Source: Nitrospirota bacterium
GTDB taxonomy: Bacteria > Nitrospirota > UBA9217
NCBI GenBank assembly: GCA_029858565.1
Contig: JAOUEV010000001.1
Span: 1-64,000, forward strand
Length of the DNA stretch: 64,000 nucleotides
Reading direction: 5' to 3'
Numbering within the stretch: position 1 is the first letter of the stretch; the number at the start of each line of letters is the position of its first letter. A model generated the notes under the pieces. The model made no database searches. It saw only the letters and a list, made by a program, of their open reading frames with translations, and had not been told where the DNA came from. The translations under genes and the position numbers were made by a program. Below are positions 1 through 64,000 of the stretch, one piece after another.

Positions 1-221
<221 letters not shown>

Positions 222-243
222 CACGAGAGGAAGGACGATTCAC

Positions 244-549
244 GTGACGCAAAAGATTAGAATACGACTCAAAGGATATGACCACCGTCTGCTTGACCAG
301 TCAGTGGTGGAAATTATGGATACTGCCAAGCGGACCGGTGCAAAGGTTTCCGGACCAATTCCGTTGCCGACGCGTATCAATCGTTGGACCGTCCTCAGAT
401 CGCCCCATGTGGACAAAAAGTCCCGGGAACAGTTCGAGATACGGACGCACAAGCGGTTGCTGGATATTCTTGATCCTACTCCTCAAACCGTTGATGCGCT
501 TATGAAGCTTGATCTTGCTGCCGGCGTTGATGTTGAAATAAAGTTGTAG
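244..549 (+). CDS. rpsJ: 30S ribosomal protein S10
   Basis: [37 protein letters not shown]; GTG start. Confidence 0.98.
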
Positions 550-607
550 CTCCTAACGACTCAGCCGTGAAACCAAGAGTTTCAGCGGCGCTGTGAAGGA
601 ATTTGCG

Positions 608-1219
608 ATGAGCATGGGAATTATAGGCAAGAAATTGGGAATGAGCCAGATCTTTGACGGCCGGGATTTGATCCCCGTTACGGTGATCCAGGCGGGACCG
701 TGTAAAGTTGTCCAGAAGAAGACTGCCGAGAGAGACGGCTATGAAGCTCTCCAGCTTGCTTTTGAGGAAGAGAACAAGAAGCATCGAGTGACAAAGGCCA
801 TGGCCGGTCATTTTAAAAAGACCGACGTGGTGCCTCACCGATATTTGCGTGAGATCAAGATGTCCGGTTTCGAACAGGGCCAGGACATTAAGGTCGATAT
901 ATTCAAGAAAGGCGACTTGGTCAAGATTTCCGGTGTGACCAAGGGCAAAGGATTCGCCGGTGTCATGAAGCGGCACAATTTCCGCGGAGGACCGGGCAGC
1001 CACGGCTCCATGTTTGACCGCAGACCGGGATCCATCGGTGCGAGTGCTTATCCGTCACGTGTATGGCCAGGAAAAAAACTTCCGGGACACATGGGTGATG
1101 TGAATGTTTCCGTGAAGAACCTGAAGGTTGTGGAAGTAAGGCCGGATCAGAACATCATCCTGATACGAGGCGCAGTCCCCGGTGGGGAAAATGCACTTGT
1201 TCTGATCATGAAGGGATAA
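608..1219 (+). CDS. rplC: 50S ribosomal protein L3
   Basis: GKKLGMSQ, TKGKGFAGVMKRHNF, RPGSIG; start placed at ATG 608 after AAGGA. Confidence 0.97.
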   Translation: MSMGIIGKKLGMSQIFDGRDLIPVTVIQAGPCKVVQKKTAERDGYEALQLAFEEENKKHRVTKAMAGHFKKTDVVPHRYLREIKMSGFEQGQDIKVDIFKKGDLVKISGVTKGKGFAGVMKRHNFRGGPGSHGSMFDRRPGSIGASAYPSRVWPGKKLPGHMGDVNVSVKNLKVVEVRPDQNIILIRGAVPGGENALVLIMKG

Positions 1220-1245
1220 GTACAGAAGGATAGAGGGTTCCTACA

Positions 1246-1869
1246 ATGGCATCAGTCGTAATGGTTGATATGAGCAATAAGAAGGTGAAAGACGTGGAAC
1301 TTCCAGCCCTTTTCGGTGCGGAAGTGAAAGGCCACCTTCTCCATTCAGCGGTTGTGAACCAGCTTGCTAATCGGCGTGCGGGTACGGTCGCGACTAAGAA
1401 CAAGGCGCTCGTGAGCGGCGGCGGTGCCAAACCGTTCAAGCAGAAGGGCACCGGTCGTGCGCGCGCGGGCAGCAATAGGTCTCCACTATGGCGTCATGGC
1501 GGTACGATATTCGGACCGCAGCCGCGAGATTACTCCTATAGCATGCCGAAGAAAGAGAAGCGCGCAGCTCTTGCTACGGCGTTCTCGTCCAAGGTAAAAG
1601 ATAGCGCGATGGTCCTTGTGGACAAGATCGAGCTGGCAGCACCGAAGACCAAGGACATGACCGTCCTGCTGAAGACGCTCGGCATCAATGAGAGCGTTCT
1701 GATCCTGCTTCCTGCTGAGAACAAGAACGTTGCACTCGCGTCCAGGAATATTCCGAATGTGAAGGTCCTGCGGATGGAGAACATCAACGTCTACGATCTC
1801 CTGAAATATCGGTATTTGCTCACTACACAGGATGCGATAGCAACTATTCAGGAGGTTTACGGGAAATGA
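1246..1869 (+). CDS. rplD: 50S ribosomal protein L4
   Basis: KPFKQKGTGRARAGSNRSPLWRHGG. Confidence 0.98.
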   Translation: MASVVMVDMSNKKVKDVELPALFGAEVKGHLLHSAVVNQLANRRAGTVATKNKALVSGGGAKPFKQKGTGRARAGSNRSPLWRHGGTIFGPQPRDYSYSMPKKEKRAALATAFSSKVKDSAMVLVDKIELAAPKTKDMTVLLKTLGINESVLILLPAENKNVALASRNIPNVKVLRMENINVYDLLKYRYLLTTQDAIATIQEVYGK

Positions 1870-2159
1870 CTATGGACCTCTACGATATCATACGGGTTCC
1901 CCGGATAACAGAAAAGGGGACGCGGCTAAAGGAACAGAGCAATGTTCTTACCTTCGAGGTAAGGAACGATGCGAACAAGGTGCAGGTGCGGAAGGCAATA
2001 GAGGGAATCTTCAAGGTTAAAGTGCTTGATGTGACGACGGTGAATGTCGCAGGTAAGCTGAAGCGCATGGGAATGCGCGAGGGTCGCAGGTCTGATTGGA
2101 AAAAGGCCTATGTGACACTGAAACCAGGTGAAAAGATCGATATTTTCGAGGGTGCATAA
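1866..2159 (+). CDS. rplW: 50S ribosomal protein L23
   Basis: [26 protein letters not shown]. Confidence 0.97.
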
Positions 2160-2161
2160 TC

Positions 2162-2989
2162 ATGCCGGTAAAGAGCTATAATCCAACATCCGCCGGAAGG
2201 CGGTGGCAGACGGTCTCCACATTCGAGGAAGTGACCAGAAGTAAGCCGGAAAAGTCGCTTGTGGTTCGCGTTCACGAAGAGGGCGGCCGGAACAATCGCG
2301 GCAAGGTCACGGTGCGTTATCGTGCCGGCTGGCACAAGAAGAAGTATCGGATAATTGATTTTCGGCGCGAGAAAGCGGGTGTGCCCGCGACAGTCGCTCA
2401 TATCGAGTATGATCCGAACCGCACGGCGCGTATTGCATTGCTGCACTATGCAGACGGCGAAAAGCGCTACATCCTCGCTCCTTTGGGACTGAAGGTCGGT
2501 GATACGGTTGTATCTGGACCGGATGCGGATATCCGTCCCGGGAATGCGCTTCCGATGACATCGATTCCTGTTGGTACGGTCATTCACAACGTCGAACTGA
2601 AGAAGGGCGCTGGCGGTCAGATCGCCAGAAGTGCTGGTGCTTCGGTACAACTTCTTGCGAGAGAGGGTGAGCACGCAACGCTCCGTCTCAACTCGGGAGA
2701 GGTACGGAAAGTGCGCTCTGAGTGCATGGCCACGATTGGGCAGGTCGGTAACCTTGACCATGAGAATATCAGCATCGGGAAAGCAGGTCGCGCCCGGTGG
2801 ATGGGAATCAAACCGCGCGTTCGCGGTGTGGCGATGAATCCGGTTGACCATCCTCTCGGTGGTGGAGAAGGTAAATCGTCAGGCGGACGTCCCGGGTGCT
2901 CACCATGGGGTCTGCCCGACGGGAAAAAGACGAGAAAGAACAAGAAGACGACGAAATACATTATTTCCAGAAGGACCAAGAGCAGATAA
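2162..2989 (+). CDS. rplB: 50S ribosomal protein L2
   Basis: [31 protein letters not shown]. Confidence 0.99.
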
Positions 2990-3001
2990 GCGGAGGGTGC
3001 G

Positions 3002-3292
3002 GTGCCGAGATCAGTAAAAAAAGGACCGTTTGTTGACGGCCATCTGACCAAAAAAGTTGAAGCAATGAATGCCAGCGGTGACAAGAAGCTAATCAAGACT
3101 TGGTCACGCCGGTCGACTATCCTTCCGGAATTTGTCGGGCATACTATGGCGGTCCATAATGGGAAGAAATTTATTCCCGTCTATGTAACTGAGAACATGG
3201 TTGGTCACAAGCTCGGCGAGTTTTCCCCGACTCGTACGTTTAAGGGACACGGTGGATCGAAGGCCGCAGAGAAATCGAGTGCGCCGAAGTAA
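3002..3292 (+). CDS. rpsS: 30S ribosomal protein S19
   Basis: [23 protein letters not shown]. Confidence 0.98.
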
Positions 3293-3326
3293 GATTGGAA
3301 TCTGGGTAATTTAGAGAGGACAGGAT

Positions 3327-3656
3327 ATGGAAGTAACAGCAACAGCCAAACATATTCGCATCACTCCACGGAAAGCGCGTCAGGTGATCGATCTCATTCG
3401 GGGAAAGATGGTCGGCGAAGCCAGAAGCATACTGACGTTCACACCGCTTCATGCCGCACGCATTGTAAAGAAGATTCTTGATTCGGCAGTCGCGAATGCG
3501 GAGCAGAAGAAGGTGAACGACGTTGATTCTCTTAAGATCAACAAAGCTTTCGTTAGCCAGGGTGTCAGCATGAAGCGGATGCGTGCACGGGCCATGGGCC
3601 GCGGTAACGTGATCCGGAAACGAACGAGCCATATAACAGTGGTATTGTCAGCGTAG
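3327..3656 (+). CDS. rplV: 50S ribosomal protein L22
   Basis: RITPRKARQVIDLIRGK, RARAMGR, KRTSHITV. Confidence 0.98.
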   Translation: MEVTATAKHIRITPRKARQVIDLIRGKMVGEARSILTFTPLHAARIVKKILDSAVANAEQKKVNDVDSLKINKAFVSQGVSMKRMRARAMGRGNVIRKRTSHITVVLSA

Positions 3657-3674
3657 TATCTCAGTGGAGGGATA

Positions 3675-4316
3675 ATGGGTCAGAAAGTACATCCGATCGG
3701 GCTTCGGCTCGGCATCATCAAAACATGGGACTCCCGCTGGTACGCGAAGAAGAACTATGCGGCGCTCCTTCACGAGGATATCAACATCCGGAAGATCGTC
3801 AAAGAACGCTTGACGCATGCCGGGGTGGCGAAGATCGAGATCGAACGTGCCGGCCAGAAGGCAAAGATTAATATTCATACCGCTCGTCCCGGGATCATCA
3901 TCGGGAAAAAAGGTGCAGAGGTCGACAAACTGAAGAAAGACCTCGAAACCATGACGGGCAAACAAATGTACATAAATATTCAGGAAATTCGACGTCCCGA
4001 ACTCGAAGCGCAGCTCGTTGCGGAAAATATAGCACTCCAGTTGGAGCGAAGAATTGCGTTTCGTCGTGCCATGAAGAAGTCGGTAACATCAGCTCTTCGA
4101 CTGGGCGCGCAGGGGATCAAGATTACTTGTGCTGGTAGGCTGGCCGGGGCAGAAATTGCCAGGACCGAATGGTATCGCGAGGGAAGGGTTCCGCTTCACA
4201 CCCTGCGTGCCGATATCCAATATGGATTCGCCGAGGCAAAGACCACCATGGGCCAGATTGGTGTGAAGGTCTGGATTTATAAGGGTGAAGTACTTCAGTT
4301 GCAAAAGACTGTTTAG
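3675..4316 (+). CDS. rpsC: 30S ribosomal protein S3
   Basis: [37 protein letters not shown]. Confidence 0.99.
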
Positions 4317-4364
4317 TCACTGATAGGCAACGACGACTTTGAAAATATGTAAAGGACAGCTATC

Positions 4365-4781
4365 ATGCTTGCACCAAAGCGCGTAAAATTTAGAAAGATG
4401 CATAAAGGCCGGATGAAGGGCACTTCACTGCGTGGCGCGGAAGTGAGCTACGGCGAGTACGGCCTCAAAGCTCTTGAGCCCGGCTGGGTAACGAGCCGTC
4501 AGATTGAAGCAGCGCGAATTGCCATGACGCGATACGTGAAGCGCGGCGGGAAGATATGGATTCGTATATTTCCGGACAAGCCGATCACCAAGAAGCCCGC
4601 GGAGACCCGTATGGGTAGCGGAAAAGGATCTCCGGAATACTGGGTAGCGGTGATTAAGCCTGGCCGCGTGCTCTATGAGATGGGCGGCGTTGATGAGTCT
4701 GTAGCTCGTGAAGCTTTCCGGCTTGCAGCATATAAATTGCCCTTGGCGACCAAGTTCATATCGCGGGAGGGTGAATTATGA
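4365..4781 (+). CDS. rplP: 50S ribosomal protein L16
   Basis: [20 protein letters not shown]. Confidence 0.99.
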
Positions 4782-4978
4782 AATCGAGCGTGAAGGAAAT
4801 CCGGGACCTCTCTCAGGAAGAGTTGGTAGCGAAAGCCATCGAACTGAAGAAAGAGATGTTCAATCTCAGGTTCCAGCAGGCCATGGGTCAGATCGAAAAT
4901 CCCATGCGGCTCCGGATACTCCGGAAGGATATTGCAAAAACCAAAACGATCTTAAAGGAAAAGTATGGGCGAGGCTAA
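4778..4978 (+). CDS. rpmC: 50S ribosomal protein L29
   Basis: [12 protein letters not shown]...RKDIAKTKT; operon position. Confidence 0.96.
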
Positions 4979-5222
4979 GAAGAAAAAGACGTATATCGGT
5001 CGCGTCGTAAGCGACAAAATGGACAAAACGGTCGTGCTGGCTGTGACGCGCAGGATAGCACACACGCGTTACAATAAGGTCGTCAATCGGACGACCAAGT
5101 TCAAGGCCCATGATGAGAAAAATGAATGCAAGATAGGCGATCTTGTACGTTTCATCGAGACACGGCCACTGTCCAAGGATAAGCGATGGAAGGTCCTTGA
5201 GATCATAGAGAAGGCAATTTAG
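4965..5222 (+). CDS. rpsQ: 30S ribosomal protein S17
   Basis: [28 protein letters not shown]. Confidence 0.98.
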
Positions 5223-5275
5223 CCGATCGGGATTGGGCGCCGAATTTTGATAGTCAATAGAGAAGGTACAAGACC

Positions 5276-5644
5276 ATGATTCAGCAGCAGACAGTATTGG
5301 ATGTGGCAGATAATTCAGGGGCAAAGAAAGTCATGTGCATCAAGGTGATAGGCGGAACGCGCAAACGGTACGCGACCTTGGGTGATGTGATCATTGTCGC
5401 CATTAAAATGGCAATTCCTGATGGGCAGGTTAAAAAAGGAACTGTCGCGAAAGCGGTAGTTGTAAGAACTGCCAAGGAAGTGCGCAGGCCTGATGGTTCC
5501 TATATCAAGTTCGATCGCAATGCTGCGGTACTTATCAATAACGCGAACGAACCGGTCGGTACCCGTATATTCGGACCGGTGGCGCGTGAACTTCGCAAAA
5601 AGAATTTCATGAAGATTATTTCGCTTGCCCCGGAAGTCCTCTAA
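5276..5644 (+). CDS. rplN: 50S ribosomal protein L14
   Basis: [27 protein letters not shown]. Confidence 0.99.
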
Positions 5645-5692
5645 GCCGTTCGGAGAGCCGGACGATTTTAGTGCAGAATAGGAAGAACGAAG

Positions 5693-6004
5693 ATGCAGAT
5701 CAAAAAGAATGACACCGTATTAGTCACCGCTGGGAAGGAAAAGGGGAAGCGCGGCAGAGTGATTGCCGTCTATCCGAGCAATAATCGCGTTCTCATCGAA
5801 AAGCTGAATATGATCAAACGGCATACTAAGCCGAACCAGCAACTTAAGCAGGGCGGTATTGTCGAGAGGGAAAGTCCGATCTCGGCGGCGAACGTGAGGC
5901 TTATCTGTAATAAGTGCGACAAGCCCACCAGTATTTCCCGAAAAACCCAGGGCGACGGGACCCGCGCGCGGGTATGTAAGGCCTGCGAAGCAACTTTGGA
6001 TTAA
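5693..6004 (+). CDS. rplX: 50S ribosomal protein L24
   Basis: [22 protein letters not shown] motif, [10 protein letters not shown]. Confidence 0.97.
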
Positions 6005-6027
6005 GGCGTTCTACTAGGAAAGCGACT

Positions 6028-6717
6028 ATGGCAGACAAGAAAGAAAAGACAAAAGTGACAAAGAGCGGAGAGAAGAAAACTCCGGCGAAAGCTGTCTCCG
6101 CGAAAAAGGCAAAGAGCGTTGCTCCAGAAGCAGCCGCTACGCCGAAAGCGCCGTCCGCAGCTGCCGTGAAGGCACCCACCCCGCGGCTGAAGGAGCGGTA
6201 TCATCGGGATGTGATTCCTGCGCTCATGAAGCAGTTCAGCTACAAGAATCCCATGCAAGTTCCAAAGCTGGTTAAAGTGGTGCTTAACATGGGTATGGGT
6301 GAAGCTATCGCGAACGCAAAGTCACTTGACCATGCGGTCAGTGAACTTGGTCTTATCACCGGCCAGCATCCTGTGGTGACACGTGCCAAGAAATCCATCG
6401 CGACTTTTAAACTGCGTGAAGGTATGCCAATCGGGACGACCGTGACTCTGCGTCGGGAGCGGATGTACGAGTTCCTGGATCGATTCATCTCTGCGGCTCT
6501 GCCGCGCATCAGAGATTTTCGTGGAATCCCGACCAAGTCGTTCGATGGACGTGGAAACTATTCCCTTGGAATTCGTGAACAGGTGATATTTCCAGAGATC
6601 GAGATCGACAAGGTTGACGCGATTCATGGTATGGATATAACTATTGTGACAACGGCAAAAACCGATGAGGAAGGTAGAGCTCTTCTCAACCACCTCGGTA
6701 TGCCGTTCAGAAAGTAG
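6028..6717 (+). CDS. rplE: 50S ribosomal protein L5 with a ~50-aa Lys/Ala/Pro-rich N-terminal extension
   Basis: [35 protein letters not shown]. Confidence 0.98.
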
Positions 6718-6729
6718 GCTGGAGGAATC

Positions 6730-6915
6730 ATGGCTAAGAAGTCGTTGATCGCCAAGGCAAAACGCGCGCCTAAGTTCAAGGTACGGACGTATCACCGCTG
6801 TCCATTGTGCGGAAGGTCCCGTGGATACCTTAGAAAATTCGACATGTGCCGAATCTGTTTCCGTAACCGTTCGTTGCGGGGAGAAATTCCGGGTGTAGTA
6901 AAGGCCAGCTGGTAA
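6730..6915 (+). CDS. rpsN: 30S ribosomal protein S14, zinc-binding (type Z)
   Basis: 61 aa; RCPLCGR...MCRICFR, GEIPGV. Confidence 0.98.
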
Positions 6916-6934
6916 GCGAGAGGGGTTCGAACAG

Positions 6935-7330
6935 ATGATGACAGATCCAATAGCGGATATGCTCACACGCATCCGCAACGCAAGCAAGGCAAAACTTGAA
7001 AAGGTGGACATTCCCTCGTCCAAGCTTAAGCTCGAGATTGCAAAGATACTCAAGGATGAGGGTTTTATAAAGAACTTGAAGATGGTTAAAGACCGCCGTC
7101 AAGGAGTAATACGTGTCTATTTGAAGTATTCAGACGAGGATGCGCCTATAATCCAGGGGATAAAACGCGTCAGCAGGCCGGGTTGCAGGGTCTATGTTGG
7201 TAACGACGCGATTCCCAAGGTTATGGCCGGTATGGGAACGGCAATTCTGTCTACGCCTCGTGGAGTACAGACCGGCAAACAGGCGAAAAAGGACAATGTT
7301 GGCGGTGAAGTGCTCTGCCACGTGTGGTAA
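6935..7330 (+). CDS. rpsH: 30S ribosomal protein S8
   Basis: [27 protein letters not shown]. Confidence 0.98.
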
Positions 7331-7377
7331 GAGAAGCAATAGCGATTTTATCGCAGCACAAGAACTGAGGAGTCCGT

Positions 7378-7926
7378 ATGTCGAGGGTGGGTAAAAAACC
7401 GATAGAAATGCCGTCCGGCGTTGAAGCGAAGATCGAAACAGGAAAAATCACTGTGAAGGGACCGCTTGGCGAGATGTCCCAAGCAGTGAGTCCAAAACTG
7501 ACGGTCAAAAAAGCGGAGAATAAACTTCTGGTGGAGCGTCTCTCAGAAGCAAAAGTATACCGCGAGCTTCACGGCCTCACCAGGAACCTTATTGCAAATA
7601 TGGTAACAGGTGTAAGCAAAGGGTATGATAAGACCCTTGATATATCTGGCGTCGGATTCAAGGCTGCCGTACACGGACAAAATCTGCTGTTCACACTTGG
7701 ATTTTCCCATCCGATCGTATTTCCGCTTCCTCAAGGGATAAAGGCAACCGTGGATGCAAAACAGACGCAGGTTGTCATCAAAGGCACCGACAAGCAGTTG
7801 GTCGGCCAGATGGCGGCAAATATCCGTGGTCTCAAGAGACCTGAGCCATACAAGGGCAAAGGCATCAAGTACAGCACCGAAGTGATTCAGCGCAAGGAAG
7901 GCAAAGCAGGCAAGGGCGGGAAATAG
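7378..7926 (+). CDS. rplF: 50S ribosomal protein L6
   Basis: MSRVGKKPI, PEPYKGKGIKY. Confidence 0.98.
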   Translation: MSRVGKKPIEMPSGVEAKIETGKITVKGPLGEMSQAVSPKLTVKKAENKLLVERLSEAKVYRELHGLTRNLIANMVTGVSKGYDKTLDISGVGFKAAVHGQNLLFTLGFSHPIVFPLPQGIKATVDAKQTQVVIKGTDKQLVGQMAANIRGLKRPEPYKGKGIKYSTEVIQRKEGKAGKGGK

Positions 7927-7988
7927 CTTCCTCCTAGGCATTGCAAATGCGTAGCAAGCAGATTCTTTATGTATGATGGAGAGATAAC

Positions 7989-8351
7989 GTGGCACTGAGC
8001 AAAGATCAATCAAGACAAAGACGGCACAAGCGCATACGTAAACGGGTCAACGGAACGGGGACCAAGCCTCGTCTGAGCGTCTACAAAAGCTTGAACCACA
8101 TTTACGTTCAACTCATCGATGATATGGCGGGGAAGACAATACTATCCGCATCGACGCTTGAGAAGGAAATCGGCGCCGCGGTGAAGCATGGCGGAAACCT
8201 TGATGCAGCGAAAAAAGTCGGTGCGAGCATCGCGAAAAAGGCGCTGAGTAAGCAGATCACGGACGTTATTTTCGACCGTGGCGGATATAAATATCACGGG
8301 TGTATTAAGGCATTGGCTGATGCAGCTCGTGAACAGGGACTTAAGTTCTAA
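7989..8351 (+). CDS. rplR: 50S ribosomal protein L18
   Basis: PRLSVYKSLNHIYVQ, FDRGGYKYHG. Confidence 0.98.
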   Translation: MALSKDQSRQRRHKRIRKRVNGTGTKPRLSVYKSLNHIYVQLIDDMAGKTILSASTLEKEIGAAVKHGGNLDAAKKVGASIAKKALSKQITDVIFDRGGYKYHGCIKALADAAREQGLKF

Positions 8352-8375
8352 ACGAAGCGGGAAGCGGAGGATGCT

Positions 8376-8888
8376 TTGGCTGAGAAATATGTAAGAGAGA
8401 CAGATGGTGAAGGCCAGGAGCTGAAGGATAAGCTGGTACAGTTGAATCGCGTTGCCAAAGTCGTAAAAGGCGGAAAGCGGTTCAATTTCAGTGCGCTGGT
8501 TGTAGTCGGAGATGGCAAAGGCCGCGTCGGTGTCGGTAAAGGTAAGGCCGCTGAAGCGCCGGTAGCGATCAAAAAGGCCGTGGAACGCGCGAAGAAGAAC
8601 ATGATTGCCGTATCCCTCAAGGGCGATACTATTCCGCACCAGGTATTTGGCCATTATGGCGCAGGCAAGGTTCTTCTCAAGCCGGCTTCCGAAGGTACAG
8701 GACTGATCGCAGGCGGAGCATCACGCGCTGTTCTCGAAGTTGCCGGGGTGCGCAACGTCCTCTGCAAATCGCTGGGGTCCAGCAATCCTCATAATGTGGT
8801 GAGTGCCACGATGCAGGGTCTGCTCCAGCTTAGAAGCATTGAAAAGGTTGCAAGTCTTCGGGGAAAAACGGTTGAGGAGCTCTCCTAA
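8376..8888 (+). CDS. rpsE: 30S ribosomal protein S5
   Basis: [23 protein letters not shown]; TTG start after GGAGG. Confidence 0.98.
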
Positions 8889-8889
8889 T

Positions 8890-9084
8890 ATGCCTGCTAC
8901 GGATACGAAGAAAATTAAAATCACTTTGGTTAAAAGCGGTATCGCCCGACCTGGCAAGCATAAGGTAGTGATTGTAGGATTGGGTCTCAATAAATTGAAC
9001 AAGTCCGTGATTCGTCTGGACACACCGGAGATTCGCGGTATGATCAGAAAAATCAGCCATCTTGTGCAGGTTGAGAACGCATAA
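8890..9084 (+). CDS. rpmD: 50S ribosomal protein L30
   Basis: KIKITLVKS...LGLNKLN...TPEIRGMIRKISHLV; true start ATG 8890. Confidence 0.96.
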   Translation: MPATDTKKIKITLVKSGIARPGKHKVVIVGLGLNKLNKSVIRLDTPEIRGMIRKISHLVQVENA

Positions 9085-9124
9085 GGTCTGCGTTAATTAA
9101 AAAGCGATAGGTCGGATTACTACT

Positions 9125-9559
9125 ATGAGATTAGAAGAACTGAAACCGTCCCCTGGGGCGAGAAAAAAGACAAAGCGTGTTGGACGGGGCCCTGGCTCCG
9201 GCAGCGGCAAGACCGCAGGTAAAGGCCACAAGGGTCAGAAGGCGCGTTCCGGTGGTGTCAAGGGTCCTGGCTTCGAGGGCGGACAGATGCCCTTGCAAAG
9301 AAGGCTTCCCAAGCGCGGTTTCACCAATATCTTCCGCCGGGAGTATGCTGTGGTGAATTTGCGTGATCTTGATGGAATGAGTGGAACGGTGACTCCTGAA
9401 ACCCTGAAACAGCAGGGTGTTGTAAAAGACATGAAATCAGGAATCAAGGTGCTGGGTGTGGGAGATCTGAAAACTGCGCTGACCATTCGCGCACATAAGT
9501 TCAGCAAGAGTGCATTGGACAAGATCCAGGCCTCGGGCGGCAAGGCTGAGGTAATATAG
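9125..9559 (+). CDS. rplO: 50S ribosomal protein L15
   Basis: [41 protein letters not shown]. Confidence 0.99.
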
Positions 9560-9562
9560 CGC

Positions 9563-10861
9563 GTGTTCGCCGGACTTCAGAACATATTCAGGATACCCGA
9601 GCTTAGAAAGCGAATTGTATTTACGTTGCTGATGCTCGCTGTGTATCGTATTGGGGCTCATATCCCGACACCCGGTGTTCGTGGAGATGCGCTGAGCCAA
9701 TATCTTCACCAGGCTGCATCAGGACTCATGGGGTTCTTCGACATGTTCTCAGGCGGAGCTTTGTCGAAAGTAACTATTTTTGCCCTGGGTATCATGCCGT
9801 ATATTACGGCCTCGATCGTACTCCAGTTATTGACCGTGGTAGTTCCCCGCTTGCAGGCATTGGCGAAGGAAGGCGAGGCGGGCCGCAAAAAAATCACCGA
9901 GTATACGCGGTATGGCACAGTCTTAATTGCGGCTTTTCAGTCTTTCTGGATGGCCGTTGGAATAGAACGTATGGGTGAAGGAGCGTTCGTGGATGCTTCC
10001 GGATGGTCCTTCCGCATCATGACCATGATTACCCTTACAGCGGGAACAACTTTCATTATGTGGTTGGGAGAGCAGATTACCGAGCGCGGAATTGGAAATG
10101 GTATTTCGTTGATTATCTTTGCCGGTATTGTTGCGGGTCTTCCGAGTGCTGTCGGAAACACTTTTGGCTTGATGCGGTCCGGAGAAATACCTTACTATAT
10201 GGTGGCCGTCATTCTCGGGCTCATTATCATGGTCGTTGCCGCTGTGATCATAATGGAGCGGGGGCAGAGGAAAATTCCTGTTCAGTACGCGCAGCGCATG
10301 GTTGGACGTCGGGTATACAAAGGCCAAAGCACACATTTGCCTCTCAAGATAAATTCAGCCGGAGTGATCCCGCCAATTTTTGCATCGTCAATTTTGCTTT
10401 TTCCTGCGACGATTGCCGGGTTTACGCAGATAAGCTGGATTCAATCTGTTGCGCAGCAGCTTGCACCGGGGCAACTGGTATATACGACGGTCTATATCGT
10501 AATGATCGTCTTTTTCGCCTATTTCTACACAGCCATAGTTTTCAATCCGGTCGATATTGCAGAGAACCTGAAGAAATACGGGGGGTTCATTCCAGGTATC
10601 AGACCGGGAAAGAAGACATCCGACTACCTATATCGCGTTCTCACGCGGATCACACTGGGGGGTGCGCTGTATTTGGCTGCTGTGTGCGTTTTGCCGGACA
10701 TTTTTTACAAAGCGTTCAACGTGCCATTCTACTTCGGCGGGACATCTCTGCTGATCGTGATTGGTGTTGCGCTTGACACCGTGTCGCAGGTTGAATCCCA
10801 CTTGATCCAGCGGCACTACGGAGGATTTCTGAAAGGCGTCTCAATCAGAGGAAGACGATAG
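9563..10861 (+). CDS. secY: Preprotein translocase subunit SecY
   Basis: [38 protein letters not shown]. Confidence 0.99.
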
Positions 10862-10877
10862 TCTGGGTGGCGACCAA

Positions 10878-11627
10878 ATGGTCATCCTGAAATCGCTTCA
10901 AGAGATTGAGAAGATGCAAAAGGCTGGTCGGATTGTCGCAGCTGTCCTAGAGGAGTTGCGGGGATTAGTCAGGCCAGGAATAACTACGCTCTATCTCGAC
11001 GAACATGCGGAGAAGATAATTCTGGCGGCAGGTGCAAAGCCAGCTTTTAAAGGGTATCGAGGCTATCCCAGGACACTCTGCACCTCGATTAACAATCAGG
11101 TGATCCATGGTATTCCGTCGAAGGATGTTACCCTGAGACCAGGAGATATACTGAGTATCGATGTAGGAGCGGTAATGGAAGGGTTTTATGGGGATGCTGC
11201 AATCACTGTTCCCGTGGGTAAAATTACTGCCGAGGCCGGACGGCTCATTAAAGTAACAGAAGACGCGCTCAAGATCGGTATTGAAAAAGCAGTCCCGGGG
11301 AATAGGCTTTTCGACATATCAGCAGCAATACAGGAACATGTCGAAGCGAATGGATATGCGGTCGTACGCGAGTTCGTTGGTCATGGAATAGGGCGCAGCC
11401 TGCATGAAGATCCGCAAGTGCCAAACTTCGGAGAACGTAGTAAGGGACCGAGGCTTCAGGCAGGAATGGTGTTGGCTATAGAACCCATGGTCAACATGGG
11501 TGGGAGTGCAACGGTTGTTACGGAGGATAACTGGACGGCTGTTACTGCAGATGGGAGCCTCTCAGCGCATGCAGAGCATACTGTAGCGATCCTGGAGGAC
11601 GGCCCGCTGATTCTGACCGGGCAGTAA
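10878..11627 (+). CDS. map: Type I methionyl aminopeptidase
   Basis: HGIP, GHGIG, LHEDPQV, AIEPM, SAHAEHT. Confidence 0.98.
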
Positions 11628-11658
11628 GAGTGTTCTTCGACTTGAATTCAGGAGAAAT

Positions 11659-11877
11659 ATGGCAAAAGAGGATTCCATAGAAGTACAGGGTACGGTCTTG
11701 GAGACCCTTCCCAATGCCATGTTTCGTGTTGAGATGGAAAATGGCCACAAAATACTCGCGCATATCTCCGGTAAGATGCGGATGCACTTTATTAAAATCC
11801 TGCCGGGAGATAAGGTAACTGTTGAATTGTCACCCTACGACTTGACACGAGGGAGAATAACTTACCGATTCAAATGA
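11659..11877 (+). CDS. infA: Translation initiation factor IF-1
   Basis: [25 protein letters not shown]. Confidence 0.99.
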
Positions 11878-11917
11878 TTTAAATTGGCTTGAACGGTGAG
11901 AGATAGGAAGTGGGATT

Positions 11918-12031
11918 ATGAAAGTACGTTCATCGGTGCGAAAGATCTGTCCAAAGTGCAGAATTATTCGTCGCAGAGGCATTGTTCGCGTTATTTGTGA
12001 TAATGCGCGGCATAAGCAACGTCAGGGATAG
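11918..12031 (+). CDS. rpmJ: 50S ribosomal protein L36 (not in the ORF track)
   Basis: Manual translation [37 protein letters not shown]. Confidence 0.98.
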
Positions 12032-12112
12032 TATTGCTGTGTAATCGGAAAACGGCGTGATTGTACGACCATTTTCCGCAGATGAAATTCGTTTTTCGTT
12101 ACAGGAGGAACC

Positions 12113-12505
12113 GTGGCACGAATAGCGGGGGTTGATCTACCCAAGGATAAAAGAGTTGAAATTTCCCTGAGATATATTTACGGCATTGGTCCGACAACCG
12201 CCCGTAGAATTCTTACGGAAGCCGGTATTGATTTCGCAACGAAAACAAAAGATTTGACGGAAGATGCTATTGTTAAGATTCGAGCCATCCTTGATCGGGA
12301 TTACGTTGTCGAAGGTGACTTGCGCCGGGACATCACGATGCAGATCAAGCGGCTCATGGATACGGGCAGCTATCGCGGCCTTCGGCATCGCAAGGGACTG
12401 CCGGCACGGGGACAAAGAACAAAGACGAATGCACGGACTCGGAAAGGTCCGAAAAAAGGATCGATCTCGGGCCGGGGTAAGAAAAAGAGCTTAGCGAAGA
12501 AATAA
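12113..12505 (+). CDS. rpsM: 30S ribosomal protein S13
   Basis: [36 protein letters not shown]. Confidence 0.99.
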
Positions 12506-12573
12506 CTTAAGAATGGTTACCGGGATTCCACGCAAACTAGTTTCGCCGCGGTCACCATTATCAGGGAGAGCAG

Positions 12574-12948
12574 ATGGCAAAGAAGGGTAAAGAACGGAAA
12601 AACGTAGCCAGTGGTGTGGCTCACATTCATGCATCGTTCAACAATACGATTGTGACCATCACGGATACCGCTGGAAATGTCATCACGTGGTCCAGCTCGG
12701 GGAATAAGGGATTCAAGGGATCTCGAAAGAGCACTCCTTTTGCCTCGCAGCTTGCTGCAGAAGCAGCAGCCAGAAAGGCCATGGAAAATGGCATGAAGCA
12801 GGTCGAGGTCTTTGTAAAGGGACCTGGAACGGGAAGAGAATCAGCCATTCGGGCGATTCAGGCTGCCGGATTGGAAATTGTGGCCATTAAAGATGTCACG
12901 CCGATTCCACATAACGGGTGCAGGCCGCCGAAGCGGCGCAGGGTGTAG
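12574..12948 (+). CDS. rpsK: 30S ribosomal protein S11
   Basis: [27 protein letters not shown]. Confidence 0.99.
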
Positions 12949-12984
12949 TGTAGTAAGGAACAGGATTTATACAGGAGGAAACAC

Positions 12985-13614
12985 TTGGCACGGTATATCG
13001 GATCAGTATGCAAACTCTGCAGAAGGGAAAACACGAAACTGTTCCTTAAAGCGGAGCGGTGTTATACAGACAAGTGCGCGATCACGCGACGCAGCTATCC
13101 CCCGGGTCAGCATGGTCAGGCGAGGATTAAGCAGTCAGAGTACAGCTTGCAGTTGCGTGAAAAGCAGAAAATCCGTCGTCTCTATGGAGTGCTTGAGCGG
13201 CAGTTCCGCGGGTATTTCGAAAAGGCCGAGAAGATGAAAGGCATTACAGGCGATAATCTTCTGCAGCTTCTCGAACGTCGCTTGGACAATGTTGTACAAC
13301 GGATGGGCTTTGCCGGTTCAAAGAAAGAGGCGCGTCAGTTGGTACGTCATGGTCACATGCTGGTGAATGGAAAGCGCGTGAATATCCCCTCCTTTCTGAT
13401 GAAGGCAGGGGATGTCGTTGAATTGCGGGAAAAGAGCAGGAACAATGCATTGGTGCAGCAGACGTTAGCAGCCGTCGAAAAACGGGGATTTCCGTCCTGG
13501 CTCGAGATTGATAAAGCGCAGTTCCGGGGGAAGGTTCTTTCGATACCGGCAAGGGATGAATGCACTCTCCCGACAGTTAAAGAGCAGCTCGTTGTAGAGC
13601 TTTATTCGAAGTAA
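12985..13614 (+). CDS. rpsD: 30S ribosomal protein S4
   Basis: [22 protein letters not shown]; TTG start after AGGAGG. Confidence 0.99.
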
Positions 13615-13640
13615 TTTCGCAGGTGATCTAGAAACCAAGT

Positions 13641-13688
13641 CCGTGGCCTTGTGAGCATGTGTGTTCGCAAGGCCACGGTTTAGTTTTT
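13641..13688 (+). terminator. Long hairpin with U-rich tail between rpsD and rpoA (terminator- or attenuator-like)
   Basis: CCGTGGCCTTGTGAGCA-TGTG-TGTTCGCAAGGCCACGG followed by TTTAGTTTTT. Confidence 0.5.
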
Positions 13689-13708
13689 CGTTCCTGTGTG
13701 GAGGAACC

Positions 13709-14731
13709 ATGCTGAAAAAAGCAAAAGACTTCCAGATGCCCAAGAAACTTCAGTACGACCCGAAGAAGGTCACTGATACGTACGGGAAGTTTACTGCAGA
13801 GCCTCTGGAACGCGGGTTTGGTACGACACTGGGGAACTCGTTGCGCCGAATTCTCTTGTCGTCGCTTGAAGGTTCTGCTATTACCGCAGTGAAGATCTCA
13901 GGTGTACATCATGAATTCTCCAGTATTCCTGGCGTGGTGGAGGATACAACTGATCTCATTCTTAACTTGAAAGAGCTGAGGATCAAACTCCATACAGACA
14001 AACCAAAAACCCTCACGCTCAAAGCCAAGGGGCCGGGGCAGGTTACTGCAAAAGATATCGAAGCTGACGCAGAAGTAGAAATACTCAATCCTGATCTGCA
14101 TTTGGCGACGATTGATAAGAGCGGGAAGCTTGAGCTGGAAGTGCGCGCACGGCGCGGAAGAGGTTATGTTCCGTCCGACAAGAACAAGGAGTCCGGGCAG
14201 CCAATTGGCGTCATTCCGATTGATGCGATTTTTTCCCCTATCCGGAAGGTTAACTTCAAGGTAGAAAATGCGCGTGTAGGTCAGGATACAGATTTTGACA
14301 AGCTTGTACTTGAGGTTTGGACCGATGGGAGCCTTCGTCCTGATGACGCTGTGGCTCATGCAGCGAAACTTCTGAAGGATCACCTTTCTATCTTTATCCA
14401 CCTTCCTGAAGAAGAGGAGGAAATGCCTCTTGCTGATGAAGAGATGAAGAAATCGCCTACCTTCAACGAAAATCTGCTGAGAAGCGTGAATGAGCTTGAA
14501 CTGTCTGTTAGAGCGGCAAATTGCCTGAAAAACGCTGGGATTGAGACAATCGCTGAGATGGTCCAGAAGACCGAGAGCGAAATGCTGAAAACCAAGAACT
14601 TTGGAAGAAAATCCCTGAACGAAATAAAGGAAATCCTGAGCGGGATGGGCTTGAGCCTCGGGATGAAAGTGGATGAAAAAATCGTGATAGAGGCAAGAAG
14701 GCTTCTTGCCGAACGCCCGACAGAGGGCTAA
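13709..14731 (+). CDS. rpoA: RNA polymerase alpha subunit
   Basis: [39 protein letters not shown]; ATG 13709 after GGAGG. Confidence 0.99.
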
Positions 14732-14751
14732 TTTTTAATGAGGATGTAACC

Positions 14752-15147
14752 ATGAGACATGCATGCGCGGGAAGACAATTTGGACGGAATAGCGGCCATC
14801 GGAAAGCTTTGTTGAGAACCCTGGTTCGGGCCCTGCTGAAAAATGAAAAGATCGAAACAACAGTAGCCAAGGCAAAGGAAATCCGTCCATTGGCTGAGAA
14901 AATGATCACCTTGGCCAAACGGGGTGATTTGCACGCACGTCGCCAGGCGATGAGCTTTATTCAGGATGAGGCTGTTGTCAGCGGTCTGTTCGCTGATATT
15001 GCACCGCGCTTTGGTGATCGTAAGGGTGGCTATACGCGAATTGTGCCAACGCGGCAGCGTATGGGAGATGCTGCGGAAATGGCAGTCATTGAGTTGGTTG
15101 AGCGCTCTAAACAGGCCAGTTCTGCAGCAGTAAGTGGAAAAGCTTAG
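14752..15147 (+). CDS. rplQ: 50S ribosomal protein L17
   Basis: MRH...[22 protein letters not shown]. Confidence 0.98.
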
Positions 15148-15241
15148 TAGATTAGCAAGTTATAGAGCGACGCGAAATTTTCTGTTAGCGGCTATCTTAC
15201 GAAGAATTGTCAGTAGCTAAGTAGGACACTATACTGCTTAC

Positions 15242-15273
15242 AAAGGCAAGGGAATTTCCCTTGCCTTTTTTTA
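15242..15273 (+). terminator. Rho-independent terminator ending the ribosomal superoperon
   Basis: AAAGGCAAGGGAA-T-TTCCCTTGCCTTT followed by a T tract. Confidence 0.9.
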
Positions 15274-15836
15274 TTGCGTTTACAGCGGCAGGTGAATATG
15301 TTAATATCATACTGAAATTTCAAGGTAATCCATGAATAAACCCAGCAGATATATGCTCACCGACCTGATATATTCTGATCGTAAAACGGCAGTGTTACGC
15401 CGGTGCCGGATTGATCGCAGTTTTCTTTTCCCCTTGATGACTTATATTCTAACGTCTTTCCTTCTCGTAATTCCTGACCTTGAAGTGCACCTAGTGTCCG
15501 CTCGACATCGTGATTTTCTGAATTGTATTGCTTTCCGTGGTAACTTCTTCTTGTTTCCTGATTTCGGCGATGACATAGGACCTTTTTAGATGTGTTGTAT
15601 AGCATGATATCCATACTACTCTTTATCATAAGTGTCCGTTATGCAATTATCACTGAACATAACAGATGGTTGCGGAGTTTTTATCGATGGTGATCGCACT
15701 ATCGGATTATGTGTTAGCAGCGCTCACAATACCTTATTGGATATGAAGGAACTCTATGCAGGGGGTACAGATTTGATTAAACGTCCTCAAGTCGCGAAGA
15801 GTCCATTCGGAGCGCATGAGAAAGGGGCGACCATTG

Positions 15837-16769
15837 ATGCCAAATAACCGTATTGGTCTGCTCGTAACTGTGCTTATGGTAATTTTATTCCTGTTCCCTC
15901 TCAATGGATGCAAACATCGAGATCGGGAAGTCCGAGAAAAAAAAATATTTGGACAGCAGGAACTCCTTATTGGACTCATTCCGGAGCAGAATATTTTCCG
16001 ACAGCGTGAACGGTATCTTGTCTTACGGAAATATCTTTCCGAGAGGCTGGGAATCAATGTGACTTTCACCAGCCTCAGCAGATATGGGAACATTATTGAA
16101 CGATTTACAGCGGAAAAAATGGATGGAGCGTTTTTCGGAAGCTTTACCTACGCGTTAGCGCACCGACAACTTGACGTGGAGCCGATTGTCCGCCCGGTCA
16201 ACCTTGATGGCACCTCTACTTACCACGGATACATTTTTACCAGAAAAGATAGCGGAATTAAAACGGTAGGAGATATGAAAGGGAAGCGTTTCGCTTTTGT
16301 GGAACATGCGACAACCGCAGGCTATCTCTTTCCTTTGGCATATTTTCGGGATAGTGGTATCAAGGATATCAAACAATATCTGGGGCAGAGCTTTTTCTCC
16401 GGTAGCCATGACGCGGCAATTCTTGCCGTGTTAAACAAAGAGGCTGACATTGGCGCTGCGAAAAACACGATTTACGACCAGCTCGCTTCGGAGAATAGAC
16501 GGGTGGAGCAGGAACTGATCGTTTTAGCAGCATCGGGAGTCGTTCCCCAGAATAGCCTGGCCGTTCGAAAGGACCTTGATCCGGAGCTCAAGAAGGAACT
16601 TAAACGCATACTTCTTGAAATGGATGAAAACTCCGAGGGAATGGATGTCCTTCAACGATTTGGAGCGCGTAATTTTATGGAAACTACGGACAAAGACTAT
16701 GCTTACGTTTATACATTGGCTAGTCACGTAGGCATCGATCTTAAAACGTACCGATACACGAACCAGTAA
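15837..16769 (+). CDS. PhnD/PtxB-family (phosphate/phosphite/phosphonate-type) substrate-binding lipoprotein
   Basis: Lipobox LNGC; IGLIPEQN, KGKRFAFVEHATTAGYLFP, FSGSHDAAILAV; no ABC permease or ATPase nearby. Confidence 0.85.
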   Translation: MPNNRIGLLVTVLMVILFLFPLNGCKHRDREVREKKIFGQQELLIGLIPEQNIFRQRERYLVLRKYLSERLGINVTFTSLSRYGNIIERFTAEKMDGAFFGSFTYALAHRQLDVEPIVRPVNLDGTSTYHGYIFTRKDSGIKTVGDMKGKRFAFVEHATTAGYLFPLAYFRDSGIKDIKQYLGQSFFSGSHDAAILAVLNKEADIGAAKNTIYDQLASENRRVEQELIVLAASGVVPQNSLAVRKDLDPELKKELKRILLEMDENSEGMDVLQRFGARNFMETTDKDYAYVYTLASHVGIDLKTYRYTNQ

Positions 16770-16781
16770 TACCTATATATC

Positions 16782-18227
16782 ATGAAGAAACGAATCCTCA
16801 TAAGCTTTGGCTTGCTGTTGTCGATTTTCCTGGTGGGGAGCTGTGTCGCCTGGATCTATATCAGCAGAACCACTGAGCGGATGGACAAACTGATCCTCTT
16901 GCATCAGGTCGAAATATTGCGAGAAGACTTGATCATCCACATCCAGCAGGTACAATCGCAGATCGCGCGGAGCCGAGTCCGCAGCGGTGGGGATGTTGAT
17001 GTGCTGATTGCGCATGTACAGGAAATGGACAAGGTCATGGATTCCTGCGTCGGTTGCCATCATACGCCTGAGTTGATGCAGGGGCTTTATTCTATGCGTG
17101 ATATGGCAAATGACTATAAAAGCGCAATAAGTATGTTGGTAACTGCTTCATCCAATCCTTCTCATATTGTTCAACTGGAACAGAGGGCTCAGTACCTCGG
17201 CCAGGAACTTATTTCCATGACTCAGGGGATGGCTTTTACCGCGAACATCCATTTGCAGCAAAAAACACAGGATACCATGGCTACTATTCGTGAAGTGCGG
17301 AACGTGCTAATAGTAACACTGCTCGTCGCATTGCTGCTTGCTGTCGTGACAGTAATGCTCCTGGTCAAACAACTTCACCGCCGGCTGCAAAATCTTCTTG
17401 ATGCCACGCGACGAATCGCTCGTGGAGATCTACAGCACAGGGTTGATATCGAAGGCGCAACAGGCGACGAATTTGGCGAGCTCGCGACCTCGTTCAATTC
17501 CATGACGCATGATTTGCAAAGGTCGCAAAGGCAGTTGCTGCAAAGTGCCAAGCTTGCCGCTGTCGGTGAGCTTGCGACAAACATTGCTTATGAAGTGAAT
17601 AATCCGCTGACCGGAGTTCTCGGATATGCGGGGCTTCTTCTAAAGGCAGACGATGTCCCCGCGGATAAGAAAGAGCATTTGCGCACGATCGAGCGGGAAA
17701 CACTCCGGGCACGTGAAATACTCAGAAATCTGCTGGATTTCTCTCGGAGAAAACCGCCTCAACTATCCAGTATTCGGATTTCCAGCGTCATTGAGGATAC
17801 CTTGGCGCTGGTTCGCGGGCAGGCAAAACTGGCTAATGTCGAGATCAAGACCGAGTGCTCAGAACAGTTGCCGGAGGTGGCTGTCGATATTGATGAAATG
17901 CGTCAGGTATTTCTTAATTTGATCAATAACGCATTCCACTCTATGCCTTCCGGGGGAATTCTTACCATCGCATGCTCAAATGAAATCAATCATTATGAGC
18001 GGCATATGATATCGATTAGCCTCACAGATACTGGTCTGGGGATAGCAGAAGAGCATTTGGATAAGATCTTTGATCCAATTTTTACTTCTCGGCCTGATGG
18101 TGAATGGACAGGATTGGGGCTGTCGATCAGTTTCATGATCGTGCAGAATCACGGCGGGAAGATAGAAGTAGAAAGTTCCGTCGGCGAGGGCTCAACGTTC
18201 CGAGTACTGCTGCCTACACGAGGATAG
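16782..18227 (+). CDS. Membrane sensor histidine-kinase-like protein: 2 TM, periplasmic CxxCH, HAMP, HisKA with His->Tyr, HATPase_c
   Basis: SCVGCHH; HAMP IARGDL..DEFGELATSFNSM; H-box IAYEVNNPL; N-box NLINNA; DTGLGI; TGLGLS. Confidence 0.9.
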   Translation: MKKRILISFGLLLSIFLVGSCVAWIYISRTTERMDKLILLHQVEILREDLIIHIQQVQSQIARSRVRSGGDVDVLIAHVQEMDKVMDSCVGCHHTPELMQGLYSMRDMANDYKSAISMLVTASSNPSHIVQLEQRAQYLGQELISMTQGMAFTANIHLQQKTQDTMATIREVRNVLIVTLLVALLLAVVTVMLLVKQLHRRLQNLLDATRRIARGDLQHRVDIEGATGDEFGELATSFNSMTHDLQRSQRQLLQSAKLAAVGELATNIAYEVNNPLTGVLGYAGLLLKADDVPADKKEHLRTIERETLRAREILRNLLDFSRRKPPQLSSIRISSVIEDTLALVRGQAKLANVEIKTECSEQLPEVAVDIDEMRQVFLNLINNAFHSMPSGGILTIACSNEINHYERHMISISLTDTGLGIAEEHLDKIFDPIFTSRPDGEWTGLGLSISFMIVQNHGGKIEVESSVGEGSTFRVLLPTRG

Positions 18228-18263
18228 AGAACATTACACGTTTTAACAAGGAGATGTGGACGA

Positions 18264-19772
18264 ATGGCTGGAGAGCGGATACTAATTGTCGACGATGAGG
18301 AGATGATCCGTGATCTATGTGCTCATATCCTGATATCCGAAGGGTATAACGTTGTCGTCGCATCGTCGGGCGACGCGGCACTGGAGGAACTTGCTCGAAC
18401 GCCAGTTGACCTGGTGATCTCGGATATCAAAATGCCCGGCATGGACGGACTTGAACTGTTCGAGCGGGTCAAGAAACAAAAAACGGACATGGTGACCATC
18501 TTTATCACAGGTCACGGTACACTTGATACAGCGATCGAATCCATCATGCGCGGCGTTGAAGGGTTCGTGTTGAAGCCCTTTACCCAGGAGGAATTGGTCA
18601 CTGCCGTAGACCGCGCCGTTACCCGTTCACGCCTTCAAAAGGAAAATATCCGACTCAAGGCGCTGATCCCGCTATTTGAGATCAGCAAATTGCAGGTAAC
18701 AGAAATAGATCTGGCGCATCTATTCAGGATCATTACCGAGGTGCTTGTTCAGGAGTTTTCCGCTGATCGGGTCTCCCTGATGCTTGTGGACCATTCGGCG
18801 GGAAAGCTCATCATTCGCGCGTCTCACGGATTGCCGACCGACTTGGCACTTCAAGCGACTCGTAATTTCGGGGAAGGGATATCCGGACTGGTGCTCGATC
18901 GCAGAAGTCCGATTATAATCACAAAAGGAAAACATGATGATCCCGAGGTAAGGGCGGCCCTGAACACTGACGATATGCCATTATCGTCGATATCCGTCCC
19001 CCTAATCGGCAAGGATAAACCATTGGGTGTGTTGAACGTAAGCAAATTTACCGATCCTGAATTTACCACAAGCGATCTTCAGATCATCTCGATTCTTGCG
19101 AGCCAGGTTGTGGCTGCGATGGAGAATGCATCCCTTTATGAGGGGCTGCGGGATAGTTATTTCCGAACGGTACAAGCGCTGGTAGCGGCAGTAGAAGCCA
19201 AAGACCCCTATACTCGCTGGCACTCGACCAACGTAGCGAAGTACGCTGTTGCGATCGGACGCGAGATGGGTCTTACGCCTTCACAGCTTGAGGAGATTCA
19301 TATCGCATCGATACTTCATGACGTTGGCAAGATAGGGATCAGCGAACGCATCATCGGGAAGCCTGACCGATTGAGCCGTGAAGAGTTTGATATCATGAAA
19401 GATCATCCGGCGCATGGGATGAGGATACTTGAACCGATCGGTTTCGCTGTATCGATCATCAATGCTATTTATCAACATCATGAACGATATGATGGGAAGG
19501 GATATCCTCAGGGGCTCGCAGGCGATGGGATATCGTTATCCGCCCGTATCCTGAATGTCGCTGATACGATCGATGCTATGGTGTCTGAGCGCCCCTATCG
19601 CGGTTCCATAGCGATCGGAGCAGTGCTAGCCGAACTGGAGAAAGAATCAGGATTTCAGTTTGATCCTCTGATTGCTCAAAGTGCACGTAATCTTATTGAA
19701 AAGGGACTTCTCCGGTTAGGCATGCAAACATACGCCCAGCATGCCGCCGGACGTTCAGGACAAAATCCATGA
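18264..19772 (+). CDS. Response regulator REC-GAF-HD-GYP (putative c-di-GMP phosphodiesterase)
   Basis: ILIVDDE...SDIKMPGMDG...KPF; GAF-like SVPLIG..GVLNV; EAKDPYT, LHDVGKIG, HHERYDGKGYP. Confidence 0.9.
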   Translation: MAGERILIVDDEEMIRDLCAHILISEGYNVVVASSGDAALEELARTPVDLVISDIKMPGMDGLELFERVKKQKTDMVTIFITGHGTLDTAIESIMRGVEGFVLKPFTQEELVTAVDRAVTRSRLQKENIRLKALIPLFEISKLQVTEIDLAHLFRIITEVLVQEFSADRVSLMLVDHSAGKLIIRASHGLPTDLALQATRNFGEGISGLVLDRRSPIIITKGKHDDPEVRAALNTDDMPLSSISVPLIGKDKPLGVLNVSKFTDPEFTTSDLQIISILASQVVAAMENASLYEGLRDSYFRTVQALVAAVEAKDPYTRWHSTNVAKYAVAIGREMGLTPSQLEEIHIASILHDVGKIGISERIIGKPDRLSREEFDIMKDHPAHGMRILEPIGFAVSIINAIYQHHERYDGKGYPQGLAGDGISLSARILNVADTIDAMVSERPYRGSIAIGAVLAELEKESGFQFDPLIAQSARNLIEKGLLRLGMQTYAQHAAGRSGQNP

Positions 19773-21481
19773 AACGTGTACGGCTGCGCTCCAAATTGGT
19801 CAAACGTCTATCAGCGTCATCAGGCAAGCCGACCGCGGTCCGTCATCTGTTTGACGATCGCGTGGCCGAAGAGAGCGCGCCCGGAAAAGTTGGGGCACTT
19901 GATCCTGTTCGTATCGGTACGGAAGATGAAGTCCTGTATCATCTTGGAAGCCTCTTGGATAGCGTGAAGACCGCGATCATCTCGCTGGATGGAGAAGGAC
20001 GGGTGCGAGTTTTCAATGCTGTGGCGGAGATGCTGTTTAATGTGCCGCGTCAGGCAGTTCTCGGGAAGCCGTTCGGCATTCTTGGGCGCATGGACTATTT
20101 CACCGAAAGCTCTATCCGGGCCCTTTGGGAGCGGCTTGCAGACGCAGTATGGGCAGCAGGTGCCGCACTTGACCTTGAATACGATCTTATTCGGCCAAAA
20201 GGTCAAAAAAGGGTAATTTTGTACAGCGTGTATCCGCTTGGGCGGCTCCCCTGGTCGGTGGGGAACGGTGTTGTGCTCATGCTTGAGGACATAACCCGGA
20301 AGAAGGAGATGGAAGAGCAGATAAGCGATGGTCGTAAGCGACTTCAGACAGTATTCGATGGCATAACCGATGGTATCCAGGTTGTTGACCGGGAATTCAG
20401 GATAACAGCAGTCAACAGGTCCATGACCGCCTTGGTTGGTGGCAATGTAGCAATCGGAAACCGATGCTATCGTTCCTGCGCGTCCAGCACTGAGGTTTGC
20501 GATGAGTGTCCGGCAGTCGAAACATTCCGGTCTGGTCAGCCTGCTTCGGTTGTCAAACGAATTCCCCGAAAGAACAAGTCGTTCTCGAATATTGGCGAAG
20601 ATCGAATTTACGAAATAAGTACATTTCCACTTCTCGACAGAGGAAATCGCGTTCTTCAGGTGGTGGAATATATCAAGGATGTGACCGAGCGGATTCTTTT
20701 GGCAGAGCGGCTGGAGCATTCTCGACGCCTGGCAGCCTTGGGAGAAATGGCCGCCCGGGTAGCGCATGAAGTGCGAAATCCTTTGAACGCGATCACTGGC
20801 GCGGCACATTATTTAGCCAGCGAGTATTCGCAGGACGGTACGATTCAGCAGTTCACAAGCTTGATTAAGCGTCAATCGGACCGTGTCGAGCAAGTCGCTT
20901 CTGATATCCTTCATGCAGCGAGACCGCTCCGGCTTAATCGAACAGCCGTAGATCTCACCGCTGTATTCGAATATGTGTTTACGACGCTTGACCATGCGAT
21001 CAGAGCGCAAGGGATCATCGTGCGGCATTCGTCTATCAAGGAACCGGTCATCATTCAGGCCGATGAGGTTCAGATAGAACAGGCAGCGATAAATATCGTG
21101 AAAAATGCGATAGAGGCAATGCCAGAAGGGGGTGTCCTGGCAGTTGAGACAACGATCTCAGCTGATGGCCGTTGGGGCATTGCTACGGTGGAGGACGACG
21201 GATGCGGAATCCGTCCTGAGGAACGGGAGAAGGTGTTTCAGGCCTTTTATACGACGAAGGCCCAGGGGACCGGGCTTGGTCTTTCGATTGTTGAAGGTGT
21301 TTTGAAGAATCATGGCGGGACCATTGCAATCGAGCAGCCATCGCATGCGGGGACCCGTATCACCATGCGACTTCCTGCAACGACAAACGAAATATCCCCG
21401 ATAGCGGGATCTGAGCATGTTCGTGACGGAATCGTTAGGGTATCCTTCGCGGAGCGCATCCGCTCCCGACGGCCGGCATAA
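19769..21481 (+). CDS. Cytoplasmic PAS-PAS sensor histidine kinase
   Basis: Two PAS-like domains; intact H-box VAHEVRNPL; [26 protein letters not shown]; no TM stretch seen. Confidence 0.9.
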
Positions 21482-21485
21482 CAAT

Positions 21486-22898
21486 ATGAAGCCATCCATT
21501 CTGATAGTAGACGATGAGCCCGATATCGTACTTGTGATGAGCGCGAACCTTCGCAAAGAAGGATATGATGTTGATACAGCGGGAGATGGTCTGGAGGCAC
21601 TCAAGAAGACCGAGGGGCGTGATTTTGACGTCATTATCGTCGACCACCAGATGCCTCATTTGACAGGGATGCAGTTCCTGCAGCGATTAAGGAACAGCGA
21701 TAATGCAGGGAACGGCCGCTCCGAAGTTCCGATCATTCTGATCACCGCCTATGGAACGATCGAGATGGCTGTTCAGGCCATGAAGGACGGCGCTTACAGC
21801 TACCTTACCAAACCTATCCGGTATGAAGAACTGAATCTCCAGGTCAAAAATGCAGTCGAACGCCATCGTCTGTCCCGTGAAGTGCAAAGCTTACGCAACG
21901 AGATGGAAGCGCGATATCGTTTTGGGAATATTATCGGTAGAAATCCCCGCATGCATGAGATCTTCCGCATTATCCCGACCGTGGCGGAAACCGACGCGAC
22001 CGTGCTTATTCATGGAGAGAGCGGGACCGGTAAAGAACTGATCGCTCACGCTATCCACTATAACAGCAGGAGAAAAGATAAGCCCTTTGTGGTAGTCAGC
22101 TGCTCGGCCCTGCCTGAAGCGCTATTGGAGAGCGAATTGTTCGGCCATGAAAAGGGGGCGTTCACCGGAGCGATCCGCCAGCGGATCGGAAGGTTCGAAA
22201 TGGCCGAAGGTGGAACTGTCTTTCTTGATGAAATAGGCGAGATGTCCATGTCGGTCCAGCAAAAACTTCTCCGAGTGCTCCAGGAGCGTGAAATTGAGCG
22301 TGTGGGAGGAAATCAAACGACGAAGGTCGATGTCCGGGTCATCGCAGCAACCCATCGGGATCTTCAGCAAGCCATGGAGGAGCGTATGTTCCGCCAGGAC
22401 CTATTTTACCGGTTGAACGTTGTACCGATCAAGCTTCCCCCATTGCGTGATCGACTGGATGACGTGCCGATGCTCGCTGCACATTTTGTGGATAAATATT
22501 GTGAAAAGAACAATAAGAAACGCAAGACCATCAGTAATGAGGCTCTCACGGCGCTCTGTTCCTACGGTTATCCCGGCAATGTCCGCGAATTAGAGAATAT
22601 CATCGAGCGCGCGGTGATCATGGAAAAAGGTGACGCAATCCTGCGCGGGGATCTGGGATTCCCACCCACGTCTCACAAAGATACCTCTGTGCCGATGGTG
22701 CGAGATCTGAATTCATTCAAAAAAATGAAGGCCGACGTGATCGCTCAGTTCGAGCGGGAATATCTCGGCCAAGTGCTCAAGATCTACAAGGGAAATATGA
22801 GCAGGTCCGCCCAGCATGCGGGGATGAACATAAAGAACTTTCATGAAAAGATGGCCCGTTACGGGATGAAACGAGAGGATTTTAAGGAAGAAGCATGA
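21486..22898 (+). CDS. Sigma54-dependent response regulator (NtrC/AtoC family: REC-AAA+-HTH)
   Basis: [37 protein letters not shown]; start ATG 21486. Confidence 0.95.
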
Positions 22899-22930
22899 CC
22901 GGCATGCATGCTGCCGGGAAGGGAATGGTT

Positions 22931-23521
22931 TTATTGTGCTTCAGGCGTGGGACTGCAGGCAGTGGATGAAGAGGAGAGAAGCGGTTGTTTCATCTTCCTG
23001 CTGACCAAGGAAACCAAAAGGAGAAAGTGCAGAGAGAACATGATAGCATTGAACATGCGAGGCATCTTACCCAGGAGGTTCATCAGCGCCACGAGAGGAT
23101 AAAGCCACATGAGGACCCATCCTTCGCGTAAGGCAAAACAATAGGCTTCTTTTCCCGCTATTCCCGCAGTTCCAAAACATACCAATCCGATCCCCAGAAG
23201 GGCGACCGTAAGCGCATTTTCAGCAGCAACGAAATAGAGACCGATGACCTGAACAAAGAGTCCTGTAATTATCGCACCAAGAATGATCTTCTTGACCCAT
23301 GTTATCCAGACAATCAGATTAAACCCCGCTATCAACGCACCCAGTTCGAAGATCATGATGCCGATCGTATAAAAAGGATGACTGATCGGATAAAGTACCG
23401 CCAGTATTCCGGCACCCACGGCCTGCAAGACCAGTCCTGTTCGATAGGCTATCGCATTCTTTTTCCTCATGAGCACACCAGCGCTCAATGGTTGTTCTGT
23501 AGGGGTTGTTTGTGAGTTCAT
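22931..23521 (-). CDS. Integral membrane protein, DUF2301-like (start may be 23470)
   Basis: Multiple TM segments; YRTGL and GIAGKEAYCF motifs recalled from DUF2301. Confidence 0.6.
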   Translation of the reverse strand: MNSQTTPTEQPLSAGVLMRKKNAIAYRTGLVLQAVGAGILAVLYPISHPFYTIGIMIFELGALIAGFNLIVWITWVKKIILGAIITGLFVQVIGLYFVAAENALTVALLGIGLVCFGTAGIAGKEAYCFALREGWVLMWLYPLVALMNLLGKMPRMFNAIMFSLHFLLLVSLVSRKMKQPLLSSSSTACSPTPEAQ

Positions 23522-23741
23522 GGCACTTTATATAGCACGCGTACCGGTGTGTATGCAAGATAAAATCGTATGCCGGTGCTGGCAGAAGACCCTGTCAGGA
23601 TTTAAAGCACCTTGATCAAGACCAGAAGAGGCAATATGATTGAAGGCCTTCGGACAATATTTGTTGCAATACTTAGAAACTCAAACATGGATAATAACAC
23701 TATTGGTAATTGTAATTTTGAGCTCAAAAGGTAGAAACATC

Positions 23742-23770
23742 TTGACTAAAAAATAGAATTTTGTTATAGT
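23742..23770 (+). promoter_or_regulatory. Sigma70 promoter upstream of the porin gene
   Basis: TTGACT-17 bp-TATAGT with extended TG; perfect palindrome TTTTGAGCTCAAAA at 23716-23729. Confidence 0.65.
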
Positions 23771-24115
23771 CAGCGCAAATTTCGCTGCATTATTACTGTC
23801 TTCTTTGCGAAATTTTATGGCAGACGGAGCGGCTGTATCCACCATGTGCCAAATATGACATCTACTGTCCGAGATCACTCATCGAATCACCTCATTTCCC
23901 CAACATCCACTGCCGGGATCCCGGAGCGGATGTTTCGAACCATGCTCCTCGCACTTTTCCGTTTTTTTAAGTTAATGCTGCGAACGCTTTGAAGAAAGGG
24001 GGGATGCTGGAAATCGTTTTTCCGGATCAAGTTTATGGTTTCACCGTTGCATGAATAACGCCAATGGTATCGCCTACTCCATCGAGGAGTAAAACTACTT
24101 TAGGGAGGATAAACG

Positions 24116-25348
24116 ATGAAGAAGTTTCTCGCACTATTTGCAGTACTGGCGCTGACCATGGTCAGCTCAGCCGCGTTCGCTGAAGTATCGGTCAGCGGCA
24201 GCATCGACATCCGCAATCTGTCAACCAACAATGCTTCGGACATGAATTCTGACAAATCGGACGAGAACCGCACCACCCAGGAGCGTATCCGCATCAATGT
24301 GGACGCGAAGCACGAGGGTGTGAAAGGACGGGTCACCCTGGAAAACGACTGGTATGTCTGGGGTTCGGCGACCAACGGCTGGGCCGGGTCCGCCGTCGAG
24401 AGCAAGAGCGGTGCACTGACGATTCGTGAGGGCTGGATCGATTTCAGCATGCCCTTCGGTATGCCTGGCCACGTCAAGGTCGGCCATCAGATGCTGCAGC
24501 TTGGCAATGGCTGGTTCTTCCGCGCCAACAAGTACGGCTCCGATGCCTGGCTAATCGGCTTCCCTGGCAAGAATACCTTCGCGTTCGTTGACGTGAAGGC
24601 TGCCGAGGGTCTCAACGCTGGTTCCGACGACGTTGATGCCTATGTGCTGCTCGACACCTACAAGATCGATGACAAGAGCTCCGTCGGCGCCTATTTCGTG
24701 CGCGTGATGGATCGCCAGGGCAAATTCATGGCTGGTGGCGGCGCGGATGCTGAGGGGACCCTCGATACGATCGGCCTGCACTACAATGGCATGGTTGGCC
24801 CGCTGAAGCTGGCTGCTGAGTTTGACATGCAGAGTGGCGAGGCTGATCCGGGTGCTGGCGCCGCAACGACGGATCTGTCCGGCAAGCAGATCATAGTTCA
24901 GGCCAGCATGCCGCTGGATGCGCTGACGATCAACGCGACCTTTGCCATGGGCAGCGGCGACGACGCGACCACGGCTGAGGAAGAGGGCATCACGGTGGCG
25001 CTGGACAAAGATCCGCACTATACCTTCGTCTATGAGTACTTCACGAAGACCGCTGCGGGCGCGACGAACACGGGCTTCGCGAACACCACTGCCATGAACC
25101 TCGGCGCTTCCTACAAGGTCTCCGGCAATGTGACCGTGGCCCTCGACTACTGGATGCTGACCGCGACCGAGGTTGGCGCAGGTGTTGATGATGAGGTCGG
25201 CTCGGAAATCGATGCCAAGATCCTCTGGAAGCTGAATGACAACCTTTCCTGGAACTGGTCACTCGGCCGCTTCATGCCGGGCAAGTTCTATGGCGCGAAT
25301 CCGGATGATGTTGATGCAGTCCAGGGTATCCTGAGCTACAAGTTCTAA
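24116..25348 (+). CDS. Major outer-membrane porin-like beta-barrel protein
   Basis: Signal peptide (AFA), amphipathic strands, C-terminal LSYKF, strong RBS AGGGAGG, strongly biased codon use. Confidence 0.8.
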   Translation: MKKFLALFAVLALTMVSSAAFAEVSVSGSIDIRNLSTNNASDMNSDKSDENRTTQERIRINVDAKHEGVKGRVTLENDWYVWGSATNGWAGSAVESKSGALTIREGWIDFSMPFGMPGHVKVGHQMLQLGNGWFFRANKYGSDAWLIGFPGKNTFAFVDVKAAEGLNAGSDDVDAYVLLDTYKIDDKSSVGAYFVRVMDRQGKFMAGGGADAEGTLDTIGLHYNGMVGPLKLAAEFDMQSGEADPGAGAATTDLSGKQIIVQASMPLDALTINATFAMGSGDDATTAEEEGITVALDKDPHYTFVYEYFTKTAAGATNTGFANTTAMNLGASYKVSGNVTVALDYWMLTATEVGAGVDDEVGSEIDAKILWKLNDNLSWNWSLGRFMPGKFYGANPDDVDAVQGILSYKF

Positions 25349-25399
25349 GATTCAATTGTCCTTGAGTGCGAGTCTGCGCTCATAGATAACGTTTGACCG

Positions 25400-25435
25400 A
25401 TCCCCCGGGCAGTTATTGCCCGGGGGATATTTTTT
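25400..25435 (+). terminator. Rho-independent terminator after the porin gene
   Basis: ATCCCCCGGGCA-GTTAT-TGCCCGGGGGAT followed by ATTTTTT. Confidence 0.9.
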
Positions 25436-25737
25436 ACTTGCGCTCCTGTCGTCGGTAAGAACAACACTGTTGATAGCAGAACATATGTCCATTGCCCTGG
25501 TAGCGGGAGTTTGCGCGCATTTGTGCGTATAAGGAAATAGGGTCTATTGGGAAGTCGAATAGCTGGGATGTTAATTTGTAGCGAATTGCTCTAAAACAAT
25601 GAGTGATGTAACAGCGGTTCATATCTTGTTGTGAAATTTAACAATATGTATTCTTCGGAAGTATAAAAATTATAGCGAGCGGCTTATGTATGGTGTATGA
25701 TTGCAGGGTAATACTACTACACAGGAGGGAAAATATA

Positions 25738-26295
25738 ATGAAAAAGGGATTATTGTTTCTGCTCGCAGGTCTTATAGTTGTGGTGATGTCGGGAAGCGCT
25801 TTTGCCGCCAACAGTCTGAACAGCGGATCCAAAGCGATCAGCGTGGGGATGGGTGACAATATTTTCAGCCATAAGGCAATTCCGAACGTAGATGCAGTGA
25901 TCAATGATGTTGTGGATATCAGCGGCCGGTTCATGGTTTCCAACGATGTGGCTCTGTACGGCGGTTTCGGCCTGCAGACAGACGGCGGTGATGCTGACGG
26001 CACCTATCTCAGCCTGACTGTCGGTTTTAGAAAGTACACAAAGGTTGCGGACCTCGCGCCGTTCGTTGCTGCTCAGCTTTCCTATATCACGGTGAAATCT
26101 GATCCGAATATCGTCGACCTGAGCGTCATCGATGCAGCGTGTCTCTTTGGCGCGGAGTATTTTCTCGGCGCGCAGTTCAGCTTCGAAGGAGCCGTGGGCG
26201 TCGGCATCGGCCAGTACAGCAACGATCTTAATAATGCTGATGACACCTACTTCGGCACACGCACCGTCGGTGTCCGTGCGAATTTCTACTTCTAA
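25738..26295 (+). CDS. Small outer-membrane beta-barrel protein (about 8 strands)
   Basis: Signal peptide ending AFA; alternating hydrophobic strands; C-terminal ANFYF; RBS AGGAGG. Confidence 0.75.
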   Translation: MKKGLLFLLAGLIVVVMSGSAFAANSLNSGSKAISVGMGDNIFSHKAIPNVDAVINDVVDISGRFMVSNDVALYGGFGLQTDGGDADGTYLSLTVGFRKYTKVADLAPFVAAQLSYITVKSDPNIVDLSVIDAACLFGAEYFLGAQFSFEGAVGVGIGQYSNDLNNADDTYFGTRTVGVRANFYF

Positions 26296-26380
26296 TCCAG
26301 GAGGTTGTTCTGTCACTGCTTCTTGAGAAATATTCGAAAGTTGATGATGATCGAAGCGGTGCACGGATGAGGGAGACTCT

Positions 26381-26698
26381 ATGCCGAAGATAATTTATAT
26401 ACATATTGTTATTGCCTTTGTCGCGCTTGGATTGCTGTTGGGTTGCGGCAGTGGAGATAAAGGCCCGGTGGGTCGTGTAGCACCGCAGGAGCTGGTAAGC
26501 GGCGCATCGGGAACAGGAGATGGTCTCGGAGGCGGTGGCGGAGGAACCGGTGCATGTGTCGCGCAGGGAGCTTGTGTAAATAACATGGATGCAGGAACTT
26601 GTGTGAACAATGGTGGTCAGTTTTATAACGGTACTACATGCCAGAATCTTGGTTTTACAAACTGTCAAAACGTACAAGGTACAGTAGTCTGTTTCTAA
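26381..26698 (+). CDS. Small Gly-rich, Cys-rich lipoprotein
   Basis: Lipobox LLGC, poly-Gly linker, six Cys in the last 50 aa; RBS GAGGGAG. Confidence 0.7.
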   Translation: MPKIIYIHIVIAFVALGLLLGCGSGDKGPVGRVAPQELVSGASGTGDGLGGGGGGTGACVAQGACVNNMDAGTCVNNGGQFYNGTTCQNLGFTNCQNVQGTVVCF

Positions 26699-26723
26699 GC
26701 ATCAAAGACCGATATCAGAAAAT

Positions 26724-26760
26724 GAAAAACACCGGAGCGGTGTAAGCTCCGGTGTTTTTC
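26724..26760. terminator. Bidirectional intrinsic terminator
   Basis: GAAAAACACCGGAGC-GGTGTAA-GCTCCGGTGTTTTTC between convergent genes. Confidence 0.9.
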
Positions 26761-26818
26761 TATTCAAGAGTGGTACGGACATGTACTGATGGAAGGTGAC
26801 GAGAGAAGCAGGTGAGTA

Positions 26819-27670
26819 TCAGGGATTCTGAAGCTTCGCGGCTTTCACCACATGCTTGAGCAGTACCCGCGTGGTCACGGTACCAACGCCTCCCGGAACC
26901 GGTGTGATCGCGCCGGCCACTTCCTTGGCAGGCTCCGTATCCACGTCTCCCACAAACTTGTCTCCTTCGGGATTAATGCCCACATCCATGACCGTCGCGC
27001 CTGCCTTGATATAGTCCTTGGAGATCATTTTTGCCTTCCCAATAGCGGCAACGAGAACATCTGCACGCCGGCAGACTGCAGGCAGGTCCTTTGTCCTTGA
27101 GTGGCAGACCGTGACCGTACAGTTCTCTCCGAGGAGAAGCATTGACATGGGCTTGCCCACGACCATCGAACGTCCGATGACCACGGCTTCTTTTCCAGAC
27201 AGGGGGATTTCGTAGAACTTCAGCATTTCCATGACAGCCTGGGGGGTCGCCGGCGGGAATCCGGTGAGGTCACCTGCCATGATCTTTCCCGCGTTCACGG
27301 GATTGAAACAGTCCACGTCCTTTTCCGGGGCAAGGATATATTTGACCACATCCTCGCTGATCTGCCTGGGGAGAGGCCGCATCACAATAATCCCGTGGAT
27401 TGCCCGATCGTTGTTCCTGTCCCGAACAGTCTTTACGAACTCATCCTGGCTCATAGTTCCCGGCAACTGCTCGATCTCGCAGCCGATGCCGCTCTTTTCA
27501 GCCATTTTTTTTGCACTGTTAGCGTAGTACAGCGAGTCGGGAGCATCTCCCGCTATCATGATCCTGAGCGTGGGATTTACTCCCTTTCCTTTCAACGCCT
27601 GGACCTCGGACTGGATATCCTGGTCCAGTTTCTGCGCCACTTCCTTGCCGGTCAATAATTTTGCCGCCAT
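26819..27670 (-). CDS. folD: Bifunctional methylenetetrahydrofolate dehydrogenase/cyclohydrolase
   Basis: KDVDC, PATP, GRSMVVGKP, DVGIN, ITPVPGGVG. Confidence 0.95.
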   Translation of the reverse strand: MAAKLLTGKEVAQKLDQDIQSEVQALKGKGVNPTLRIMIAGDAPDSLYYANSAKKMAEKSGIGCEIEQLPGTMSQDEFVKTVRDRNNDRAIHGIIVMRPLPRQISEDVVKYILAPEKDVDCFNPVNAGKIMAGDLTGFPPATPQAVMEMLKFYEIPLSGKEAVVIGRSMVVGKPMSMLLLGENCTVTVCHSRTKDLPAVCRRADVLVAAIGKAKMISKDYIKAGATVMDVGINPEGDKFVGDVDTEPAKEVAGAITPVPGGVGTVTTRVLLKHVVKAAKLQNP

Positions 27671-27730
27671 GTCTATGACTCCTTCTTAACAAGTATGTGC
27701 GAACATAGGTTCGGAGAACGGTGAAGCAGG

Positions 27731-28357
27731 CTATCCCATCTTCTTGTAGGTAAGCTCCATTACGGTCTTTTCAAGAGCGGCAACATCGCGGAGAACCTCC
27801 TGCATACGGGTCCAGGTTGTTGTATTGTAAGCCGCGTCCTTGATGCTGTTAACATTGATCTTTACGTTGAGAGCAGAGCTTTGTGCGCAGGCTTGTGCAA
27901 GGAGTACAGCAACCCCGGCATCGCTCACAGCGGCCACATTGCCTATCTCTGCGGCGCGGAGGGCCAGTTTGGCCACTTCCAATGACTTCAGGCCTATCTC
28001 AAATGGCACCTGGCAGGCTTTTTTAAGGGCTTCCTGCATCTTTGCGCTTCTGGCTGCTTTCTCCTCGTCTGTTGCTTTGGGCATCTTATATACATCGGAA
28101 AGAGCCCCGTAAGCCTCCGTATCTTTTTGGATCAGGTCCTGCATCTCGATGCGGAGTTTTTCTGAGTCGTCGAGCAACGCTTCTATCTGGGATTGAACAT
28201 CCTTGTACTTATCCTTGCCGAGCGTTAGATTTCCAACCATACTGACCAATGCCGCTCCCAGCGCTCCCGTGAGCGCAGCTACACTGCCGCCGCCAGGTTC
28301 GGGAGATTTACTTGCCAGCTTATCAAGAAAATGACGCAAAGGCTGATCAATATACAT
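27731..28357 (-). CDS. Cyclodeaminase/cyclohydrolase family protein (FTCD C-terminal, FchA-like)
   Basis: LASKSPEPGGGSVAAL, SDAGVA, LNVKIN. Confidence 0.9.
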   Translation of the reverse strand: MYIDQPLRHFLDKLASKSPEPGGGSVAALTGALGAALVSMVGNLTLGKDKYKDVQSQIEALLDDSEKLRIEMQDLIQKDTEAYGALSDVYKMPKATDEEKAARSAKMQEALKKACQVPFEIGLKSLEVAKLALRAAEIGNVAAVSDAGVAVLLAQACAQSSALNVKINVNSIKDAAYNTTTWTRMQEVLRDVAALEKTVMELTYKKMG

Positions 28358-28426
28358 GTTGTTACCTCTCGTAATATGTTATTATTCAAGATTATTTTCG
28401 CTTCAAGCCAGTTGCAGTGGGGAGGT

Positions 28427-28456
28427 AGAATAAGTGAAAATGCGGTGTTTTGTCAA
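28427..28456 (-). promoter_or_regulatory. Sigma70 promoter for the cyclohydrolase-folD operon
   Basis: Minus strand TTGACA-18 bp-TATTCT. Confidence 0.5.
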
Positions 28457-28457
28457 C

Positions 28458-28532
28458 AAAAAAATGCCCCCCTCGCAAACATCGCTGTTCTTAAGGGAGG
28501 CATTTCAGGGGAGGCTCTATTTCTAGTAATTG
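28458..28532 (-). ncRNA. Candidate small regulatory RNA (~75 nt)
   Basis: Promoter TTGACT(28567-28562)-17-TATAGT(28544-28539); terminator AAATGCCTCCCTT...GAGGGGGGCATTT plus U tract; no ORF; two CCUCCC motifs. Confidence 0.55.
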
Positions 28533-28561
28533 ATATGAACTATATCTACAATTTTAGAACA

Positions 28562-28620
28562 AGTCAAGGAAAAAATATAAAAACTTTTCCTTGACTCAAA
28601 ATGTTGCGGCTTGGTATTAT
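28562..28620. promoter_or_regulatory. 12-bp inverted repeat providing divergent -35 elements; + strand promoter for ccdA
   Basis: AGTCAAGGAAAA-N11-TTTTCCTTGACT; + strand TTGACT-18-TATTAT with TG extension. Confidence 0.6.
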
Positions 28621-28647
28621 ATCAACCTAATCTTAAGGAACATTACT

Positions 28648-29376
28648 ATGGATATTTCCCATGGGATTTCAATTGCTTCAATTTTCCTCTCCTTGTTCAT
28701 GGGGATCATATCATTTGCATCCCCATGCATTCTGCCTTTGATTCCCTCTTATGTTTCCTATATAACCGGGATCAGTTTTGACGAGCTGGTTGGTCCTGAT
28801 TTTCGTCGAAAGAACATTCGAACCACTGTTCTTCACTCACTCGCATTTGTCGCGGGGTTTACCGTGGTCTTTGTCCTGCTCGGTGCAACGGCCAACCTTT
28901 TGGGACAGATGCTGATCGAGTACTTGAAACCCATCAGGATCATCGGCGGGGTACTCTTGATCGTTATGGGGCTTTTTGTCACAGATATCGTGCCGATCCC
29001 ATTCTTGCAGCGCGATGCGAAGTTGCATCTCAAGACGAGACCCGCCGGTTATATCGGTACGTTCCTTGTCGGGGTCATTTTCGCTGCTGGATGGACGCCA
29101 TGCACCGGTCCCTTTCTTGCAGCTGTGCTCATGCAGGCGGCGCAGTCCGAGACCATGATGACCGGCATGGTGTTCCTTGCGTTCTACTCGATCGGCATCG
29201 GCATTCCGTTCATTCTGTCAGCTGTTGCTATCAGTGCGTTCCTGTCCTCGTTCAAGAGAGTGAAGGAGTACTTGCATGCGATCAAGATCGGGAGCGGGGT
29301 GATCCTGGTGGTCATGGGGATCCTGCTCATCACTGATAAGTGGACATTGTTGACATCATACCTCATGAATCCTTAG
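28648..29376 (+). CDS. ccdA: Cytochrome c biogenesis protein CcdA (DsbD transmembrane domain)
   Basis: SFASPCILPLIPSY and AGWTPCTGP motifs; about 6 TM. Confidence 0.93.
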   Translation: MDISHGISIASIFLSLFMGIISFASPCILPLIPSYVSYITGISFDELVGPDFRRKNIRTTVLHSLAFVAGFTVVFVLLGATANLLGQMLIEYLKPIRIIGGVLLIVMGLFVTDIVPIPFLQRDAKLHLKTRPAGYIGTFLVGVIFAAGWTPCTGPFLAAVLMQAAQSETMMTGMVFLAFYSIGIGIPFILSAVAISAFLSSFKRVKEYLHAIKIGSGVILVVMGILLITDKWTLLTSYLMNP

Positions 29377-29392
29377 GGGGAGAACAATTCGT

Positions 29393-29812
29393 ATGGCAGC
29401 TGATTCTCTGGACATTCTGAAGGACAAGGACGCTCCGCTGTATACCATGGGTGTGGCTGCCAAGCTTGTTGGCACAACGGCCCAGACACTGCGGTTGTAC
29501 GAGAAACACGGCCTTATCCTGCCGACTCGTGAACGCAGAAACCGGCTGTATACGGAGAACGACATCAAGTGGTTGCGCTGTATCCGGGAACTGATCCACT
29601 CAAAGAAGATCAGTATTGAAGGGATCAAAAAACTGCTGGATTATGCTCCCTGCTGGGAGATCAAGGATTGTCCTGATGACCGCCGGGTGGTCTGCTCCGC
29701 ATTCACGAATAAGAGCAAACCCTGCTGGGAAACAACGCGCTGCCGCAAGGAGGGGGATTGCTCGACCTGCGTGATCTTCCTGCGCAGCGGAAAAAAAGCC
29801 GCGAAAAAGTAG
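29393..29812 (+). CDS. MerR/HspR-like regulator with Cys-rich C-terminal two-CW-like domain
   Basis: YTMGVAAKLVG..QTLRLYEKHGLI..RLY; PCWE..C..C..PCWE..C..CSTC. Confidence 0.85.
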   Translation: MAADSLDILKDKDAPLYTMGVAAKLVGTTAQTLRLYEKHGLILPTRERRNRLYTENDIKWLRCIRELIHSKKISIEGIKKLLDYAPCWEIKDCPDDRRVVCSAFTNKSKPCWETTRCRKEGDCSTCVIFLRSGKKAAKK

Positions 29813-29890
29813 CGTTCTTCTCGATTCGGGAATTTCATCGCAGAGATCCGAGGGCTGTCCGCACTCCGCAATCAACAGACTGCGGTCGAC

Positions 29891-30568
29891 CTACGGATGC
29901 TCGTCCACCCATACCACGCCTTCCGACGAGGTCTCTTTTTTCCAGATCGGCGTAATGCGCTTCAGCTCATCGATGCAGAAACGGCACGCCTTGAATGCTG
30001 TGTCACGGTGGCCTGCCGCGACGACGATCAGCACGATATTCTCACCTGCCGGGATCGCACCTATCCGATGGATGATGCTGAGATCTATCAGGTCAAAGTC
30101 CGCAAATGCCCGCTCTCGGATCTCGTTCAATTTCCGCTCTGCCATGCCCGGATAGTGTTCAAATTCCAGCTTTGATACCGCTGTGCCCCGCGAAATATCA
30201 CGTGTTGTCCCCAGAAAGGTCACAATGCCTCCGATCGAGAGCGATGTGGCCTTGATCCGGTTGATCTCGTCTTCGACCGAAAAGGGGGGCTCCTGGATGC
30301 GCACAACGCCCCGGTGCTCATCGCCGCCTGAAAAGGGTGGTAGCAGTGCTATTTCATCCCCATTGCGGAGCTCTGCAGCCTCATCAGCAAATTCCTGGTT
30401 CACCGCGACGAGAATTCTTTTTTGTTCACCCAGGACCGGCGCCAGCCCCGGATATCTTCCCGCGAGCAGTGGGAGAAGGTCTGTGATCGTGGACGGATGC
30501 TGGTCCAGAACGATCTCATCTGTTCCGGCCAGGTCCCTGAGGTTTGCAAAGAACTTAATGGTGATCAC
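29891..30568 (-). CDS. Fused molybdopterin synthase MoaD-MoaE (MoaX-like)
   Basis: MoaD IKFFA..AVNQEF..DEIALLPPFSGG, then MoaE GGIVTFLG, HRIG, HR..AF, PIWKKE. Confidence 0.92.
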   Translation of the reverse strand: MITIKFFANLRDLAGTDEIVLDQHPSTITDLLPLLAGRYPGLAPVLGEQKRILVAVNQEFADEAAELRNGDEIALLPPFSGGDEHRGVVRIQEPPFSVEDEINRIKATSLSIGGIVTFLGTTRDISRGTAVSKLEFEHYPGMAERKLNEIRERAFADFDLIDLSIIHRIGAIPAGENIVLIVVAAGHRDTAFKACRFCIDELKRITPIWKKETSSEGVVWVDEHP

Positions 30569-30602
30569 GTGGTCGCTCCTGTTGTATCGCTGGATTCAGT
30601 GA

Positions 30603-32201
30603 CTAGAGAATATATCTCTCAGCCGTGAGCCTATGGTGGATCATGCACTGAAGCATCTGAAGCTCGTTCTGGTCGAACCAGGTAACACCGCAGTATCCGC
30701 AGCGGTCGATCTCAATAAGATGCGACATGCTGTAGAATTGCCGGCGCATGGGATTATTGCATTTCGGACAGGGAAGCAGCGGTCCATTTGCCTTGCCGGA
30801 ATTCTGACGCATGCGGTAGAGCTGCCGCGATTGATTTTCTTTGAGCACCGTCCGGGCGAGTGCGGTGATCCGCTCGCTGCAGGGTTGATCCCGACCGGTC
30901 CGGGCGATGATCCGGGGAACCTTATCAGAATCAACAAGTGTGCCGGCGCAGAAGGAACATTGTTGGATGATCGTTCCTTCGTACGAAGCAGTGATCAGCG
31001 GCTGGCGACAGGAGGGGCAGGCATAGGGAGAAAGTGTCCGCTCTCCTTCCATGAGCCGTTGGCCGAAGATGAGACTTATCAGAGGATCCTTCCAGGCACG
31101 GAGCACGTCCCCACCAGCCGAGGTCGATATCCATGTGAGCGGTGTGAGCCAGGGAAGGAGCGCAAGTTCGTTCAGCGGAAGCGGACCCTGCCACTGCTGG
31201 CTGGGACTCATGGCATAATAGGAGGGTTTGGCGGACGAAGGGGCGGAAGAGCTCATCGGAATGGTGTTCCGCTCAAGGTCTGCCCGTCTGATACGAGCCA
31301 TGCCAAGCAGAACATTGATCCGCTTTCCGATAGGCGGATGGGTCGAGAACAGGTCGGACCAGAATCCCTCCGACTCATCAAGGTTCGACGCCTGAGGATT
31401 GACGATGCAGAGCATCTCATAGCCGCTGCCGATAAAGCCGGCGCCGCGCCAACTGCGGGTGAGCAGATGCAGTGCTTCGGCTAACGCGATCGGATTGCGG
31501 GTCATCCTGACAGATGCCGCATCGGCCCGATACTCCCGTTCTCGGGAGATGAACATGTTGAGGAGATGGCCGAGCTGGAGAAGCAGCCACGCGAGCAGGA
31601 ACGCGGGCAATGAGAATATCCGGTTCTGCGAGAACGTACGTATACGTTCCAACGCCGAGGAAAGGGTGCCGAACAGGCTGGCGGCGACCGTTGTTTCCAG
31701 GCAGTCGCCGGACAAGATATGATGGGCCTCGTGAGCGGCAACCGCTTCGATCTGCGGGCGGCTTAACCGGGACAGCAGCCCTTCGGTGATCGCGATGAGA
31801 GCGGTCCCCTTGAGGTCGGCGGCAGCAAGGGCGTTCAGGGAAAGGGAGGGGATGACCGCGCAGCGGATCTTCTGCTTCCCTCCGGTCACCACGCGCAGCT
31901 CTTCGATGATGTTGAGAAATATCCGGTGGACCTCATCCTGCGGATCCGGGGGCCGTGCGTCAAGACCGCGAATGACGCTGTCGACGGTGTTGTATGCAGC
32001 GAACCAGAAGTGGATCCCTGCCGCAAGCAGTGCAGCGGTCAGGAGCACGAGCCAGAAGCGGGGGGAGATCTGGTAGAGGCCGTTCAGGGAAGGGAATGTC
32101 AGAATGAATCCGATCGCCGCGTACAGGCACAGAAGGACCATGAAAAAGATGGCGATGCGCCAGTTCGTGCGTCGTTCGATATCAATGAAAGTGATGGGCA
32201 T
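30603..32201 (-). CDS. HtpX-family M48 metalloprotease with C-terminal GYF_2-like and two zinc-ribbon domains
   Basis: AHEAHH, SREREYRAD, FSTHPPI; QGPLPLNEL..TWI; CPSC..CSFC and CPKC..CGYC. Confidence 0.85.
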   Translation of the reverse strand: MPITFIDIERRTNWRIAIFFMVLLCLYAAIGFILTFPSLNGLYQISPRFWLVLLTAALLAAGIHFWFAAYNTVDSVIRGLDARPPDPQDEVHRIFLNIIEELRVVTGGKQKIRCAVIPSLSLNALAAADLKGTALIAITEGLLSRLSRPQIEAVAAHEAHHILSGDCLETTVAASLFGTLSSALERIRTFSQNRIFSLPAFLLAWLLLQLGHLLNMFISREREYRADAASVRMTRNPIALAEALHLLTRSWRGAGFIGSGYEMLCIVNPQASNLDESEGFWSDLFSTHPPIGKRINVLLGMARIRRADLERNTIPMSSSAPSSAKPSYYAMSPSQQWQGPLPLNELALLPWLTPLTWISTSAGGDVLRAWKDPLISLIFGQRLMEGERTLSPYACPSCRQPLITASYEGTIIQQCSFCAGTLVDSDKVPRIIARTGRDQPCSERITALARTVLKENQSRQLYRMRQNSGKANGPLLPCPKCNNPMRRQFYSMSHLIEIDRCGYCGVTWFDQNELQMLQCMIHHRLTAERYIL

Positions 32202-32291
32202 GGAGAACCGGCAGGTGCCGGGATGCAGAATCCAGTGTCCGGGAGAGGCCGGGGATGTTCAATACGGTCGCCTCGGTCTCCCAAATCATGA

Positions 32292-32855
32292 CTACTTGCC
32301 TTTCAGGCTCAGGTTCACGCTCGGCGTGGCGCGTGCGGCCTCCTCAGCTTCAAAATATTCCTCTGGTTTGAATGAGAACAAGGAGGAAACAATGTTGTTC
32401 GGGAATACCTCGATCCGGGTACGGAAGTTCGCCACCAGGTCGTTGTAAAGCTGGCGGGCGAAGGATATGCGGTTCTCCGTGGAGGTGAGCTCCTCCTGCA
32501 GCTGCATGATGTTCTTGTTGCTCTTCAGGTCCGGGTAGTTCTCCATGACCGCGAACAGTTTGCCGAGCGCTTGTGTGAGCATATTCTCGGCTTCGGCCCG
32601 GGAATGCGGTCCTGACGCGCCCACTGCTTTCGCGCGGGCAGAGATGACCTTTTCCAGGGTATCCTGCTCGAATTCCATGGCGCCTTTTACGGTCGCGACC
32701 AGGTTTGGGATCAGGTCGTGACGCCGTTTGAGCTGCACATCGATCTGCTTCCACGATGCCTGCACATCGTTCCGCGCGGCGATCAGTCCGTTATAGATCA
32801 TGACCATCCAGATGACGACTGCCGCGAGTACTCCGAGAACGATCAGTCCGACCAT
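32292..32855 (-). CDS. lemA: LemA family protein
   Basis: IDVQLKRRHDLIPNLV, ENYPDLKS, TENRISFARQLYN, FPNNIV. Confidence 0.95.
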   Translation of the reverse strand: MVGLIVLGVLAAVVIWMVMIYNGLIAARNDVQASWKQIDVQLKRRHDLIPNLVATVKGAMEFEQDTLEKVISARAKAVGASGPHSRAEAENMLTQALGKLFAVMENYPDLKSNKNIMQLQEELTSTENRISFARQLYNDLVANFRTRIEVFPNNIVSSLFSFKPEEYFEAEEAARATPSVNLSLKGK

Positions 32856-32913
32856 GGCCCCTCCCTGAAGCATTTCGTTGATACTAGATTATAACAGAAC
32901 GGCAACTCAGGCG

Positions 32914-33753
32914 CTACCGGTCTACGAAGAGTTCCTGCGACGACGGGGGGAATATGCCGCGCGATTCGGCTTCCGCGATGAGCCGCCGGACCGCTGCGGT
33001 CCCTTGCTCGCCTAGGTCGAGAGAGAGGTCATTCACATACAGATCGATGTGGTTCTGCATGACCCCGGCATCCATCTCCTGACTGTGCTCTCTGCAGTAG
33101 TCGAGGACCTCGGCACGGTTCATTCTTGCATAGACCAGACTGTCCCGTATTGCCTGTTCGATACCCAGGAGTGTAGCGGCGCCAAGAGTTCTTTTTCCGA
33201 GGATGCCGCCCAGCGGGATCGGAAGGCCGGAGTAGCGCTCCCACCATTCACCGAGGTCCAGCAGCATTTCCAGGCCGTACTGCGGGTAGGTGAACCTGCT
33301 TTCATGGATAATGAGACCGGCAGCAACACGGCCCTGTGCGACTGCGTCCATGATCCGGTCAAAGGGCATGACCACGATATTCCTGATCGAGGGCTGATAC
33401 ATCCGCAGGAGCAGATAGGCTGTCGTCAGTTCTCCAGGAATGGCCAGATCGCCTTTGCCAAGGTCCGCAAGATGCGTTCCCGGACGCGCGACGATCAAGG
33501 GGCCGCAGCCTCTGCCGAGCGCTCCTCCGGAACGGAGCAGGACATACCTGTCGCGGAGATGTCCAAAGGCATGATAGGAGATCTTTGTCACGTCCAGAAC
33601 TTCTTTGCGCGCCAGATGGTTGAGCGTTTCCACGTCCTCGAGCTGTTCCTGGAAGGCCAGGCCCGGTGCCTTGACCTTGTTGTGAACGAGACCGTAGAAG
33701 ATGAAGGTGTCGTTCGGACAGGGAGAATATCCGATGGTGATGGTTCTTGTCAT
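32914..33753 (-). CDS. mqnD: 1,4-dihydroxy-6-naphthoate synthase (futalosine menaquinone pathway)
   Basis: GYSPCPNDTF, GALGRGCGPL, IIHESRFTY, HIDLYVN. Confidence 0.93.
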   Translation of the reverse strand: MTRTITIGYSPCPNDTFIFYGLVHNKVKAPGLAFQEQLEDVETLNHLARKEVLDVTKISYHAFGHLRDRYVLLRSGGALGRGCGPLIVARPGTHLADLGKGDLAIPGELTTAYLLLRMYQPSIRNIVVMPFDRIMDAVAQGRVAAGLIIHESRFTYPQYGLEMLLDLGEWWERYSGLPIPLGGILGKRTLGAATLLGIEQAIRDSLVYARMNRAEVLDYCREHSQEMDAGVMQNHIDLYVNDLSLDLGEQGTAAVRRLIAEAESRGIFPPSSQELFVDR

Positions 33754-34475
33754 GGTTGCCACGATCCCAGGATATGCATGACTGCCTGCTGTGCCGCGCG
33801 GGCAGCCCGTGGTATGTCCCATCTGCTGAGATCCCGGTCCTCGACGATGTTGGAGATGCCGCGGACCTCGAGCCACGGCACATTGTGCAGTTCCGCAACC
33901 TGCGCCGCTGCCGCGCCCTCCATGTTCTCGCATAGGCCCTGATACCGTTCTTCGAGCTCACGCGCTCGTGCCGCGGTGCCCGTGCAGGTCGAAAGGGTGA
34001 TGAAGGGGCCCGCGTGCACAGTTACACTTGGCCCGCAGGACCGGAGCGCGGCGAGCGCCTGGTCCAGGACCGGGGCAGGCGCGGGGTACGTATTGAAGAT
34101 GGTCGAGTTCGTGGTCTTGAGCAGAGGGATCCCGATGAACTCTGTGTCCTTGAAACCATCATTGGTGAGCACGCCCTCATCTCCGGCGATCTCTTCCCGG
34201 GCAAGCACAACATCGCCGATCCTGGCTCCTGATGAGGGATACGCTCCACCCACGCCGAGTACGAAGAGCACGGCAGGAGCATAGCGGGTGATCATGATCG
34301 TTGCGCCATGAGCGGCATTGACCTTGCCCATTCCCGCCACACAGAGAACAACTTGTTTGCCCGCAAGCATTCCTTCAAAGACTGTCGTGGTGCCAATGGT
34401 CACTCTGTTGACGTTTTCCATGGACTGCCGGAGGATATCGGCTTCTGCATCAACGGAAGTGAGCAGCGCTATCAT
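33750..34475 (-). CDS. mqnB: Futalosine hydrolase (PNP/MTAN fold)
   Basis: GMGKVNAA, GVGGAY, ENMEGAA, EVRGISN..EDRD..WDI; overlaps the mqnD start. Confidence 0.88.
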   Translation of the reverse strand: MIALLTSVDAEADILRQSMENVNRVTIGTTTVFEGMLAGKQVVLCVAGMGKVNAAHGATIMITRYAPAVLFVLGVGGAYPSSGARIGDVVLAREEIAGDEGVLTNDGFKDTEFIGIPLLKTTNSTIFNTYPAPAPVLDQALAALRSCGPSVTVHAGPFITLSTCTGTAARARELEERYQGLCENMEGAAAAQVAELHNVPWLEVRGISNIVEDRDLSRWDIPRAARAAQQAVMHILGSWQP

Positions 34476-34584
34476 GGGACTCCCTGAATATTTTCTGCGT
34501 TAATATTATTCGGAAAATTTATCGGGTCAGCAGAAGGAACAATGAACCTGCTGTAACCATGTATAAATTGCATTATAATTCAAT

Positions 34585-34673
34585 ATGTTAAATGGTTAAT
34601 TTTTTTAGGTCAATAAAATTATTCGGACTATACCATACTTTTCATTGCACTTCTACGAGAAATTTGCTATGAT
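34585..34673. promoter_or_regulatory. Divergent sigma70 promoters for mqnB (-) and aroC (+)
   Basis: Minus TTGACC(34613-34608)-17-TAACAT; plus TTGCAC(34645)-17-TATGAT with TG. Confidence 0.5.
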
Positions 34674-34794
34674 AGGCCGGATTTCTACAGATTTTCCGAT
34701 GGTTACGATATTCGACGTAGAATCATGCAGTGAGTATTAATGTTGAACTTATTGTAATTATTGATATTTATTTTTTCTATAGAAAGGGGCTACG

Positions 34795-35991
34795 ATGTTA
34801 CGGTATTTGACCGCTGGTGAATCACACGGTGAACTTCTGCTCGGTATCCTCGAGGGAATGCCTGCCGGTCTTTTGATACGCACGACGGATATTGACAATG
34901 ATCTGGGCCGCCGCCAGATGGGCTATGGCCGTGGCGGCAGAATGAAGATCGAGAAGGACATGGTCAAGATATACACCGGAGTCCGCTGGGGTAAGACCAT
35001 GGGCGGGCCGATCGGACTATCGGTCAGGAACAAGGACTGGGACAACTGGCGCGCCAAGATGTCGCCGGACCCGGCATTCCTGAACAACGCTGACCCAGTG
35101 ACGCGGCCGCGGCCTGGCCACGCCGACCTGGCCGGCGTGCTGAAATACGGCATGACCGATGTTCGGAACATTCTGGAACGTTCCAGCGCGCGGGAGACTG
35201 CCATGCGGGTCGCCGTGGGCGCCCTGTGCAAGCGGCTTCTCGACGAGTTCGGGATCAGCATCGTGAGCCATGTCATCGACATTGGCGGCGTCTATGCCAA
35301 GGTGGGAAGCATGTCCAGCCAGGAGATAAAACGGAAGACCGAGAACTCCGAACTGCGGTGCGCTGATTACGAGGCGGAAAAGCGGATGAAGCGCAAGATC
35401 GATGAGGCCCAGGCCGCAGGCGATTCCCTGGGAGGTATTTTCGAGGTCGTTGTGTCCGGAACTCCCGTGGGTCTCGGCAGCCATGTGCACTGGGACCGGA
35501 AACTGGACGCCCGGCTTGCCATGGCGCTCATGAGCATCCAGGCAATGAAGGGCGTCGAAGTCGGATCGGGTTTCGGCGTGGCGAACAAGCCGGGGTCGCA
35601 GGTCCACGACGAGATATTCTGGACGCCCAAGAGCGGTTTCTTTCGCAAGACCAACAATGCCGGCGGGATCGAGGGAGGCATGAGCAACGGCGAGGTCATC
35701 ATCCTCCGCGCGGCCATGAAGCCGATCCCCACCCTGATGAAACCCCTGCGTTCCGTGGACCTGGAGACCAAAAAACCCTTCAAGGCGAGCGTGGAGCGTT
35801 CGGACGTCTGTGCCGTTCCCGCGGCAGCGGTAGTAGGTGAGGCCGTGGTAGCATTCGAACTGGCCGCCGCCATGATCGAGAAGTTCGGCGGGGACAGCAT
35901 GGATGAAATGAAGCGGAACTTCGAGGAATACCAGAAGCACATCAAGTTCCGGATGGGTGTGGAGGATGCCCCTGACGCGGGGACACGGTGA
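34795..35991 (+). CDS. aroC: Chorismate synthase
   Basis: [39 protein letters not shown]. Confidence 0.98.
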
Positions 35992-36004
35992 CGCGGGGAC
36001 ACGG
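35973..36004 (+). repeat. Perfect 16-bp tandem duplication at the aroC 3' end
   Basis: TGACGCGGGGACACGG x2. Confidence 0.9.
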
Positions 36005-36007
36005 GGC

Positions 36008-36523
36008 ATGTTCAAGAATATCATCCTCACCGGATTCATGGGCGTCGGCAAAACGAGCGTAGGCACGAGGCTGGCAAAGGACCTCGGATTTACATTTATC
36101 GATACCGACAGCCTCATTGAAGCCGACCAGAAGATCTCGATCACCGAGATATTCTCCTCTTTTGGCGAACCCTACTTCCGCGACGTGGAGACCCGCATCA
36201 TCGGCCAGGTGCTCGAGAACGAGAATCAGGTCGTGTCGACCGGCGGCGGGGCCGTGATCCGCGAGGAGAACCGGGCTGCTTTCAAGGAGAAGGGCATGAC
36301 GGTCTGTCTCATGGCGCGGCCTGAGGTGATCTACGACCGCATCAAGCATGAGACGCACCGGCCGCTCCTGCAGGTGGCCGAACCCCTGGCAAAGATCCGC
36401 GAGCTCCTGGCGACCCGGGAGCCATTCTATCGCCAGGCTGATATCATCATCGACACCTCGGACAAGACCGTGGATGGGGTGATCGCCGAGATCCGGGGAA
36501 AGGTCCGGTATGCATGTTGTTAA
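36008..36523 (+). CDS. aroK: Shikimate kinase
   Basis: GFMGVGKT, DTD, GEPYFRDVE, STGGG, RPLL. Confidence 0.96.
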   Translation: MFKNIILTGFMGVGKTSVGTRLAKDLGFTFIDTDSLIEADQKISITEIFSSFGEPYFRDVETRIIGQVLENENQVVSTGGGAVIREENRAAFKEKGMTVCLMARPEVIYDRIKHETHRPLLQVAEPLAKIRELLATREPFYRQADIIIDTSDKTVDGVIAEIRGKVRYACC

Positions 36524-37592
36524 AGTCGCGCTGGGCGACCGCAGCTACGATATACTGATCAACGCGAAGCTCGACGACCTGGGCGGCCAGATGGAGAATC
36601 TCCGGCTGGGCCGCAAAGCAGCCCTGGTGACCAATCCCACGGTGAACCGCCTCTACGGCAAACGCGCGCTCGCCAGTATCACCGCAAAGCAGTTCATCGC
36701 CATGCCCATCGAGATCCCCGACGGGGAGCAGTACAAGAACCTCGACTGGGCCAATGCCATCTATACCGCGCTGCTCCTCAACGCTTTTGACCGCCGGTCG
36801 CCGCTGGTCGCGCTGGGCGGAGGGGTCATTGGAGACCTCACGGGATTCGCCGCGGCCACATACATGCGCGGGATCCCCTTCATCCAGGTGCCGACCACGC
36901 TCCTCGCCATGGTGGACAGCAGCGTTGGCGGCAAGACCGGAGTGAACCACGCCATGGGCAAGAACATGATCGGCGCGTTCTATCAGCCCCGGCTTGTGCT
37001 CATGGACCTGGAAGTGCTGAAGACCCTGCCGAAGGAAGAGTTCCTTTCGGGCATGGCCGAGGTGATCAAGTATGGCGTTATCTGGGACCGGGAGCTGTTC
37101 GACTATCTTGAGAAGAACCGCGAGAAGATCCTTGCCCTGGAACAGGGTGCGCTCAGCCACATCATCAGCCGCTCCTGCGAGATCAAGGCGGAGGTCGTGA
37201 GCAAGGACGAGCGCGAGGGCGGGCTCCGCGCCATCCTGAACTTCGGCCACACCGTGGGCCACGCTGCCGAGACCCTGGAGAACTACACCATGCGCCATGG
37301 TGAGGCCGTTGCCATCGGCATGGTCTACGCGTCCCGGTTCGGCCACCGTCTCGGGCTCTGCGACGCGAAGACCGCTGAGCGGACCGAACAGCTCATCGCC
37401 GCGTATGGCTTGCCGACCGGTCTGTCGGCTCTCAAGAAGCGTCCCACGGTCACCCAGCTCCTGGACACCATGCTCGTGGACAAGAAATCCGAGGGAGGCA
37501 CGATCAAGTTCGTGCTGCCGAAGAAGATCGGCGAGGTCGTGCTCACCAGGGAGTGGGATGAGAAGACGCTTCGAGAACTGCTTGCGGAGTGA
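36510..37592 (+). CDS. aroB: 3-dehydroquinate synthase
   Basis: GGGVIGDL, PTTLLAMVDSSVGGKT, LNFGHT, HGEAV. Confidence 0.98.
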   Translation: MHVVKVALGDRSYDILINAKLDDLGGQMENLRLGRKAALVTNPTVNRLYGKRALASITAKQFIAMPIEIPDGEQYKNLDWANAIYTALLLNAFDRRSPLVALGGGVIGDLTGFAAATYMRGIPFIQVPTTLLAMVDSSVGGKTGVNHAMGKNMIGAFYQPRLVLMDLEVLKTLPKEEFLSGMAEVIKYGVIWDRELFDYLEKNREKILALEQGALSHIISRSCEIKAEVVSKDEREGGLRAILNFGHTVGHAAETLENYTMRHGEAVAIGMVYASRFGHRLGLCDAKTAERTEQLIAAYGLPTGLSALKKRPTVTQLLDTMLVDKKSEGGTIKFVLPKKIGEVVLTREWDEKTLRELLAE

Positions 37593-37613
37593 AGAGCGGA
37601 ATAGGGGGGCATC

Positions 37614-38312
37614 GTGAGCGAATATCTCTGGCACTGCCCGTTCTGCGATACCGATCAGATCGTTTCCTCAGAGGGCATGCAGGCATCCTTTTCCGACCTG
37701 ACCGCGGAAAATGCCGAAGGGCCGCGCAGGCTCGTGGTCAAGTTCGTTGTCTGTCCCAATCCCAAGTGCAGGCAATTCGCCCTTGATGCATCGCTGCATC
37801 TTCTGACCATCTCCGGGAACAGGGGGTACACGGGAAAACACCTCAAGACCTGGAACCTCGTCCCGCCTTCGCGTGCCCGCACCTTTCCTGTTTCGATACC
37901 CCGTGCAGTGCTGGAAGATTACCGCGAGGCTTGTCTGGTCGCTGAAACGAGCCCCAAGGCCGCGTCCGCATTGGCGCGGCGATGCCTGTCGGGCATGCTG
38001 CGGGACTTCTGGAGCGTGCAGCCCGGGAGTCTGAGCGACGAGTTCCGGCAGGTCAAAGGGACCGCGGATCCGCTCACCTGGGAAGCCGTCGAATCCGTGC
38101 GGAATACCGGCCTTATCGGACCGCGCATGGAGAGCGAAGGGGCTGAGATCCAGGACTCGGAGCCAGGCGAGTCGCAGCTCCTGATCGGTTTGATCGAGAC
38201 GCTTATCCATGACTGGTATGTCAACCGGGATGTACGGCGAAAACGACTGGCTGAGATCAAACAAATAGCGGAAACAGGAAGGTCGGAACCGGCTGTACCA
38301 TCGGCAGAGTGA
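37614..38312 (+). CDS. DUF4145 (HEPN-like) domain protein with N-terminal zinc finger
   Basis: CPFC..CPNPKC; EDYREACL..SPKAASALARRCL..M.RDFW. Confidence 0.7.
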   Translation: MSEYLWHCPFCDTDQIVSSEGMQASFSDLTAENAEGPRRLVVKFVVCPNPKCRQFALDASLHLLTISGNRGYTGKHLKTWNLVPPSRARTFPVSIPRAVLEDYREACLVAETSPKAASALARRCLSGMLRDFWSVQPGSLSDEFRQVKGTADPLTWEAVESVRNTGLIGPRMESEGAEIQDSEPGESQLLIGLIETLIHDWYVNRDVRRKRLAEIKQIAETGRSEPAVPSAE

Positions 38313-38320
38313 CGATCGTT

Positions 38321-38509
38321 ATGAAGATTGGTCCACTGATATTCTTGACCGCCATACTCGCTGGTACATTTCTTGGCTGCGCTTACAAGGAGTACGACCC
38401 TGCCCATCCCCGGGAATATGGCGATTTCTGGTCGGACGAAGATAACAGAAGAAACAGCGCCGCCTATCCGTTTACGAACGAGTATCGGGAGCAGCGCAGG
38501 GATCGATAA
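38321..38509 (+). CDS. Small hypothetical lipoprotein
   Basis: MKIG, hydrophobic stretch, lipobox FLGC. Confidence 0.5.
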   Translation: MKIGPLIFLTAILAGTFLGCAYKEYDPAHPREYGDFWSDEDNRRNSAAYPFTNEYREQRRDR

Positions 38510-38562
38510 CATCTATCATCGGCATAAGAACCGAGGAAAATATGCCGGCTAGTGAAAAGAAT

Positions 38563-38604
38563 AAAAAAGGGGGATGGACATAATGTCCATCCCCCTTGCT
38601 TTTT
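38563..38604. terminator. Bidirectional intrinsic terminator
   Basis: AAGGGGGATGGACA-TAA-TGTCCATCCCCCTT flanked by A and T tracts. Confidence 0.9.
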
Positions 38605-38619
38605 CAGCAGTTCGATCTG

Positions 38620-39855
38620 CTACTTCGCCGAAGACGTATGCTTCTCGGCGCGGAGCTTGGCGGCCTCATCCTTGATCTTCTGGAGCGTTTCCTTCATGGG
38701 CGCCCAGCCGTACCAGTGCATGTAGTCCGGGTTCATGTGGAACGCTCCCTGGAAGGCGCGCATCCGGTATTCCAGGAACATGACGTAGAGGTCCTGCTCC
38801 ACGCTGCTCTTGGCTTCGTAGAACTGCAGAAGGTCGGGGGCTACGGCCCAGTCCGCGGGCTTCTTGAGCACGCCGTCCTTGTACAGAGCCTGCACCACGC
38901 GGACGGCTTCAGCCATGATCTTATCCGCTTCCTTTACCACCAGGTCCGCCTCATCCAACTGCTTCTTCGCGTAGGACGCGCCATGGCAGTTAGCGCAGAC
39001 CTTGGTCATCTTGTCGCGCTCGGCCTGGAACTCCTCGGCAGTGAGACGGGCGACCTTGCCCGCCTTCACCAGTTCAAGCCGCGCGGTGGGTTTGCCAGCT
39101 TCATCCAATACGCCCAGTGCCTGCAGGATCGCGACACGATCGTTCATCCAGTCCTTGTCGTTCTCCGGCAGCCGAAGGGCCAGGAAACCCCAGGAGGTCA
39201 TCACATTATGGTCGCCGCCGCTCATGTGGCAGGTCTGGCACGTGGGGCCGCGCTTGCTGTCCTTGCCTTCGATCGACCAGATGACGCCGTGCTTGGACGA
39301 AGACCACATCTCCCACTGGGGGTGGTCGAAGCCCATGTGGCAGGTCTGGCAGGCCCGCGGGTCCTGGGCCTCGGACTTCTTGAACGAATGCCGGGTGTGG
39401 CAGGAATCGCACTGTGCGTGACCGTAACGGATCTGCGACTTCTCCGCGTCCGACTTGACGCCGATCTTGTGGCAGCTTGAACAGCCTTTGTAGCCCTCAC
39501 CGGAAACAGCCTTGGGCTGGTGGCCCATCATGGGCATGGAGCTCGATGCTACCCACGCAAGGTTGTGCTTGCCTGCTGAGAACTGGTCAGCCTGCTTCTT
39601 GTGGCAGTTGGCACAGGTTGCGGGGGTCGGCATCTTGGCCAGCTTTGCATCGGTCATCGTTTTGTGGTCTGAACCGTGGCAGGCCGAGCAGTCGATGCCC
39701 TTCTTGCCCATCTTGCCCTCGAAGTGCTGCTGCACCACGCCGGGAGTCACTTTCTCGTGGCACTCCACGCAAGCGCTCTTTCTGGGAGCGGACCACGCCG
39801 CGGTGCTGATGAGAACAGCACAGCTCACTAGGAACAGAACTTTCAGAAACTTCAT
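38620..39855 (-). CDS. Octahaem c-type cytochrome, hydroxylamine oxidoreductase (HAO)-like
   Basis: Signal peptide; 8 CxxCH motifs; HAO-family CDSCHTRHSF, CHMGFDHPQ, SKHG, FHMNPDY. Confidence 0.88.
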   Translation of the reverse strand: MKFLKVLFLVSCAVLISTAAWSAPRKSACVECHEKVTPGVVQQHFEGKMGKKGIDCSACHGSDHKTMTDAKLAKMPTPATCANCHKKQADQFSAGKHNLAWVASSSMPMMGHQPKAVSGEGYKGCSSCHKIGVKSDAEKSQIRYGHAQCDSCHTRHSFKKSEAQDPRACQTCHMGFDHPQWEMWSSSKHGVIWSIEGKDSKRGPTCQTCHMSGGDHNVMTSWGFLALRLPENDKDWMNDRVAILQALGVLDEAGKPTARLELVKAGKVARLTAEEFQAERDKMTKVCANCHGASYAKKQLDEADLVVKEADKIMAEAVRVVQALYKDGVLKKPADWAVAPDLLQFYEAKSSVEQDLYVMFLEYRMRAFQGAFHMNPDYMHWYGWAPMKETLQKIKDEAAKLRAEKHTSSAK

Positions 39856-39926
39856 GCAGATTTCCTCCTTGGGATGGAATAATTGCAATTTGAGAAGTCC
39901 TCGCACCCTAGCTTAACCGTAGCCTG

Positions 39927-39947
39927 ATTGATATGATCTATATCATA
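39927..39947. promoter_or_regulatory. Crp/Fnr-family-like palindrome upstream of the octahaem cytochrome gene
   Basis: TATGAT-CTAT-ATCATA (39932-39947); minus-strand TAAGCT -10 candidate at 39915-39910. Confidence 0.55.
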
Positions 39948-40067
39948 GTTCCGCGACAAGTGCAGGGCGGGCCGGCTGGCGTCTTGAAAAAGCAGAGTCA
40001 TAGTAGTAGGTTACAGCTCATTCGCCTAATCCGGACAAGCCTGAATTGAACCTTAACTTAATCCACC

Positions 40068-40949
40068 ATGCCGCCAACTTGGGTACTCCTCTCACTCTTA
40101 AGCGCTTTCTGTCTTGCCACGAGCGATGCGCTGACCAAACGGGTCATCACGCATGAGAACGAATATATCATCGGCTGGTTCCGGATCCTTTTCGGGATCC
40201 CCGCGCTTTTTGCCGCTCTGATGCTTTCGGGCCCTCTTCCGCTGATCGACGGGCCTTTTCTCTGGTCCTTTGCGGCGGCCCTTCCTCTTGAGATTGCAGC
40301 AATCCTGCTCTATTACAAGGCGCTTCGTCTTTCGCCGCTCAGTCTTTCCTTGCCGTTCCTTTCCTTCACTCCGGTCTTCCTGATCTTGCTGTCCTTTGTC
40401 CTCGTCGGCCAGAGGGTCTCTCCCCTGGGCGCTCTGGGCATCGCCTTGATCGGACTGGGAGGGTACACGCTGAACCTGTCAGCGTTGCGCTCCGGCTTTC
40501 TGGAACCTTTCCGTGCGGTTGCCCGTGAGCGGGGATCGCTCTATATGCTGATCATCGCGCTGATCTACAGCGTCACCTCGGCGCTCGGAAAGATCGGCGT
40601 GGACCATTCATCGCCCGCGTTCTTCGGATTCACCTACTTCCTGGCGCTTGCGGTCTGCATGCTGCCGATCCTTGTTCGTCAGTGCGGCAGAGAACGGCTG
40701 GTTCCCCTTCTGAAGAGCACTACCCGGATAGCGCTGCTGCCCGCGCTGTTCGACGTCATGGCCACGGTGGCCCATTTCTACGCCGTCAGCATGGCCAACG
40801 TGGCCTATATGATCGCGGTCAAGCGGAGCAGCCTGCTGATCGGGACGATCTATGGCTTCGTGTTGTTCCGGGAAATGAATATACGCGAGCGGCTGGTCGG
40901 TGCTGCGCTCATGTTCGCGGGCTTTGTCGTGGTGGTGATCGGGGGGTAA
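40068..40949 (+). CDS. DMT/EamA family transporter
   Basis: About 10 TM; KALRLSPLS, TPVF, VAYMIAVKR. Confidence 0.85.
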   Translation: MPPTWVLLSLLSAFCLATSDALTKRVITHENEYIIGWFRILFGIPALFAALMLSGPLPLIDGPFLWSFAAALPLEIAAILLYYKALRLSPLSLSLPFLSFTPVFLILLSFVLVGQRVSPLGALGIALIGLGGYTLNLSALRSGFLEPFRAVARERGSLYMLIIALIYSVTSALGKIGVDHSSPAFFGFTYFLALAVCMLPILVRQCGRERLVPLLKSTTRIALLPALFDVMATVAHFYAVSMANVAYMIAVKRSSLLIGTIYGFVLFREMNIRERLVGAALMFAGFVVVVIGG

Positions 40950-41250
40950 TCGGGGATTTTCAGCACAATCTCGCTGCTTGCTCTTTTTCTGGCTTATAGG
41001 AGGAGCATCCTCGTGGCAGGTCTATAAGGGTTGACTGGCCGTTCGCAGCACCTCTGCGGTTCCATGAGTTGTTATAACGTGTCCCTGCCCGCTGCACAGT
41101 GAGTCTCAGCCTCTCAATGCTGCTCGTTTCCATCGCCCCTTATTTCTTCCTCCTCAGTGCGCCTCCTTTTTCTGATACAATTACGTTCATAGGTTGCATA
41201 TACCGCTGCATGCAAAAAGCGTCCTGCAACAAAATGAACAGGAGGATACC

Positions 41251-42192
41251 ATGGCAACATCGGCGATATTGCTGGAGGTCGGGACCAACGAGCTCGAGAT
41301 CCTGGAGTTCTACATCGATGAGGAACAGCCGGGCGGCGAGCGCGATCGGGTCTACTTCGGCATGAACGTGGCAAAGGTCATGCAAGTGATCGAGAATCCG
41401 GATATGCCGCCGAGCGACTATTCCCAGAACCCTTCATTCCTGGGCGTCATTCCCCTGCGCGACCATATTCTTCCGGTCATCGACCTGAGCATCTGGCTCG
41501 GTATGCACCGGGCGGCGAGCCCCTTCGACCTGATCATTGCGACCGAGTTCAGTCAGGCCGTGAACGGATTCCTCGTCTCCGGCGTGACGGAGATCCACCG
41601 GGTCGGCTGGGACCAGGTCAAACCGCCGGGCACGTTCCTTTCCCGGTTCGCCGGCGCGTCCATCATCGGCACGGTCGAGCGGCCTGATCATCTGATCCAG
41701 CTTCTGGACATGGAGAGCATCCTGACCGATCTCAATCCCGATGTCATGCGCATGGCCGCATTCAGCCAGGTGCATGCGCGGGAACACTATCCCGTGCTCG
41801 TTGCCGACGATTCCCAGCCCATTCTTGAGATGATCACCAAAAACCTGCGGGCGGCCAATTTCGAGCCCTTCACGGTCTCGAACGGCCAGGCCGCCTGGGA
41901 CGCCATCTGCCGCCTCCGCGACCGCGCAACGGCCGAGGGAGTGGACATCTACGATCTGGTGCGCATCGTGATCTCGGACATCGAGATGCCCATGCTGGAC
42001 GGATTCACGCTGACCAAGCGCATCAAGGACGACCCGGTGCTCGGGAAGATCCCGGTGATTCTCTACTCCTCAATAATTACCCGCGAACTGCACCACAAGG
42101 GGGAGTTTGTGAAGGCGGACGATCAGGTCTCGAAGCCCGAGCTGCAGGAAATGGCCAAGCGGGCCATCGCGCTGATCGAGGCTGCCGCATGA
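41251..42192 (+). CDS. cheV: Chemotaxis protein CheV (CheW-REC)
   Basis: ILLEVGTNELEILEF, FGMNVAKV, ADDS, SDIEMPMLDG, SKP. Confidence 0.92.
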   Translation: MATSAILLEVGTNELEILEFYIDEEQPGGERDRVYFGMNVAKVMQVIENPDMPPSDYSQNPSFLGVIPLRDHILPVIDLSIWLGMHRAASPFDLIIATEFSQAVNGFLVSGVTEIHRVGWDQVKPPGTFLSRFAGASIIGTVERPDHLIQLLDMESILTDLNPDVMRMAAFSQVHAREHYPVLVADDSQPILEMITKNLRAANFEPFTVSNGQAAWDAICRLRDRATAEGVDIYDLVRIVISDIEMPMLDGFTLTKRIKDDPVLGKIPVILYSSIITRELHHKGEFVKADDQVSKPELQEMAKRAIALIEAAA

Positions 42193-42599
42193 GAGGCGTG
42201 ACGAAGATCGACCGGGAGGCGCTTGCGCTGTTCTGCGAGGAATCCGCGGACCGGCTCGCCAGGATATCCGACTCCCTCGACCGACTGGCAGCATCCAGGC
42301 CAATGGATGCCGAACTGCTGCACGCTGTCTTCCGGGACACCCATTCCATGAAAAGCGCGGCGAATCTGCTGGACCTCAAGCCGGTGGAGCGGCTCGCCCA
42401 CAGGCTCGAAGACATCCTGGAGAGCATCCGGAGCGGCGCTGAGCTGCCAGACCGGGAGCTCGTCGGCATCCTGAGCGCCGGGTATGGCCGGATCGCACGG
42501 CTTCTCGAAAACCTCCATCTGCTGCCGCTGATCGACGTGAGCAAGGACCTCGCAGAGATCGATCACCAGATCGCCGCCCGCCGCTCTTCAGGACGATGA
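42189..42599 (+). CDS. Stand-alone Hpt protein (CheA P1-like)
   Basis: LFCEES..L, VFRDTHSMKSAA, LAHRLEDIL. Confidence 0.85.
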   Translation: MRGVTKIDREALALFCEESADRLARISDSLDRLAASRPMDAELLHAVFRDTHSMKSAANLLDLKPVERLAHRLEDILESIRSGAELPDRELVGILSAGYGRIARLLENLHLLPLIDVSKDLAEIDHQIAARRSSGR

Positions 42600-42749
42600 A
42601 AATCGCTCAACCTCAAAAGAGCAGGATCACAAGAGAGGCTACGGGGGCAGGTCCTTCCTGTCAGAGTCGCCCTTTGGTCCTGCTGAAAACATATAGCCCC
42701 GCTGCATCAAGGGCTCGAACATCTTTGGGCAAGGTCTTTGCTGTTGGCA

Positions 42750-43874
42750 TTAATCTTTTGCCATGCCGCAGAGGTTCTTGCCGATTTCCAGTTCCTTGCG
42801 TTTCGCCTCGTCGGGATCGAGCTGTCCCAGGTTCACTTTCCTGATGTCCTGGTAGCGCTGCGGATTTTCCATCAGGCTGGCTTTGATGTGGCCGAGGAAT
42901 GCCGGAAACTCCTTGATTTGGTAGAGGTCGCTATTGGTCCTGGCTTCGTCGAGCGTCATCCGCACGATGCCGTCCTTGTCCTGCTCCTTGAGCGAGAAGG
43001 CGTGGGTCGGAAGGATCACGATGCTTCCCTCCAGCTTGCCGAACCGGGTGAAGAGCGTCTCGAACAGGAGCTTTGCCCAGTCATCAGCCATGCCGCCCAG
43101 GTCCGGTCTGCCGATACTCGCTTTCATGATCGTATCGCCGGTGAAAAGGACCTTGCCGTCCAGCAGGAATGACGTGCTGCCCGGTGTGTGGCCGGGGGAA
43201 TGGATCACGTCGAGGGTGCATTTACCGAAGGTGATCCGTTCGCCGTCCTTGAGCGGCACGAAGGAATAGGCAGCGCCTGCCGCGTCAACCGGATGGATAT
43301 GGTAGGTCGCGCCGGTGCGCCTGGCGATCTCCCTGCCGCCTGATATATGGTCAGCCTGGAGATGGGTGTCGAAGACCTTGGTTATCTTTGCCTTTGCCGC
43401 GACTGCGAGGTCGATGATCTGGTCCGTGTGGCGGACCGCATCAATCACAACGGCCTCTCCTTCGGATACGATCACGTGGGTGATGCATCCCCGCGCGGAG
43501 CGGTAGATCTGGTAGATGGCCGGCCGGTCGCTTACGGTATGAGTCTCGTAAAAGTCGCTCCACGCGTCCATACCGCCCTGCAGGGTGATGGCGTCGTATC
43601 CCTTTGCCCGCAGGAGCTCGGCGGTGTATTTGGAGGAATCGCCGTGAGCGCAAATGGTCACGATCTGGCGGTCCTTGGGAAATTTGGCTAGATGGCTGTC
43701 CTCCTCGCCCACGAACTCCTCCTGGGGGATGTTCAGGGCCTCGACCTCGGTCCTGCCCTCGATCCTCCATCCCGAGAAATCCTCGCGGTTCCGGAGGTCG
43801 AAGATGAATCTGATCTCGCCGGCATCAAGTTTCTTTTTGAACTCCTGTGATGTGACGGTCACTGACTGCTGCAT
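42750..43874 (-). CDS. Rhodanese-MBL-fold fusion (persulfide dioxygenase-like, YrkH/CstB type)
   Basis: Rhodanese DLR..CAHG..LQGGMDAW; THLQADH, PGHTPGS, TGDT, PTH. Confidence 0.85.
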   Translation of the reverse strand: MQQSVTVTSQEFKKKLDAGEIRFIFDLRNREDFSGWRIEGRTEVEALNIPQEEFVGEEDSHLAKFPKDRQIVTICAHGDSSKYTAELLRAKGYDAITLQGGMDAWSDFYETHTVSDRPAIYQIYRSARGCITHVIVSEGEAVVIDAVRHTDQIIDLAVAAKAKITKVFDTHLQADHISGGREIARRTGATYHIHPVDAAGAAYSFVPLKDGERITFGKCTLDVIHSPGHTPGSTSFLLDGKVLFTGDTIMKASIGRPDLGGMADDWAKLLFETLFTRFGKLEGSIVILPTHAFSLKEQDKDGIVRMTLDEARTNSDLYQIKEFPAFLGHIKASLMENPQRYQDIRKVNLGQLDPDEAKRKELEIGKNLCGMAKD

Positions 43875-44196
43875 ATTGCTGCTCCTCTCTTCTGTATCTG
43901 CCTGCTGTGGCTAACAGGACAACAAATATCCTCAATACAATGTACTTATCATTATGCCGCGCACGGGCGGGAATTTCAAGTGGTTTTGGCTGATACCGGG
44001 TGAAATGCGTTCTGACCACGGGTGGGACAAACAGGATTCTACCAGATAGAACCACCGTCAGTGTCGATAAAGCGAATCGCTCGGGAACTGGTCAAGGCGG
44101 ATGGGGTCTCCCGCCTTGTTCGATCAGGACAGCGCCTGGCCAACGCCAGGTACCGTGCAGGGGGAGGAGGGGATAGGCAGAGGGGATAGGCATCAC

Positions 44197-44225
44197 TTGA
44201 CAAAATATGTAACACATGCTACATT
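44197..44225 (+). promoter_or_regulatory. Sigma70 promoter with an overlapping inverted repeat, upstream of the chr cluster
   Basis: TTGACA-17-TACATT; ATGTAACA-CA-TGCTACAT dyad. Confidence 0.65.
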
Positions 44226-44568
44226 TCGAGCAAGAGATACATATAGAGTGCTCCCTGAAACGGCTATTGAACGAAATTCAAGATGTTTTAGCTGATGCGG
44301 CGTTGCTGGAAAGGGGAGCTGCGCTATTGCTCCCGCTCGTGTATGCGGCGTTGAGCGGGATCCATCGAGGAAAACCTGATCGAAGTGGCTTTTGCCGAAG
44401 CCGCGGATTACGACGGTATCCACAAGGCGATCCTGCGCGAGCATCGGGAGGAGCGTGATATCGCCCATTCTGACGATTACGGTCAGGGTGACGATGCGCT
44501 CTGTTTGGTGTGATCAAGCGACGATAGGGCGAGCAACATCGATCGATGCCCGATATCAGGAGCACCGC

Positions 44569-45549
44569 ATGCCTAAAAGAAATAATCAGGAATGGCTTCT
44601 TGTCTTTTACAGCGTGCCAGCCCATCCGGTAAGCGCCAGGATGAAAATATGGAGAAAGCTGGCAAAGGCCGGAGCTGTTCAACTCAAGGGAGCGGTCTAT
44701 CTGCTTCCGGCCAGCGACGAGCATGAGGAGCTTCTTCAGTGGCTCATCGGCGAGGTGCGGTCCATGGGAGGAGACGGCGCATTTGTCCGGACCGCAGAGA
44801 TCAGGACCATGGCTGAAGCGGACATCCGAAGTCTTTTCCTTCAGCAGACCGAGCAGGAAATCTCCAAGCTCGAGAAGGATCTCGTGGTCGTGGAGAGAAA
44901 GGTGCAAAGCTTCAGAAAAGGGACGAAACCAAAAGACGCCGGAAGTGTTGTCACTGCTCTGGGAAAGATCGTCAAGGAGTACGAAGGCATATCCCGCCGT
45001 GACTTCTTTTCCTCCCATTCAGTCGGGGCGCTGAAAAAGCGCCTTCAGGCGGCTGAGTCTGGTCTCAAGAGCGAGGGAGCGGGTTTCCGCGAAGTGACGG
45101 CGCCGATAGCGCTCAGGCGGGTTGAGGACTACCAGCGCCGCATCTGGGCGACCCGGAAGAATCCCTTTGTGGACCGGATGGCATCGGCCTGGCTCATTCA
45201 GCGGTTCATCGATGCGAAGGCAGCGTTCCGGTTCGTTGATGAGAAAGAGGTCCTGCGCCTCGGCCCGGGTATGGTCGCCTTTGATGTCCATGGCGGAGAG
45301 TTCACGCATCACGGAGAACTCTGCACATTTGAAGTGCTGGTGAAGGCCTTCGGGATCAAGGACAAGGCCGTCAGCAGAATCGCGGAGATCGTGCATGATC
45401 TCGATCTGAAGGATGACAAGTACCAGAGGCCGGAGACGACCGGCGTGGAGGACATCCTCGCAGGCATCCGCAGGACGGCGAAAGATGATGCCGACGGCCT
45501 GGAACGGGGCATGGCCGTGTTCGAGATGCTCTACCGATCCAGGTCGTGA
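44569..45549 (+). CDS. chrB: Chromate resistance protein ChrB
   Basis: RMKIWRKLAKAGA, WATRKNPFVDRMASAWLIQRFID, FTHHGELCTFEVL, EIVHDLDLKD. Confidence 0.9.
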   Translation: MPKRNNQEWLLVFYSVPAHPVSARMKIWRKLAKAGAVQLKGAVYLLPASDEHEELLQWLIGEVRSMGGDGAFVRTAEIRTMAEADIRSLFLQQTEQEISKLEKDLVVVERKVQSFRKGTKPKDAGSVVTALGKIVKEYEGISRRDFFSSHSVGALKKRLQAAESGLKSEGAGFREVTAPIALRRVEDYQRRIWATRKNPFVDRMASAWLIQRFIDAKAAFRFVDEKEVLRLGPGMVAFDVHGGEFTHHGELCTFEVLVKAFGIKDKAVSRIAEIVHDLDLKDDKYQRPETTGVEDILAGIRRTAKDDADGLERGMAVFEMLYRSRS

Positions 45550-45550
45550 C

Positions 45551-45784
45551 ATGGCCGACAGAAAGAGAATATCCATGCCAGGTGAACAGATCTCCTTTCG
45601 GGACGCTTTGAAGTACTGGTTCAAGCCCGGTCTCATCGGTTATCCCCGACTCCGGCGGCTACGAATGGTACGCGCTTGTCGCTTCTCTCGCAGTATTCGC
45701 CGGGATGGCGCGATTCAAGTGGGGCATGTACCGGTCATTTTCGGATCAGCGTTTGCCGGATTCCTGTGGAAGATGATCGTTTGA
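45551..45784 (+). pseudogene. chrA: Chromate transporter ChrA remnant (internal deletion and frameshift)
   Basis: N-terminal ISFRDALKYWFKPGLI joined to C-terminal YEWYALVASLAVFAGMARFKWGM / PVIFGSAFAGFLWK in shifted frames. Confidence 0.7.
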
Positions 45785-45817
45785 ACATGCAATTGCAGGA
45801 ACGAAGGAGGATTGAAT

Positions 45818-46102
45818 ATGCCGCCCGTACCAGGACATGTAAAATCGAGTTTGGAAAGAACAGGGAAGGAATATAAGGAGGTTCATGAGTGGCTGGATAT
45901 GGACCCCGAGAACAAGGCCGCCCGACATGACATCACAAAGATACACGAATACGGCACGATGATCGAGCAGAAGTACGGCGTCGAAGCGCGGCAGGAATAT
46001 ATCAGGCATCTTCACGACGATATGAAGGCCAAGTTCAGCCATCTGCAGCATGATTTTGAGAAACAGATAGCCGATACGCTCGATTATTTCGGGGTGAAGT
46101 AA
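45818..46102 (+). CDS. Hypothetical His-rich helical protein
   Basis: RBS AGGAGG; 94 aa; H..EVHEWLD..RHD..HEY..RHLHDD. Confidence 0.7.
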   Translation: MPPVPGHVKSSLERTGKEYKEVHEWLDMDPENKAARHDITKIHEYGTMIEQKYGVEARQEYIRHLHDDMKAKFSHLQHDFEKQIADTLDYFGVK

Positions 46103-46121
46103 CCGGAGGGAGGGCGAGGCA

Positions 46122-46676
46122 ATGGGTTACGCGATAGAGAAGATAGATATCGATGTACTGCGGACAGCAGGGATGTCCGAGGAAGACATTACGCATAGTG
46201 TTCAGGTGGCTGAAAAGGCCCTCGAAATTGCCGGGCGCATCCACAACAACGAGATCGACCAGGAACTGGTGGGGAAGGGCGCGCTCTTTCATGACCTCGG
46301 CAAGGCAAAGACGCATGAGATGGAGCACGGCAAGATCGGGGCGGAGCTTGGCTGCAGGTTGGGGCTGTCCCGGGAAATATGCGACATCATGGAAAAGCAC
46401 ATCCGGGGCGGATTAACAGAGTCTGAGGCCAGGGAGCTGGGTTTACCCGTCAAGGACTACACCCTGAGCCGGCTGGAAGAGCGGATCGTGATCTATGCTG
46501 ACCGGCTGGTTGACATCATCTATGACGGGATAGCAGCGGTCAAGGCAGAGCGGGATGCCGAAGACCGATTTGAAGAGATACTCCGGGCTTATCCGAAATA
46601 CGGCAAGAACGAGGTCACGCTCACGCGGTATCTTGGTTATCACCGCGAGATCCAGGGATTGATGAAGCAAACCTAA
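46122..46676 (+). CDS. HD-domain (HDIG-type) phosphohydrolase
   Basis: THS.QVA, ALFHDLGK, EHGKIG, KHIRGG, YADRL. Confidence 0.85.
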   Translation: MGYAIEKIDIDVLRTAGMSEEDITHSVQVAEKALEIAGRIHNNEIDQELVGKGALFHDLGKAKTHEMEHGKIGAELGCRLGLSREICDIMEKHIRGGLTESEARELGLPVKDYTLSRLEERIVIYADRLVDIIYDGIAAVKAERDAEDRFEEILRAYPKYGKNEVTLTRYLGYHREIQGLMKQT

Positions 46677-46689
46677 AGGAGCGTGCCAC

Positions 46690-46805
46690 ATGAAAAGGAC
46701 GATCACGCGATCAATGCCGCCGAGTGGATCGTGTACGATGCGCTCTATGCCTACTGTCAGGAGATGGTCGCGAAAGGGAAGTCCCATGGCGCATTCGCGG
46801 CGTGA
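46690..46805 (+). pseudogene. Remnant of a small ChrB_C-domain (ChrF-like) gene
   Basis: RBS AAAGGAG and ATG AAA, then out-of-frame DDHAINAAEWIVYDALYAYCQEM...* (46698-46805). Confidence 0.65.
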
Positions 46806-47991
46806 TGTGTTGTTCCTTTTTGCCGCGCGGAGCACGCGGCTCTTTGCCTATGGCGCGATCTCGGTCGTACTCGCCCTCTATCTCCATGCCGCAGGCCTCT
46901 CGGGCGCCGAGATAGGCCTTCTTTTCACGCTGACCCTTGCAGGCGACGCCGGCATCTCGCTGTGGATCACGACCGCTGCGGACCGGATCGGGAGGAGGAA
47001 GATGCTGCTCCTCGGCGCGGGGCTCATGATCGCCGCCGGCATCGCGTTCAGTCTGACCAACAACATCGTTGTGCTGATGATCGCGGGCATCATCGGCGTC
47101 ATAAGCCCGAGCGGGAACGAGATCGGCCCGTTCCTTTCCCTGGAACAGGCGGCCCTTTCACAGCTTCTTCCCGCCGAGAACCGCACCAGGGCCTTCGGAT
47201 GGTACAACCTCGCCGGCTCGCTGGCGACGGCCTGCGGCGCGCTGACAGGGGGAGGCCTGTCCAGCGGTCTGCAGCATGCGGGCCTTTCCGAACTGGCGTC
47301 CTATCGTGCCGTGCTTCAGCTCTATGCGCTGTGCGGATTCGGCCTTGTCGCCCTGTTCCTCATGCTCTCGCCGGAAGTGGAGACCGAGGTCGCGCCGGCG
47401 CAGCAGCGTCTGTTCGGCCTCCACAGGTCAAAAGGGGTAGTTCTGCGTCTTTCCGCCCTGTTCAGCCTTGATGCGTTTGCCGGCGGATTCGTGATCCAAA
47501 GCATGGTCGCCTACTGGTTCCACGTCAAGTTCGGGCTCGACGCGGGCCTTCTGGGAGGGATCTTCTTCGGAGCCAATGTCCTTGCAGGGGTGTCGGCGCT
47601 CCTTGCAGCACGGATCGCGGCGCGGATCGGCCTGATCAACACCATGGTCTTCACCCACATACCGTCGAATGTGCTCTTGTGTCTCGTCCCGTTCATGCCC
47701 GGCCCGGGATGGGCTGTGGCGGTGCTGATGCTTCGCTTCAGCATCTCACAGATGGACGTGCCCACGCGCCAGTCCTACACCATGGCCGTGGTAGCCCCGG
47801 ACGAGCGGTCTGCCGCTTCGGGGATAACGACCATAGCCCGTTCGCTGGGTGCGGCGGTCTCGCCTTCCCTGGCGGGGGTCCTGCTTGCCAGCCCGGCGCT
47901 CCTGGCCGCGCCCTTTCTGGTCGCGGGGGGCCTCAAGATCGTCTATGACCTGCTGTTGTACAAGAGTTTCCGGGATGCAGATATTCGGTGA
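46786..47991 (+). CDS. MFS transporter
   Basis: ADRIGRRKML, SPSGNEIGPF, LDAFAGGF, SQMDVPTRQSY; about 12 TM. Confidence 0.9.
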   Translation: MAHSRRDVLFLFAARSTRLFAYGAISVVLALYLHAAGLSGAEIGLLFTLTLAGDAGISLWITTAADRIGRRKMLLLGAGLMIAAGIAFSLTNNIVVLMIAGIIGVISPSGNEIGPFLSLEQAALSQLLPAENRTRAFGWYNLAGSLATACGALTGGGLSSGLQHAGLSELASYRAVLQLYALCGFGLVALFLMLSPEVETEVAPAQQRLFGLHRSKGVVLRLSALFSLDAFAGGFVIQSMVAYWFHVKFGLDAGLLGGIFFGANVLAGVSALLAARIAARIGLINTMVFTHIPSNVLLCLVPFMPGPGWAVAVLMLRFSISQMDVPTRQSYTMAVVAPDERSAASGITTIARSLGAAVSPSLAGVLLASPALLAAPFLVAGGLKIVYDLLLYKSFRDADIR

Positions 47992-48009
47992 GCCTGCTGA
48001 TGATTCGGT

Positions 48010-48540
48010 TCAGCGTGCGGCAAGGATGCCGTCAATGTCCGCGGCGATCTCTTTCCCGATGCCGGGCCGGAATCCGGGGTAGGTGGTCCTGATGAGGTGG
48101 CTGCGGTCAATAATGACGGTCGCGGGAATGCGTGTGATACCATAGGCCTTGTACGCGCTGCCGTCGTCAATGAGCAGCCGATAGGTCATGCCGTGCTTGC
48201 CGGCGAATGCCTTTACCCGTGCCGTTGCATCGCTTTCCTTGTTCACGCTGATACCGATGACGACGACGCCTTTGTCTTGATACGCGCGATGGAGCGCTTC
48301 AAGCTCCGTCATTGCGTCCTTGCAGGGGCCGCACCAGGTTGCCCAGAAATCGAGCACGATCGCCTTGCCGGAGAAGTCTGTGAGCGCTACGGGGCTGCTC
48401 TCGGTGTCCCTGAGGGAGAATGCCGGTGCCGGATTGCCGGGGATCGCCGGCTGCTGCGACCCTGTCTGGGTGCAGCCGAGCAGGAGGATCAGTGCGGAAA
48501 GGAAAATGGTTCTTCCGGTTGATCTGTATCGAAGGTTCAT
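48010..48540 (-). CDS. TlpA/ResA-family thiol-disulfide oxidoreductase lipoprotein
   Basis: Lipobox LLGC; DFWATWCGPC; cis-Pro IP. Confidence 0.9.
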   Translation of the reverse strand: MNLRYRSTGRTIFLSALILLLGCTQTGSQQPAIPGNPAPAFSLRDTESSPVALTDFSGKAIVLDFWATWCGPCKDAMTELEALHRAYQDKGVVVIGISVNKESDATARVKAFAGKHGMTYRLLIDDGSAYKAYGITRIPATVIIDRSHLIRTTYPGFRPGIGKEIAADIDGILAAR

Positions 48541-48632
48541 GGTTAACCATATACCACGGGGAAAAAAAGACAAGCACATCGACTGCCGCGAATTCAATTG
48601 CATTTCCTTGCATCACTCGGTAGAATTCCCCA

Positions 48633-50084
48633 ATGCTTTTTCAATGGACATACGGCTTCCTCCTCTCCGCTATCCTGCTCCTGACTGGATGCGGTGCCGG
48701 CTATCGTATCGGCGCTGCTGATCCGGGGGACAGCACGCTCGCGGCCAACGGGGATCCCGCTGCACTGGAGACCGGCGGTCCGGCCGATCCTGCGGCCATG
48801 CAGAACGGGAACAATGGCGCTGATGCTCCGGCTATCGACGCGGTAACAGCCGCGGACGGCGTTGTGGAGAGCGATGATGATGGCACGGCCGAGGAAGGTC
48901 CGCTCGATACTGCGCTGGAACTGGTCGAATCTGCCCGCGAACTCTGGGCCGGCGGCGACCGCGATCGCGCCATGGAAGCCCTTGACCAGGCCTATTCAGG
49001 GCTGTTGAACGCGCCGGTAGACGGTAACGACAAGGAGCTTCAGCAGCAGAAGGACGACCTCCGGTTCATGATCTCAAAGCGCCTGACGGAGATCTACTCC
49101 ACGCGCTATACCACGGCGAACGGTACGCACAAGGCGATACCGATCGTGGTGAACGAGCATGTGGAACGGGAGATCCGGTTGTTCCAGACGCTGGAAAGGG
49201 ATTTCTTCCTGGAATCCTACCAGCGGTCAGGCAGATACCGCGACATGATCCTCAAGATGCTCCGTGAGGCAGGAGTGCCCGAGGACATCGCCTGGCTGCC
49301 GCTCATTGAGAGCGGCTTCAAGGTGCGGGCGCTCTCGCGGGCGCGGGCGCTGGGACTCTGGCAGTTCATCCCGTCCACAGGATACAAGTTCGGCCTGAAG
49401 CGTACGGATTGGGTCGATGAACGCCTGGACCCGGAAAAGGCGACTGCGGCGGCCATTGCCTATTTGAAGGAACTGCACCAGATGTTCGGTGACTGGGCCA
49501 CGGTGCTTGCCGCATACAACTGCGGTGAGGGCGCGGTACTCCGGGCCATCCGCACGCAGAAGGTAAACTACCTGGATAATTTCTGGGATCTCTACGAGCG
49601 TCTGCCGCGCGAGACCGCGCGGTATTACCCGCGGTTCCTGGCGACCATTGCGATCATCAAGGAACCGGAGAAATACGGATTCACACTCGGCGAGCTTGAA
49701 CGTCCCGTCCCATTTGAGGTCGTTCCCATTTCCAAGCCGGTAAACCTGCAAAAACTGGCGGAGAAGATCGACTGTTCCGTCGAGGACCTGTCAGCGCTCA
49801 ATCCCGAGCTGCGCTATCTGGCGACGCCGGGCGCTTCCTACGATCTCAAGGTCCCGGTCGGGAAGGCAGCGCTCACCATCGCATCGGTAGACGCCCTTCC
49901 CAAGTACTCGCCGCCCAAGCCCGCCTATGTTGTTCATCGGGTAAGGCGGGGAGAGACGCTCTCGACAATTGCCCACCGCTATCGCACCAGTGTCCAGCGC
50001 ATTATGGACGCGAACAACCTCCGTTCGGGCCGCATGATCCGCGCGGGCAGGAAGCTCAAGATCCCCCTTACGCACGCGTCATAA
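48633..50084 (+). CDS. Lytic murein transglycosylase (MltD-like) lipoprotein with LysM
   Basis: Lipobox LTGC; LIESGF, GLWQFIPST, AAYNCG, ETARY; HRVRRGETLSTIA LysM. Confidence 0.92.
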   Translation: MLFQWTYGFLLSAILLLTGCGAGYRIGAADPGDSTLAANGDPAALETGGPADPAAMQNGNNGADAPAIDAVTAADGVVESDDDGTAEEGPLDTALELVESARELWAGGDRDRAMEALDQAYSGLLNAPVDGNDKELQQQKDDLRFMISKRLTEIYSTRYTTANGTHKAIPIVVNEHVEREIRLFQTLERDFFLESYQRSGRYRDMILKMLREAGVPEDIAWLPLIESGFKVRALSRARALGLWQFIPSTGYKFGLKRTDWVDERLDPEKATAAAIAYLKELHQMFGDWATVLAAYNCGEGAVLRAIRTQKVNYLDNFWDLYERLPRETARYYPRFLATIAIIKEPEKYGFTLGELERPVPFEVVPISKPVNLQKLAEKIDCSVEDLSALNPELRYLATPGASYDLKVPVGKAALTIASVDALPKYSPPKPAYVVHRVRRGETLSTIAHRYRTSVQRIMDANNLRSGRMIRAGRKLKIPLTHAS

Positions 50085-50211
50085 TAATCTCCAGGACATT
50101 CAACGCGGTTTTGCGCAGAACTTACGATGATTTCCTGTGAAAGCGCTTACAGCATTCACCAGGACAGGATCATCATCTTGTGTCGGTGTTGAGGATCCCT
50201 TTTTTTGCAGA

Positions 50212-51390
50212 TCACGCATATTCTCCTGCGGCATGGGCTGAGGCCCAGGCCCAGTGCAGGTTATATCCTCCCAGCTCTCCTGTCACATCCATCACCTCTC
50301 CGATAAAGTAAAGCCCCGGCACTTTTTTTGCTTCCATGGTCTTTGATGACAGCTCATCGGTATGCACGCCGCCTGCGGTAACTTCCGCGATCCTGTATCC
50401 CTCGGTTCCCGCCGGTATGATCTTCCAGTTATGGAGACGGTCGGCAAGTTCCCGCAGATCCTTGTTCGAGCATTCGGTGATCGGCCATGCCGCGAACGAT
50501 GGGTCGAGCCAGGTCTGGACGAACCGTTTTGGAAGCAATTGACCAAGAAAATTTCCTACAGCCATGCGGCTTTGGCGCTTATCCTGAAAGCGCTCGTAAA
50601 TATCCCGGTCCGGAAGAAGGTTGATGTTCACCGGTGCGTTCGGTTCCCAGTAGAGCGATGCCTGGAGCACTGCAGGACCGCTCAGCCCCTTGTGCGTGAA
50701 CAGTATATTGCCCCGATAGGTCTTGCCCCCGCAGGCAACGGAAGCGTCCAGGGAAATACCCGCGCATTCTCTGAACCGTTTTTGCGCCGGGCCGGGGAAA
50801 AGCAGTGGCACGAGCGCGGGCCGGGGAGGAACCAGCTCAAGGCCGAATTGCCGGGCGATCTCATGGCCAAATGAGCTTGCACCGAGGTTTTCATAGGACA
50901 GACCTCCGGTGGCGATGACAAGCGACCGTGATTGAAACGCGCCCTTTCCGGTTGTGACCGTGAAACCCCCTTCTTGAACAATACGATGAACAGGACAGTC
51001 GAGATTGATCACAACGCCTGCGGAAGTGCATTCCCGTTCAAGCATGGCGATAATATCCTTTGCACTATCCCGGCAGAACATCTGACCCGCCTCTTTTTCA
51101 TAGTAGGCGATATGGTGCAGGGCAACGAGTGACAGCATGTCCCGGGGCGTGAACCGGGCAAGGGCTGATTTGCAGAAATTGGGATTTCTGGATCGATAAT
51201 GCTCTGCCGCAGCGTTCAGGTTCGTAAAGTTGCATCGACCCCCTCCTGAGATCCGCACCTTGGACCCTGTGCGGCTGGCATGATCCAGCACCAGCACGGA
51301 CCGGCCCCGTCCGGCGCAAAGAGCGGCACAGAACATCCCGGCTGCGCCGGCGCCGATGATGATAACGTCGCTTTTCTCATCTGCCTTCAT
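50212..51390 (-). CDS. HI0933/YhiN-family flavoprotein oxidoreductase
   Basis: IIGAGAAG, KVRISGGGRCNFTN, LFTHKGLSGP, VTAGGV, GELGGYN. Confidence 0.93.
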   Translation of the reverse strand: MKADEKSDVIIIGAGAAGMFCAALCAGRGRSVLVLDHASRTGSKVRISGGGRCNFTNLNAAAEHYRSRNPNFCKSALARFTPRDMLSLVALHHIAYYEKEAGQMFCRDSAKDIIAMLERECTSAGVVINLDCPVHRIVQEGGFTVTTGKGAFQSRSLVIATGGLSYENLGASSFGHEIARQFGLELVPPRPALVPLLFPGPAQKRFRECAGISLDASVACGGKTYRGNILFTHKGLSGPAVLQASLYWEPNAPVNINLLPDRDIYERFQDKRQSRMAVGNFLGQLLPKRFVQTWLDPSFAAWPITECSNKDLRELADRLHNWKIIPAGTEGYRIAEVTAGGVHTDELSSKTMEAKKVPGLYFIGEVMDVTGELGGYNLHWAWASAHAAGEYA

Positions 51391-51552
51391 GCCGCTCCTC
51401 CTGGGTCTGGTCAACCTACCGCTAACGAGCAGTATCATAGCCCTTTCGGCAACCCTTGACAAGGCACCCGTTGACAGAAGTTGACCGGAGACTGTCAGGT
51501 TACGCAGAAATATGGTATTATAGAATCCATACATCATATCCAGGAGGACGTT

Positions 51553-51954
51553 ATGGCTTTTGAATGGACCACGGATCTTGCCACGGGTAATTCGGATATC
51601 GACAGACAGCACCAGGAGATGTTCAAACGTATCAACAATCTGCTCGATGCCTGCACCCAGCAGAAGGGGAAGGAAGAGATCGGGAAATTCTTGGGTTTTC
51701 TCGAGGATTATGTGGTAGAGCATTTTAATGCCGAGGAAAAAGTCATGACCGAACGTCACTATCCCGGTCTTGCCGCTCACAAGCAGGAGCATGAGCATTT
51801 CAAGCAGAGGATCGCCACGATCAAGAAGGAGTTCGTGGAATTCGGTGCGACCATCCATGTGGTCTTGCTGGCGATCCGGACCGCAGGCGACTGGCTGATC
51901 TCGCATATTCGAAAGACTGATAAGGCAATGGGCGCTTTTCTCAAGGGCGCATAA
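51553..51954 (+). CDS. Bacteriohemerythrin
   Basis: W..DLATG..ID.QH, HFNAEE, HKQEH, WL.SHIRKTD; RBS AGGAGG. Confidence 0.92.
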   Translation: MAFEWTTDLATGNSDIDRQHQEMFKRINNLLDACTQQKGKEEIGKFLGFLEDYVVEHFNAEEKVMTERHYPGLAAHKQEHEHFKQRIATIKKEFVEFGATIHVVLLAIRTAGDWLISHIRKTDKAMGAFLKGA

Positions 51955-52146
51955 GCAGGTCCCTGCAGTGTTCCAGAACGTATACCAAGCCGCTGAACAG
52001 GTTCTGTTCCGCGGCTTTTTCATTCAGCCCGAAATTCTCCATCATCTCGTTGCTTCGATCGGCCTTTTATGCTACCGTAGCCGCGTGACCCCTGCTGAAC
52101 CTGCGTTGGCAAGCGATGAGGAGGTTGAATCATGTTCGTTCCCTGC

Positions 52147-53103
52147 ATGAGAACTAAGTTTCAGACAGCCACGTTGTTCCTGCTCCTGGCTGCAGTCACA
52201 GGATGCGCTCCCTCGGTCATGTTCCAGCAGATCCAGCCGGGCCATCTGGGGGCCGGCCGCGACCTCGGCATTGCGGTCAGCGCGCCGGATTTCGAGGTCA
52301 ACCTGGACCTTGCGGGCTTGCGGGAACTCGCCGCGGTCAGAAAGAAGAACTCCCAGAACCAGGGAACTCCTGCGGATACCGAGCTTTTCGCTCCCCTGGT
52401 GGAGCGTGAGATGATGAAGAATATCACGGCCAATCCGGTCATCCGGCTGTCGACCTCGATCACCCACACGATCGCGGTCTCAGGCGCGCTCTATGTTCGC
52501 GATATCACGACCATACAGAAGGACGAGATCAAGCTCGAGAACCGGGTCGTTGACGTACGGGAGACCGCCACGGTGGACCGGGTGTTCGAACTGACATTGA
52601 ACTATCAGGTCATATCAGCCGCCACGGGGACCACGATATTCTCGGGAAAGCAGGAGGGCGTGCGATCGCAACGCGGCCAGGGAAAGACCGCGCAGGAGGC
52701 GGTCGAACGGTTCGAACCCTGGGAAGATGTGCTCGAAAGTCTTATTGCGCAGGAATCCGGAAAGATGCTGAGCAAGGTCCTTCCCCGCCAGGTCACGGTC
52801 ACGCGCAAGCTCAAGGAAGGCTCGTCAAAGGCGCTCCGGGCGTCGGTCGAGGTTGCAGTAAAGGAAGGGCTGGATCGCGCGTGGCCCCTCTGGCAAGCGA
52901 TCAAGGACAGCGGTGAACAGCTAGCTCCTGCCGACAGGTCCGCTCTATTCCACAACATGGGGGTCTATTATGAATCCAAGGATGATCTGGTCAACGCCCG
53001 GCTGTTCTTCGAACAATGCCTGGCTGCACAGGATGAGGAGTTGTGCCGCAAAGGTCAGGAACGGATAAAGAGCAGGGAAGAGGCTTTGGACACAGTAAGA
53101 TAA
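52147..53103 (+). CDS. Hypothetical lipoprotein with C-terminal TPR-like helices
   Basis: Lipobox VTGC; ALFHNMGVYYE..A...FEQ. Confidence 0.65.
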   Translation: MRTKFQTATLFLLLAAVTGCAPSVMFQQIQPGHLGAGRDLGIAVSAPDFEVNLDLAGLRELAAVRKKNSQNQGTPADTELFAPLVEREMMKNITANPVIRLSTSITHTIAVSGALYVRDITTIQKDEIKLENRVVDVRETATVDRVFELTLNYQVISAATGTTIFSGKQEGVRSQRGQGKTAQEAVERFEPWEDVLESLIAQESGKMLSKVLPRQVTVTRKLKEGSSKALRASVEVAVKEGLDRAWPLWQAIKDSGEQLAPADRSALFHNMGVYYESKDDLVNARLFFEQCLAAQDEELCRKGQERIKSREEALDTVR

Positions 53104-53190
53104 CCCAGGCCAAGAAGTCTAGACGAAGGGATTTTTGTTTGCATATCCGGGTGGTGCGGCCATGCAGGATCGCGTCCGCGCGGTCTGCAA

Positions 53191-54099
53191 CTATTTTGGG
53201 AATCCCGCATCTGCAAGTGCCCGCAAGGGGCCGGTGCTTCTGAGCACTTCCAGCTGCTCCTTATCACGCACAAAGAACGAGCCGGCATAGGCCAGTGAAT
53301 TGAGCGATATGCCTTCCACATGTTCCCGGGAGCGCGGGACCAGCAGCATCCATGTTCGCGTCACGATCATGCAGTAGGGCAGCGACTGGCGGGTCAGTTC
53401 TCCGGGGACCGGCGGTTCGATCCCGACGCGTCCGAGCAGATGTCCGTAGAGATCGTAGGAGCGTTCCGCAGCTTCCCGGGCATCCTGCCACAGTGAACGA
53501 TCAATCCAGCTGAAGGCATGTTTGAAAGAAAAGGCGGGTATCGATCCGATCCCGTCCCGGTCGATTACTGCATCCCGCAGCAGCGGCTCCATGGGCACCG
53601 CAGGGCCCTGGGGATCCAGGGGGAGCGGAACGAACTGCAAATGCTTATGCTCCTGGCTTGCCCCGCCTTCCGGCCCGCCGTTGTAAAATCCCAGCCCGTC
53701 ATATTCCGCCATGCAGACCCAGAGGGCTTCGAAGTCCCGGACCGTCAGCAATGTTTCCTGATGCTCGAACCGGCGCGTGATGATCAGCAGATGATGCTCG
53801 ACCACGTTGAACTTGTTCAGGACGGCGATGTGGCTGTCGGTCACGTCAGACACGACCAGGTCGGTTTCGGGAGGGAGAAAGGGGTTGACCTTCAGGCCGG
53901 CGCGTTCGGCCTTGCTCTGCTCTTTCCGTGCCTCATCTTTGCGGCGCAGGCCGGCAAGGACCCGGACGAGGAACCGGACTCCCTGATCATTGATCACCGC
54001 ATGGTCCGTGGGAATTGGTAAAAGCACGCCGCTTGCCAGCGCGCGTTCAGTTGTCCGGAGCAAATGGTCCCGGAGGGTCCCTTTTTGCAAGAGTGTCAT
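53191..54099 (-). CDS. ATP adenylyltransferase / Ap4A phosphorylase family
   Basis: NPFLP, LNKFNVV..HLL, FYNGG..GASQEHKHLQ, SLNSLAYAG. Confidence 0.88.
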   Translation of the reverse strand: MTLLQKGTLRDHLLRTTERALASGVLLPIPTDHAVINDQGVRFLVRVLAGLRRKDEARKEQSKAERAGLKVNPFLPPETDLVVSDVTDSHIAVLNKFNVVEHHLLIITRRFEHQETLLTVRDFEALWVCMAEYDGLGFYNGGPEGGASQEHKHLQFVPLPLDPQGPAVPMEPLLRDAVIDRDGIGSIPAFSFKHAFSWIDRSLWQDAREAAERSYDLYGHLLGRVGIEPPVPGELTRQSLPYCMIVTRTWMLLVPRSREHVEGISLNSLAYAGSFFVRDKEQLEVLRSTGPLRALADAGFPK

Positions 54100-54279
54100 A
54101 GAGAGTGATCACTTACCATTCGGCAGGATTATACCATATCCGAAGGACAGGGTTCATTGTCAAAAAAGACCGTTGCAAAGTCGGTATGTGCATTCCGTTC
54201 CTGCTCTTGCCGCGTGAGGAAGCGCTTGCCCAGAAACCTTCGCCCGGGGTATCATGCACAGGCGGTAAGGAGAAAGCGC

Positions 54280-55137
54280 ATGATCGATCTCGCGAAAACA
54301 ACAGATGAAAAACTCATCGAACTTCTGTACACCGAAGGAGACAGGCTTTCTCGGACGGTCGTGGAGGAGATCACCGGGCGGCAGGGCATGGTGACGCGTC
54401 TGGCGGGGATAGTTTCCGATCCATGTAACTGGAACGAACCGCTGCCCGCGTGGTGGGCGCCTGTGCACGCTGTTTACGCCCTGGGCGCGATCGGCACGGC
54501 TGATACCGTGCTTCCGCTCTGCCGCGCACTGCGGTATGCCGAGGCCTGCGAGAACGACTGGGTCACCGAGGACCTTCCTTCCATCTTCGGCCGCATCGGG
54601 AACGCTGCGTCAAAGCTTATTCAGACCATGGCCTTTGACCGGACCTCCGGGTGGCTGGTCCGCACGATCTGTCTCGAAGGCCTGGCGGCCATGACCCTTC
54701 GCGATCCTTCTTCGCAGGCAAAGGTCTTCAGCCTTGTGCATGCCGTCTTTGTCGATCCCGGCGAGGACCTGACGCTCCGGCAGAACGCGGGCAGCATCCT
54801 GCTCGATCTCCTGAGGCAGGAATACCGCGCTGACCTCATTGCCTTCGGTGCTCTGGAGCGGGCGAGGGCGGACAAGGACCCCTCGGTCAAGGTGTTGTTC
54901 ACTGACCGGGAAGTCGAAAAGGACTTCGCGAGGGGCGTGATGGCCCGGGAGCATTATGAGCGGGACTGGCTCCGGTTCTATGAACCCGACGCGATCGCTG
55001 AACGGCAGCGGCGGTGGGACAAGGAACAGCTGGAAAAGGCCGCGCAGCCCGAACATCGCACCCCCCAGGAACTTTGCCCCCTGGCACAGGACAAGAACCA
55101 TCGGAAGTGCTGTTTGGGGAAGGTGGGGCTGGCGTGA
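54280..55137 (+). CDS. HEAT-like/DUF1186-like protein with a degenerate C-terminal SEC-C motif
   Basis: WWAPVHAVYALGAIG, TEDLPSIF; C-terminal LCPLAQDKNHRKCC. Confidence 0.6.
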   Translation: MIDLAKTTDEKLIELLYTEGDRLSRTVVEEITGRQGMVTRLAGIVSDPCNWNEPLPAWWAPVHAVYALGAIGTADTVLPLCRALRYAEACENDWVTEDLPSIFGRIGNAASKLIQTMAFDRTSGWLVRTICLEGLAAMTLRDPSSQAKVFSLVHAVFVDPGEDLTLRQNAGSILLDLLRQEYRADLIAFGALERARADKDPSVKVLFTDREVEKDFARGVMAREHYERDWLRFYEPDAIAERQRRWDKEQLEKAAQPEHRTPQELCPLAQDKNHRKCCLGKVGLA

Positions 55138-55246
55138 GGATCAGCCGGCAGGCCGTAAGCGATAAAGGAGCAAGCACGAGAAAAGCTCATGAATCAGATA
55201 CGTGCTATTGCAGCCGGATCTGCGAACTCGAAAGGAAAGAATTGCC

Positions 55247-55432
55247 GTGGTACCCAATATCGATTACAGCCTCTGCCAGGGATGCGGAGGATGCGCTGAA
55301 GCTTATCCCCAGTTCTTCAAAATGCATGAGGAGAAGGCCTGGATCATTAATGCCGAAAAGTTCGATGCAGAGCGGGACAAGGGCGTTCTTCTGGTCTGTC
55401 CCTACTATGCGATCTCGATCGAAAAGGGATAG
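55247..55432 (+). CDS. Monocluster ferredoxin
   Basis: CQGCGGC...P and distal CPYYAISI; GTG start after AAAGGA. Confidence 0.8.
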   Translation: MVPNIDYSLCQGCGGCAEAYPQFFKMHEEKAWIINAEKFDAERDKGVLLVCPYYAISIEKG

Positions 55433-55459
55433 AGCGCAGTCCGGGCCTGTCCCGTTAGC

Positions 55460-56383
55460 TTAACTCGACGGGCATTCCTTGCCGCTGGCCTTTGTTTCCC
55501 AAAGCCGCTTTGCAATACGCTCGGTCCTCTCTCCGTTCTCAACGGTCTCCTGCCATTGCGACGGAATACCCTCGATGCCATAGCGAGCGCCGGCGATAGC
55601 TCCGGTCATGGCGCAGAGTGTGTCGTCCGTCGTACCGCCCAACTCGGCTGCGTTGAGCAGCGCGCTCTTGAAATCCTTGTTCGCCAGGACAGTGTAGATC
55701 GCCGTGGGCACAGAGTTCAGTGCCGATCCCCCGTTTCCCAACTGCTCGACAACATCCTTCTTCGAACAACCTTCTTCAAGGAACCGGAAGACCAACTTAA
55801 GCTTTTCCTGGTAGGGCGGTGAATTGGTGATCAAACGGAGCAGCGCAAGGAATTCCGAGGGGATGATCTCGCCGGATTCGGAAAGGACCGAGAGGGCGAT
55901 CGCGCATGCATGAACGACCGCTCCTTCAAGCGCCAGCTCATGGCTGTGGGTGATCGACGCGCAGTGGTATGCGATATCGCGAAGGGTGCGCGGATCGTCA
56001 TGGTATAGGAGGCCCACCGGAGAGACGCGGACGACCGCACCGTTCCCATAGGAGCCCTCAGGGAAGATGTCCCGGTCCAGCATGCCGAAGCCCAGCCGCC
56101 CGTTGCGCATCATGCGGAAGACCCGGGAGACCGTGTTGCCGTACCTTCGCCAGGGCTCCTGTTCGTAATATCTGATCAGGTTCTCGGTCATGTGCCAGTA
56201 ATGGAACTCGCCGAGGTCGGCAAGCGACTCCGCGACCCCCAGGGACAGGACCGTATCGTCGCTGTACCGGGGAGCCAGGTCCGCGGCTTCAGCGCCTGCG
56301 GCTCCCTGCCGCCGAGCGCCGAGCGAATCGCCTACAGCTAAACCGACAAGACATCCCTTGAATTTTGAGAGTTTTCTTTCCAT
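55460..56383 (-). CDS. ADP-ribosylglycohydrolase family protein
   Basis: GCLVGLAVGDSLG, YSDDT, SYGNGA, ITH, AMTGAIAGARYG. Confidence 0.88.
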   Translation of the reverse strand: MERKLSKFKGCLVGLAVGDSLGARRQGAAGAEAADLAPRYSDDTVLSLGVAESLADLGEFHYWHMTENLIRYYEQEPWRRYGNTVSRVFRMMRNGRLGFGMLDRDIFPEGSYGNGAVVRVSPVGLLYHDDPRTLRDIAYHCASITHSHELALEGAVVHACAIALSVLSESGEIIPSEFLALLRLITNSPPYQEKLKLVFRFLEEGCSKKDVVEQLGNGGSALNSVPTAIYTVLANKDFKSALLNAAELGGTTDDTLCAMTGAIAGARYGIEGIPSQWQETVENGERTERIAKRLWETKASGKECPSS

Positions 56384-56543
56384 CACAAGAGAAAATCCTG
56401 GCAAATGCCGTGCATGAGGCTTGCGCAGGCCCGGGTGGGGCAGGAAAATAACCCGGGTCGTTGGTGCGGGGATATTATAAGAAGTTGGCTCCGGGGAAAG
56501 CAAGGGACGAAAACGGCCGGGGAGGTACAGAGCAATAGTAGAT

Positions 56544-58670
56544 TTAGCTGACCACCTGGCTGATAAAATCATCCCTCGACATCTCAAAGAGCGATTTCGG
56601 CGGGGAGAAACGGTCACCTAGACGTTTCGCGAGATCGTCAAGTTTCTCAACGATCTCCTTTGCGCCTGCATCATCCGCGAATTTGAGCAGCCCTCCGCGG
56701 AAAGGCGGGAACCCGATTCCGAAGACCAGGGCCGCATCAAGCAGGTCAGGCCGGTCAATGATCCCTTCCTCGATACAAAGTGCGGCTTCCTTGATCATCA
56801 GCAGTATTGTCCGGTCAATGATCTCCTGATCCGGGATCGTCTTTGAATGCCCGTTCGTGGACGCGATCAGGCTGAGCACAACAGGGTCCGGACCTTTTCG
56901 CTCCCTGCCCTCGTAGCAATAGAAGCCCTTTCCATTCTTTTTCCCGTAATAGCCTTCCTTATATAACCGCTTGAGCAGGTCCGGCGGTGCCACGCGGTCG
57001 CCGAGTCCTTTGTGCAGGATGCCTGCAACCTTATAGGCGACGTCGATGCCGATCTCATCGAGGAGGACGAACGCTCCCATGGGCATGCCGAACTTCATCA
57101 GCACACTGTCGATATGATCGATGGACTCACCTTCCTCGAGCATTCTCGCTGCTTCGGTCAGGAATGGCATCAAAATGCGGTTCACCAGGAATCCCGGCCC
57201 ATCGTTCACAACCACCGGGAGCTTGCCGAGTTTGACAGAGAGCGCGGATATGGCCGCCACAACAGCGGGATCGGTCTGCTTGCCCCGAACGATCTCCACG
57301 AGCGGCATCTTTTCAACAGGATTGAAGAAATGCATGCCAACTACCCGTCCGGGGCGCTGTGCCGCTGATGCAAGCTCGGTGACCGAAAGCGACGAGGTGT
57401 TTGTCGCGAAGATCGCGTCTGGCCTTGCAACGGTCTCAAAGTCGCGGAGCACTTGTTTTTTCACATCCATGTTCTCGATGACCGCTTCTATCGTCAGGTC
57501 TGCCTGCGCGAAGCCGGCAAGATCGGGACCGCCGGCGATCCGGTCCATGCCGTCCCGTGCCTGAATTGCAGTGACAATGCCTTTTTTCATCCTTTTGCGG
57601 AAGATATCATGCGCGGTCCTGAGACCTGCGCCAACAGCTTTGGTGTTCACGTCCCTGAGCCGGACGGAAAGCCCTTTTTCCGCAAGAAGCTGGGCAATAC
57701 CCGCGCCCATGATCCCCGCGCCGGTGACAGCGGCATGATCGATCGAGACAGCAGAGGTTCGCGCTTCTTTCTTGAGGATCTCGCTGAGGTAATAGACATG
57801 GATAAGGTTCTTGGCAACAGGTGAGGCGATCAGTTGACCGATCAGCAGTGCTTCATGTGCATAGCCTGCCCTTTTCCCATGAATCAGGCCATGGCGTACG
57901 GCATCGAGCGCCGCAAGCGGCGCAGGATAATTGCCGCGGGTCTCTTTGCGGATCTCATTTTCAGCTTTCCTATATATAAACGAGCGGGTCAGAGGGTTGC
58001 TTTCGAGCACCTTCATCGCCAAGGGCCTGCGCGCCCTGATCTTCTTCGGCGCCGCGGTGTCAATGGCCTTTTTAGCCAAGGCAACAGCGGCAGGGAGCAG
58101 ATTCTCCTTATAGGTGACCTCGTCGGCAAGGCCGATCCGCTTTGCCTTCCTTGGATATACGGATTTCCCGGTAAGGATCATGTCCAGGGAATTCGCAAGG
58201 CCGACGAGTCGGGGCAGACGCTGGGTGCCGCCGAAGCCGGGGATGATGCCGAGCTTCACCTCCGGCAGACCAAGAACGGTCCTGGGCCCGCTGCTGACGA
58301 CACGATAGCGGCATGCAAGGGCCAGTTCCAGTCCTCCGCCAAGGCAGGCGCCGTTGATCGCGGCAACTGTGGGGAAGGGCAGGTCCTCGATCTTCTGCAG
58401 GACCTCCTGGCCGTTCCTGCTCAGCTCTTCGCCGAGATCGGCATCAGTGATGTTTCGGATCTCGGAAATATCAGCTCCGGCGATGAAATTGTCCGGCTTC
58501 CCGCTCCTGATAACGAGCGCCTTGATCGTTCTACTTATGGATAGATCGTCAAGAATCCGCGACAGTTCATCCATGACCGCTGTGGTGAGCTTGTTCACCT
58601 TCTCGTCAGGCAGGTCGAAGGTCAGGACGGCGATGCCGTGGCTATCTATTTCATAATGAAATGCCGACAT
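56544..58670 (-). CDS. fadJ: Fatty acid oxidation complex alpha subunit (enoyl-CoA hydratase/3-hydroxyacyl-CoA dehydrogenase)
   Basis: FIAGADI, CLGGGLELAL, GLPEV, GAGIMGAG, TNTSSL, GMHFFNPV, PPFRGG. Confidence 0.9.
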   Translation of the reverse strand: MSAFHYEIDSHGIAVLTFDLPDEKVNKLTTAVMDELSRILDDLSISRTIKALVIRSGKPDNFIAGADISEIRNITDADLGEELSRNGQEVLQKIEDLPFPTVAAINGACLGGGLELALACRYRVVSSGPRTVLGLPEVKLGIIPGFGGTQRLPRLVGLANSLDMILTGKSVYPRKAKRIGLADEVTYKENLLPAAVALAKKAIDTAAPKKIRARRPLAMKVLESNPLTRSFIYRKAENEIRKETRGNYPAPLAALDAVRHGLIHGKRAGYAHEALLIGQLIASPVAKNLIHVYYLSEILKKEARTSAVSIDHAAVTGAGIMGAGIAQLLAEKGLSVRLRDVNTKAVGAGLRTAHDIFRKRMKKGIVTAIQARDGMDRIAGGPDLAGFAQADLTIEAVIENMDVKKQVLRDFETVARPDAIFATNTSSLSVTELASAAQRPGRVVGMHFFNPVEKMPLVEIVRGKQTDPAVVAAISALSVKLGKLPVVVNDGPGFLVNRILMPFLTEAARMLEEGESIDHIDSVLMKFGMPMGAFVLLDEIGIDVAYKVAGILHKGLGDRVAPPDLLKRLYKEGYYGKKNGKGFYCYEGRERKGPDPVVLSLIASTNGHSKTIPDQEIIDRTILLMIKEAALCIEEGIIDRPDLLDAALVFGIGFPPFRGGLLKFADDAGAKEIVEKLDDLAKRLGDRFSPPKSLFEMSRDDFISQVVS

Positions 58671-58672
58671 GG

Positions 58673-59956
58673 TTATATCCGTTCCACGATCATCGCCCCT
58701 CCCTGGCCGCCGCCGATGCACATGGTGGCAAGTCCGGTCGCAAGATTTCTCCGCTCCATTTCCTTGAGCAGCGTGATCACGATACGCATCCCCGATGATC
58801 CCACTGGATGGCCAAGGGCGATTGCTCCGCCGTTCACGTTCATGATGTCCCTCCGGAACTCGCCGATCGGCTGCTCACCGGGAAGATGTCTCCGGAAGAA
58901 CTGTTCAGATGCAGCGGCCTTTTCGCAGGCGATGACCTGGGCAGCGAATGCTTCGTTCAGTTCGATCAGCTCCATGTCTGACAGCTTCATTCCCGCCAGC
59001 TTCAGCACTTTATTTGTGGCAAATACAGGTCCGAGCCCCATGCGTGAGGGATCGTTCCCCGCAAACGCATAGGCCCTGATCCTGCCCAGGGGCTTCAGGC
59101 CCAATTCCCGGGCGCGGTCTCCGCTCATCACAAGGGCCGCGGCAGCCCCGTCGGTAATGGGCGATGAGTTTCCGGGCGTCACGGTGCCGGTCTTTCTATC
59201 AAAATAGGGCTTCAGTTTTTCCAGATCGTCCATGGTCTGGTGCTTGCGAGGCCCCACGTCCTCTTCAACTGCCTCGAACTTCGGCGGGACATAAAAGGGA
59301 GCGATCTCGTTCCTGAACTTTCCCGCTTCGTTCGCGGCCGACCATTTCTGATGGCTCCAGAGGGAGAACTCATCCTGCTCTTTTCGCGAGATAGCGAAGT
59401 CCTGTACCAGATTTTCCGCGGTCTGGCCCATATTAAAGCCCGACACCGGGTCAGTGAGCCCCAGGGTGAGCCCGACGACCGGCACAAGGTCCGGCGGCCT
59501 GATGGCCAGACCGGCGATGACCTTTTCCCAGAGGGTCTTGGACCTGCCGATGGCCGTGAATATGTCTTTCAGCCGCTTGGTGGTGTAGAACCCGAAGTTG
59601 GACATGGATTCAACGCCTGCGGTCAACACTACATCCGATAGACCGGAAACGATCTGGGCATATGCGCTCGACAGGGCCTGCATGCCGGACGCGCAGTTCC
59701 GTTGCACGCTGTAGGCGGGGATGGGCTGCGGGATCCCTGCGCGCAACGCGATCACCCGCGCGATGTTCGCGGCTTCAGCGGGCATGCCCGCATTTCCCAC
59801 GATCACCTCGTCCACGATCTTGGGATCAATGCCCGTTCGAGCAACGATCTCTTTTATCACAAAGGCCCCAAGCGTGTCAGCGGTCACGTTCTTGAGAACA
59901 GTGCCGGATTTCGCGTAGGGAGTTCTTACCCCGTCTATGATGACGATGTTCTTCAT
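58673..59956 (-). CDS. fadI: Acetyl-CoA C-acyltransferase (thiolase)
   Basis: NCASG, NEAFA, GHPVG, CIGGGQG. Confidence 0.9.
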   Translation of the reverse strand: MKNIVIIDGVRTPYAKSGTVLKNVTADTLGAFVIKEIVARTGIDPKIVDEVIVGNAGMPAEAANIARVIALRAGIPQPIPAYSVQRNCASGMQALSSAYAQIVSGLSDVVLTAGVESMSNFGFYTTKRLKDIFTAIGRSKTLWEKVIAGLAIRPPDLVPVVGLTLGLTDPVSGFNMGQTAENLVQDFAISRKEQDEFSLWSHQKWSAANEAGKFRNEIAPFYVPPKFEAVEEDVGPRKHQTMDDLEKLKPYFDRKTGTVTPGNSSPITDGAAAALVMSGDRARELGLKPLGRIRAYAFAGNDPSRMGLGPVFATNKVLKLAGMKLSDMELIELNEAFAAQVIACEKAAASEQFFRRHLPGEQPIGEFRRDIMNVNGGAIALGHPVGSSGMRIVITLLKEMERRNLATGLATMCIGGGQGGAMIVERI

Positions 59957-61665
59957 CAGATCTTCTCCCTGATCCCCAGCTTCGCCCGCTCCTCGTCCCG
60001 CAGCACCCGCCGCAGGACCTTGCCGACCAGGGTCTTGGGCAGTTGGTCGCGGAACTCCACTTCCTTCGGCACTTTGAATTTCGATAGTTCCTGACGGCAG
60101 TATTCGATGATCTCATCGGGCGTTGCAGTGACACCTTCCTTGAGAACGATGTATGCCTTTATCTTCTCCCCCAGGAACTCTTCGTGAGGCACGCCCACGA
60201 CAACCGCTTCCTTGACCTTGGGATGGCTGTAAAGCACCTCTTCCACCTCGCGGGGATAAACATTTTCGCCAACGGTCTTGATCATGTCCTTGATCCGGTC
60301 CACGATCATGAAATAGCCGTCCTCATCGCGCTTCGCGATGTCGCCCGTATGGAGCCAGCCGCCCCGCAGCGCCTGGGCGGTCTCTTCCGGCTTGTTCCAG
60401 TATCCCTGCATCATCTGGGGTCCCCGGACCACCAGTTCTCCGACCTCGCCCACGGCCAGTTCCCGGAGCCCGGTCTCGAGATCCATGATACGGGCATCCG
60501 TGTCAGGCCAGGGAAGTCCGATGGTGCCCGGTTTTCTTCTGCCGAAAATGGGATTGGCATGGGTCACCGGAGAGGCCTCGGACAAGCCATAGCCTTCCAC
60601 GATGCGCGATTTCGTCAGTTGCTCGAACCGCTCCTGCACTTCCTTCATAAGCGGACCGGCCCCGCTGATGGCGGCCTTGATGGACGTGAGATCGTAATTA
60701 TGTGTCTTCATGTAGTTCCCGATGGCGAGGTACATCGCCTGGATCCCCGGGAAGATGGTCGGCCGTTTCTTGTGGACGACCTGCAGCACCTCCTTGGTAT
60801 GGAACTTGGGAAGCAGGATCAGTTCGGCCCCGATGGTGATCCCGAAGTTCATGGCCGTGGTCATGCCGTAAACGTGGAAGAAGGGGATCACCGAGAGTAT
60901 GCGCTCCTCGCCTTCGTTCCGGATGGTGAGCCAGGCGCGGCATTGCGTCGCGTTCACGACCAGGTTCCGGTGGGTCAGGACCGCGCCCTTCGGAATACCG
61001 GTGGTGCCGCCGGTGTATTGCAGGATCGCGATGTCATCGGCCTTTACCACGGCAGCGGGCGCGGTGTCGTATCCTGATCTGACCAGCTGCAAAAAATCAT
61101 GGATCGGAGCAATGCGCTTCACCGGCACCCACTGCTTCTCCAGCATTGCCTTGAGCGGATAGAGCAGGTTGAGCGGGAAGGGCAGGTAATCCTTGATGCC
61201 GCAGAGGACCAGGGCCTTTACCGCGACCCGGGGGAGCACCGGTGCGATGACGGGGTAGAACATGTCCACGGCTACCAGCACCTTCGCGCCGCTGTCACGG
61301 AGCTGAACCTCGAGCTCATGGGAATGGTACAGGGGATTCGTAGCGACCGCGATGGCGCCGATCCGGAGCGTTGCGTAATAGGCAATGACCATCTGCGGGA
61401 TGTTCGGCAGCATAAGAGCGACACGATCGCCCTTGGATACGCCAAGGTGCATCAGTCCGTGCGCGAAACGGTTCACCAGGCGGTCGAGCTCCTGGTAGGT
61501 GATCCTGGCACCGAAGAAGGAAAGTGCCGTATGGTCAGGGAACTTTCGAGCGGTCTCGGCAAGTACGCCGCCCAGAGACAGATCAGGATACACAAGCGAT
61601 CCGCTGATACCGGGTTCGTAGAAATTCACCCACGGTCGGTCGGTTCTGGTCTCCAGGGCTGTCAT
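59956..61665 (-). CDS. fadD: Long-chain-fatty-acid--CoA ligase
   Basis: YTGGTTGIPKG, EGYGLSE, WLHTGDI, DRIKDMI, LPKTLVGK. Confidence 0.93.
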   Translation of the reverse strand: MTALETRTDRPWVNFYEPGISGSLVYPDLSLGGVLAETARKFPDHTALSFFGARITYQELDRLVNRFAHGLMHLGVSKGDRVALMLPNIPQMVIAYYATLRIGAIAVATNPLYHSHELEVQLRDSGAKVLVAVDMFYPVIAPVLPRVAVKALVLCGIKDYLPFPLNLLYPLKAMLEKQWVPVKRIAPIHDFLQLVRSGYDTAPAAVVKADDIAILQYTGGTTGIPKGAVLTHRNLVVNATQCRAWLTIRNEGEERILSVIPFFHVYGMTTAMNFGITIGAELILLPKFHTKEVLQVVHKKRPTIFPGIQAMYLAIGNYMKTHNYDLTSIKAAISGAGPLMKEVQERFEQLTKSRIVEGYGLSEASPVTHANPIFGRRKPGTIGLPWPDTDARIMDLETGLRELAVGEVGELVVRGPQMMQGYWNKPEETAQALRGGWLHTGDIAKRDEDGYFMIVDRIKDMIKTVGENVYPREVEEVLYSHPKVKEAVVVGVPHEEFLGEKIKAYIVLKEGVTATPDEIIEYCRQELSKFKVPKEVEFRDQLPKTLVGKVLRRVLRDEERAKLGIREKI

Positions 61666-61821
61666 CGTATCCACCCCCCATTCCGAGCGCCGGCACCCAC
61701 GAGGCTACCGGTGTTGATCGAAGATAAATATTGTCCTCGATATCTATTCCTAGTATAGCACAGCGCGGTCTCAAATTGCGATCAACGCAAAGTGCAAAGC
61801 CCTGCTCATCGCAGCGCCTAG

Positions 61822-63379
61822 GAGTCTGTCGGACTTAGCAATCTGATCCGACGACTGTTTGAACCAATTTCTAGAATCATCAGCCTTATGATCGGTTCTC
61901 TTTGATCAAATATGGTTCTGATTTGTTCTTTCTTATCGATTCAACTCAAGGTATGCAGCCTTTTTAAGTTCCAGGCGATGCAAACGAGGTCCCATTCGCC
62001 TTGTACGGCTACGAAACCGCGCAGCAGGAACTGCCGGAAGCCCATAACCGCTTTGATGATGCCGAAGACCGGTTCCACCGTGCTCTTGCGTTTGGCATAG
62101 ACCTTTTTGCCTGCTTGAGTCCGGAGACGATGCTTCATCCTGGTGACCGCATCGGCATCAGGCGGCGGTGGCAACGGTTCACGGAACCGATCCAAGAGCG
62201 GCTGGTTATGCTGATCCCGGCCAAAAGCAAGGTACGGCGTAATCTTGTTCTTCTCGCAGGCACCGACGTTGGCTTCGCTGTAGAAACCGTTGTCGGTGAT
62301 AATTGCATCCACCGTGCCGAGTTCTTCGGGTAATGCAGCGAGGTTTTCGATTGTCGGTTCCACTTCGCGCTTATCGTTTGTCTGTTGGGTTACATGGCTG
62401 GCGACGATCATCATGGATTCGATATCAACACCAGCCTGAGCATTGTAAGCCTGTTCAAAGCCGCCGCCGGACTTCTTCATGATCCGGGATTCGCCGTCCG
62501 TCAGGTTGACCTGGTCTTTGCCTTGGATACCGGGTTCGGGAGGTTCCGGTTTTCGGCCACGAGACTTTTTGCCGGTTTGCTGTTCTTTTTCAGCGCGCTC
62601 GGCCAGCTTTTTATCATAGGCTTCTTTTTCCTGGGCAAAACGCTCTGCGGCCCGCCGTTCGATCTCGGCTTTGGCGTTGGCTATGGCCTTGAGACGCTCG
62701 GTCCGCCGGGATAGTTCTTCCGGGATGCTAATTCCATCCGGTAGATCAGCCTGATCAGCTGCTTCGGCCTGGCGGAGAAGCTCGGCAACTTCTGCCTTGA
62801 GCTGTTCTTCGAGTTTGCATGCGTGGGCATAGCTCAGGGCTTTATGCTTCGAGGCATTTGCCTTGACCTTGGTCCCGTCAAGACTGACAGTGCCCAGCTT
62901 CAAGACCCCCGCCTGTCCGGCGATCAGGAGGATCTGGACGAACAGCGGCTTGAGCTGCGACAGAAACCGCTTCCGGAAAACGGCGATAGTGTCATGATCC
63001 GGATGCGTATTTGCAGCAATGAATCGGAAGGCAACCGAATCATAGGTGCTCCGCTCCAGTTTCCGGCTGGAGAACACCCCAGTGGCGTATCCATAGAACA
63101 GAAGGGCCAGAAGCATCTCGGGATTATATGGCTGGGAACCGCGCCCCGCATATGCGGCTTTCAAAGAGCTGAGATCGAGCTGATCCAAGATCTCGACGAC
63201 GAATCGGGCCAGGTGATCTTCGGGCAGCCAGTCCTGAAGCGACGGCGGCAGCAAATAGAGTGTTGATTGATCGTAATTGATAAACTTTGCGCTCATTTCT
63301 GTTCAACCTCGCTACGTGCGATTGAATAGCTGAGCGGACTATAACATATTTGATTTAGTCGGGAAAGTCCGACAGACTC
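61822..63379 (-). mobile_element. IS1182-family insertion sequence (1558 bp)
   Basis: Perfect 15-bp TIRs GAGTCTGTCGGACTT / AAGTCCGACAGACTC; CTAG direct repeats at 61818-61821 and 63380-63383. Confidence 0.93.
61941..63296 (-). CDS. IS1182-family DDE transposase
   Basis: LLPPSL..W, FSSRKLE, PDHDTI, LDGTKVKANAS, QAYNAQ, DNGF, VEPVFG. Confidence 0.93.
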   Translation of the reverse strand: MSAKFINYDQSTLYLLPPSLQDWLPEDHLARFVVEILDQLDLSSLKAAYAGRGSQPYNPEMLLALLFYGYATGVFSSRKLERSTYDSVAFRFIAANTHPDHDTIAVFRKRFLSQLKPLFVQILLIAGQAGVLKLGTVSLDGTKVKANASKHKALSYAHACKLEEQLKAEVAELLRQAEAADQADLPDGISIPEELSRRTERLKAIANAKAEIERRAAERFAQEKEAYDKKLAERAEKEQQTGKKSRGRKPEPPEPGIQGKDQVNLTDGESRIMKKSGGGFEQAYNAQAGVDIESMMIVASHVTQQTNDKREVEPTIENLAALPEELGTVDAIITDNGFYSEANVGACEKNKITPYLAFGRDQHNQPLLDRFREPLPPPPDADAVTRMKHRLRTQAGKKVYAKRKSTVEPVFGIIKAVMGFRQFLLRGFVAVQGEWDLVCIAWNLKRLHTLS

Positions 63380-63478
63380 CTAGGCAGTTGATAGCATGGC
63401 TTTATTTCGTATATCGAGTGGTGCAGATTGCGTTGCAGATGACTTCCGGGGCAGGAAAAGAATGACGAGCCGAAATGA

Positions 63479-64000
63479 TCAGCGTGATGGTCTGCGGGGC
63501 GGGCGGCCTCCGCCCGGACCCGAGCGGTGCCGGGGCGGGGGAGCGCTCTGCCGCTTTTGTTCAGCCTGTTGGCGTTCTTCGGCAGTGCGACGGATCTCCT
63601 TATGGTACATATCGTCGGTCGCCCAGCCCGTAGGGACTTTCTGGCCGATGTACGCTTCGATGGCTTCGAGGGAATAGACATACTCTTCGCAGGCAAGACT
63701 GATCGCTTTGCCCTCGGCACCGGCCCGGCCGGTCCTGCCGATGCGGTGCACATAGTCCTCGGCGTCCTGGGGAAGGTCGTAATTGATGACGTGGGTGATG
63801 CCTTCGACATGGATACCCCGGCTCGCGACATCGGTAGCCACGAGGACCGGCAGCCGGCCACCCTTGAAATCGTCGAGAAGCTTGAGGCGCTTCTTCTGAA
63901 GTATCTCCCCGGTGATCGCGGCGGCCTTCCAATTGTTCCTGATGAGGCGCTCAACGACCATTTCAGCTGCGCGGCGCGTGTTCACGAAGACGATCGCGCG
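63479..64000 (-). CDS. DEAD/DEAH-box RNA helicase, C-terminal part (RhlB-like; 5' part outside window)
   Basis: VFVNT, LVATDVASRG, YDLP..EDYVHRIGRTGRAG, basic tail. Confidence 0.92.
   Translation of the reverse strand, partial: RAIVFVNTRRAAEMVVERLIRNNWKAAAITGEILQKKRLKLLDDFKGGRLPVLVATDVASRGIHVEGITHVINYDLPQDAEDYVHRIGRTGRAGAEGKAISLACEEYVYSLEAIEAYIGQKVPTGWATDDMYHKEIRRTAEERQQAEQKRQSAPPPRHRSGPGGGRPPRRPSR

Follow-up and report, generated by a model that had tools for sequence, protein, structure and literature searches.

The window, a stretch of 64,000 nucleotides from a Nitrospirota bacterium (contig JAOUEV010000001.1 of assembly GCA_029858565.1), carries five co-oriented genes on the plus strand between positions 15837 and 22898 (Table 1). 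They encode a periplasmic binding protein, a membrane pseudo-histidine kinase (referred to here as the sensor or receptor), an HD-GYP response regulator, a soluble PAS-PAS histidine kinase and an NtrC-type activator, and the open reading frame calls separate them by 12, 36, -4 and 4 bp. The tight five-gene arrangement given in a preliminary description of this DNA was recovered with the same open reading frames and the same gaps, as was its count of two receivers and a single kinase retaining its His, the sensor having Tyr270 where the soluble kinase has His333. The -4 overlap holds only if translation of the PAS kinase begins at its first ATG; the first ~35–90 residues of this protein are unaligned in orthologues, which makes the start uncertain, and that of the binding protein is ambiguous (15837 or the ATG at 15816). 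Upstream, rplQ ends at 15147, and overlapping contigs from an independent run bridge the junction between rplQ and the binding protein gene (15187–16266). An 85-aa ORF at 15332–15589 had no Pfam match, and an Rfam search over 15100–24150 yielded nothing significant, the single sub-threshold match being sraA (E 0.98).

Table 1. Coordinates of the genes and features of the signalling locus, numbered from the first nucleotide of the window
Feature	Position	Strand	Description
Terminator-like hairpin 3' of rplQ	15242..15268	+	12-pair stem and then a run of T; boundary between the ribosomal/rpoA and signalling operons
Non-coding leader or promoter region	15269..15836	+	Position of a ~715-aa His-bearing membrane kinase in 27/30 related loci
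PtxB/PhnD-like orphan periplasmic binding protein	15837..16769	+	Signal peptide, possible lipobox LNGC; proposed co-sensor
Membrane pseudo-histidine kinase	16782..18227	+	TM, periplasmic four-helix bundle with CxxCHH, TM, HAMP, DHp with Tyr270, ATP-binding domain
Codons for C89-V-G-C92-H93-H94	17046..17063	+	Invariant motif; putative covalent haem c attachment site
Tyr270 codon (TAT)	17589..17591	+	Phospho-accepting His position; Tyr in 119/120 best homologues listed and in 35/36 genome loci
Response regulator REC-GAF-HD-GYP	18264..19772	+	Response_reg, GAF and HD_5 (Pfam); predicted cyclic-dinucleotide phosphodiesterase
Soluble PAS-PAS histidine kinase	19769..21481	+	Two PAS, HisKA and HATPase_c (Pfam); His333, codon 20765-20767
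Cys cluster C233-x3-C237-x6-C244-x2-C247	20465-20509	+	Invariant; in the second PAS domain of the PAS kinase
NtrC-type sigma-54 activator	21486..22898	+	REC, AAA+ with GAFTGA, HTH_8

The first gene encodes a Phosphonate-bd protein (Pfam, 2e-64) that scores 188.5 against NCBIfam model TIGR01098, for which the cut-off is 112. PtxB is its nearest solved structure (1e-34), and AioX and ArrX are detectable relatives at ~4e-12 to 1e-10, the match to AioX being ~4e-12. No ABC transporter genes were found within the cluster. Among 21 distant members of the sensor family, none of which has Tyr at the H-box position, a Phosphonate-bd gene lies directly upstream in 17, or in 18 if one ambiguous gene call is counted; with this shared neighbour, the pairing of binding protein and CxxCH membrane sensor as the input, as first suggested, is plausible. 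The binding protein is absent from 13 of the 30 orthologous loci. A complex prediction for the binding protein and the periplasmic sensor domain scored 0.06 against a mark of 0.32, was made without controls and weighs neither way.

In the sensor, the sequence CVGCHH (residues 89–94) is flanked by two hydrophobic segments. The CxxCH motif was invariant in 41 diverse family members and was kept in all 120 of the best homologues listed and in 77 of 77 representatives with the domain. The periplasmic region is predicted to fold as a four-helix bundle (pLDDT 90.6) and, in isolation, matched no Pfam family; Foldseek gave no match to it at E ≤ 0.001, the best rows being generic four-helix-bundle sensors (E ~7e-3, TM ~0.8) and the best PDB match the sensor domain of the Adeh_2942 kinase (TM 0.78–0.82). 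Cytochrome c assembly genes are present in the genome (six matches to PF01578). From this motif we infer that the periplasmic domain carries a putative covalent haem c and would receive a redox or gas input. Haem c sensor domains of the PAS type occur in the Geobacter proteins GSU0582 and GSU0935 (PMC3831638, in the part available) and those of Cache fold have been termed Cache_haem (preprints, likewise in part). Like them, as far as these sources go, the sensor carries a periplasmic CxxCH inside the sensor domain of a signalling protein; unlike their PAS or Cache folds, its domain is a Tar/NarX-like four-helix bundle in which the model places the motif in the turn that joins helix 2 to helix 3. 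A literature search found no description of a helical-bundle haem c sensor or of a pseudokinase operating with an HD-GYP protein, which does not prove that none exists.

The cytoplasmic part of the sensor consists of HAMP, HisKA and HATPase_c domains (Pfam), and its H box reads AYEVNNPL. Among the best 120 homologues listed (67–100% identity), the H-box position is occupied by Tyr in 119, by Cys in one and by His in none. Because Tyr is present in 119 of these 120 homologues, and CxxCH in all of them, the substitution and the motif are, as judged from conservation, neither chance nor decay. The N, G1, F and G2 residues of the ATP-binding domain are invariant in set A1, and no other conserved His was found close to the H box in this set. 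Asn is found at H+4 in 118 of the 120 best homologues listed. At this position, some orthologues from the genome loci have Ser (L048, L062), Asp (L022/L059) or His (L088). In a quick tree, from which a start-motif filter left out L002–L004, L021 and L025–L028, the Tyr clade was monophyletic (SH-aLRT 100) with a long stem (0.91). One orthologue with His, L030, is nested within this clade as the sister of L016 (support 91) and appears from its placement to be a reversion, suggesting that the scaffold may still support kinase chemistry.

Since His is replaced by Tyr, the receptor would be unable to act as a canonical phosphodonor. We regard it as very improbable that it still passes phosphate to the HD-GYP regulator, whether autophosphorylated on Tyr270 or another residue or phosphorylated in trans. 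Such a role would suit the intact ATP-binding domain, the His of L030 and the L021 locus, where the acceptor Asp of the regulator is kept with no other kinase present, but phosphotyrosine lacks the high-energy P–N bond required for transfer to Asp, and set A1 offers no alternative conserved His near the H box. Moreover, DivL, which also has Tyr at this position, shows no autokinase activity (PMC4211667, in the part available).

The response regulator encoded next to the sensor matches, over residues 137–472, the solved GAF-HD-GYP enzyme 4mcw (PmGH; 3e-46). It also matches the cGAMP-specific HD-GYP protein 5z7c (1e-38), so that its substrate may be either c-di-GMP or cGAMP. None of the ten residues checked (D10, D11, D54, T82, K104 and those of the HD and GYP motifs) varies among the 31 sequences compared, and this invariance of phospho-acceptor and catalytic residues indicates that phosphorylation matters. 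Compared with PmGH, the regulator shares the GAF and HD-GYP parts with both motifs intact but has a receiver fused in front, and its cognate 'kinase' is a pseudokinase. RpfG is a known regulator of REC-HD-GYP architecture.

The PAS kinase has the H box AHEVRNPL, and the four cysteines of its second PAS domain are conserved in 20 of 20 sequences. In the activator, Pfam detects Response_reg, Sigma54_activat (7.5e-75) and HTH_8 domains; GAFTGA is legible in the translation and orthologues align from residue 1 of the called start. The c-di-GMP and sigma-54 outputs of the preliminary description look intact from Pfam and conserved residues, and rpoN was found in the genome. The sigma-54 consensus occurs eight times in the window against 6.06 expected, which is no enrichment. 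A porin gene was considered as an NtrC target, but the sigma-54 site ahead of it (24036) recurred in none of 14 related loci, and the porin is rejected as a demonstrated target. Also rejected was orthology of the cluster NtrC with the NtrC encoded after the His-bearing sensor relatives, to which it ranks 10th of 25 genome matches.

Comparison of related loci separates these genes into two groups. All 30 orthologous loci from Nitrospirota have the sensor and HD-GYP regulator genes side by side. Seventeen loci carry both the PAS kinase gene and the NtrC gene and 10 carry neither; contig ends cut the other three, and no locus holds one alone. In 27 of the 30 loci, a His-bearing membrane kinase with Cache-like, HAMP, GAF, HisKA and HATPase regions lies just upstream; its N-terminal domain has no Pfam family. 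The three loci without it are the window, L016 and L021. In the window genome and L016, the PAS kinase is the sole His-bearing kinase of the operon, and the L021 cluster has no His kinase at all. No remnant of the upstream kinase was detected by tblastn at the window locus, nor is a full-length copy present in the genome. Since 27 of 30 loci carry this gene, we conclude from gene content that it was lost in the window genome and that the one-kinase picture is a derived state. Frameshifted genes in L008, L010, L020 and L026 were considered as signs of decay, an explanation rejected on finding that housekeeping genes are split there too (rpoA in L010; folD in L010 and L026).

The DHp region of the sensor is 58% identical to that of the upstream kinase and 31% identical to that of the PAS kinase, and the two receiver domains share 32.5% identity. 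At the DHp helix positions that we take, from earlier structural work, to mediate docking, the sensor and the upstream kinase share T-G/S-V-L-G-Y, whereas the PAS kinase has N-A-I-T-G-A against T-G-V-L-G-Y in the sensor. These data bear on the branched pathway that had been proposed for the cluster, in which the sensor, with binding protein and haem as inputs, allosterically controls the PAS kinase and the latter phosphorylates both the HD-GYP regulator and NtrC. Its proponents could point to the tight packing of the genes, to the window genome and L016 with their one His-bearing kinase, and to family resemblance: both receivers are NtrC-like, and AtoS/ZraS models give the best scores for both kinases. 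Control of a kinase by a pseudokinase also has a precedent in DivL-CckA (PMC4211667, in the part available). We nevertheless consider this pathway unlikely, given the ten loci in which the sensor and HD-GYP regulator do without the PAS kinase and NtrC, the distance between the two DHp regions and their docking positions, and the conserved Cys4 sensing site that the PAS kinase has of its own. In the window genome and L016 the PAS kinase could in principle serve both regulators, although nothing in these data supports such branching.

The reading we favour, at a confidence a little short of even, is that the cluster comprises two separable two-component modules and that the Tyr-sensor is a kinase-dead phosphatase of the HD-GYP regulator or a binder of its phosphorylated form. 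Module 1, the conserved core, would consist of the membrane receptor and the REC-GAF-HD-GYP response regulator. The orphan binding protein would dock on the receptor and bring a small anion-type ligand input, in addition to that received by the four-helix bundle. With the E-x-x-N phosphatase determinant, the regulator-docking helix and all ATP-binding boxes retained by its transmitter, the receptor could be a signal-gated phosphatase of the regulator or, without catalysis, bind its phosphorylated form; it would thereby set the phosphorylation state of the regulator and hence hydrolysis of cyclic-di-GMP (or cGAMP). In most relatives the phosphodonor would be the upstream membrane kinase, whose docking helix is near-identical. 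With this kinase lost, the donor in the window genome would have to be another kinase, possibly the adjacent PAS kinase, or acetyl phosphate; three loci without the upstream kinase, L021 among them without any His kinase, suggest that the donor is not fixed. Module 2 would be formed by the PAS-PAS(Cys4) kinase and the NtrC-type activator, cognate to each other and served by a separate cytoplasmic sensing site.

NtrB H139N is reportedly a kinase-dead, phosphatase-competent protein; it and CrdS H371A are laboratory mutants, whereas the substitution in the sensor is natural and fixed. In the NtrB-like kinase CrdS, the H371A protein retains phosphatase activity, for which N375 (H+4) is required (PMC3510030, in the part available); the sensor likewise has an NtrB-like H box without His in which E at +1 and N at +4 are kept. 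DivL of Caulobacter crescentus (Tyr550), the one Tyr-for-His kinase studied so far, has neither kinase nor phosphatase activity with its H-box context retained, according to the part of PMC4211667 available, so the motif is insufficient for phosphatase activity.

DivL is also the nearest parallel to the sensor. In the same part of that source its Tyr is described as unique, and the orthologues of both proteins conserve Tyr instead of the phospho-accepting His, together with the H-box context and the N/G1/F/G2 boxes; in both cases real kinases belong to the network. It is conceivable, though rather unlikely, that the sensor signals in reverse without catalysis as DivL does, its DHp region binding the phosphorylated HD-GYP regulator or holding it at the membrane, with this state and the periplasmic signals of the sensor being relayed either directly to the regulator's own enzyme activity or to a partner kinase, which would be the PAS kinase in the window genome and the upstream kinase in relatives. 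The specific conservation of Tyr together with all kinase boxes would fit, as would the few orthologues with a residue other than Asn at H+4, which suit a non-catalytic role; the closeness of the DHp region to that of the upstream kinase makes heterodimers or competition for the same regulator conceivable. On the other hand, DivL binds ATP analogues poorly (PMC4211667, in part), whereas the ATP-binding boxes of the sensor are invariant, and L021 has no partner kinase. Homology to DivL is limited to the generic kinase core: among solved relatives the transmitter matches ZraS best (7e-36) and DivL 11th (8e-22), and the sensor is not a DivL orthologue. Further differences are that DivL is a cytoplasmic multi-PAS protein of Alphaproteobacteria partnered by the single-domain DivK, and the sensor a transmembrane protein of Nitrospirota, with a periplasmic four-helix bundle and HAMP, paired with the enzyme-output HD-GYP regulator. 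The best reading of these sequences is that the sensor resembles DivL but arose independently. If so, convergence on the same residue would point to functional selection for Tyr itself at the H-box position.

The input side has its own parallels. TorT-TorS is a comparable system of periplasmic binding protein and membrane kinase. In AioX-AioS-AioR, and for ArxX/ArrX, a PtxB/PhnD-like orphan binding protein is encoded beside a membrane kinase, and a sigma-54 regulator gene lies close by (PMC5908839, in the part available). The present cluster likewise has a PhnD/PtxB-like binding protein gene adjoining that of the sensor and no transporter genes, and in L074, L077 and L078 His-bearing relatives of the sensor are followed directly by an NtrC-type regulator. 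It differs from AioXSR in that the sensor has Tyr in place of a phosphorylatable His and carries CxxCHH, that the adjoining regulator is HD-GYP and NtrC co-occurs with the PAS kinase, and that it adjoins no target operon of the aioBA kind; the solved relative nearest to its binding protein is also the phosphite-binding PtxB, not AioX.

Natural pseudo-histidine kinases are rare, and an unrelated second lineage would allow the reason for the choice of Tyr to be tested independently. We tentatively suggest, as a reading with perhaps one chance in three, that the sensor represents a second class of Tyr-for-His pseudo-histidine kinases, evolved independently of DivL, in which a haem c and binding-protein-ligand receptor senses or erases HD-GYP phosphorylation to control cyclic-di-GMP without donating phosphate, and that the CxxCHH bundle is a new, widespread family of haem c receptors working with orphan PhnD-like proteins. 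Tyr-sensors extend across a Nitrospirota clade of family level, and an ordinary pathway of environmental sensing could then have its receptor wired 'backwards'. For annotation, what looks like a branched system of five genes can consist of two modules together with a lineage-specific gene loss. The comparison also defines a previously unannotated CxxCHH four-helix-bundle domain which, together with the orphan phosphite/phosphonate-type binding protein, is a candidate redox-plus-ligand sensor; this periplasmic domain was detected in 92 of 301 sampled Nitrospirota genomes.

The ORFs of the window bear out the five genes of the preliminary description, with gaps of 12, 36, −4 and 4 bp, and Pfam confirmed every domain it had named; its observation that only one kinase retains its His likewise stands. 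The H box of the membrane sensor (Tyr-sensor) is AYEVNNPL, in which a TAT codon (17589–17591) specifies Tyr270, and that of the soluble PAS-PAS kinase (PAS kinase) is AHEVRNPL (His333). The sensor's CVGCHH motif (residues 89–94) is flanked by two hydrophobic segments. The operon is preceded by rpsM-rpsK-rpsD-rpoA-rplQ and a 690-bp gap (15148–15836) holding a terminator-like hairpin and an 85-aa ORF without a family; its 3′ end is convergent with a DUF2301 membrane protein gene, next to which lies a porin gene. The window genome has rpoN and, with 6 matches, genes for cytochrome c assembly.

Positions in the window of the five genes and of the hairpin preceding them
Feature	Position	Remark
Strong terminator-like hairpin	15242–15268	between rplQ and operon
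Binding protein gene	15837–16769	alternative ATG 15816
Sensor gene	16782–18227	
REC-GAF-HD-GYP regulator gene	18264–19772	
PAS-PAS kinase gene	19769–21481	
NtrC-type activator gene	21486–22898	

Conservation of gene order was assessed in a scan of genome contigs that gave 33 loci, 30 of them orthologous (57–75% identity), annotated by tblastn with the window proteins and an additional upstream kinase. All are from uncultured Nitrospirota MAGs, bar one labelled Betaproteobacteria. Only part of the five-gene order proved constant: the HD-GYP regulator directly follows the Tyr-sensor in 30/30 loci, whereas the binding protein, PAS kinase and NtrC-type activator (NtrC) come and go. Seventeen loci have both PAS kinase and NtrC and 10 (L010, L012, L017–L023 and L026) have neither; no locus has just one of the two, and contig ends cut L007, L009 and L024. 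The binding protein gene is found in 16 loci, missing from 13 and undetermined in one. rplQ lies upstream in 26/30; of the other four, two begin too late to show it, L014 has none over 5 kb, and the context of L016 is different. L016, the locus labelled Betaproteobacteria, is an 8-kb contig of a non-Nitrospirota bin; it carries the sensor, HD-GYP regulator, PAS kinase and NtrC genes, which adjoin a divergent sigma-factor-like fragment instead of rplQ. Since its sequences nest within the Nitrospirota clade, this locus probably reflects a binning error or transfer.

In 27/30 loci, a gene for a membrane kinase of ∼715 aa separates rplQ from the binding protein or sensor gene. This kinase consists of a Cache-like N-terminal part (a sub-threshold match in one member), HAMP, GAF, HisKA with AHEINNPL, and HATPase. 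L016, L021 and the window lack this upstream kinase, and no full-length copy was found in the window genome (estimated 100% complete), where the best match to its transmitter is the Tyr-sensor itself (48%). Since relatives carry the kinase where the window has the gap after rplQ, it was lost here. The junction between rplQ and the binding protein gene is real and not an assembly artefact: one 39-kb contig from the probable source run spans it, and two overlapping contigs from an independent run bridge 15187–16266 at about 96% identity. Contigs from another study keep the gap after rplQ at about 96%. In L020, an IS605 OrfB/TnpB-type gene (Cas12f1-like TNB domain; 4362–5552) separates rplQ from the upstream kinase, and the HD-GYP regulator is in pieces.

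Over 74 residues, the regulator-docking DHp domain of the Tyr-sensor is 58% identical to that of the upstream kinase vs 31% to that of the PAS kinase. Beyond the H box, the Tyr-sensor and upstream kinase have T-G/S-V-L-G-Y in common and the PAS kinase has N-A-I-T-G-A, at positions that contact the receiver according to structural work on kinase–regulator complexes. The two receivers are 32.5% identical. Together with the co-occurrence pattern, these features argue for the HD-GYP regulator as the partner of the upstream kinase and Tyr-sensor, and for NtrC as the partner of the PAS kinase. The second PAS domain of the PAS kinase carries a C-x3-C-x6-C-x2-C cluster (residues 233–247; window 20465–20509), invariant in 20/20 orthologues, which suggests a metal or Fe-S site, giving the kinase a cytoplasmic redox or metal input of its own; conservation does not extend to a fifth Cys (479). 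With this cluster, the PAS kinase looks more like a self-contained metal or redox sensor of the cytoplasm than like a relay. The preliminary description, noting two receivers and a single kinase with its His, had proposed that the sensor allosterically controls the PAS kinase, which phosphorylates both regulators. Given the DHp comparison, the kinase's own Cys site and the 10/30 loci that lack PAS kinase and NtrC yet keep the Tyr-sensor and HD-GYP regulator, this branched, one-kinase mechanism is the less likely among the readings compatible with the data. In the HD-GYP regulator, the acceptor Asp and the HD and GYP residues are invariant in 31/31 sequences; over its GAF-HD-GYP part, there are matches to the solved enzyme 4mcw (3e-46) and to a cGAMP-specific relative (1e-38).

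Among the 120 best homologues listed (67–100% identical; taken from the 3480 of 7999 scored candidates that had E ≤ 0.001), Tyr occupies the H-box position in 119, Cys in one and His in none, CxxCH is found in 120/120, and the fourth residue after the H-box position (H+4) is Asn in 118 and Ser in two. An alignment of 22 sequences shows no variation at the N, G1, F and G2 box residues. As judged from sequence conservation, Tyr and CxxCH are under selection. A sensor orthologue occurs in 35/301 sampled genomes of the phylum, the window's included, all in its family-level group; their sensor domains are at least 59% identical to the window's, the next best match being 39%. Tyr was found in 35/36 loci examined from this sample and His in one, L056, which has the same sequence as L030. 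In a quick maximum-likelihood tree (29 rows, midpoint root, no bootstrap; a start-motif filter dropped L002–L004, L021 and L025–L028), the Tyr clade is recovered as monophyletic (SH-aLRT 100; long stem, 0.91), and the His-bearing L030 is nested within it as sister to L016 (support 91), an apparent reversion from Tyr. The L030/L056 H box is AAIIAHEVNNPL, for which a single base change would suffice. Since the Tyr-sensor transmitter has ZraS as its closest relative (7e-36), DivL scoring 8e-22, its Tyr arose independently of DivL.

Judging by its H box, the Tyr-sensor cannot act as a canonical phosphodonor. In the NtrB-like kinase CrdS (PMC3510030), an H371A substitution abolished kinase activity and only modestly reduced phosphatase activity (regulator half-life 2.6 min, compared with 0.7 min for wild type and 53.5 min without enzyme), and N375, at H+4, was essential for phosphatase activity. 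The Tyr-sensor retains E at +1 and N at +4. The strong conservation of its ATP-binding boxes and H+4 Asn leads us to rank first the prediction that it is a signal-gated phosphatase. [quoted passage not shown] H+4 is Asp in L022/L059, His in L088 and Ser in L048/L062, which counts against a universal phosphatase role.

Sensor residues 26–180 are predicted to form a four-helix bundle (pLDDT 90.6, pTM 0.80; 41-sequence alignment). No Pfam family was found for the isolated domain; its best PDB matches are the four-helix-bundle sensor domains of Adeh_2942 (TM 0.78–0.82, E ∼7e-3), the QseE–QseG complex and PcaY. Adeh_2942 is described as a Tar-like bundle without haem (PMC3831638). C89, C92, H93 and H94 are invariant, and H41, E44 and R47 of helix 1 nearly so. 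By helix register in the predicted secondary structure, the latter three would be level with the CxxCHH turn between helices 2 and 3, placing a putative haem near the membrane-proximal stalk. The domain family is broad: it occurs in 92/301 sampled genomes of the phylum and, among the 150 best 50%-identity representatives, in 77, each of them with CxxCHH; the H box of these 77 has His in 42, Tyr in one and is unrecognisable in 34. In a set of distant relatives (20 loci, 21 members), the H box has His in 17/21 and Tyr in 0/21, and a Phosphonate-bd gene lies directly upstream in 17/21 (18 with L087, where the gene call is ambiguous) and is missing from three. L074, L077 and L078 have an NtrC-type regulator gene after that of the kinase. 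In many His-bearing relatives (L068–L082), ABC_sub_bind and then Phosphonate-bd genes precede the sensor kinase, and L068 has two complete binding-protein-plus-kinase pairs in tandem. The window's binding protein is closest to phosphite-binding PtxB (1e-34), AioX and ArrX being more distant; the cluster contains no transporter genes. A paralogue in the window genome (L086, G000:C113:17000-25000), with a Phosphonate-bd gene directly upstream, carries the same periplasmic domain (motif CTNCHA) on HAMP-PAS-GGDEF-EAL; the module thus also couples directly to c-di-GMP turnover.

Each part is of a known kind, and the combination differs from the described systems found: a membrane receptor that carries a predicted four-helix bundle with CxxCHH and a natural, clade-wide replacement of His by Tyr, whose habitual neighbour is an orphan binding protein and whose invariable partner is an HD-GYP regulator. 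No published helical-bundle haem c sensor, or pseudokinase with an HD-GYP regulator, was found in literature outside subscription.

The sigma-54 consensus is not enriched in the 64-kb window (8 matches observed vs 6.06 expected), and no sigma-54 target could be assigned. A sigma-54-like site (TGG-N9-TGCA) at 24036–24051, about 65 bp before the porin gene, had made this gene a candidate target; the site occurs in 0/14 related loci and is probably a chance match. The window genome encodes at least 25 NtrC-like proteins and gives 79 kinase-like matches.

Follow-up and report, generated by a model that had tools for sequence, protein, structure and literature searches.

We found that the window, the whole 64,000-nucleotide stretch of Nitrospirota DNA analysed here, encodes a membrane sensor of the histidine kinase type in which the phospho-acceptor histidine is replaced by tyrosine. 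This tyrosine is clade-wide across a whole group of Nitrospirota and reflects neither chance nor a sequencing error, and the gene that carries it (hereafter the Tyr-kinase) is under purifying selection. We propose, tentatively, that the protein is a kinase-dead, signal-regulated partner of the response regulator encoded next to it, on which it would dock and which it would dephosphorylate or hold. It probably modulates its signalling pathway rather than driving it.

The 481-aa Tyr-kinase is encoded by an intact ORF on the forward strand (16782..18227), as are the other genes given below with coordinates, and has orthologues in other genomes. Its domain order is TM1, periplasmic four-helix bundle, TM2, HAMP, HisKA and HATPase_c. 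Pfam detected only HAMP (PF00672, 51.4 bits; residues 193-246, 17358..17519), HisKA, the DHp domain (PF00512, 50.4 bits against a cut-off of 26.9; residues 262-324, 17565..17753), and HATPase_c, the catalytic and ATP-binding (CA) domain (PF02518, 82 bits against a cut-off of 26.4; residues 369-479, 17886..18218), and no PAS domains. HisKA is thus recognised, yet its H-box lacks the phospho-acceptor histidine of a working kinase. At that position, GCT TAT GAA (17586-17594) encodes Tyr270 (TAT, 17589..17591) within LATNIAYEVNNPL, followed by E271 and N274, which form an ExxN motif. The ATP-binding motifs comprise the N box NLINNA (17916..17933), with Asn383 kept in 117 of 120 homologues, the G1 box DTGLG (18027..18041), whose D416, G418 and G420 each occur in 120/120, and the F box, ATP lid and G2 box, which read FDPIFTSRPDGEWTGLGL in the translation (18069..18122).

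A preliminary description of this DNA had reported the His-to-Tyr replacement, had taken several deviations within an intact ORF as an argument against a single sequencing error, and had proposed an alignment of orthologues as a check. The alignment bore it out: tyrosine occupies the phospho-acceptor column in 119 of the 120 closest database homologues, the last having cysteine and none histidine. It is also found in 47/47 readable metagenome loci, a count that leaves out two further loci whose sequence misses the site, and in 34 of 35 gene-bearing genomes of the family, the remaining one encoding histidine (CAT). Both tyrosine codons are used (TAC 11 and TAT 8 among 20 genome orthologues; TAT 27 and TAC 20 among the metagenome loci). 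Because the residue is conserved and its codon varies, a sequencing error or private mutation at 17589 can be ruled out. For a read-level check of this position, also proposed earlier, contigs were available. Those assembled from another study's run (X3) cover 17483-17633 with one difference and 18041-18191 with two, one of them at 18161. Read-level support is weak, since the one run that matches the full stretch at every position is probably that of the source sample. As for a substitute acceptor in the DHp domain, H298 is the only other histidine present, and the DHp sequences of relatives have Gln or Tyr in its place; we rejected this candidate.

Directly downstream of the Tyr-kinase gene, in every locus covering that side, lies the gene for a REC-GAF-HD-GYP response regulator (502 aa, 18264..19772; Pfam Response_reg 109 bits, GAF_2 65 bits, HD_5 122 bits). 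Its receiver is canonical (DD, D53, T, K) and it contains the motif HHERYDGKGYP; this regulator is the likely target of the Tyr-kinase. Its stop codon is overlapped by the start of a PAS-PAS-HisKA-HATPase_c kinase (19769..21481) that is canonical, as previously described, in both its H-box (VAHEVRNPL) and its lid. A sigma-54-dependent, NtrC-type response regulator (21417..22898; Pfam Sigma54_activat 250.7 bits, Response_reg 102 bits) follows and is the presumed partner of this PAS kinase.

On the upstream side, relatives encode a HAMP-GAF kinase of about 700 aa at a site that is empty in the window, where rplQ and the binding-protein gene are separated by 668 nt (15148..15815). This GAF kinase is the direct neighbour in 30 of the 35 genomes and in 35/35 metagenome loci that reach 150 nt or more upstream, and it was lost in 2 of the 35 genomes, that of the window (G000) and G005, which belong to different genera and represent independent losses. 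No GAF-kinase remnant was detected in 15100-15900 (best tblastn E 0.4), where the only match was one of 70 nt to the region after rplQ in G001, which is the terminator (hairpin at 15242-15268), and no GAF-kinase orthologue was found elsewhere in the window's genome. The 668-nt region had no Rfam match at the gathering score (best 26.7 bits against a cut-off of 56), and positions 15187-16266 are matched at 95-99% identity by contigs assembled from an independent run. The regulator has kept all phospho-site residues of its receiver, also in both genomes without the GAF kinase; G005 has no PAS kinase within 1.5 kb downstream. In three family genomes without a Tyr-kinase, rplQ, the GAF kinase and REC-GAF-HD-GYP are adjacent, while in Tyr-kinase genomes the Tyr-kinase, with or without the binding protein, stands between the GAF kinase and the regulator. 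This comparison of gene orders points to the Tyr-kinase as an add-on inserted into an existing kinase-regulator pathway, between the GAF kinase and its regulator.

The ancestry of the kinase core leads to the same neighbourhood. In a tree built by a quick method, the Tyr clade received an SH-aLRT of 100 and stood next to the GAF-kinase clade, a sister relation to be read as the result of this quick method with an SH-aLRT of 89 only. The nearest relatives of the clade in this tree are His-bearing kinases of the same genomes, and P0122, the closest protein that shares this architecture (46% identity), also carries His. In DHp helix 1, from +1 to +19 after the His/Tyr, the Tyr-kinase matches the GAF kinase at 13-15 of 19 residues and the PAS kinase at 7-8 of 19. 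This helix-1 motif is common to a wider subfamily (P0122 and P0147 included) and hence singles out no one regulator. When PDB sequences were ranked, DivL (4q20) came 11th with an E-value of 9e-22, behind ZraS (1e-35), KinB, FixL and others. Rather than descending together with alphaproteobacterial DivL, the Tyr clade falls among the His kinases of its own genomes, and these data support an origin of the tyrosine independent of Caulobacter DivL, as had been suggested from the window alone. Tyrosine is also found in P0140, a HAMP-PAS-GAF kinase whose four nearest relatives (65-71% identity) carry His; as this is one sequence, we did not take it to establish a second independent Tyr clade.

We found the gene to be under purifying selection. 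A dN/dS analysis, a further check named in the preliminary description, gave values of 0.08-0.27 for pairs with unsaturated dS, well below 1. The DHp is the best-conserved part of the protein and has the lowest dN/dS of its domains, about 0.03-0.06 in four of five informative pairs; the dN of the periplasmic part is similar to or below that of the whole protein. Over the same genome pairs, with G008 excluded, DHp identity is 82.9% for the Tyr-kinase versus 77.1% for the sister kinase, and CA identity 62.8% versus 62.6%. The window copy departs from the consensus at just 2 of the 201 columns conserved at 95% or more and is no outlier in this respect, which led us to reject its general decay after the loss of the GAF kinase. 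Frame breaks occur in two family genomes (G046 and G060).

The degenerate ATP lid reported earlier is real in the window copy, which has Trp442 (TGG, 18105-18107) and Ile433 (ATT, 18078-18080). It is not a family trait, because the orthologues read FDPFFTTRxxGxGTGLGL and keep the canonical residues of the N, G1 and G2 boxes (Phe433 in 119/120 homologues, Gly442 in 108/120, Gly444 in 119/120, Gly446 in 120/120). Both window residues are lineage-private: Trp442 is found in two of the 120 homologues, the window copy and its closest homologue P0002, and Ile433 in the window copy alone. The sole clade-wide lid change is Lys437 to Arg (R in 123/134 Tyr proteins versus K in 127/132 His relatives). 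Where a GAF kinase is adjacent, 54 of 62 readable loci have Gly at residue 442; neither of the two genomes without this kinase does (Trp in the window, Val in G005). Decay of the lid following partner loss is a hint only, since it consists of two events among related sequences and the G2 box is also damaged in three genomes that keep the GAF kinase (G008, G021 and G041).

The input side of the Tyr-kinase is a periplasmic domain (residues 26-175, 16857..17306) flanked by two hydrophobic segments and predicted to form an up-down four-helix bundle (AlphaFold2 mean pLDDT 88.5, four helices). Its best PDB fold match is 4k0d, the Adeh_2942 sensor (TM 0.80, rmsd 2.3, Foldseek E 2.7e-3); Foldseek with this domain returned nothing at E 0.001 or better, and an Atlas feature search with it gave four-helix-bundle sensor leads only. 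Within this exported domain, CVGCHH (residues 89-94, 17046..17063) is a CXXCH motif for c-type haem attachment followed by a second His. C89, C92, H93 and H94 each occur in 120/120 homologues, and CXXCHH is invariant in 65/65 aligned sequences, His-bearing paralogues included. Judging from this motif, the bundle probably carries a c-type haem. Just upstream lies the gene for a PhnD-like periplasmic solute-binding protein (317 aa, 15816..16769; Pfam Phosphonate-bd 217.6 bits; NCBIfam TIGR01098 188.4 bits against a cut-off of 112), a probable lipoprotein by the LNGC lipobox read from its translation. According to synteny, it was co-inserted with the Tyr-kinase in most relatives; no ABC transporter genes are found beside it.

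How might such a protein act? With phospho-histidine formation impossible, its intact DHp-CA core would dock on the REC-GAF-HD-GYP regulator, whose phosphorylation it would reduce or hold. The periplasmic bundle, with its probable haem and possibly the PhnD-like protein as helper, would set the conformation of the core via HAMP; the DHp, which contains Tyr270-Glu-x-x-Asn, would then engage the receiver in its phosphorylated form and favour loss of the phosphate by hydrolysis, for which nucleotide bound by the CA domain may serve as cofactor. The neighbouring HAMP-GAF kinase, the nearest kinase core, would be the phosphate source in most relatives, so that the two proteins could form a kinase/anti-kinase couple through which two signals control c-di-GMP hydrolysis. 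In the window's genome, where the GAF kinase is lost, the donor may be another kinase, with the PAS kinase as nearest candidate, or acetyl phosphate.

Within this proposal, we consider a phosphatase-only mode the most likely. It is supported by the retention of the ExxN motif (E271 in 120/120 and N274 in 118/120 homologues) together with the behaviour of the kinase CrdS. As reported in the available part of PMC3510030, CrdS H371A abolishes kinase activity and leaves most phosphatase activity (CrdA~P has a half-life of 53.5 min in the absence of kinase, 0.7 min with the wild type and 2.6 min with H371A), N375A is devoid of phosphatase activity, the Asn at +4 being the phosphatase residue, and the Glu equivalent to Glu271 is required for kinase but not phosphatase activity. 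The lone orthologue that has regained His (CAT; G021) has a broken G2 box (GTGLEM), a single case that fits selection against kinase activity. On the other hand, motif retention is no proof of a phosphatase, because DivL, which has an H-box of the same kind with Tyr, shows neither kinase nor phosphatase activity and PleC H610A loses its phosphatase activity (cited in PMC3510030, available part); DivL also binds nucleotide poorly (57 uM, TNP-ATP; PMC4211667, available part, for both properties of DivL). The invariant Glu271 and the retention of all ATP motifs are explained at least equally well by an enzyme that is still catalytic. Moreover, in the two genomes without a GAF kinase, G000 and G005, a pure antagonist would be left with nothing obvious to antagonise, which speaks against our reading. 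We also observed that Asn274 is replaced in 4 of the 35 genomes (G005, G008, G041 and G061; by S in two of them, by D in one and by H in one) while Tyr stays unchanged there, and this counts against the phosphatase reading.

A second explanation, which we consider doubtful, is that the Tyr-kinase is a non-catalytic regulator in the manner of DivL, whose DHp-CA core would bind a partner and shift its activity allosterically, with no phosphatase chemistry. Candidate partners are the regulator in its phosphorylated form and other kinases reached through heteromeric contact, including the GAF kinase in a heterodimer. Tyrosine is the best-kept feature of the protein, staying in place despite changes in the N box and G2 (G008), in G2 (G041) and at Asn274; the DHp is the most conserved domain, as a binding surface would be; and two of the 35 genomes retain the pair of Tyr-kinase and regulator in the absence of the GAF kinase. 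In DivL itself the Tyr is functionally relevant, Y550H causing growth and morphology defects such that the Tyr is needed for optimal function, and DivK~P is bound without turnover (PMC4211667, available part). However, signalling in DivL runs backwards, towards cytoplasmic PAS domains in contact with CckA, whereas the N-terminal part is periplasmic here and as constrained as the rest, which fits an ordinary input domain. In addition, the ATP-binding motifs are intact in most members, unlike those of DivL or PsmA.

A third explanation, which we regard as unlikely, is that ATP is still used, either for autophosphorylation of Tyr270, which would make the protein a tyrosine kinase with a histidine-kinase fold, or for trans-phosphorylation, within a heterodimer, of the sister GAF kinase on its His. 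All kinase elements except the His are kept (Glu271, Asn383, Asp416, Gly418, Gly420, Gly444 and Gly446, at the frequencies given above), the CA domain equals that of the real neighbouring kinase in conservation, tyrosine is specifically maintained (1 Cys in 120) compared with the variable site residue of PsmA, and the first G2 Gly is common in loci with the GAF kinase and absent after both independent losses. One could even imagine a division of labour in which the haem-based periplasmic sensor controls the catalytic half and the GAF sensor the acceptor half. It would explain why Glu271 and the N, G1 and G2 boxes are held no less tightly than in a real kinase, the kept Tyr and the loss of the G2 Gly with the GAF kinase, yet we consider it just as improbable. 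Against the third explanation, transfer of phosphate from phospho-Tyr to Asp is energetically unfavourable. Furthermore, the lid association amounts to two losses among related, non-independent sequences, G2 is damaged as well in the three GAF-kinase-keeping genomes, Lys437 has become Arg, a derived state, in most Tyr proteins, and DivL has no autokinase activity according to the available part of PMC4211667.

Finally, an error at 17589 or a decaying pseudogene is very improbable, and for the tyrosine already refuted: two unusual lid residues, a partner kinase lost from the window's genome and the frame breaks in two relatives would suit it, but the Tyr is clade-wide with both codons, the ORF is intact, dN/dS is well below 1, and the window copy is no outlier in private changes, sharing its Trp442 with P0002.

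Returning to the kinase-dead partner as our preferred reading, we believe that this clade is of broader interest. In the literature searched, histidine-kinase-derived pseudokinases of bacteria amount to a handful of cases, and of those in which a Tyr is conserved at the position of the His, DivL alone is well studied. The Tyr clade adds a second natural example that arose independently and is much simpler; we found no description of it in that literature. It would consist of a small membrane sensor between a canonical kinase and its regulator, with a core descended from that kinase, controlling a c-di-GMP phosphodiesterase. Since everything a kinase needs is kept except the His, it offers a clean system for the role of the Tyr, in which a phosphatase-only switch, a sensor of the phospho-regulator and tyrosine phosphorylation could be distinguished. 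All its parts can be expressed as small soluble domains, and nature provides control variants: the orthologue that reverted to His, copies whose CA domain has decayed, and genomes without the partner kinase. More generally, the clade illustrates duplication followed by loss of the acceptor as a route to multi-kinase networks.

Several known systems resemble parts of the Tyr-kinase. Sensors assisted by a binding protein exist, such as TorT/TorS, and here too a separate periplasmic binding protein is encoded beside the sensor. The haem-free sensor Adeh_2942 (4k0d) and the Tar/NarX-type sensors are alike in their periplasmic four-helix fold, predicted for the Tyr-kinase and matching 4k0d; the Tyr-kinase sensor has an invariant CXXCHH, whereas Adeh_2942 has no haem motif as far as the available text of PMC3831638 goes ('cxxch' occurs 0 times, and its haem passages, so far as displayed, deal with proteins other than Adeh_2942). 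With CrdS and other bifunctional HisKA kinases, the Tyr-kinase shares the H-box type (H/Y-E-[IV]-x-N-P), but CrdS H371A is a laboratory mutant of a working kinase, while the Tyr clade is a natural, long-lived lineage known from sequence. PsmA of Streptomyces is likewise a conserved histidine-kinase-like protein without the catalytic His. Its site residue is variable (E, D, Q, V, Y), D/ExxT/N is absent and the ATP motifs are degenerate (PMC12963549, available part); in contrast, the Tyr clade has a near-invariant Tyr and keeps ExxN and the ATP motifs, so that it does not belong to the PsmA type.

The closest parallel remains DivL of Caulobacter crescentus (4q20), which has HisKA and HATPase_c domains, a conserved and functionally relevant Tyr with an acidic residue and a T/N motif after it, and a place in a multi-kinase network (PMC4211667, available part). 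However, DivL has multiple cytoplasmic PAS domains instead of a periplasmic CXXCHH four-helix bundle and HAMP. It binds nucleotide weakly, whereas most members of the Tyr clade have canonical ATP motifs (the window copy having Trp at the first G2 Gly), and its partners are DivK and CckA, not a REC-GAF-HD-GYP regulator and a sister GAF kinase. The label DivL-like given in the preliminary description thus applies to the tyrosine alone, as architecture, ancestry and neighbours all differ.

The open reading frame at 16782..18227 on the forward strand encodes 481 residues, in which Pfam recognises, above cut-off, HAMP (residues 193-246), HisKA (the DHp domain; 262-324) and HATPase_c (the CA domain; 369-479); residues 1-190 have no Pfam match. 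The H box is ELATNIAYEVNNPL, where the TAT codon of Tyr270 occupies 17589-17591, and the ATP lid is FDPIFTSRPDGEWTGLGL, where TGG occupies 18105-18107. The PAS kinase two genes downstream (19769..21481) carries AHEVRNPL and thus has the His. On re-reading the window, we found everything that the preliminary description had stated about the H box, both codons, the lid and the motifs of the neighbouring kinase to be correct.

Judged from sequence, the acceptor tyrosine is an ancient trait that one clade has maintained, since the counts in homologues, metagenomes and genomes, the dN/dS values and the comparison with the consensus all argue for it. Orthologue alignment, proposed as a check by the preliminary description, bore out the conserved Tyr: it occupies the acceptor site in 119 of the 120 closest homologues in the databases (67-100% identical, the window's own protein counted in; Cys 1, His 0), in 47/47 metagenome loci covering that site (TAT 27, TAC 20; 49 loci of at least 55% identity), and in 34 of the 35 genomes carrying the gene among 64 of the same family, the other having His. 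Sixteen genomes representing other families in the phylum yielded no orthologue (best E-values 1e-28 to 1e-60). Clade members carry the database labels Nitrospirota or Nitrospiraceae, except for a single MAG assigned to Betaproteobacteria. Pairwise dN/dS, likewise suggested earlier, is 0.08-0.27 for pairs with unsaturated dS, and the DHp evolves slowest (about 0.03-0.06 in four of five pairs, the exception of 0.42 being genome G005 against its congener G022). The window copy is no outlier, departing from consensus at 2 of 201 columns conserved at 95% or more (V261, I433). The frame is broken in two of the 35 genomes, the gene being split over three frames in G046 (L104; G046:C2:161900-163500) and over two in G060 (L103; G060:C13:112280-113900), through either real frameshifts or assembly indel errors.

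On the other hand, the degenerate ATP lid of the preliminary description proved not to be a family property, as canonical residues dominate in the 120 homologues: Asn at position 383 of the N box (117/120), Asp, Gly and Gly at 416, 418 and 420 of G1 (120/120 each), Phe at 433 (119/120), and Gly at 442 (108/120), 444 (119/120) and 446 (120/120). Within this set, Trp442 is confined to the window and its closest homologue, P0002, and Ile433 to the window copy. The sole clade-wide lid change is Lys to Arg in FFTTK, with R in 123/134 Tyr proteins versus K in 127/132 His-bearing relatives, counts that are phylogenetically non-independent. Across six genome pairs, G008 excluded, DHp and CA identities are 82.9% and 62.8% for the Tyr protein versus 77.1% and 62.6% for the neighbouring real kinase; adding G008 changes the means to 76.0 and 57.9 versus 78.1 and 61.7. 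ATP-site decay affects a minority of lineages: the G008 copy has lost its N and G2 boxes and has His at +4, and the G041 copy has GLDL and Asp at +4. The sole His orthologue (CAT; G021, L011/L032, G021:C164:7395-8840) lies within the Tyr clade and has the G2 box GTGLEM, its third Gly replaced by Glu; here, therefore, a regained His is coupled with a damaged lid. The G005 copy (L090; G005:C38:2064-3500) has YEVSSPL, the N box HIIDNA, the lid EGYVTGLGL and several changes in DHp helix 1. A distant metagenome protein, P0125 (479 aa), shares CXXCHH and the architecture, has Gly for His in its H box (ELAGAVSGKLDKPL) and ruined F and G2 boxes, and sits on a very long branch within the clade.

In a quick IQ-TREE phylogeny of 62 kinase cores, the Tyr proteins group together as one clade (SH-aLRT 100), and its sister (SH-aLRT 89) comprises the HAMP-GAF kinases (GAF kinases), roughly 700 aa long, encoded directly upstream in relatives. 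A neighbouring clade contains P0140, a 648-aa HAMP-PAS-GAF kinase from a metagenome that reads ELAANIAYEINNPL; as all four of its closest relatives have His, the same substitution is seen there in one sequence alone. Relatives show the gene order rpoA, rplQ, GAF kinase, (PhnD-like binding protein), Tyr protein and REC-GAF-HD-GYP regulator (18264..19772 in the window), often followed by the PAS kinase and an NtrC-type regulator. In three genomes of the family that lack the Tyr protein, the GAF kinase directly adjoins the regulator; the Tyr protein, in most cases together with the binding protein, has therefore been inserted into a canonical kinase-regulator pair. Of the 35 gene-carrying genomes, 30 have the GAF kinase adjacent, three (G011, G051, G058) have it on a different contig or past the end of a contig, and two, the window genome and G005, lack it; this kinase lies upstream of the Tyr protein in all 35 metagenome loci with enough flank. 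Its absence from the window genome is clean, with no remnant in the 668 nt after rplQ (15148-15815), and contigs from an independent run span 15187-16266 at 95-99% identity. G005 (L090) has independently no GAF kinase and no binding protein. In G058 (L105/L106 = G058:C55/G058:C287), rplQ is followed by the GAF kinase on one contig, and a second contig carries the Tyr protein, regulator and PAS kinase behind 1 kb of unrelated sequence, which points to a rearrangement or insertion between them. In the window, the start codon of the PAS kinase and the stop codon of the REC-GAF-HD-GYP regulator overlap (ATGA, 19769-19772). As annotated, the NtrC-type regulator (21417..22898) begins within the end of the PAS kinase (21417-21481); its true start is probably the Met near 21486, since relatives are 466-469 aa long.

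Residues 26-175, the periplasmic domain, are predicted to form a four-helix bundle (mean pLDDT 88.5), best matched by 4k0d, the haem-free Adeh_2942 sensor (TM 0.80, Foldseek E only 2.7e-3). The bundle likely carries a c-type haem, since its CXXCHH motif (residues 89-94; 17046-17063) is invariant in 120/120 homologues and in 65/65 aligned sequences that include paralogues. Bundle and HAMP are common to His-bearing paralogues (30-35% identity) and to P0122 (46% identity, His). The CXXCHH bundle also marks a larger group of putative haem-c sensor kinases, to which belong His-bearing paralogues from these genomes as well as forms of 600-900 aa. The PhnD-like solute-binding protein (15816-16769) has a probable lipobox (LNGC). 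No ABC transporter genes lie beside its gene. Since the gene is present in most, not all, loci with the Tyr protein, its product may serve as co-sensor to one or other of the membrane sensors.

The Tyr protein cannot form phospho-His, and its DHp has no alternative conserved His; Glu271 and Asn274 are retained. CrdS has an H box of the same type; there, the Asn is the phosphatase residue, and His removal leaves most phosphatase activity (PMC3510030). In DHp helix 1, 13-15 of 19 positions match the GAF kinase versus 7-8 the PAS kinase; the motif shared with the GAF kinase is, however, common across the wider subfamily. The regulator retains its phospho-site residues. Our leading reading, tentative and with somewhat less than an even chance of being right, is that the Tyr protein is a signal-regulated, kinase-dead partner that would dock on the regulator, remove or hold its phosphate, and so oppose the GAF kinase where this is present. 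Three points speak against it and favour both alternatives: DivL, with a similar H box, is without phosphatase activity (PMC4211667); Glu271 is invariant and the ATP motifs are kept too, although the matching CrdS residue is needed only for kinase activity (PMC3510030); and two genomes retain the Tyr protein and regulator while lacking the GAF kinase. The first alternative, a DivL-like role as binder or allosteric regulator, is rather unlikely. Continued ATP use, whether by autophosphorylation on Tyr or by phosphorylating the sister GAF kinase in trans, is improbable. Residue 442 is Gly in 54/62 readable loci with an adjacent GAF kinase versus 0/2 without, a hint in its favour, but the contrast amounts to only two events and G2 is damaged also in three genomes retaining the GAF kinase.

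In the literature searched, with subscription journals largely outside it, we found DivL, PsmA and a few passing mentions, and no description of the Tyr clade. We class the clade as a putative histidine-kinase-derived pseudokinase or anti-kinase, a known kind of protein. PsmA differs from the Tyr protein, which has a fixed Tyr, an ExxN motif and intact ATP motifs (PMC12963549). The independent origin put forward in the preliminary description is supported; the likeness to DivL is limited to the tyrosine and the network logic, whereas the two proteins differ in descent, architecture, partners and ATP-site state.

Follow-up and report, generated by a model that had tools for sequence, protein, structure and literature searches.

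Hfq-dependent sRNAs of the seed type in the Proteobacteria have a 5′ part that varies, then a short, conserved seed in single-stranded form and lastly a Rho-independent terminator with its U tail, and sRNAs often have a regulator that is encoded divergently from them. The cia-dependent csRNAs of streptococci, which occur in several copies, expose an unpaired region complementary to the Shine-Dalgarno (SD) sequence and also possess an anti-AUG element. Folate one-carbon operons often carry riboswitches. For RoxS/RsaE of the Firmicutes (RF01820), the published account describes C-rich regions that pair with ribosome-binding sites and block initiation (CRR1-4, ppnKB), and the same source makes this RNA dependent on ResDE/SrrAB, which additionally controls cytochrome biosynthesis and assembly genes (PMC4409812). 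TCA and folate mRNAs are described as lowered by RoxS/RsaE (PMC6158497).

The locus considered here lies in a stretch of 64,000 nucleotides from a Nitrospirota bacterium (contig JAOUEV010000001.1, positions 1 to 64,000), referred to below as the window. Between a gene for cytochrome c maturation and a folate one-carbon operon, the minus strand holds a short element with its own predicted promoter, a conserved C-rich motif and a terminator hairpin. We think it probable that this element is an independently transcribed functional small RNA. Towards the full reading, in which the RNA acts in trans and blocks ribosome-binding sites, we lean only slightly. In the open-access literature searched, as far as titles and abstracts go, no description of an sRNA from Nitrospirota or Thermodesulfovibrio was found.

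The predicted RNA gene and its neighbours

The gap between ccdA and fchA measures 290 bp and, read on the minus strand, contains three promoter-like sites and one strong hairpin (Table 1). A preliminary description of the same DNA had placed a candidate sRNA between folD and ccdA; ccdA is indeed one neighbour, the other being fchA, with folD second in line. Its TTGACT-17-TATAGT promoter is present as written and its quoted RNA sequence is exact from about 28531 to 28458, whilst the GNRA-capped hairpin and U tract that it reported are recovered as a GCGA loop followed by seven uridines. Directly behind the RNA comes the second TTGACA promoter that it listed. We placed the 5′ end of the RNA by inference, 7–8 nt past the −10 box, and took the final U of the tract as the 3′ end.

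Table 1. Coordinates of the predicted small RNA, its promoter and the flanking features within the window
Feature	Position	Strand	Basis and remarks
Small RNA, about 74 nt (predicted)	28531 down to 28458	minus	Sequence and fold; covariance model match at 28455-28538, 82 bits
P1, small-RNA promoter (predicted)	28567-28539	minus	TTGACT (28567-28562), 17-nt spacer, TATAGT (28544-28539); 10/12 consensus positions
C-rich motif CCUCCCCUGAA (presumed seed)	28514-28504	minus	Predicted single-stranded; includes the anti-SD core CCUCC
Terminator hairpin	28506-28461	minus	Fold and covariation; apical GCGA loop; GAAA at the stem base pairs with the U tract
U7 tail of the terminator	28464-28458	minus	Ends 1 nt ahead of the P2 −35 box
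P2, separate promoter of fchA-folD (predicted)	28456-28427	minus	TTGACA (28456-28451), 18 nt, TATTCT (to 28427); 10/12
P_ccdA (predicted)	28591-28620	plus	TTGACT-18-TATTAT with TG extension, 10/12; divergent from P1
Perfect 12-bp inverted repeat, AGTCAAGGAAAA-N11-TTTTCCTTGACT	28562-28596		Contains the back-to-back −35 boxes of P1 and P_ccdA with an A/T-rich spacer between them
ccdA (DsbD_TM; thiol-disulfide transporter, cytochrome c maturation)	28648-29376	plus	Pfam; ATG at 28648
MerR-family regulator (HspR-like HTH, Cys-rich tail)	29393-29812	plus	Straight after ccdA; Pfam/NCBIfam
fchA (methenyl-THF cyclohydrolase, FTCD_C)	27731-28357	minus	227.6 bits; first gene behind P2; ATG at 28357
folD	27670-26819	minus	Second gene, after fchA

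The predicted transcript begins with an A/U-rich stretch, continues into the C-rich motif and ends in the long hairpin, whose 5′ arm is a second C-run, GCCUCCC, and whose 3′ arm is GGGGGGC. A stretch of 75 nt covering the element folds at −27.4 kcal/mol against −15.9 ± 3.1 for shuffled versions (z = −3.65), with none of 200 shuffles as good. The source genome holds a single copy: a second was looked for there and not found, and the P1 core has no similar site elsewhere in that genome. A consensus scan returned five promoter-like sites in 1.9 kb where shuffled DNA gave 2.2 ± 1.4. Such matches are by themselves poor evidence, and it is conservation that raises the element above chance. The −35 box of P1, its spacer motif TTCTAAAA and a TAnnnT −10 box are retained at 17 loci from related genomes and on 16 metagenome contigs, one of which ends within the promoter. 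Where fchA is present, the relatives also keep P2, as TTGACA-17/18-TA(A/T/C)TCT or TAAGTT, right behind the U tract, so that fchA-folD need not depend on P1, as the preliminary description had supposed.

On the other side of P1, the P_ccdA block TATAATACCAAAG is almost invariant among relatives. In the inverted repeat that joins the two promoters, the AGTCAAG/CTTGACT cores are constant and the outer arm bases variable. This repeat and the conserved P1 spacer are possible operators, although the repeat may merely mirror two −35 boxes that flank a common A/T-rich region. The gene behind ccdA encodes a MerR-like protein whose HspR-like HTH domain scores under the NCBIfam cut-offs and whose tail contains eight cysteines, including two CWE..C motifs. 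It follows ccdA in 15 of the 17 relatives' loci, at 81–93% identity by tblastn, and is more conserved than CcdA itself. From its position we infer a candidate regulator of the divergent promoters.

Distribution and conservation

When the DNA of 40 relatives was searched first, 13 of the 24 genomes from the same family gave a match to the intergenic region, and the 16 genomes from ten other families gave none. With a covariance model built from nine aligned homologues (83 positions, 14 pairs), one copy of the RNA was detected in 18 of the 64 family genomes, the source genome included, and these represent 8 of 19 genera; the class-level search with this model covered the same 64 genomes. A nineteenth genome (G007) has a copy truncated by a contig end. 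Of the 32 genomes with completeness of 90% or more and contamination of 5% or less, 10 carry the RNA. Within a phylum sample of 151 genomes, the model found no match in the 123 that belong to 21 other Nitrospirota families. A second model match in one family genome (G012, at L116) was discarded as an unrelated terminator behind a gene. Sixteen metagenome contigs carry an exact 21-mer used as a probe, and their layout is identical as far as each extends, one stopping inside P1 and another just past P2. By its CcdA relatives the organism belongs with Nitrospirota MAGs. A search for loci based on CcdA returned mainly distant Nitrospira and Geobacter loci, and the element was present at only 1 of the 80 (L018).

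Conservation within the RNA is uneven. In the model-based alignment of the 18 copies, no column of CCtCCCCTGA-A falls below 90% identity except one, a U column at 60–90%, and this C-rich motif, for which the preliminary description had suggested a conservation check, is the best conserved portion of the RNA. Most columns in the first 25 nt, at the 5′ end, fall below 60% identity, and the hairpin differs in length and sequence from copy to copy. In predicted ensembles the motif is largely unpaired, with a mean probability of 0.80 in the source genome and 0.36–0.88 in the homologues; two genomes (G009 and G011) have a lineage-specific 5′ element, CUUUAGGG, that is able to pair with CCCUGAAG.

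The hairpin is maintained by paired changes. In an alignment that was fitted to the covariance model and so somewhat favours structure, 96.0% of hairpin cells are paired compared with 86.2 ± 1.2% in shuffles, and 21 cells are changed on both sides compared with 5.3 ± 1.9 (0/500 shuffles in each case). Both sides have changed in 8 of the 14 pairs, and pairing drops to 55–70% when the partners are shifted by 1–3 columns. By a count of alignment rows, the apical loop is of the GNRA type in 12 of the 18 copies. Some of the conserved GAAA at the stem base may be kept solely through its pairing with the U tract. Taken as a whole, the pattern looks typical of seed-type sRNAs.

The motif is not universal among the relatives. 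Genus g3 shows drift of the C-run itself (to CCGCUCC, CCACCCC or GCGACAC) next to an unaltered CUGAAAAUG. In genus g19 the canonical RNA is found in 3 of 15 genomes; of five others examined, four (G062, G060, G059 and G057) have unrelated RNA bodies between a retained P1 and a retained T tract and P2, and one (G064) has a long insertion. The differing bodies of g19 and the drifting C-run of g3 imply that the canonical seed is dispensable in many relatives. It thus appears to be under selection in several genera and not to be indispensable to the whole family.

Alternative explanations

The g19 loci bear on an explanation that we consider unlikely, namely that selection acts on the promoter architecture: P1 and P_ccdA would stand back to back across a shared A/T-rich spacer, the terminator would insulate P2, the T tract would serve P2 as an UP-like element, and the transcript would either be incidental or work through a protein and not by pairing. 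That P1, the T tract and P2 outlast the RNA body in those four g19 genomes fits this scheme. So does the wider spread of the promoter module, which a DNA search with positions 28540–28632 detected in 31 of the 64 family genomes, a count that leaves out two known carriers (G001 and G004), as against 18 of 64 for the canonical RNA. In almost every locus, moreover, the U tract directly adjoins the P2 −35 box. However, a by-product would not be expected to hold an 11-nt motif at 90% identity or more across eight genera amid drifting flanks, nor would compensatory changes be expected to preserve a hairpin longer than a minimal terminator needs. The motif also accompanies P1 in loci that have neither P2 nor fchA.

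The downstream operon suggests another explanation, in which the RNA is a cis-acting leader or attenuator of fchA-folD. P1 would then be a regulated upstream promoter, P2 the basal one, and the hairpin a terminator conditional on a metabolite, a protein or a ribosome signal. Counting the source genome, the RNA lies directly upstream of this folate one-carbon operon, on the same strand, in 13 of 18 loci, and operons of this kind are frequent hosts of riboswitches. Either C-run could also pair with the single G-run as the sequence reads, so alternative structures are possible in principle. Nevertheless, a hairpin would remain ahead of the U tract even if the first C-run paired with the G-run, and no antiterminator is apparent: the 5′ region is unconserved and shows no complementarity to the hairpin's 5′ arm. 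The long GC-rich stem followed by U6–U8 points to efficient termination, and P2 is conserved. Known riboswitches, one of the identities that the preliminary description had wished to see checked, were sought with Rfam. At the gathering score there were no matches in the whole window or at eight relatives' loci; at E ≤10, positions 28300–28700 gave eight weak matches, all far under the cut-offs and RF01820 not among them.

The neighbourhood of the RNA in relatives also bears on the leader explanation. Divergent from the RNA, ccdA is found in 16 of the 17 relatives' loci, at 64–83% identity by tblastn, and the seventeenth locus ends 83 nt upstream at a contig end. Downstream, fchA occurs in only 12 of the 17. 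Two of the remaining loci (G022 and G042) have another small gene in that place, preceded by an extended −10 promoter of its own, a third (G023) has neither P2 nor fchA, and two more have no fchA within reach. The short RNA unit therefore travels with ccdA and not with fchA, and it persists in G022, G042 and G023 with no fchA behind it. The preliminary description had named a leader of the folD operon as the alternative to its own proposal, and the constancy of ccdA where the downstream gene differs counts against it. Attenuation might still operate through a protein. On balance the comparative data speak more for a distinct sRNA gene than for a leader, and we rate the leader explanation as improbable.

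A micro-protein is hardly credible: the claim that the RNA has no ORF holds on the minus strand for frames of 40 aa or more, and although the source genome does have both a 16-codon AUG frame inside the RNA and an 87-aa ORF on the opposite strand (28331–28594), the former reads as lacking an SD sequence, with C-rich rather than G-rich DNA upstream, and loses its AUG in 3 of 18 homologues (G009, G011 and G023), whereas the latter is not supported, since antisense frames vary in phase and length (33–128 aa) and are missing from 5 of 16 loci, and none of these 16 loci has a conserved coding frame across the RNA, two being closed in all six frames.

Mode of action and relation to known systems

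For the preferred reading, that of a separate sRNA gene whose product acts in trans, we searched for targets by scoring a 16-nt seed against positions −40 to +15 of 3524 starts, among 3564 genes called with a home-made ORF caller whose start positions are approximate. Energies averaged −10.8 kcal/mol (sd 3.6), and the best, 10th and 36th values were −25.4, −21.8 and −20.3. The best corresponding values from ten shuffled seeds were −23.1, −20.1 and −18.4, so the real seed is the stronger; an anti-SD-like seed pairs well with any strong SD, however, so this excess is expected and proves little. The exact complement of the 11-nt motif occurs four times in the genome, where base composition would predict about 2.6. 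An exact 10-mer, TCAGGGGAGG, occurs 47 times in five sRNA-bearing genomes compared with 20 times for the reversed control. Of the 42 non-self sites, 40 were examined (two in G011 were left out), and the 25 downstream ORFs of at least 60 aa, G000 included, contained no homologue pair at E ≤1e-3.

Comparison of the candidates across relatives brought to light no target with conserved complementarity. The first-ranked gene, for a lipoprotein on C98 (−25.4 kcal/mol), has homologues in only 2 of the 63 other family genomes, both of which lack the sRNA. The third-ranked, a 106-aa gene at C135 (−24.6) from a multi-copy family with 30 loci represented by DNA, has the extended site in none of the 29 other loci examined. 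The preliminary description had proposed a trans-acting sRNA and had picked out the lemA and porin ribosome-binding regions as near-complementary. The kind of element it proposed accords with the ccdA-linked unit, the conserved motif and the lack of an Rfam leader, but the targets that it named did not fare as well. The lemA site does pair well in the source genome (−21.5 kcal/mol, rank 13 of 3524), lies about 4 kb from the RNA and is conserved in synteny. Over 30 loci, taken from 56 genomes with a match, the median was nevertheless −12.5 in 12 sRNA-bearing and −12.65 in 18 sRNA-free genomes, and the extended site is confined to the source genome. The porin site (Porin_4, 24116–25348) is unremarkable at −13.6 kcal/mol, rank 764 of 3524. 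The start regions of ccdA and fchA gave background energies where starts were correctly located; ccdA rows with a misplaced start, which matched the antisense of the sRNA itself, were excluded.

Two genes deserve mention as leads. The best intergenic site of the genome, GCAUUCAGGGGAGGCG at −29.8 kcal/mol, lies in the 5′UTR of a gene for a 141-aa protein without a Pfam family (G000 C24:799), and a second site, UUUCAGGGGGUG, is on its SD. In a comparison of 13 homologous loci, the sequence (C/U)(A/U)GGGGAGG(C/U), or CAGGGAGG in G048, is retained about 150 nt before the start by five of the six g10 orthologues, the sixth g10 locus being cut. G003 has no more than a weak version, the site is absent in G023, and it is missing from the four orthologues in sRNA-free genomes. 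The other lead is the second-ranked gene, a C26 peptidase/GATase at C54:1237, which has a G-rich SD (GGGGAGG, or GGGAGG in G003) in seven of nine sRNA-bearing genomes examined. After one locus with its 5′ end cut by the contig was dropped, its mean energy was −17.0 kcal/mol in nine sRNA-bearing genomes against −13.6 in 20 others, and GGGGAGG is also found in several sRNA-free genomes. Both trends follow phylogeny and for that reason are leads rather than evidence.

Considering these observations together, we propose the following scheme, which extrapolates from sequence comparison. A non-coding RNA of about 74 nt would start at a sigma-70-type promoter of its own, P1, be transcribed away from the divergent ccdA-merR-like operon and end at its own strong intrinsic terminator. 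It would consist of three parts: a fast-evolving 5′ stretch, the conserved and largely unpaired C-rich motif, and the 3′ hairpin with its U tail. Its likeliest mode of action is pairing in trans: the C-run, with its anti-SD core CCUCC, would bind at least one mRNA at a G-rich ribosome-binding region of the type GGGGAGG, in some cases with UUCAG ahead of it, and so block translation initiation. The genome has a gene for a canonical Hfq (109 bits), at G000 C126:52060-52245, but none for CsrA, and Hfq would probably bind the 3′ hairpin and U tail.

A bolder version of this scheme, to which we give little credence, would make the RNA a redox riboregulator like RoxS that arose independently in an uncultured class of Nitrospirota. 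As a global anti-SD sRNA it would have its control in common with ccdA: the Cys-rich MerR/HspR-like sensor encoded alongside would act on both through the back-to-back promoter region that they share. The slot between P1 and the T tract/P2 would be a cassette site for sRNAs, in which the RNA body has been repeatedly replaced or remodelled, as in g19. With or without this extension, the place of the RNA beside ccdA and a Cys-rich MerR-like regulator, often upstream of folate genes, suggests a link between respiration or redox state and the translation of genes with G-rich ribosome-binding sites. An sRNA gene with a defined seed in eight genera would also open a way into the post-transcriptional control of an uncultured lineage. 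No Rfam 15 model matches the RNA, and the covariance model could join annotation pipelines.

Amongst known systems, RoxS/RsaE, as described in the two accounts cited above, is the nearest functional analogue. Both are short RNAs for which action in trans, a promoter of their own, an intrinsic terminator and C-rich pairing are described or, in the case of the Nitrospirota RNA, predicted. The tie of RoxS/RsaE to redox and respiration has its counterpart in the position of our RNA between cytochrome-maturation and folate genes, where gene neighbourhood would suggest a functional link. The differences are nonetheless clear. Four C-rich regions are described for RoxS/RsaE, whereas the Nitrospirota RNA has one exposed C-run and a second that is taken up in the terminator stem as its 5′ arm; neither Rfam scan gave a sequence or structure match; and the host belongs to another phylum, Nitrospirota, with hfq in its genome. 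The RNA is thus not a member of the RoxS/RsaE family. With the folate riboswitch and attenuator leaders (THF, THF-II, ZTP) it has in common that it precedes fchA-folD and contains a terminator hairpin, but it has no Rfam match, the operon downstream has its own conserved promoter and the element follows ccdA. The cia-dependent csRNAs resemble it in their unpaired region complementary to the SD sequence; unlike them, it is single-copy and has no conserved CAU 5′ of the C-run. No Rfam family of the Hfq-dependent proteobacterial class matches it, and Hfq binding is predicted here, yet the layout is the same as in that class, down to a gene divergent from a transcription-factor operon. The RNA is therefore likely to represent a new family of a known kind, that of the anti-Shine-Dalgarno trans-acting sRNAs, and since elements of this kind are well known it is an addition to the catalogue rather than a surprise.

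Divergence between the sRNA promoter and the fchA leader

The locus of the predicted ~74-nt sRNA, which is divergent from ccdA, has a counterpart in g19, a genus of the same family, where five loci (L153–L157, in genomes G062, G060, G059, G057 and G064) correspond to window positions 28427–28632. The sRNA promoter (P1), the T tract encoding the terminator's U tail and the fchA-folD promoter (P2) are all retained in this genus; the RNA lying between P1 and the T tract/P2 is unrelated to the canonical RNA and varies in length from about 70 to 200 nt, and the locus in G064 carries a long insertion.

Downstream of P2, the fchA leader of this genome and of loci in g10, a genus of the family (L100, L103 and L107–L109), contains a CUCCCC run roughly 7–45 nt 5′ of the Shine-Dalgarno sequence, which is GAGGUG or GAGAGG. 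With this run the leader may be able to sequester its own ribosome binding site. Three further loci (L099, L104 and L105, from G003, G009 and G011) have a GC-rich stretch of 150–250 nt or more after P2 before any gene, and these stretches gave no Rfam match. The first gene beyond the stretch is fchA in G003 and G009, and none was found beyond it in G011.

Gene neighbourhood and other features

The gene following ccdA encodes a MerR-family protein with eight cysteines in its C-terminal tail, including two CWE..C motifs. Of the 17 loci from relatives, 15 have this gene 3′ of ccdA, with 81–93% identity, and it is better conserved among these loci than CcdA itself. The whole block of lemA, M48 peptidase, moaD/E fusion, merR-like gene, ccdA and sRNA appears syntenic between positions 30603–34475 of the window and the relatives. 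By coordinates, at least nine other genomes carry lemA and the sRNA 4–5 kb apart on a single contig.

Positions of features in the window and on other contigs (C) of the same genome
Feature	Location	Strand	Remarks
fchA leader from P2	window 28358–28426	−	
MerR-family protein	window 29393–29812	+	HspR-like HTH, below cut-off
DDE transposase (DDE_Tnp_1, DUF772)	window 61941–63296	−	close to window end
Promoter-like site and leader, 141-aa gene	C24:560–800		outside window
Two adjacent Hfq-like domains	C38:36246–36623		54 and 57 bits
Canonical hfq	C126:52060–52245		separate from the Hfq-like pair

The leader of the 141-aa gene

One of the two remaining target leads for the sRNA, a gene whose 141-aa product has no Pfam family, is preceded by a promoter-like site and then by a conserved, structured leader. 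This leader, without a match in Rfam, reads AGCGGACGGACGCGCCCG...CGGGAGAGAGGGCUGG, followed by a hairpin and a U tract (loci L230–L240). It is also found in G010, G008 and G067, and the g10 orthologues of the gene share its 3′ hairpin and U tract. The element has the appearance of a candidate attenuator or riboswitch that had not been catalogued.
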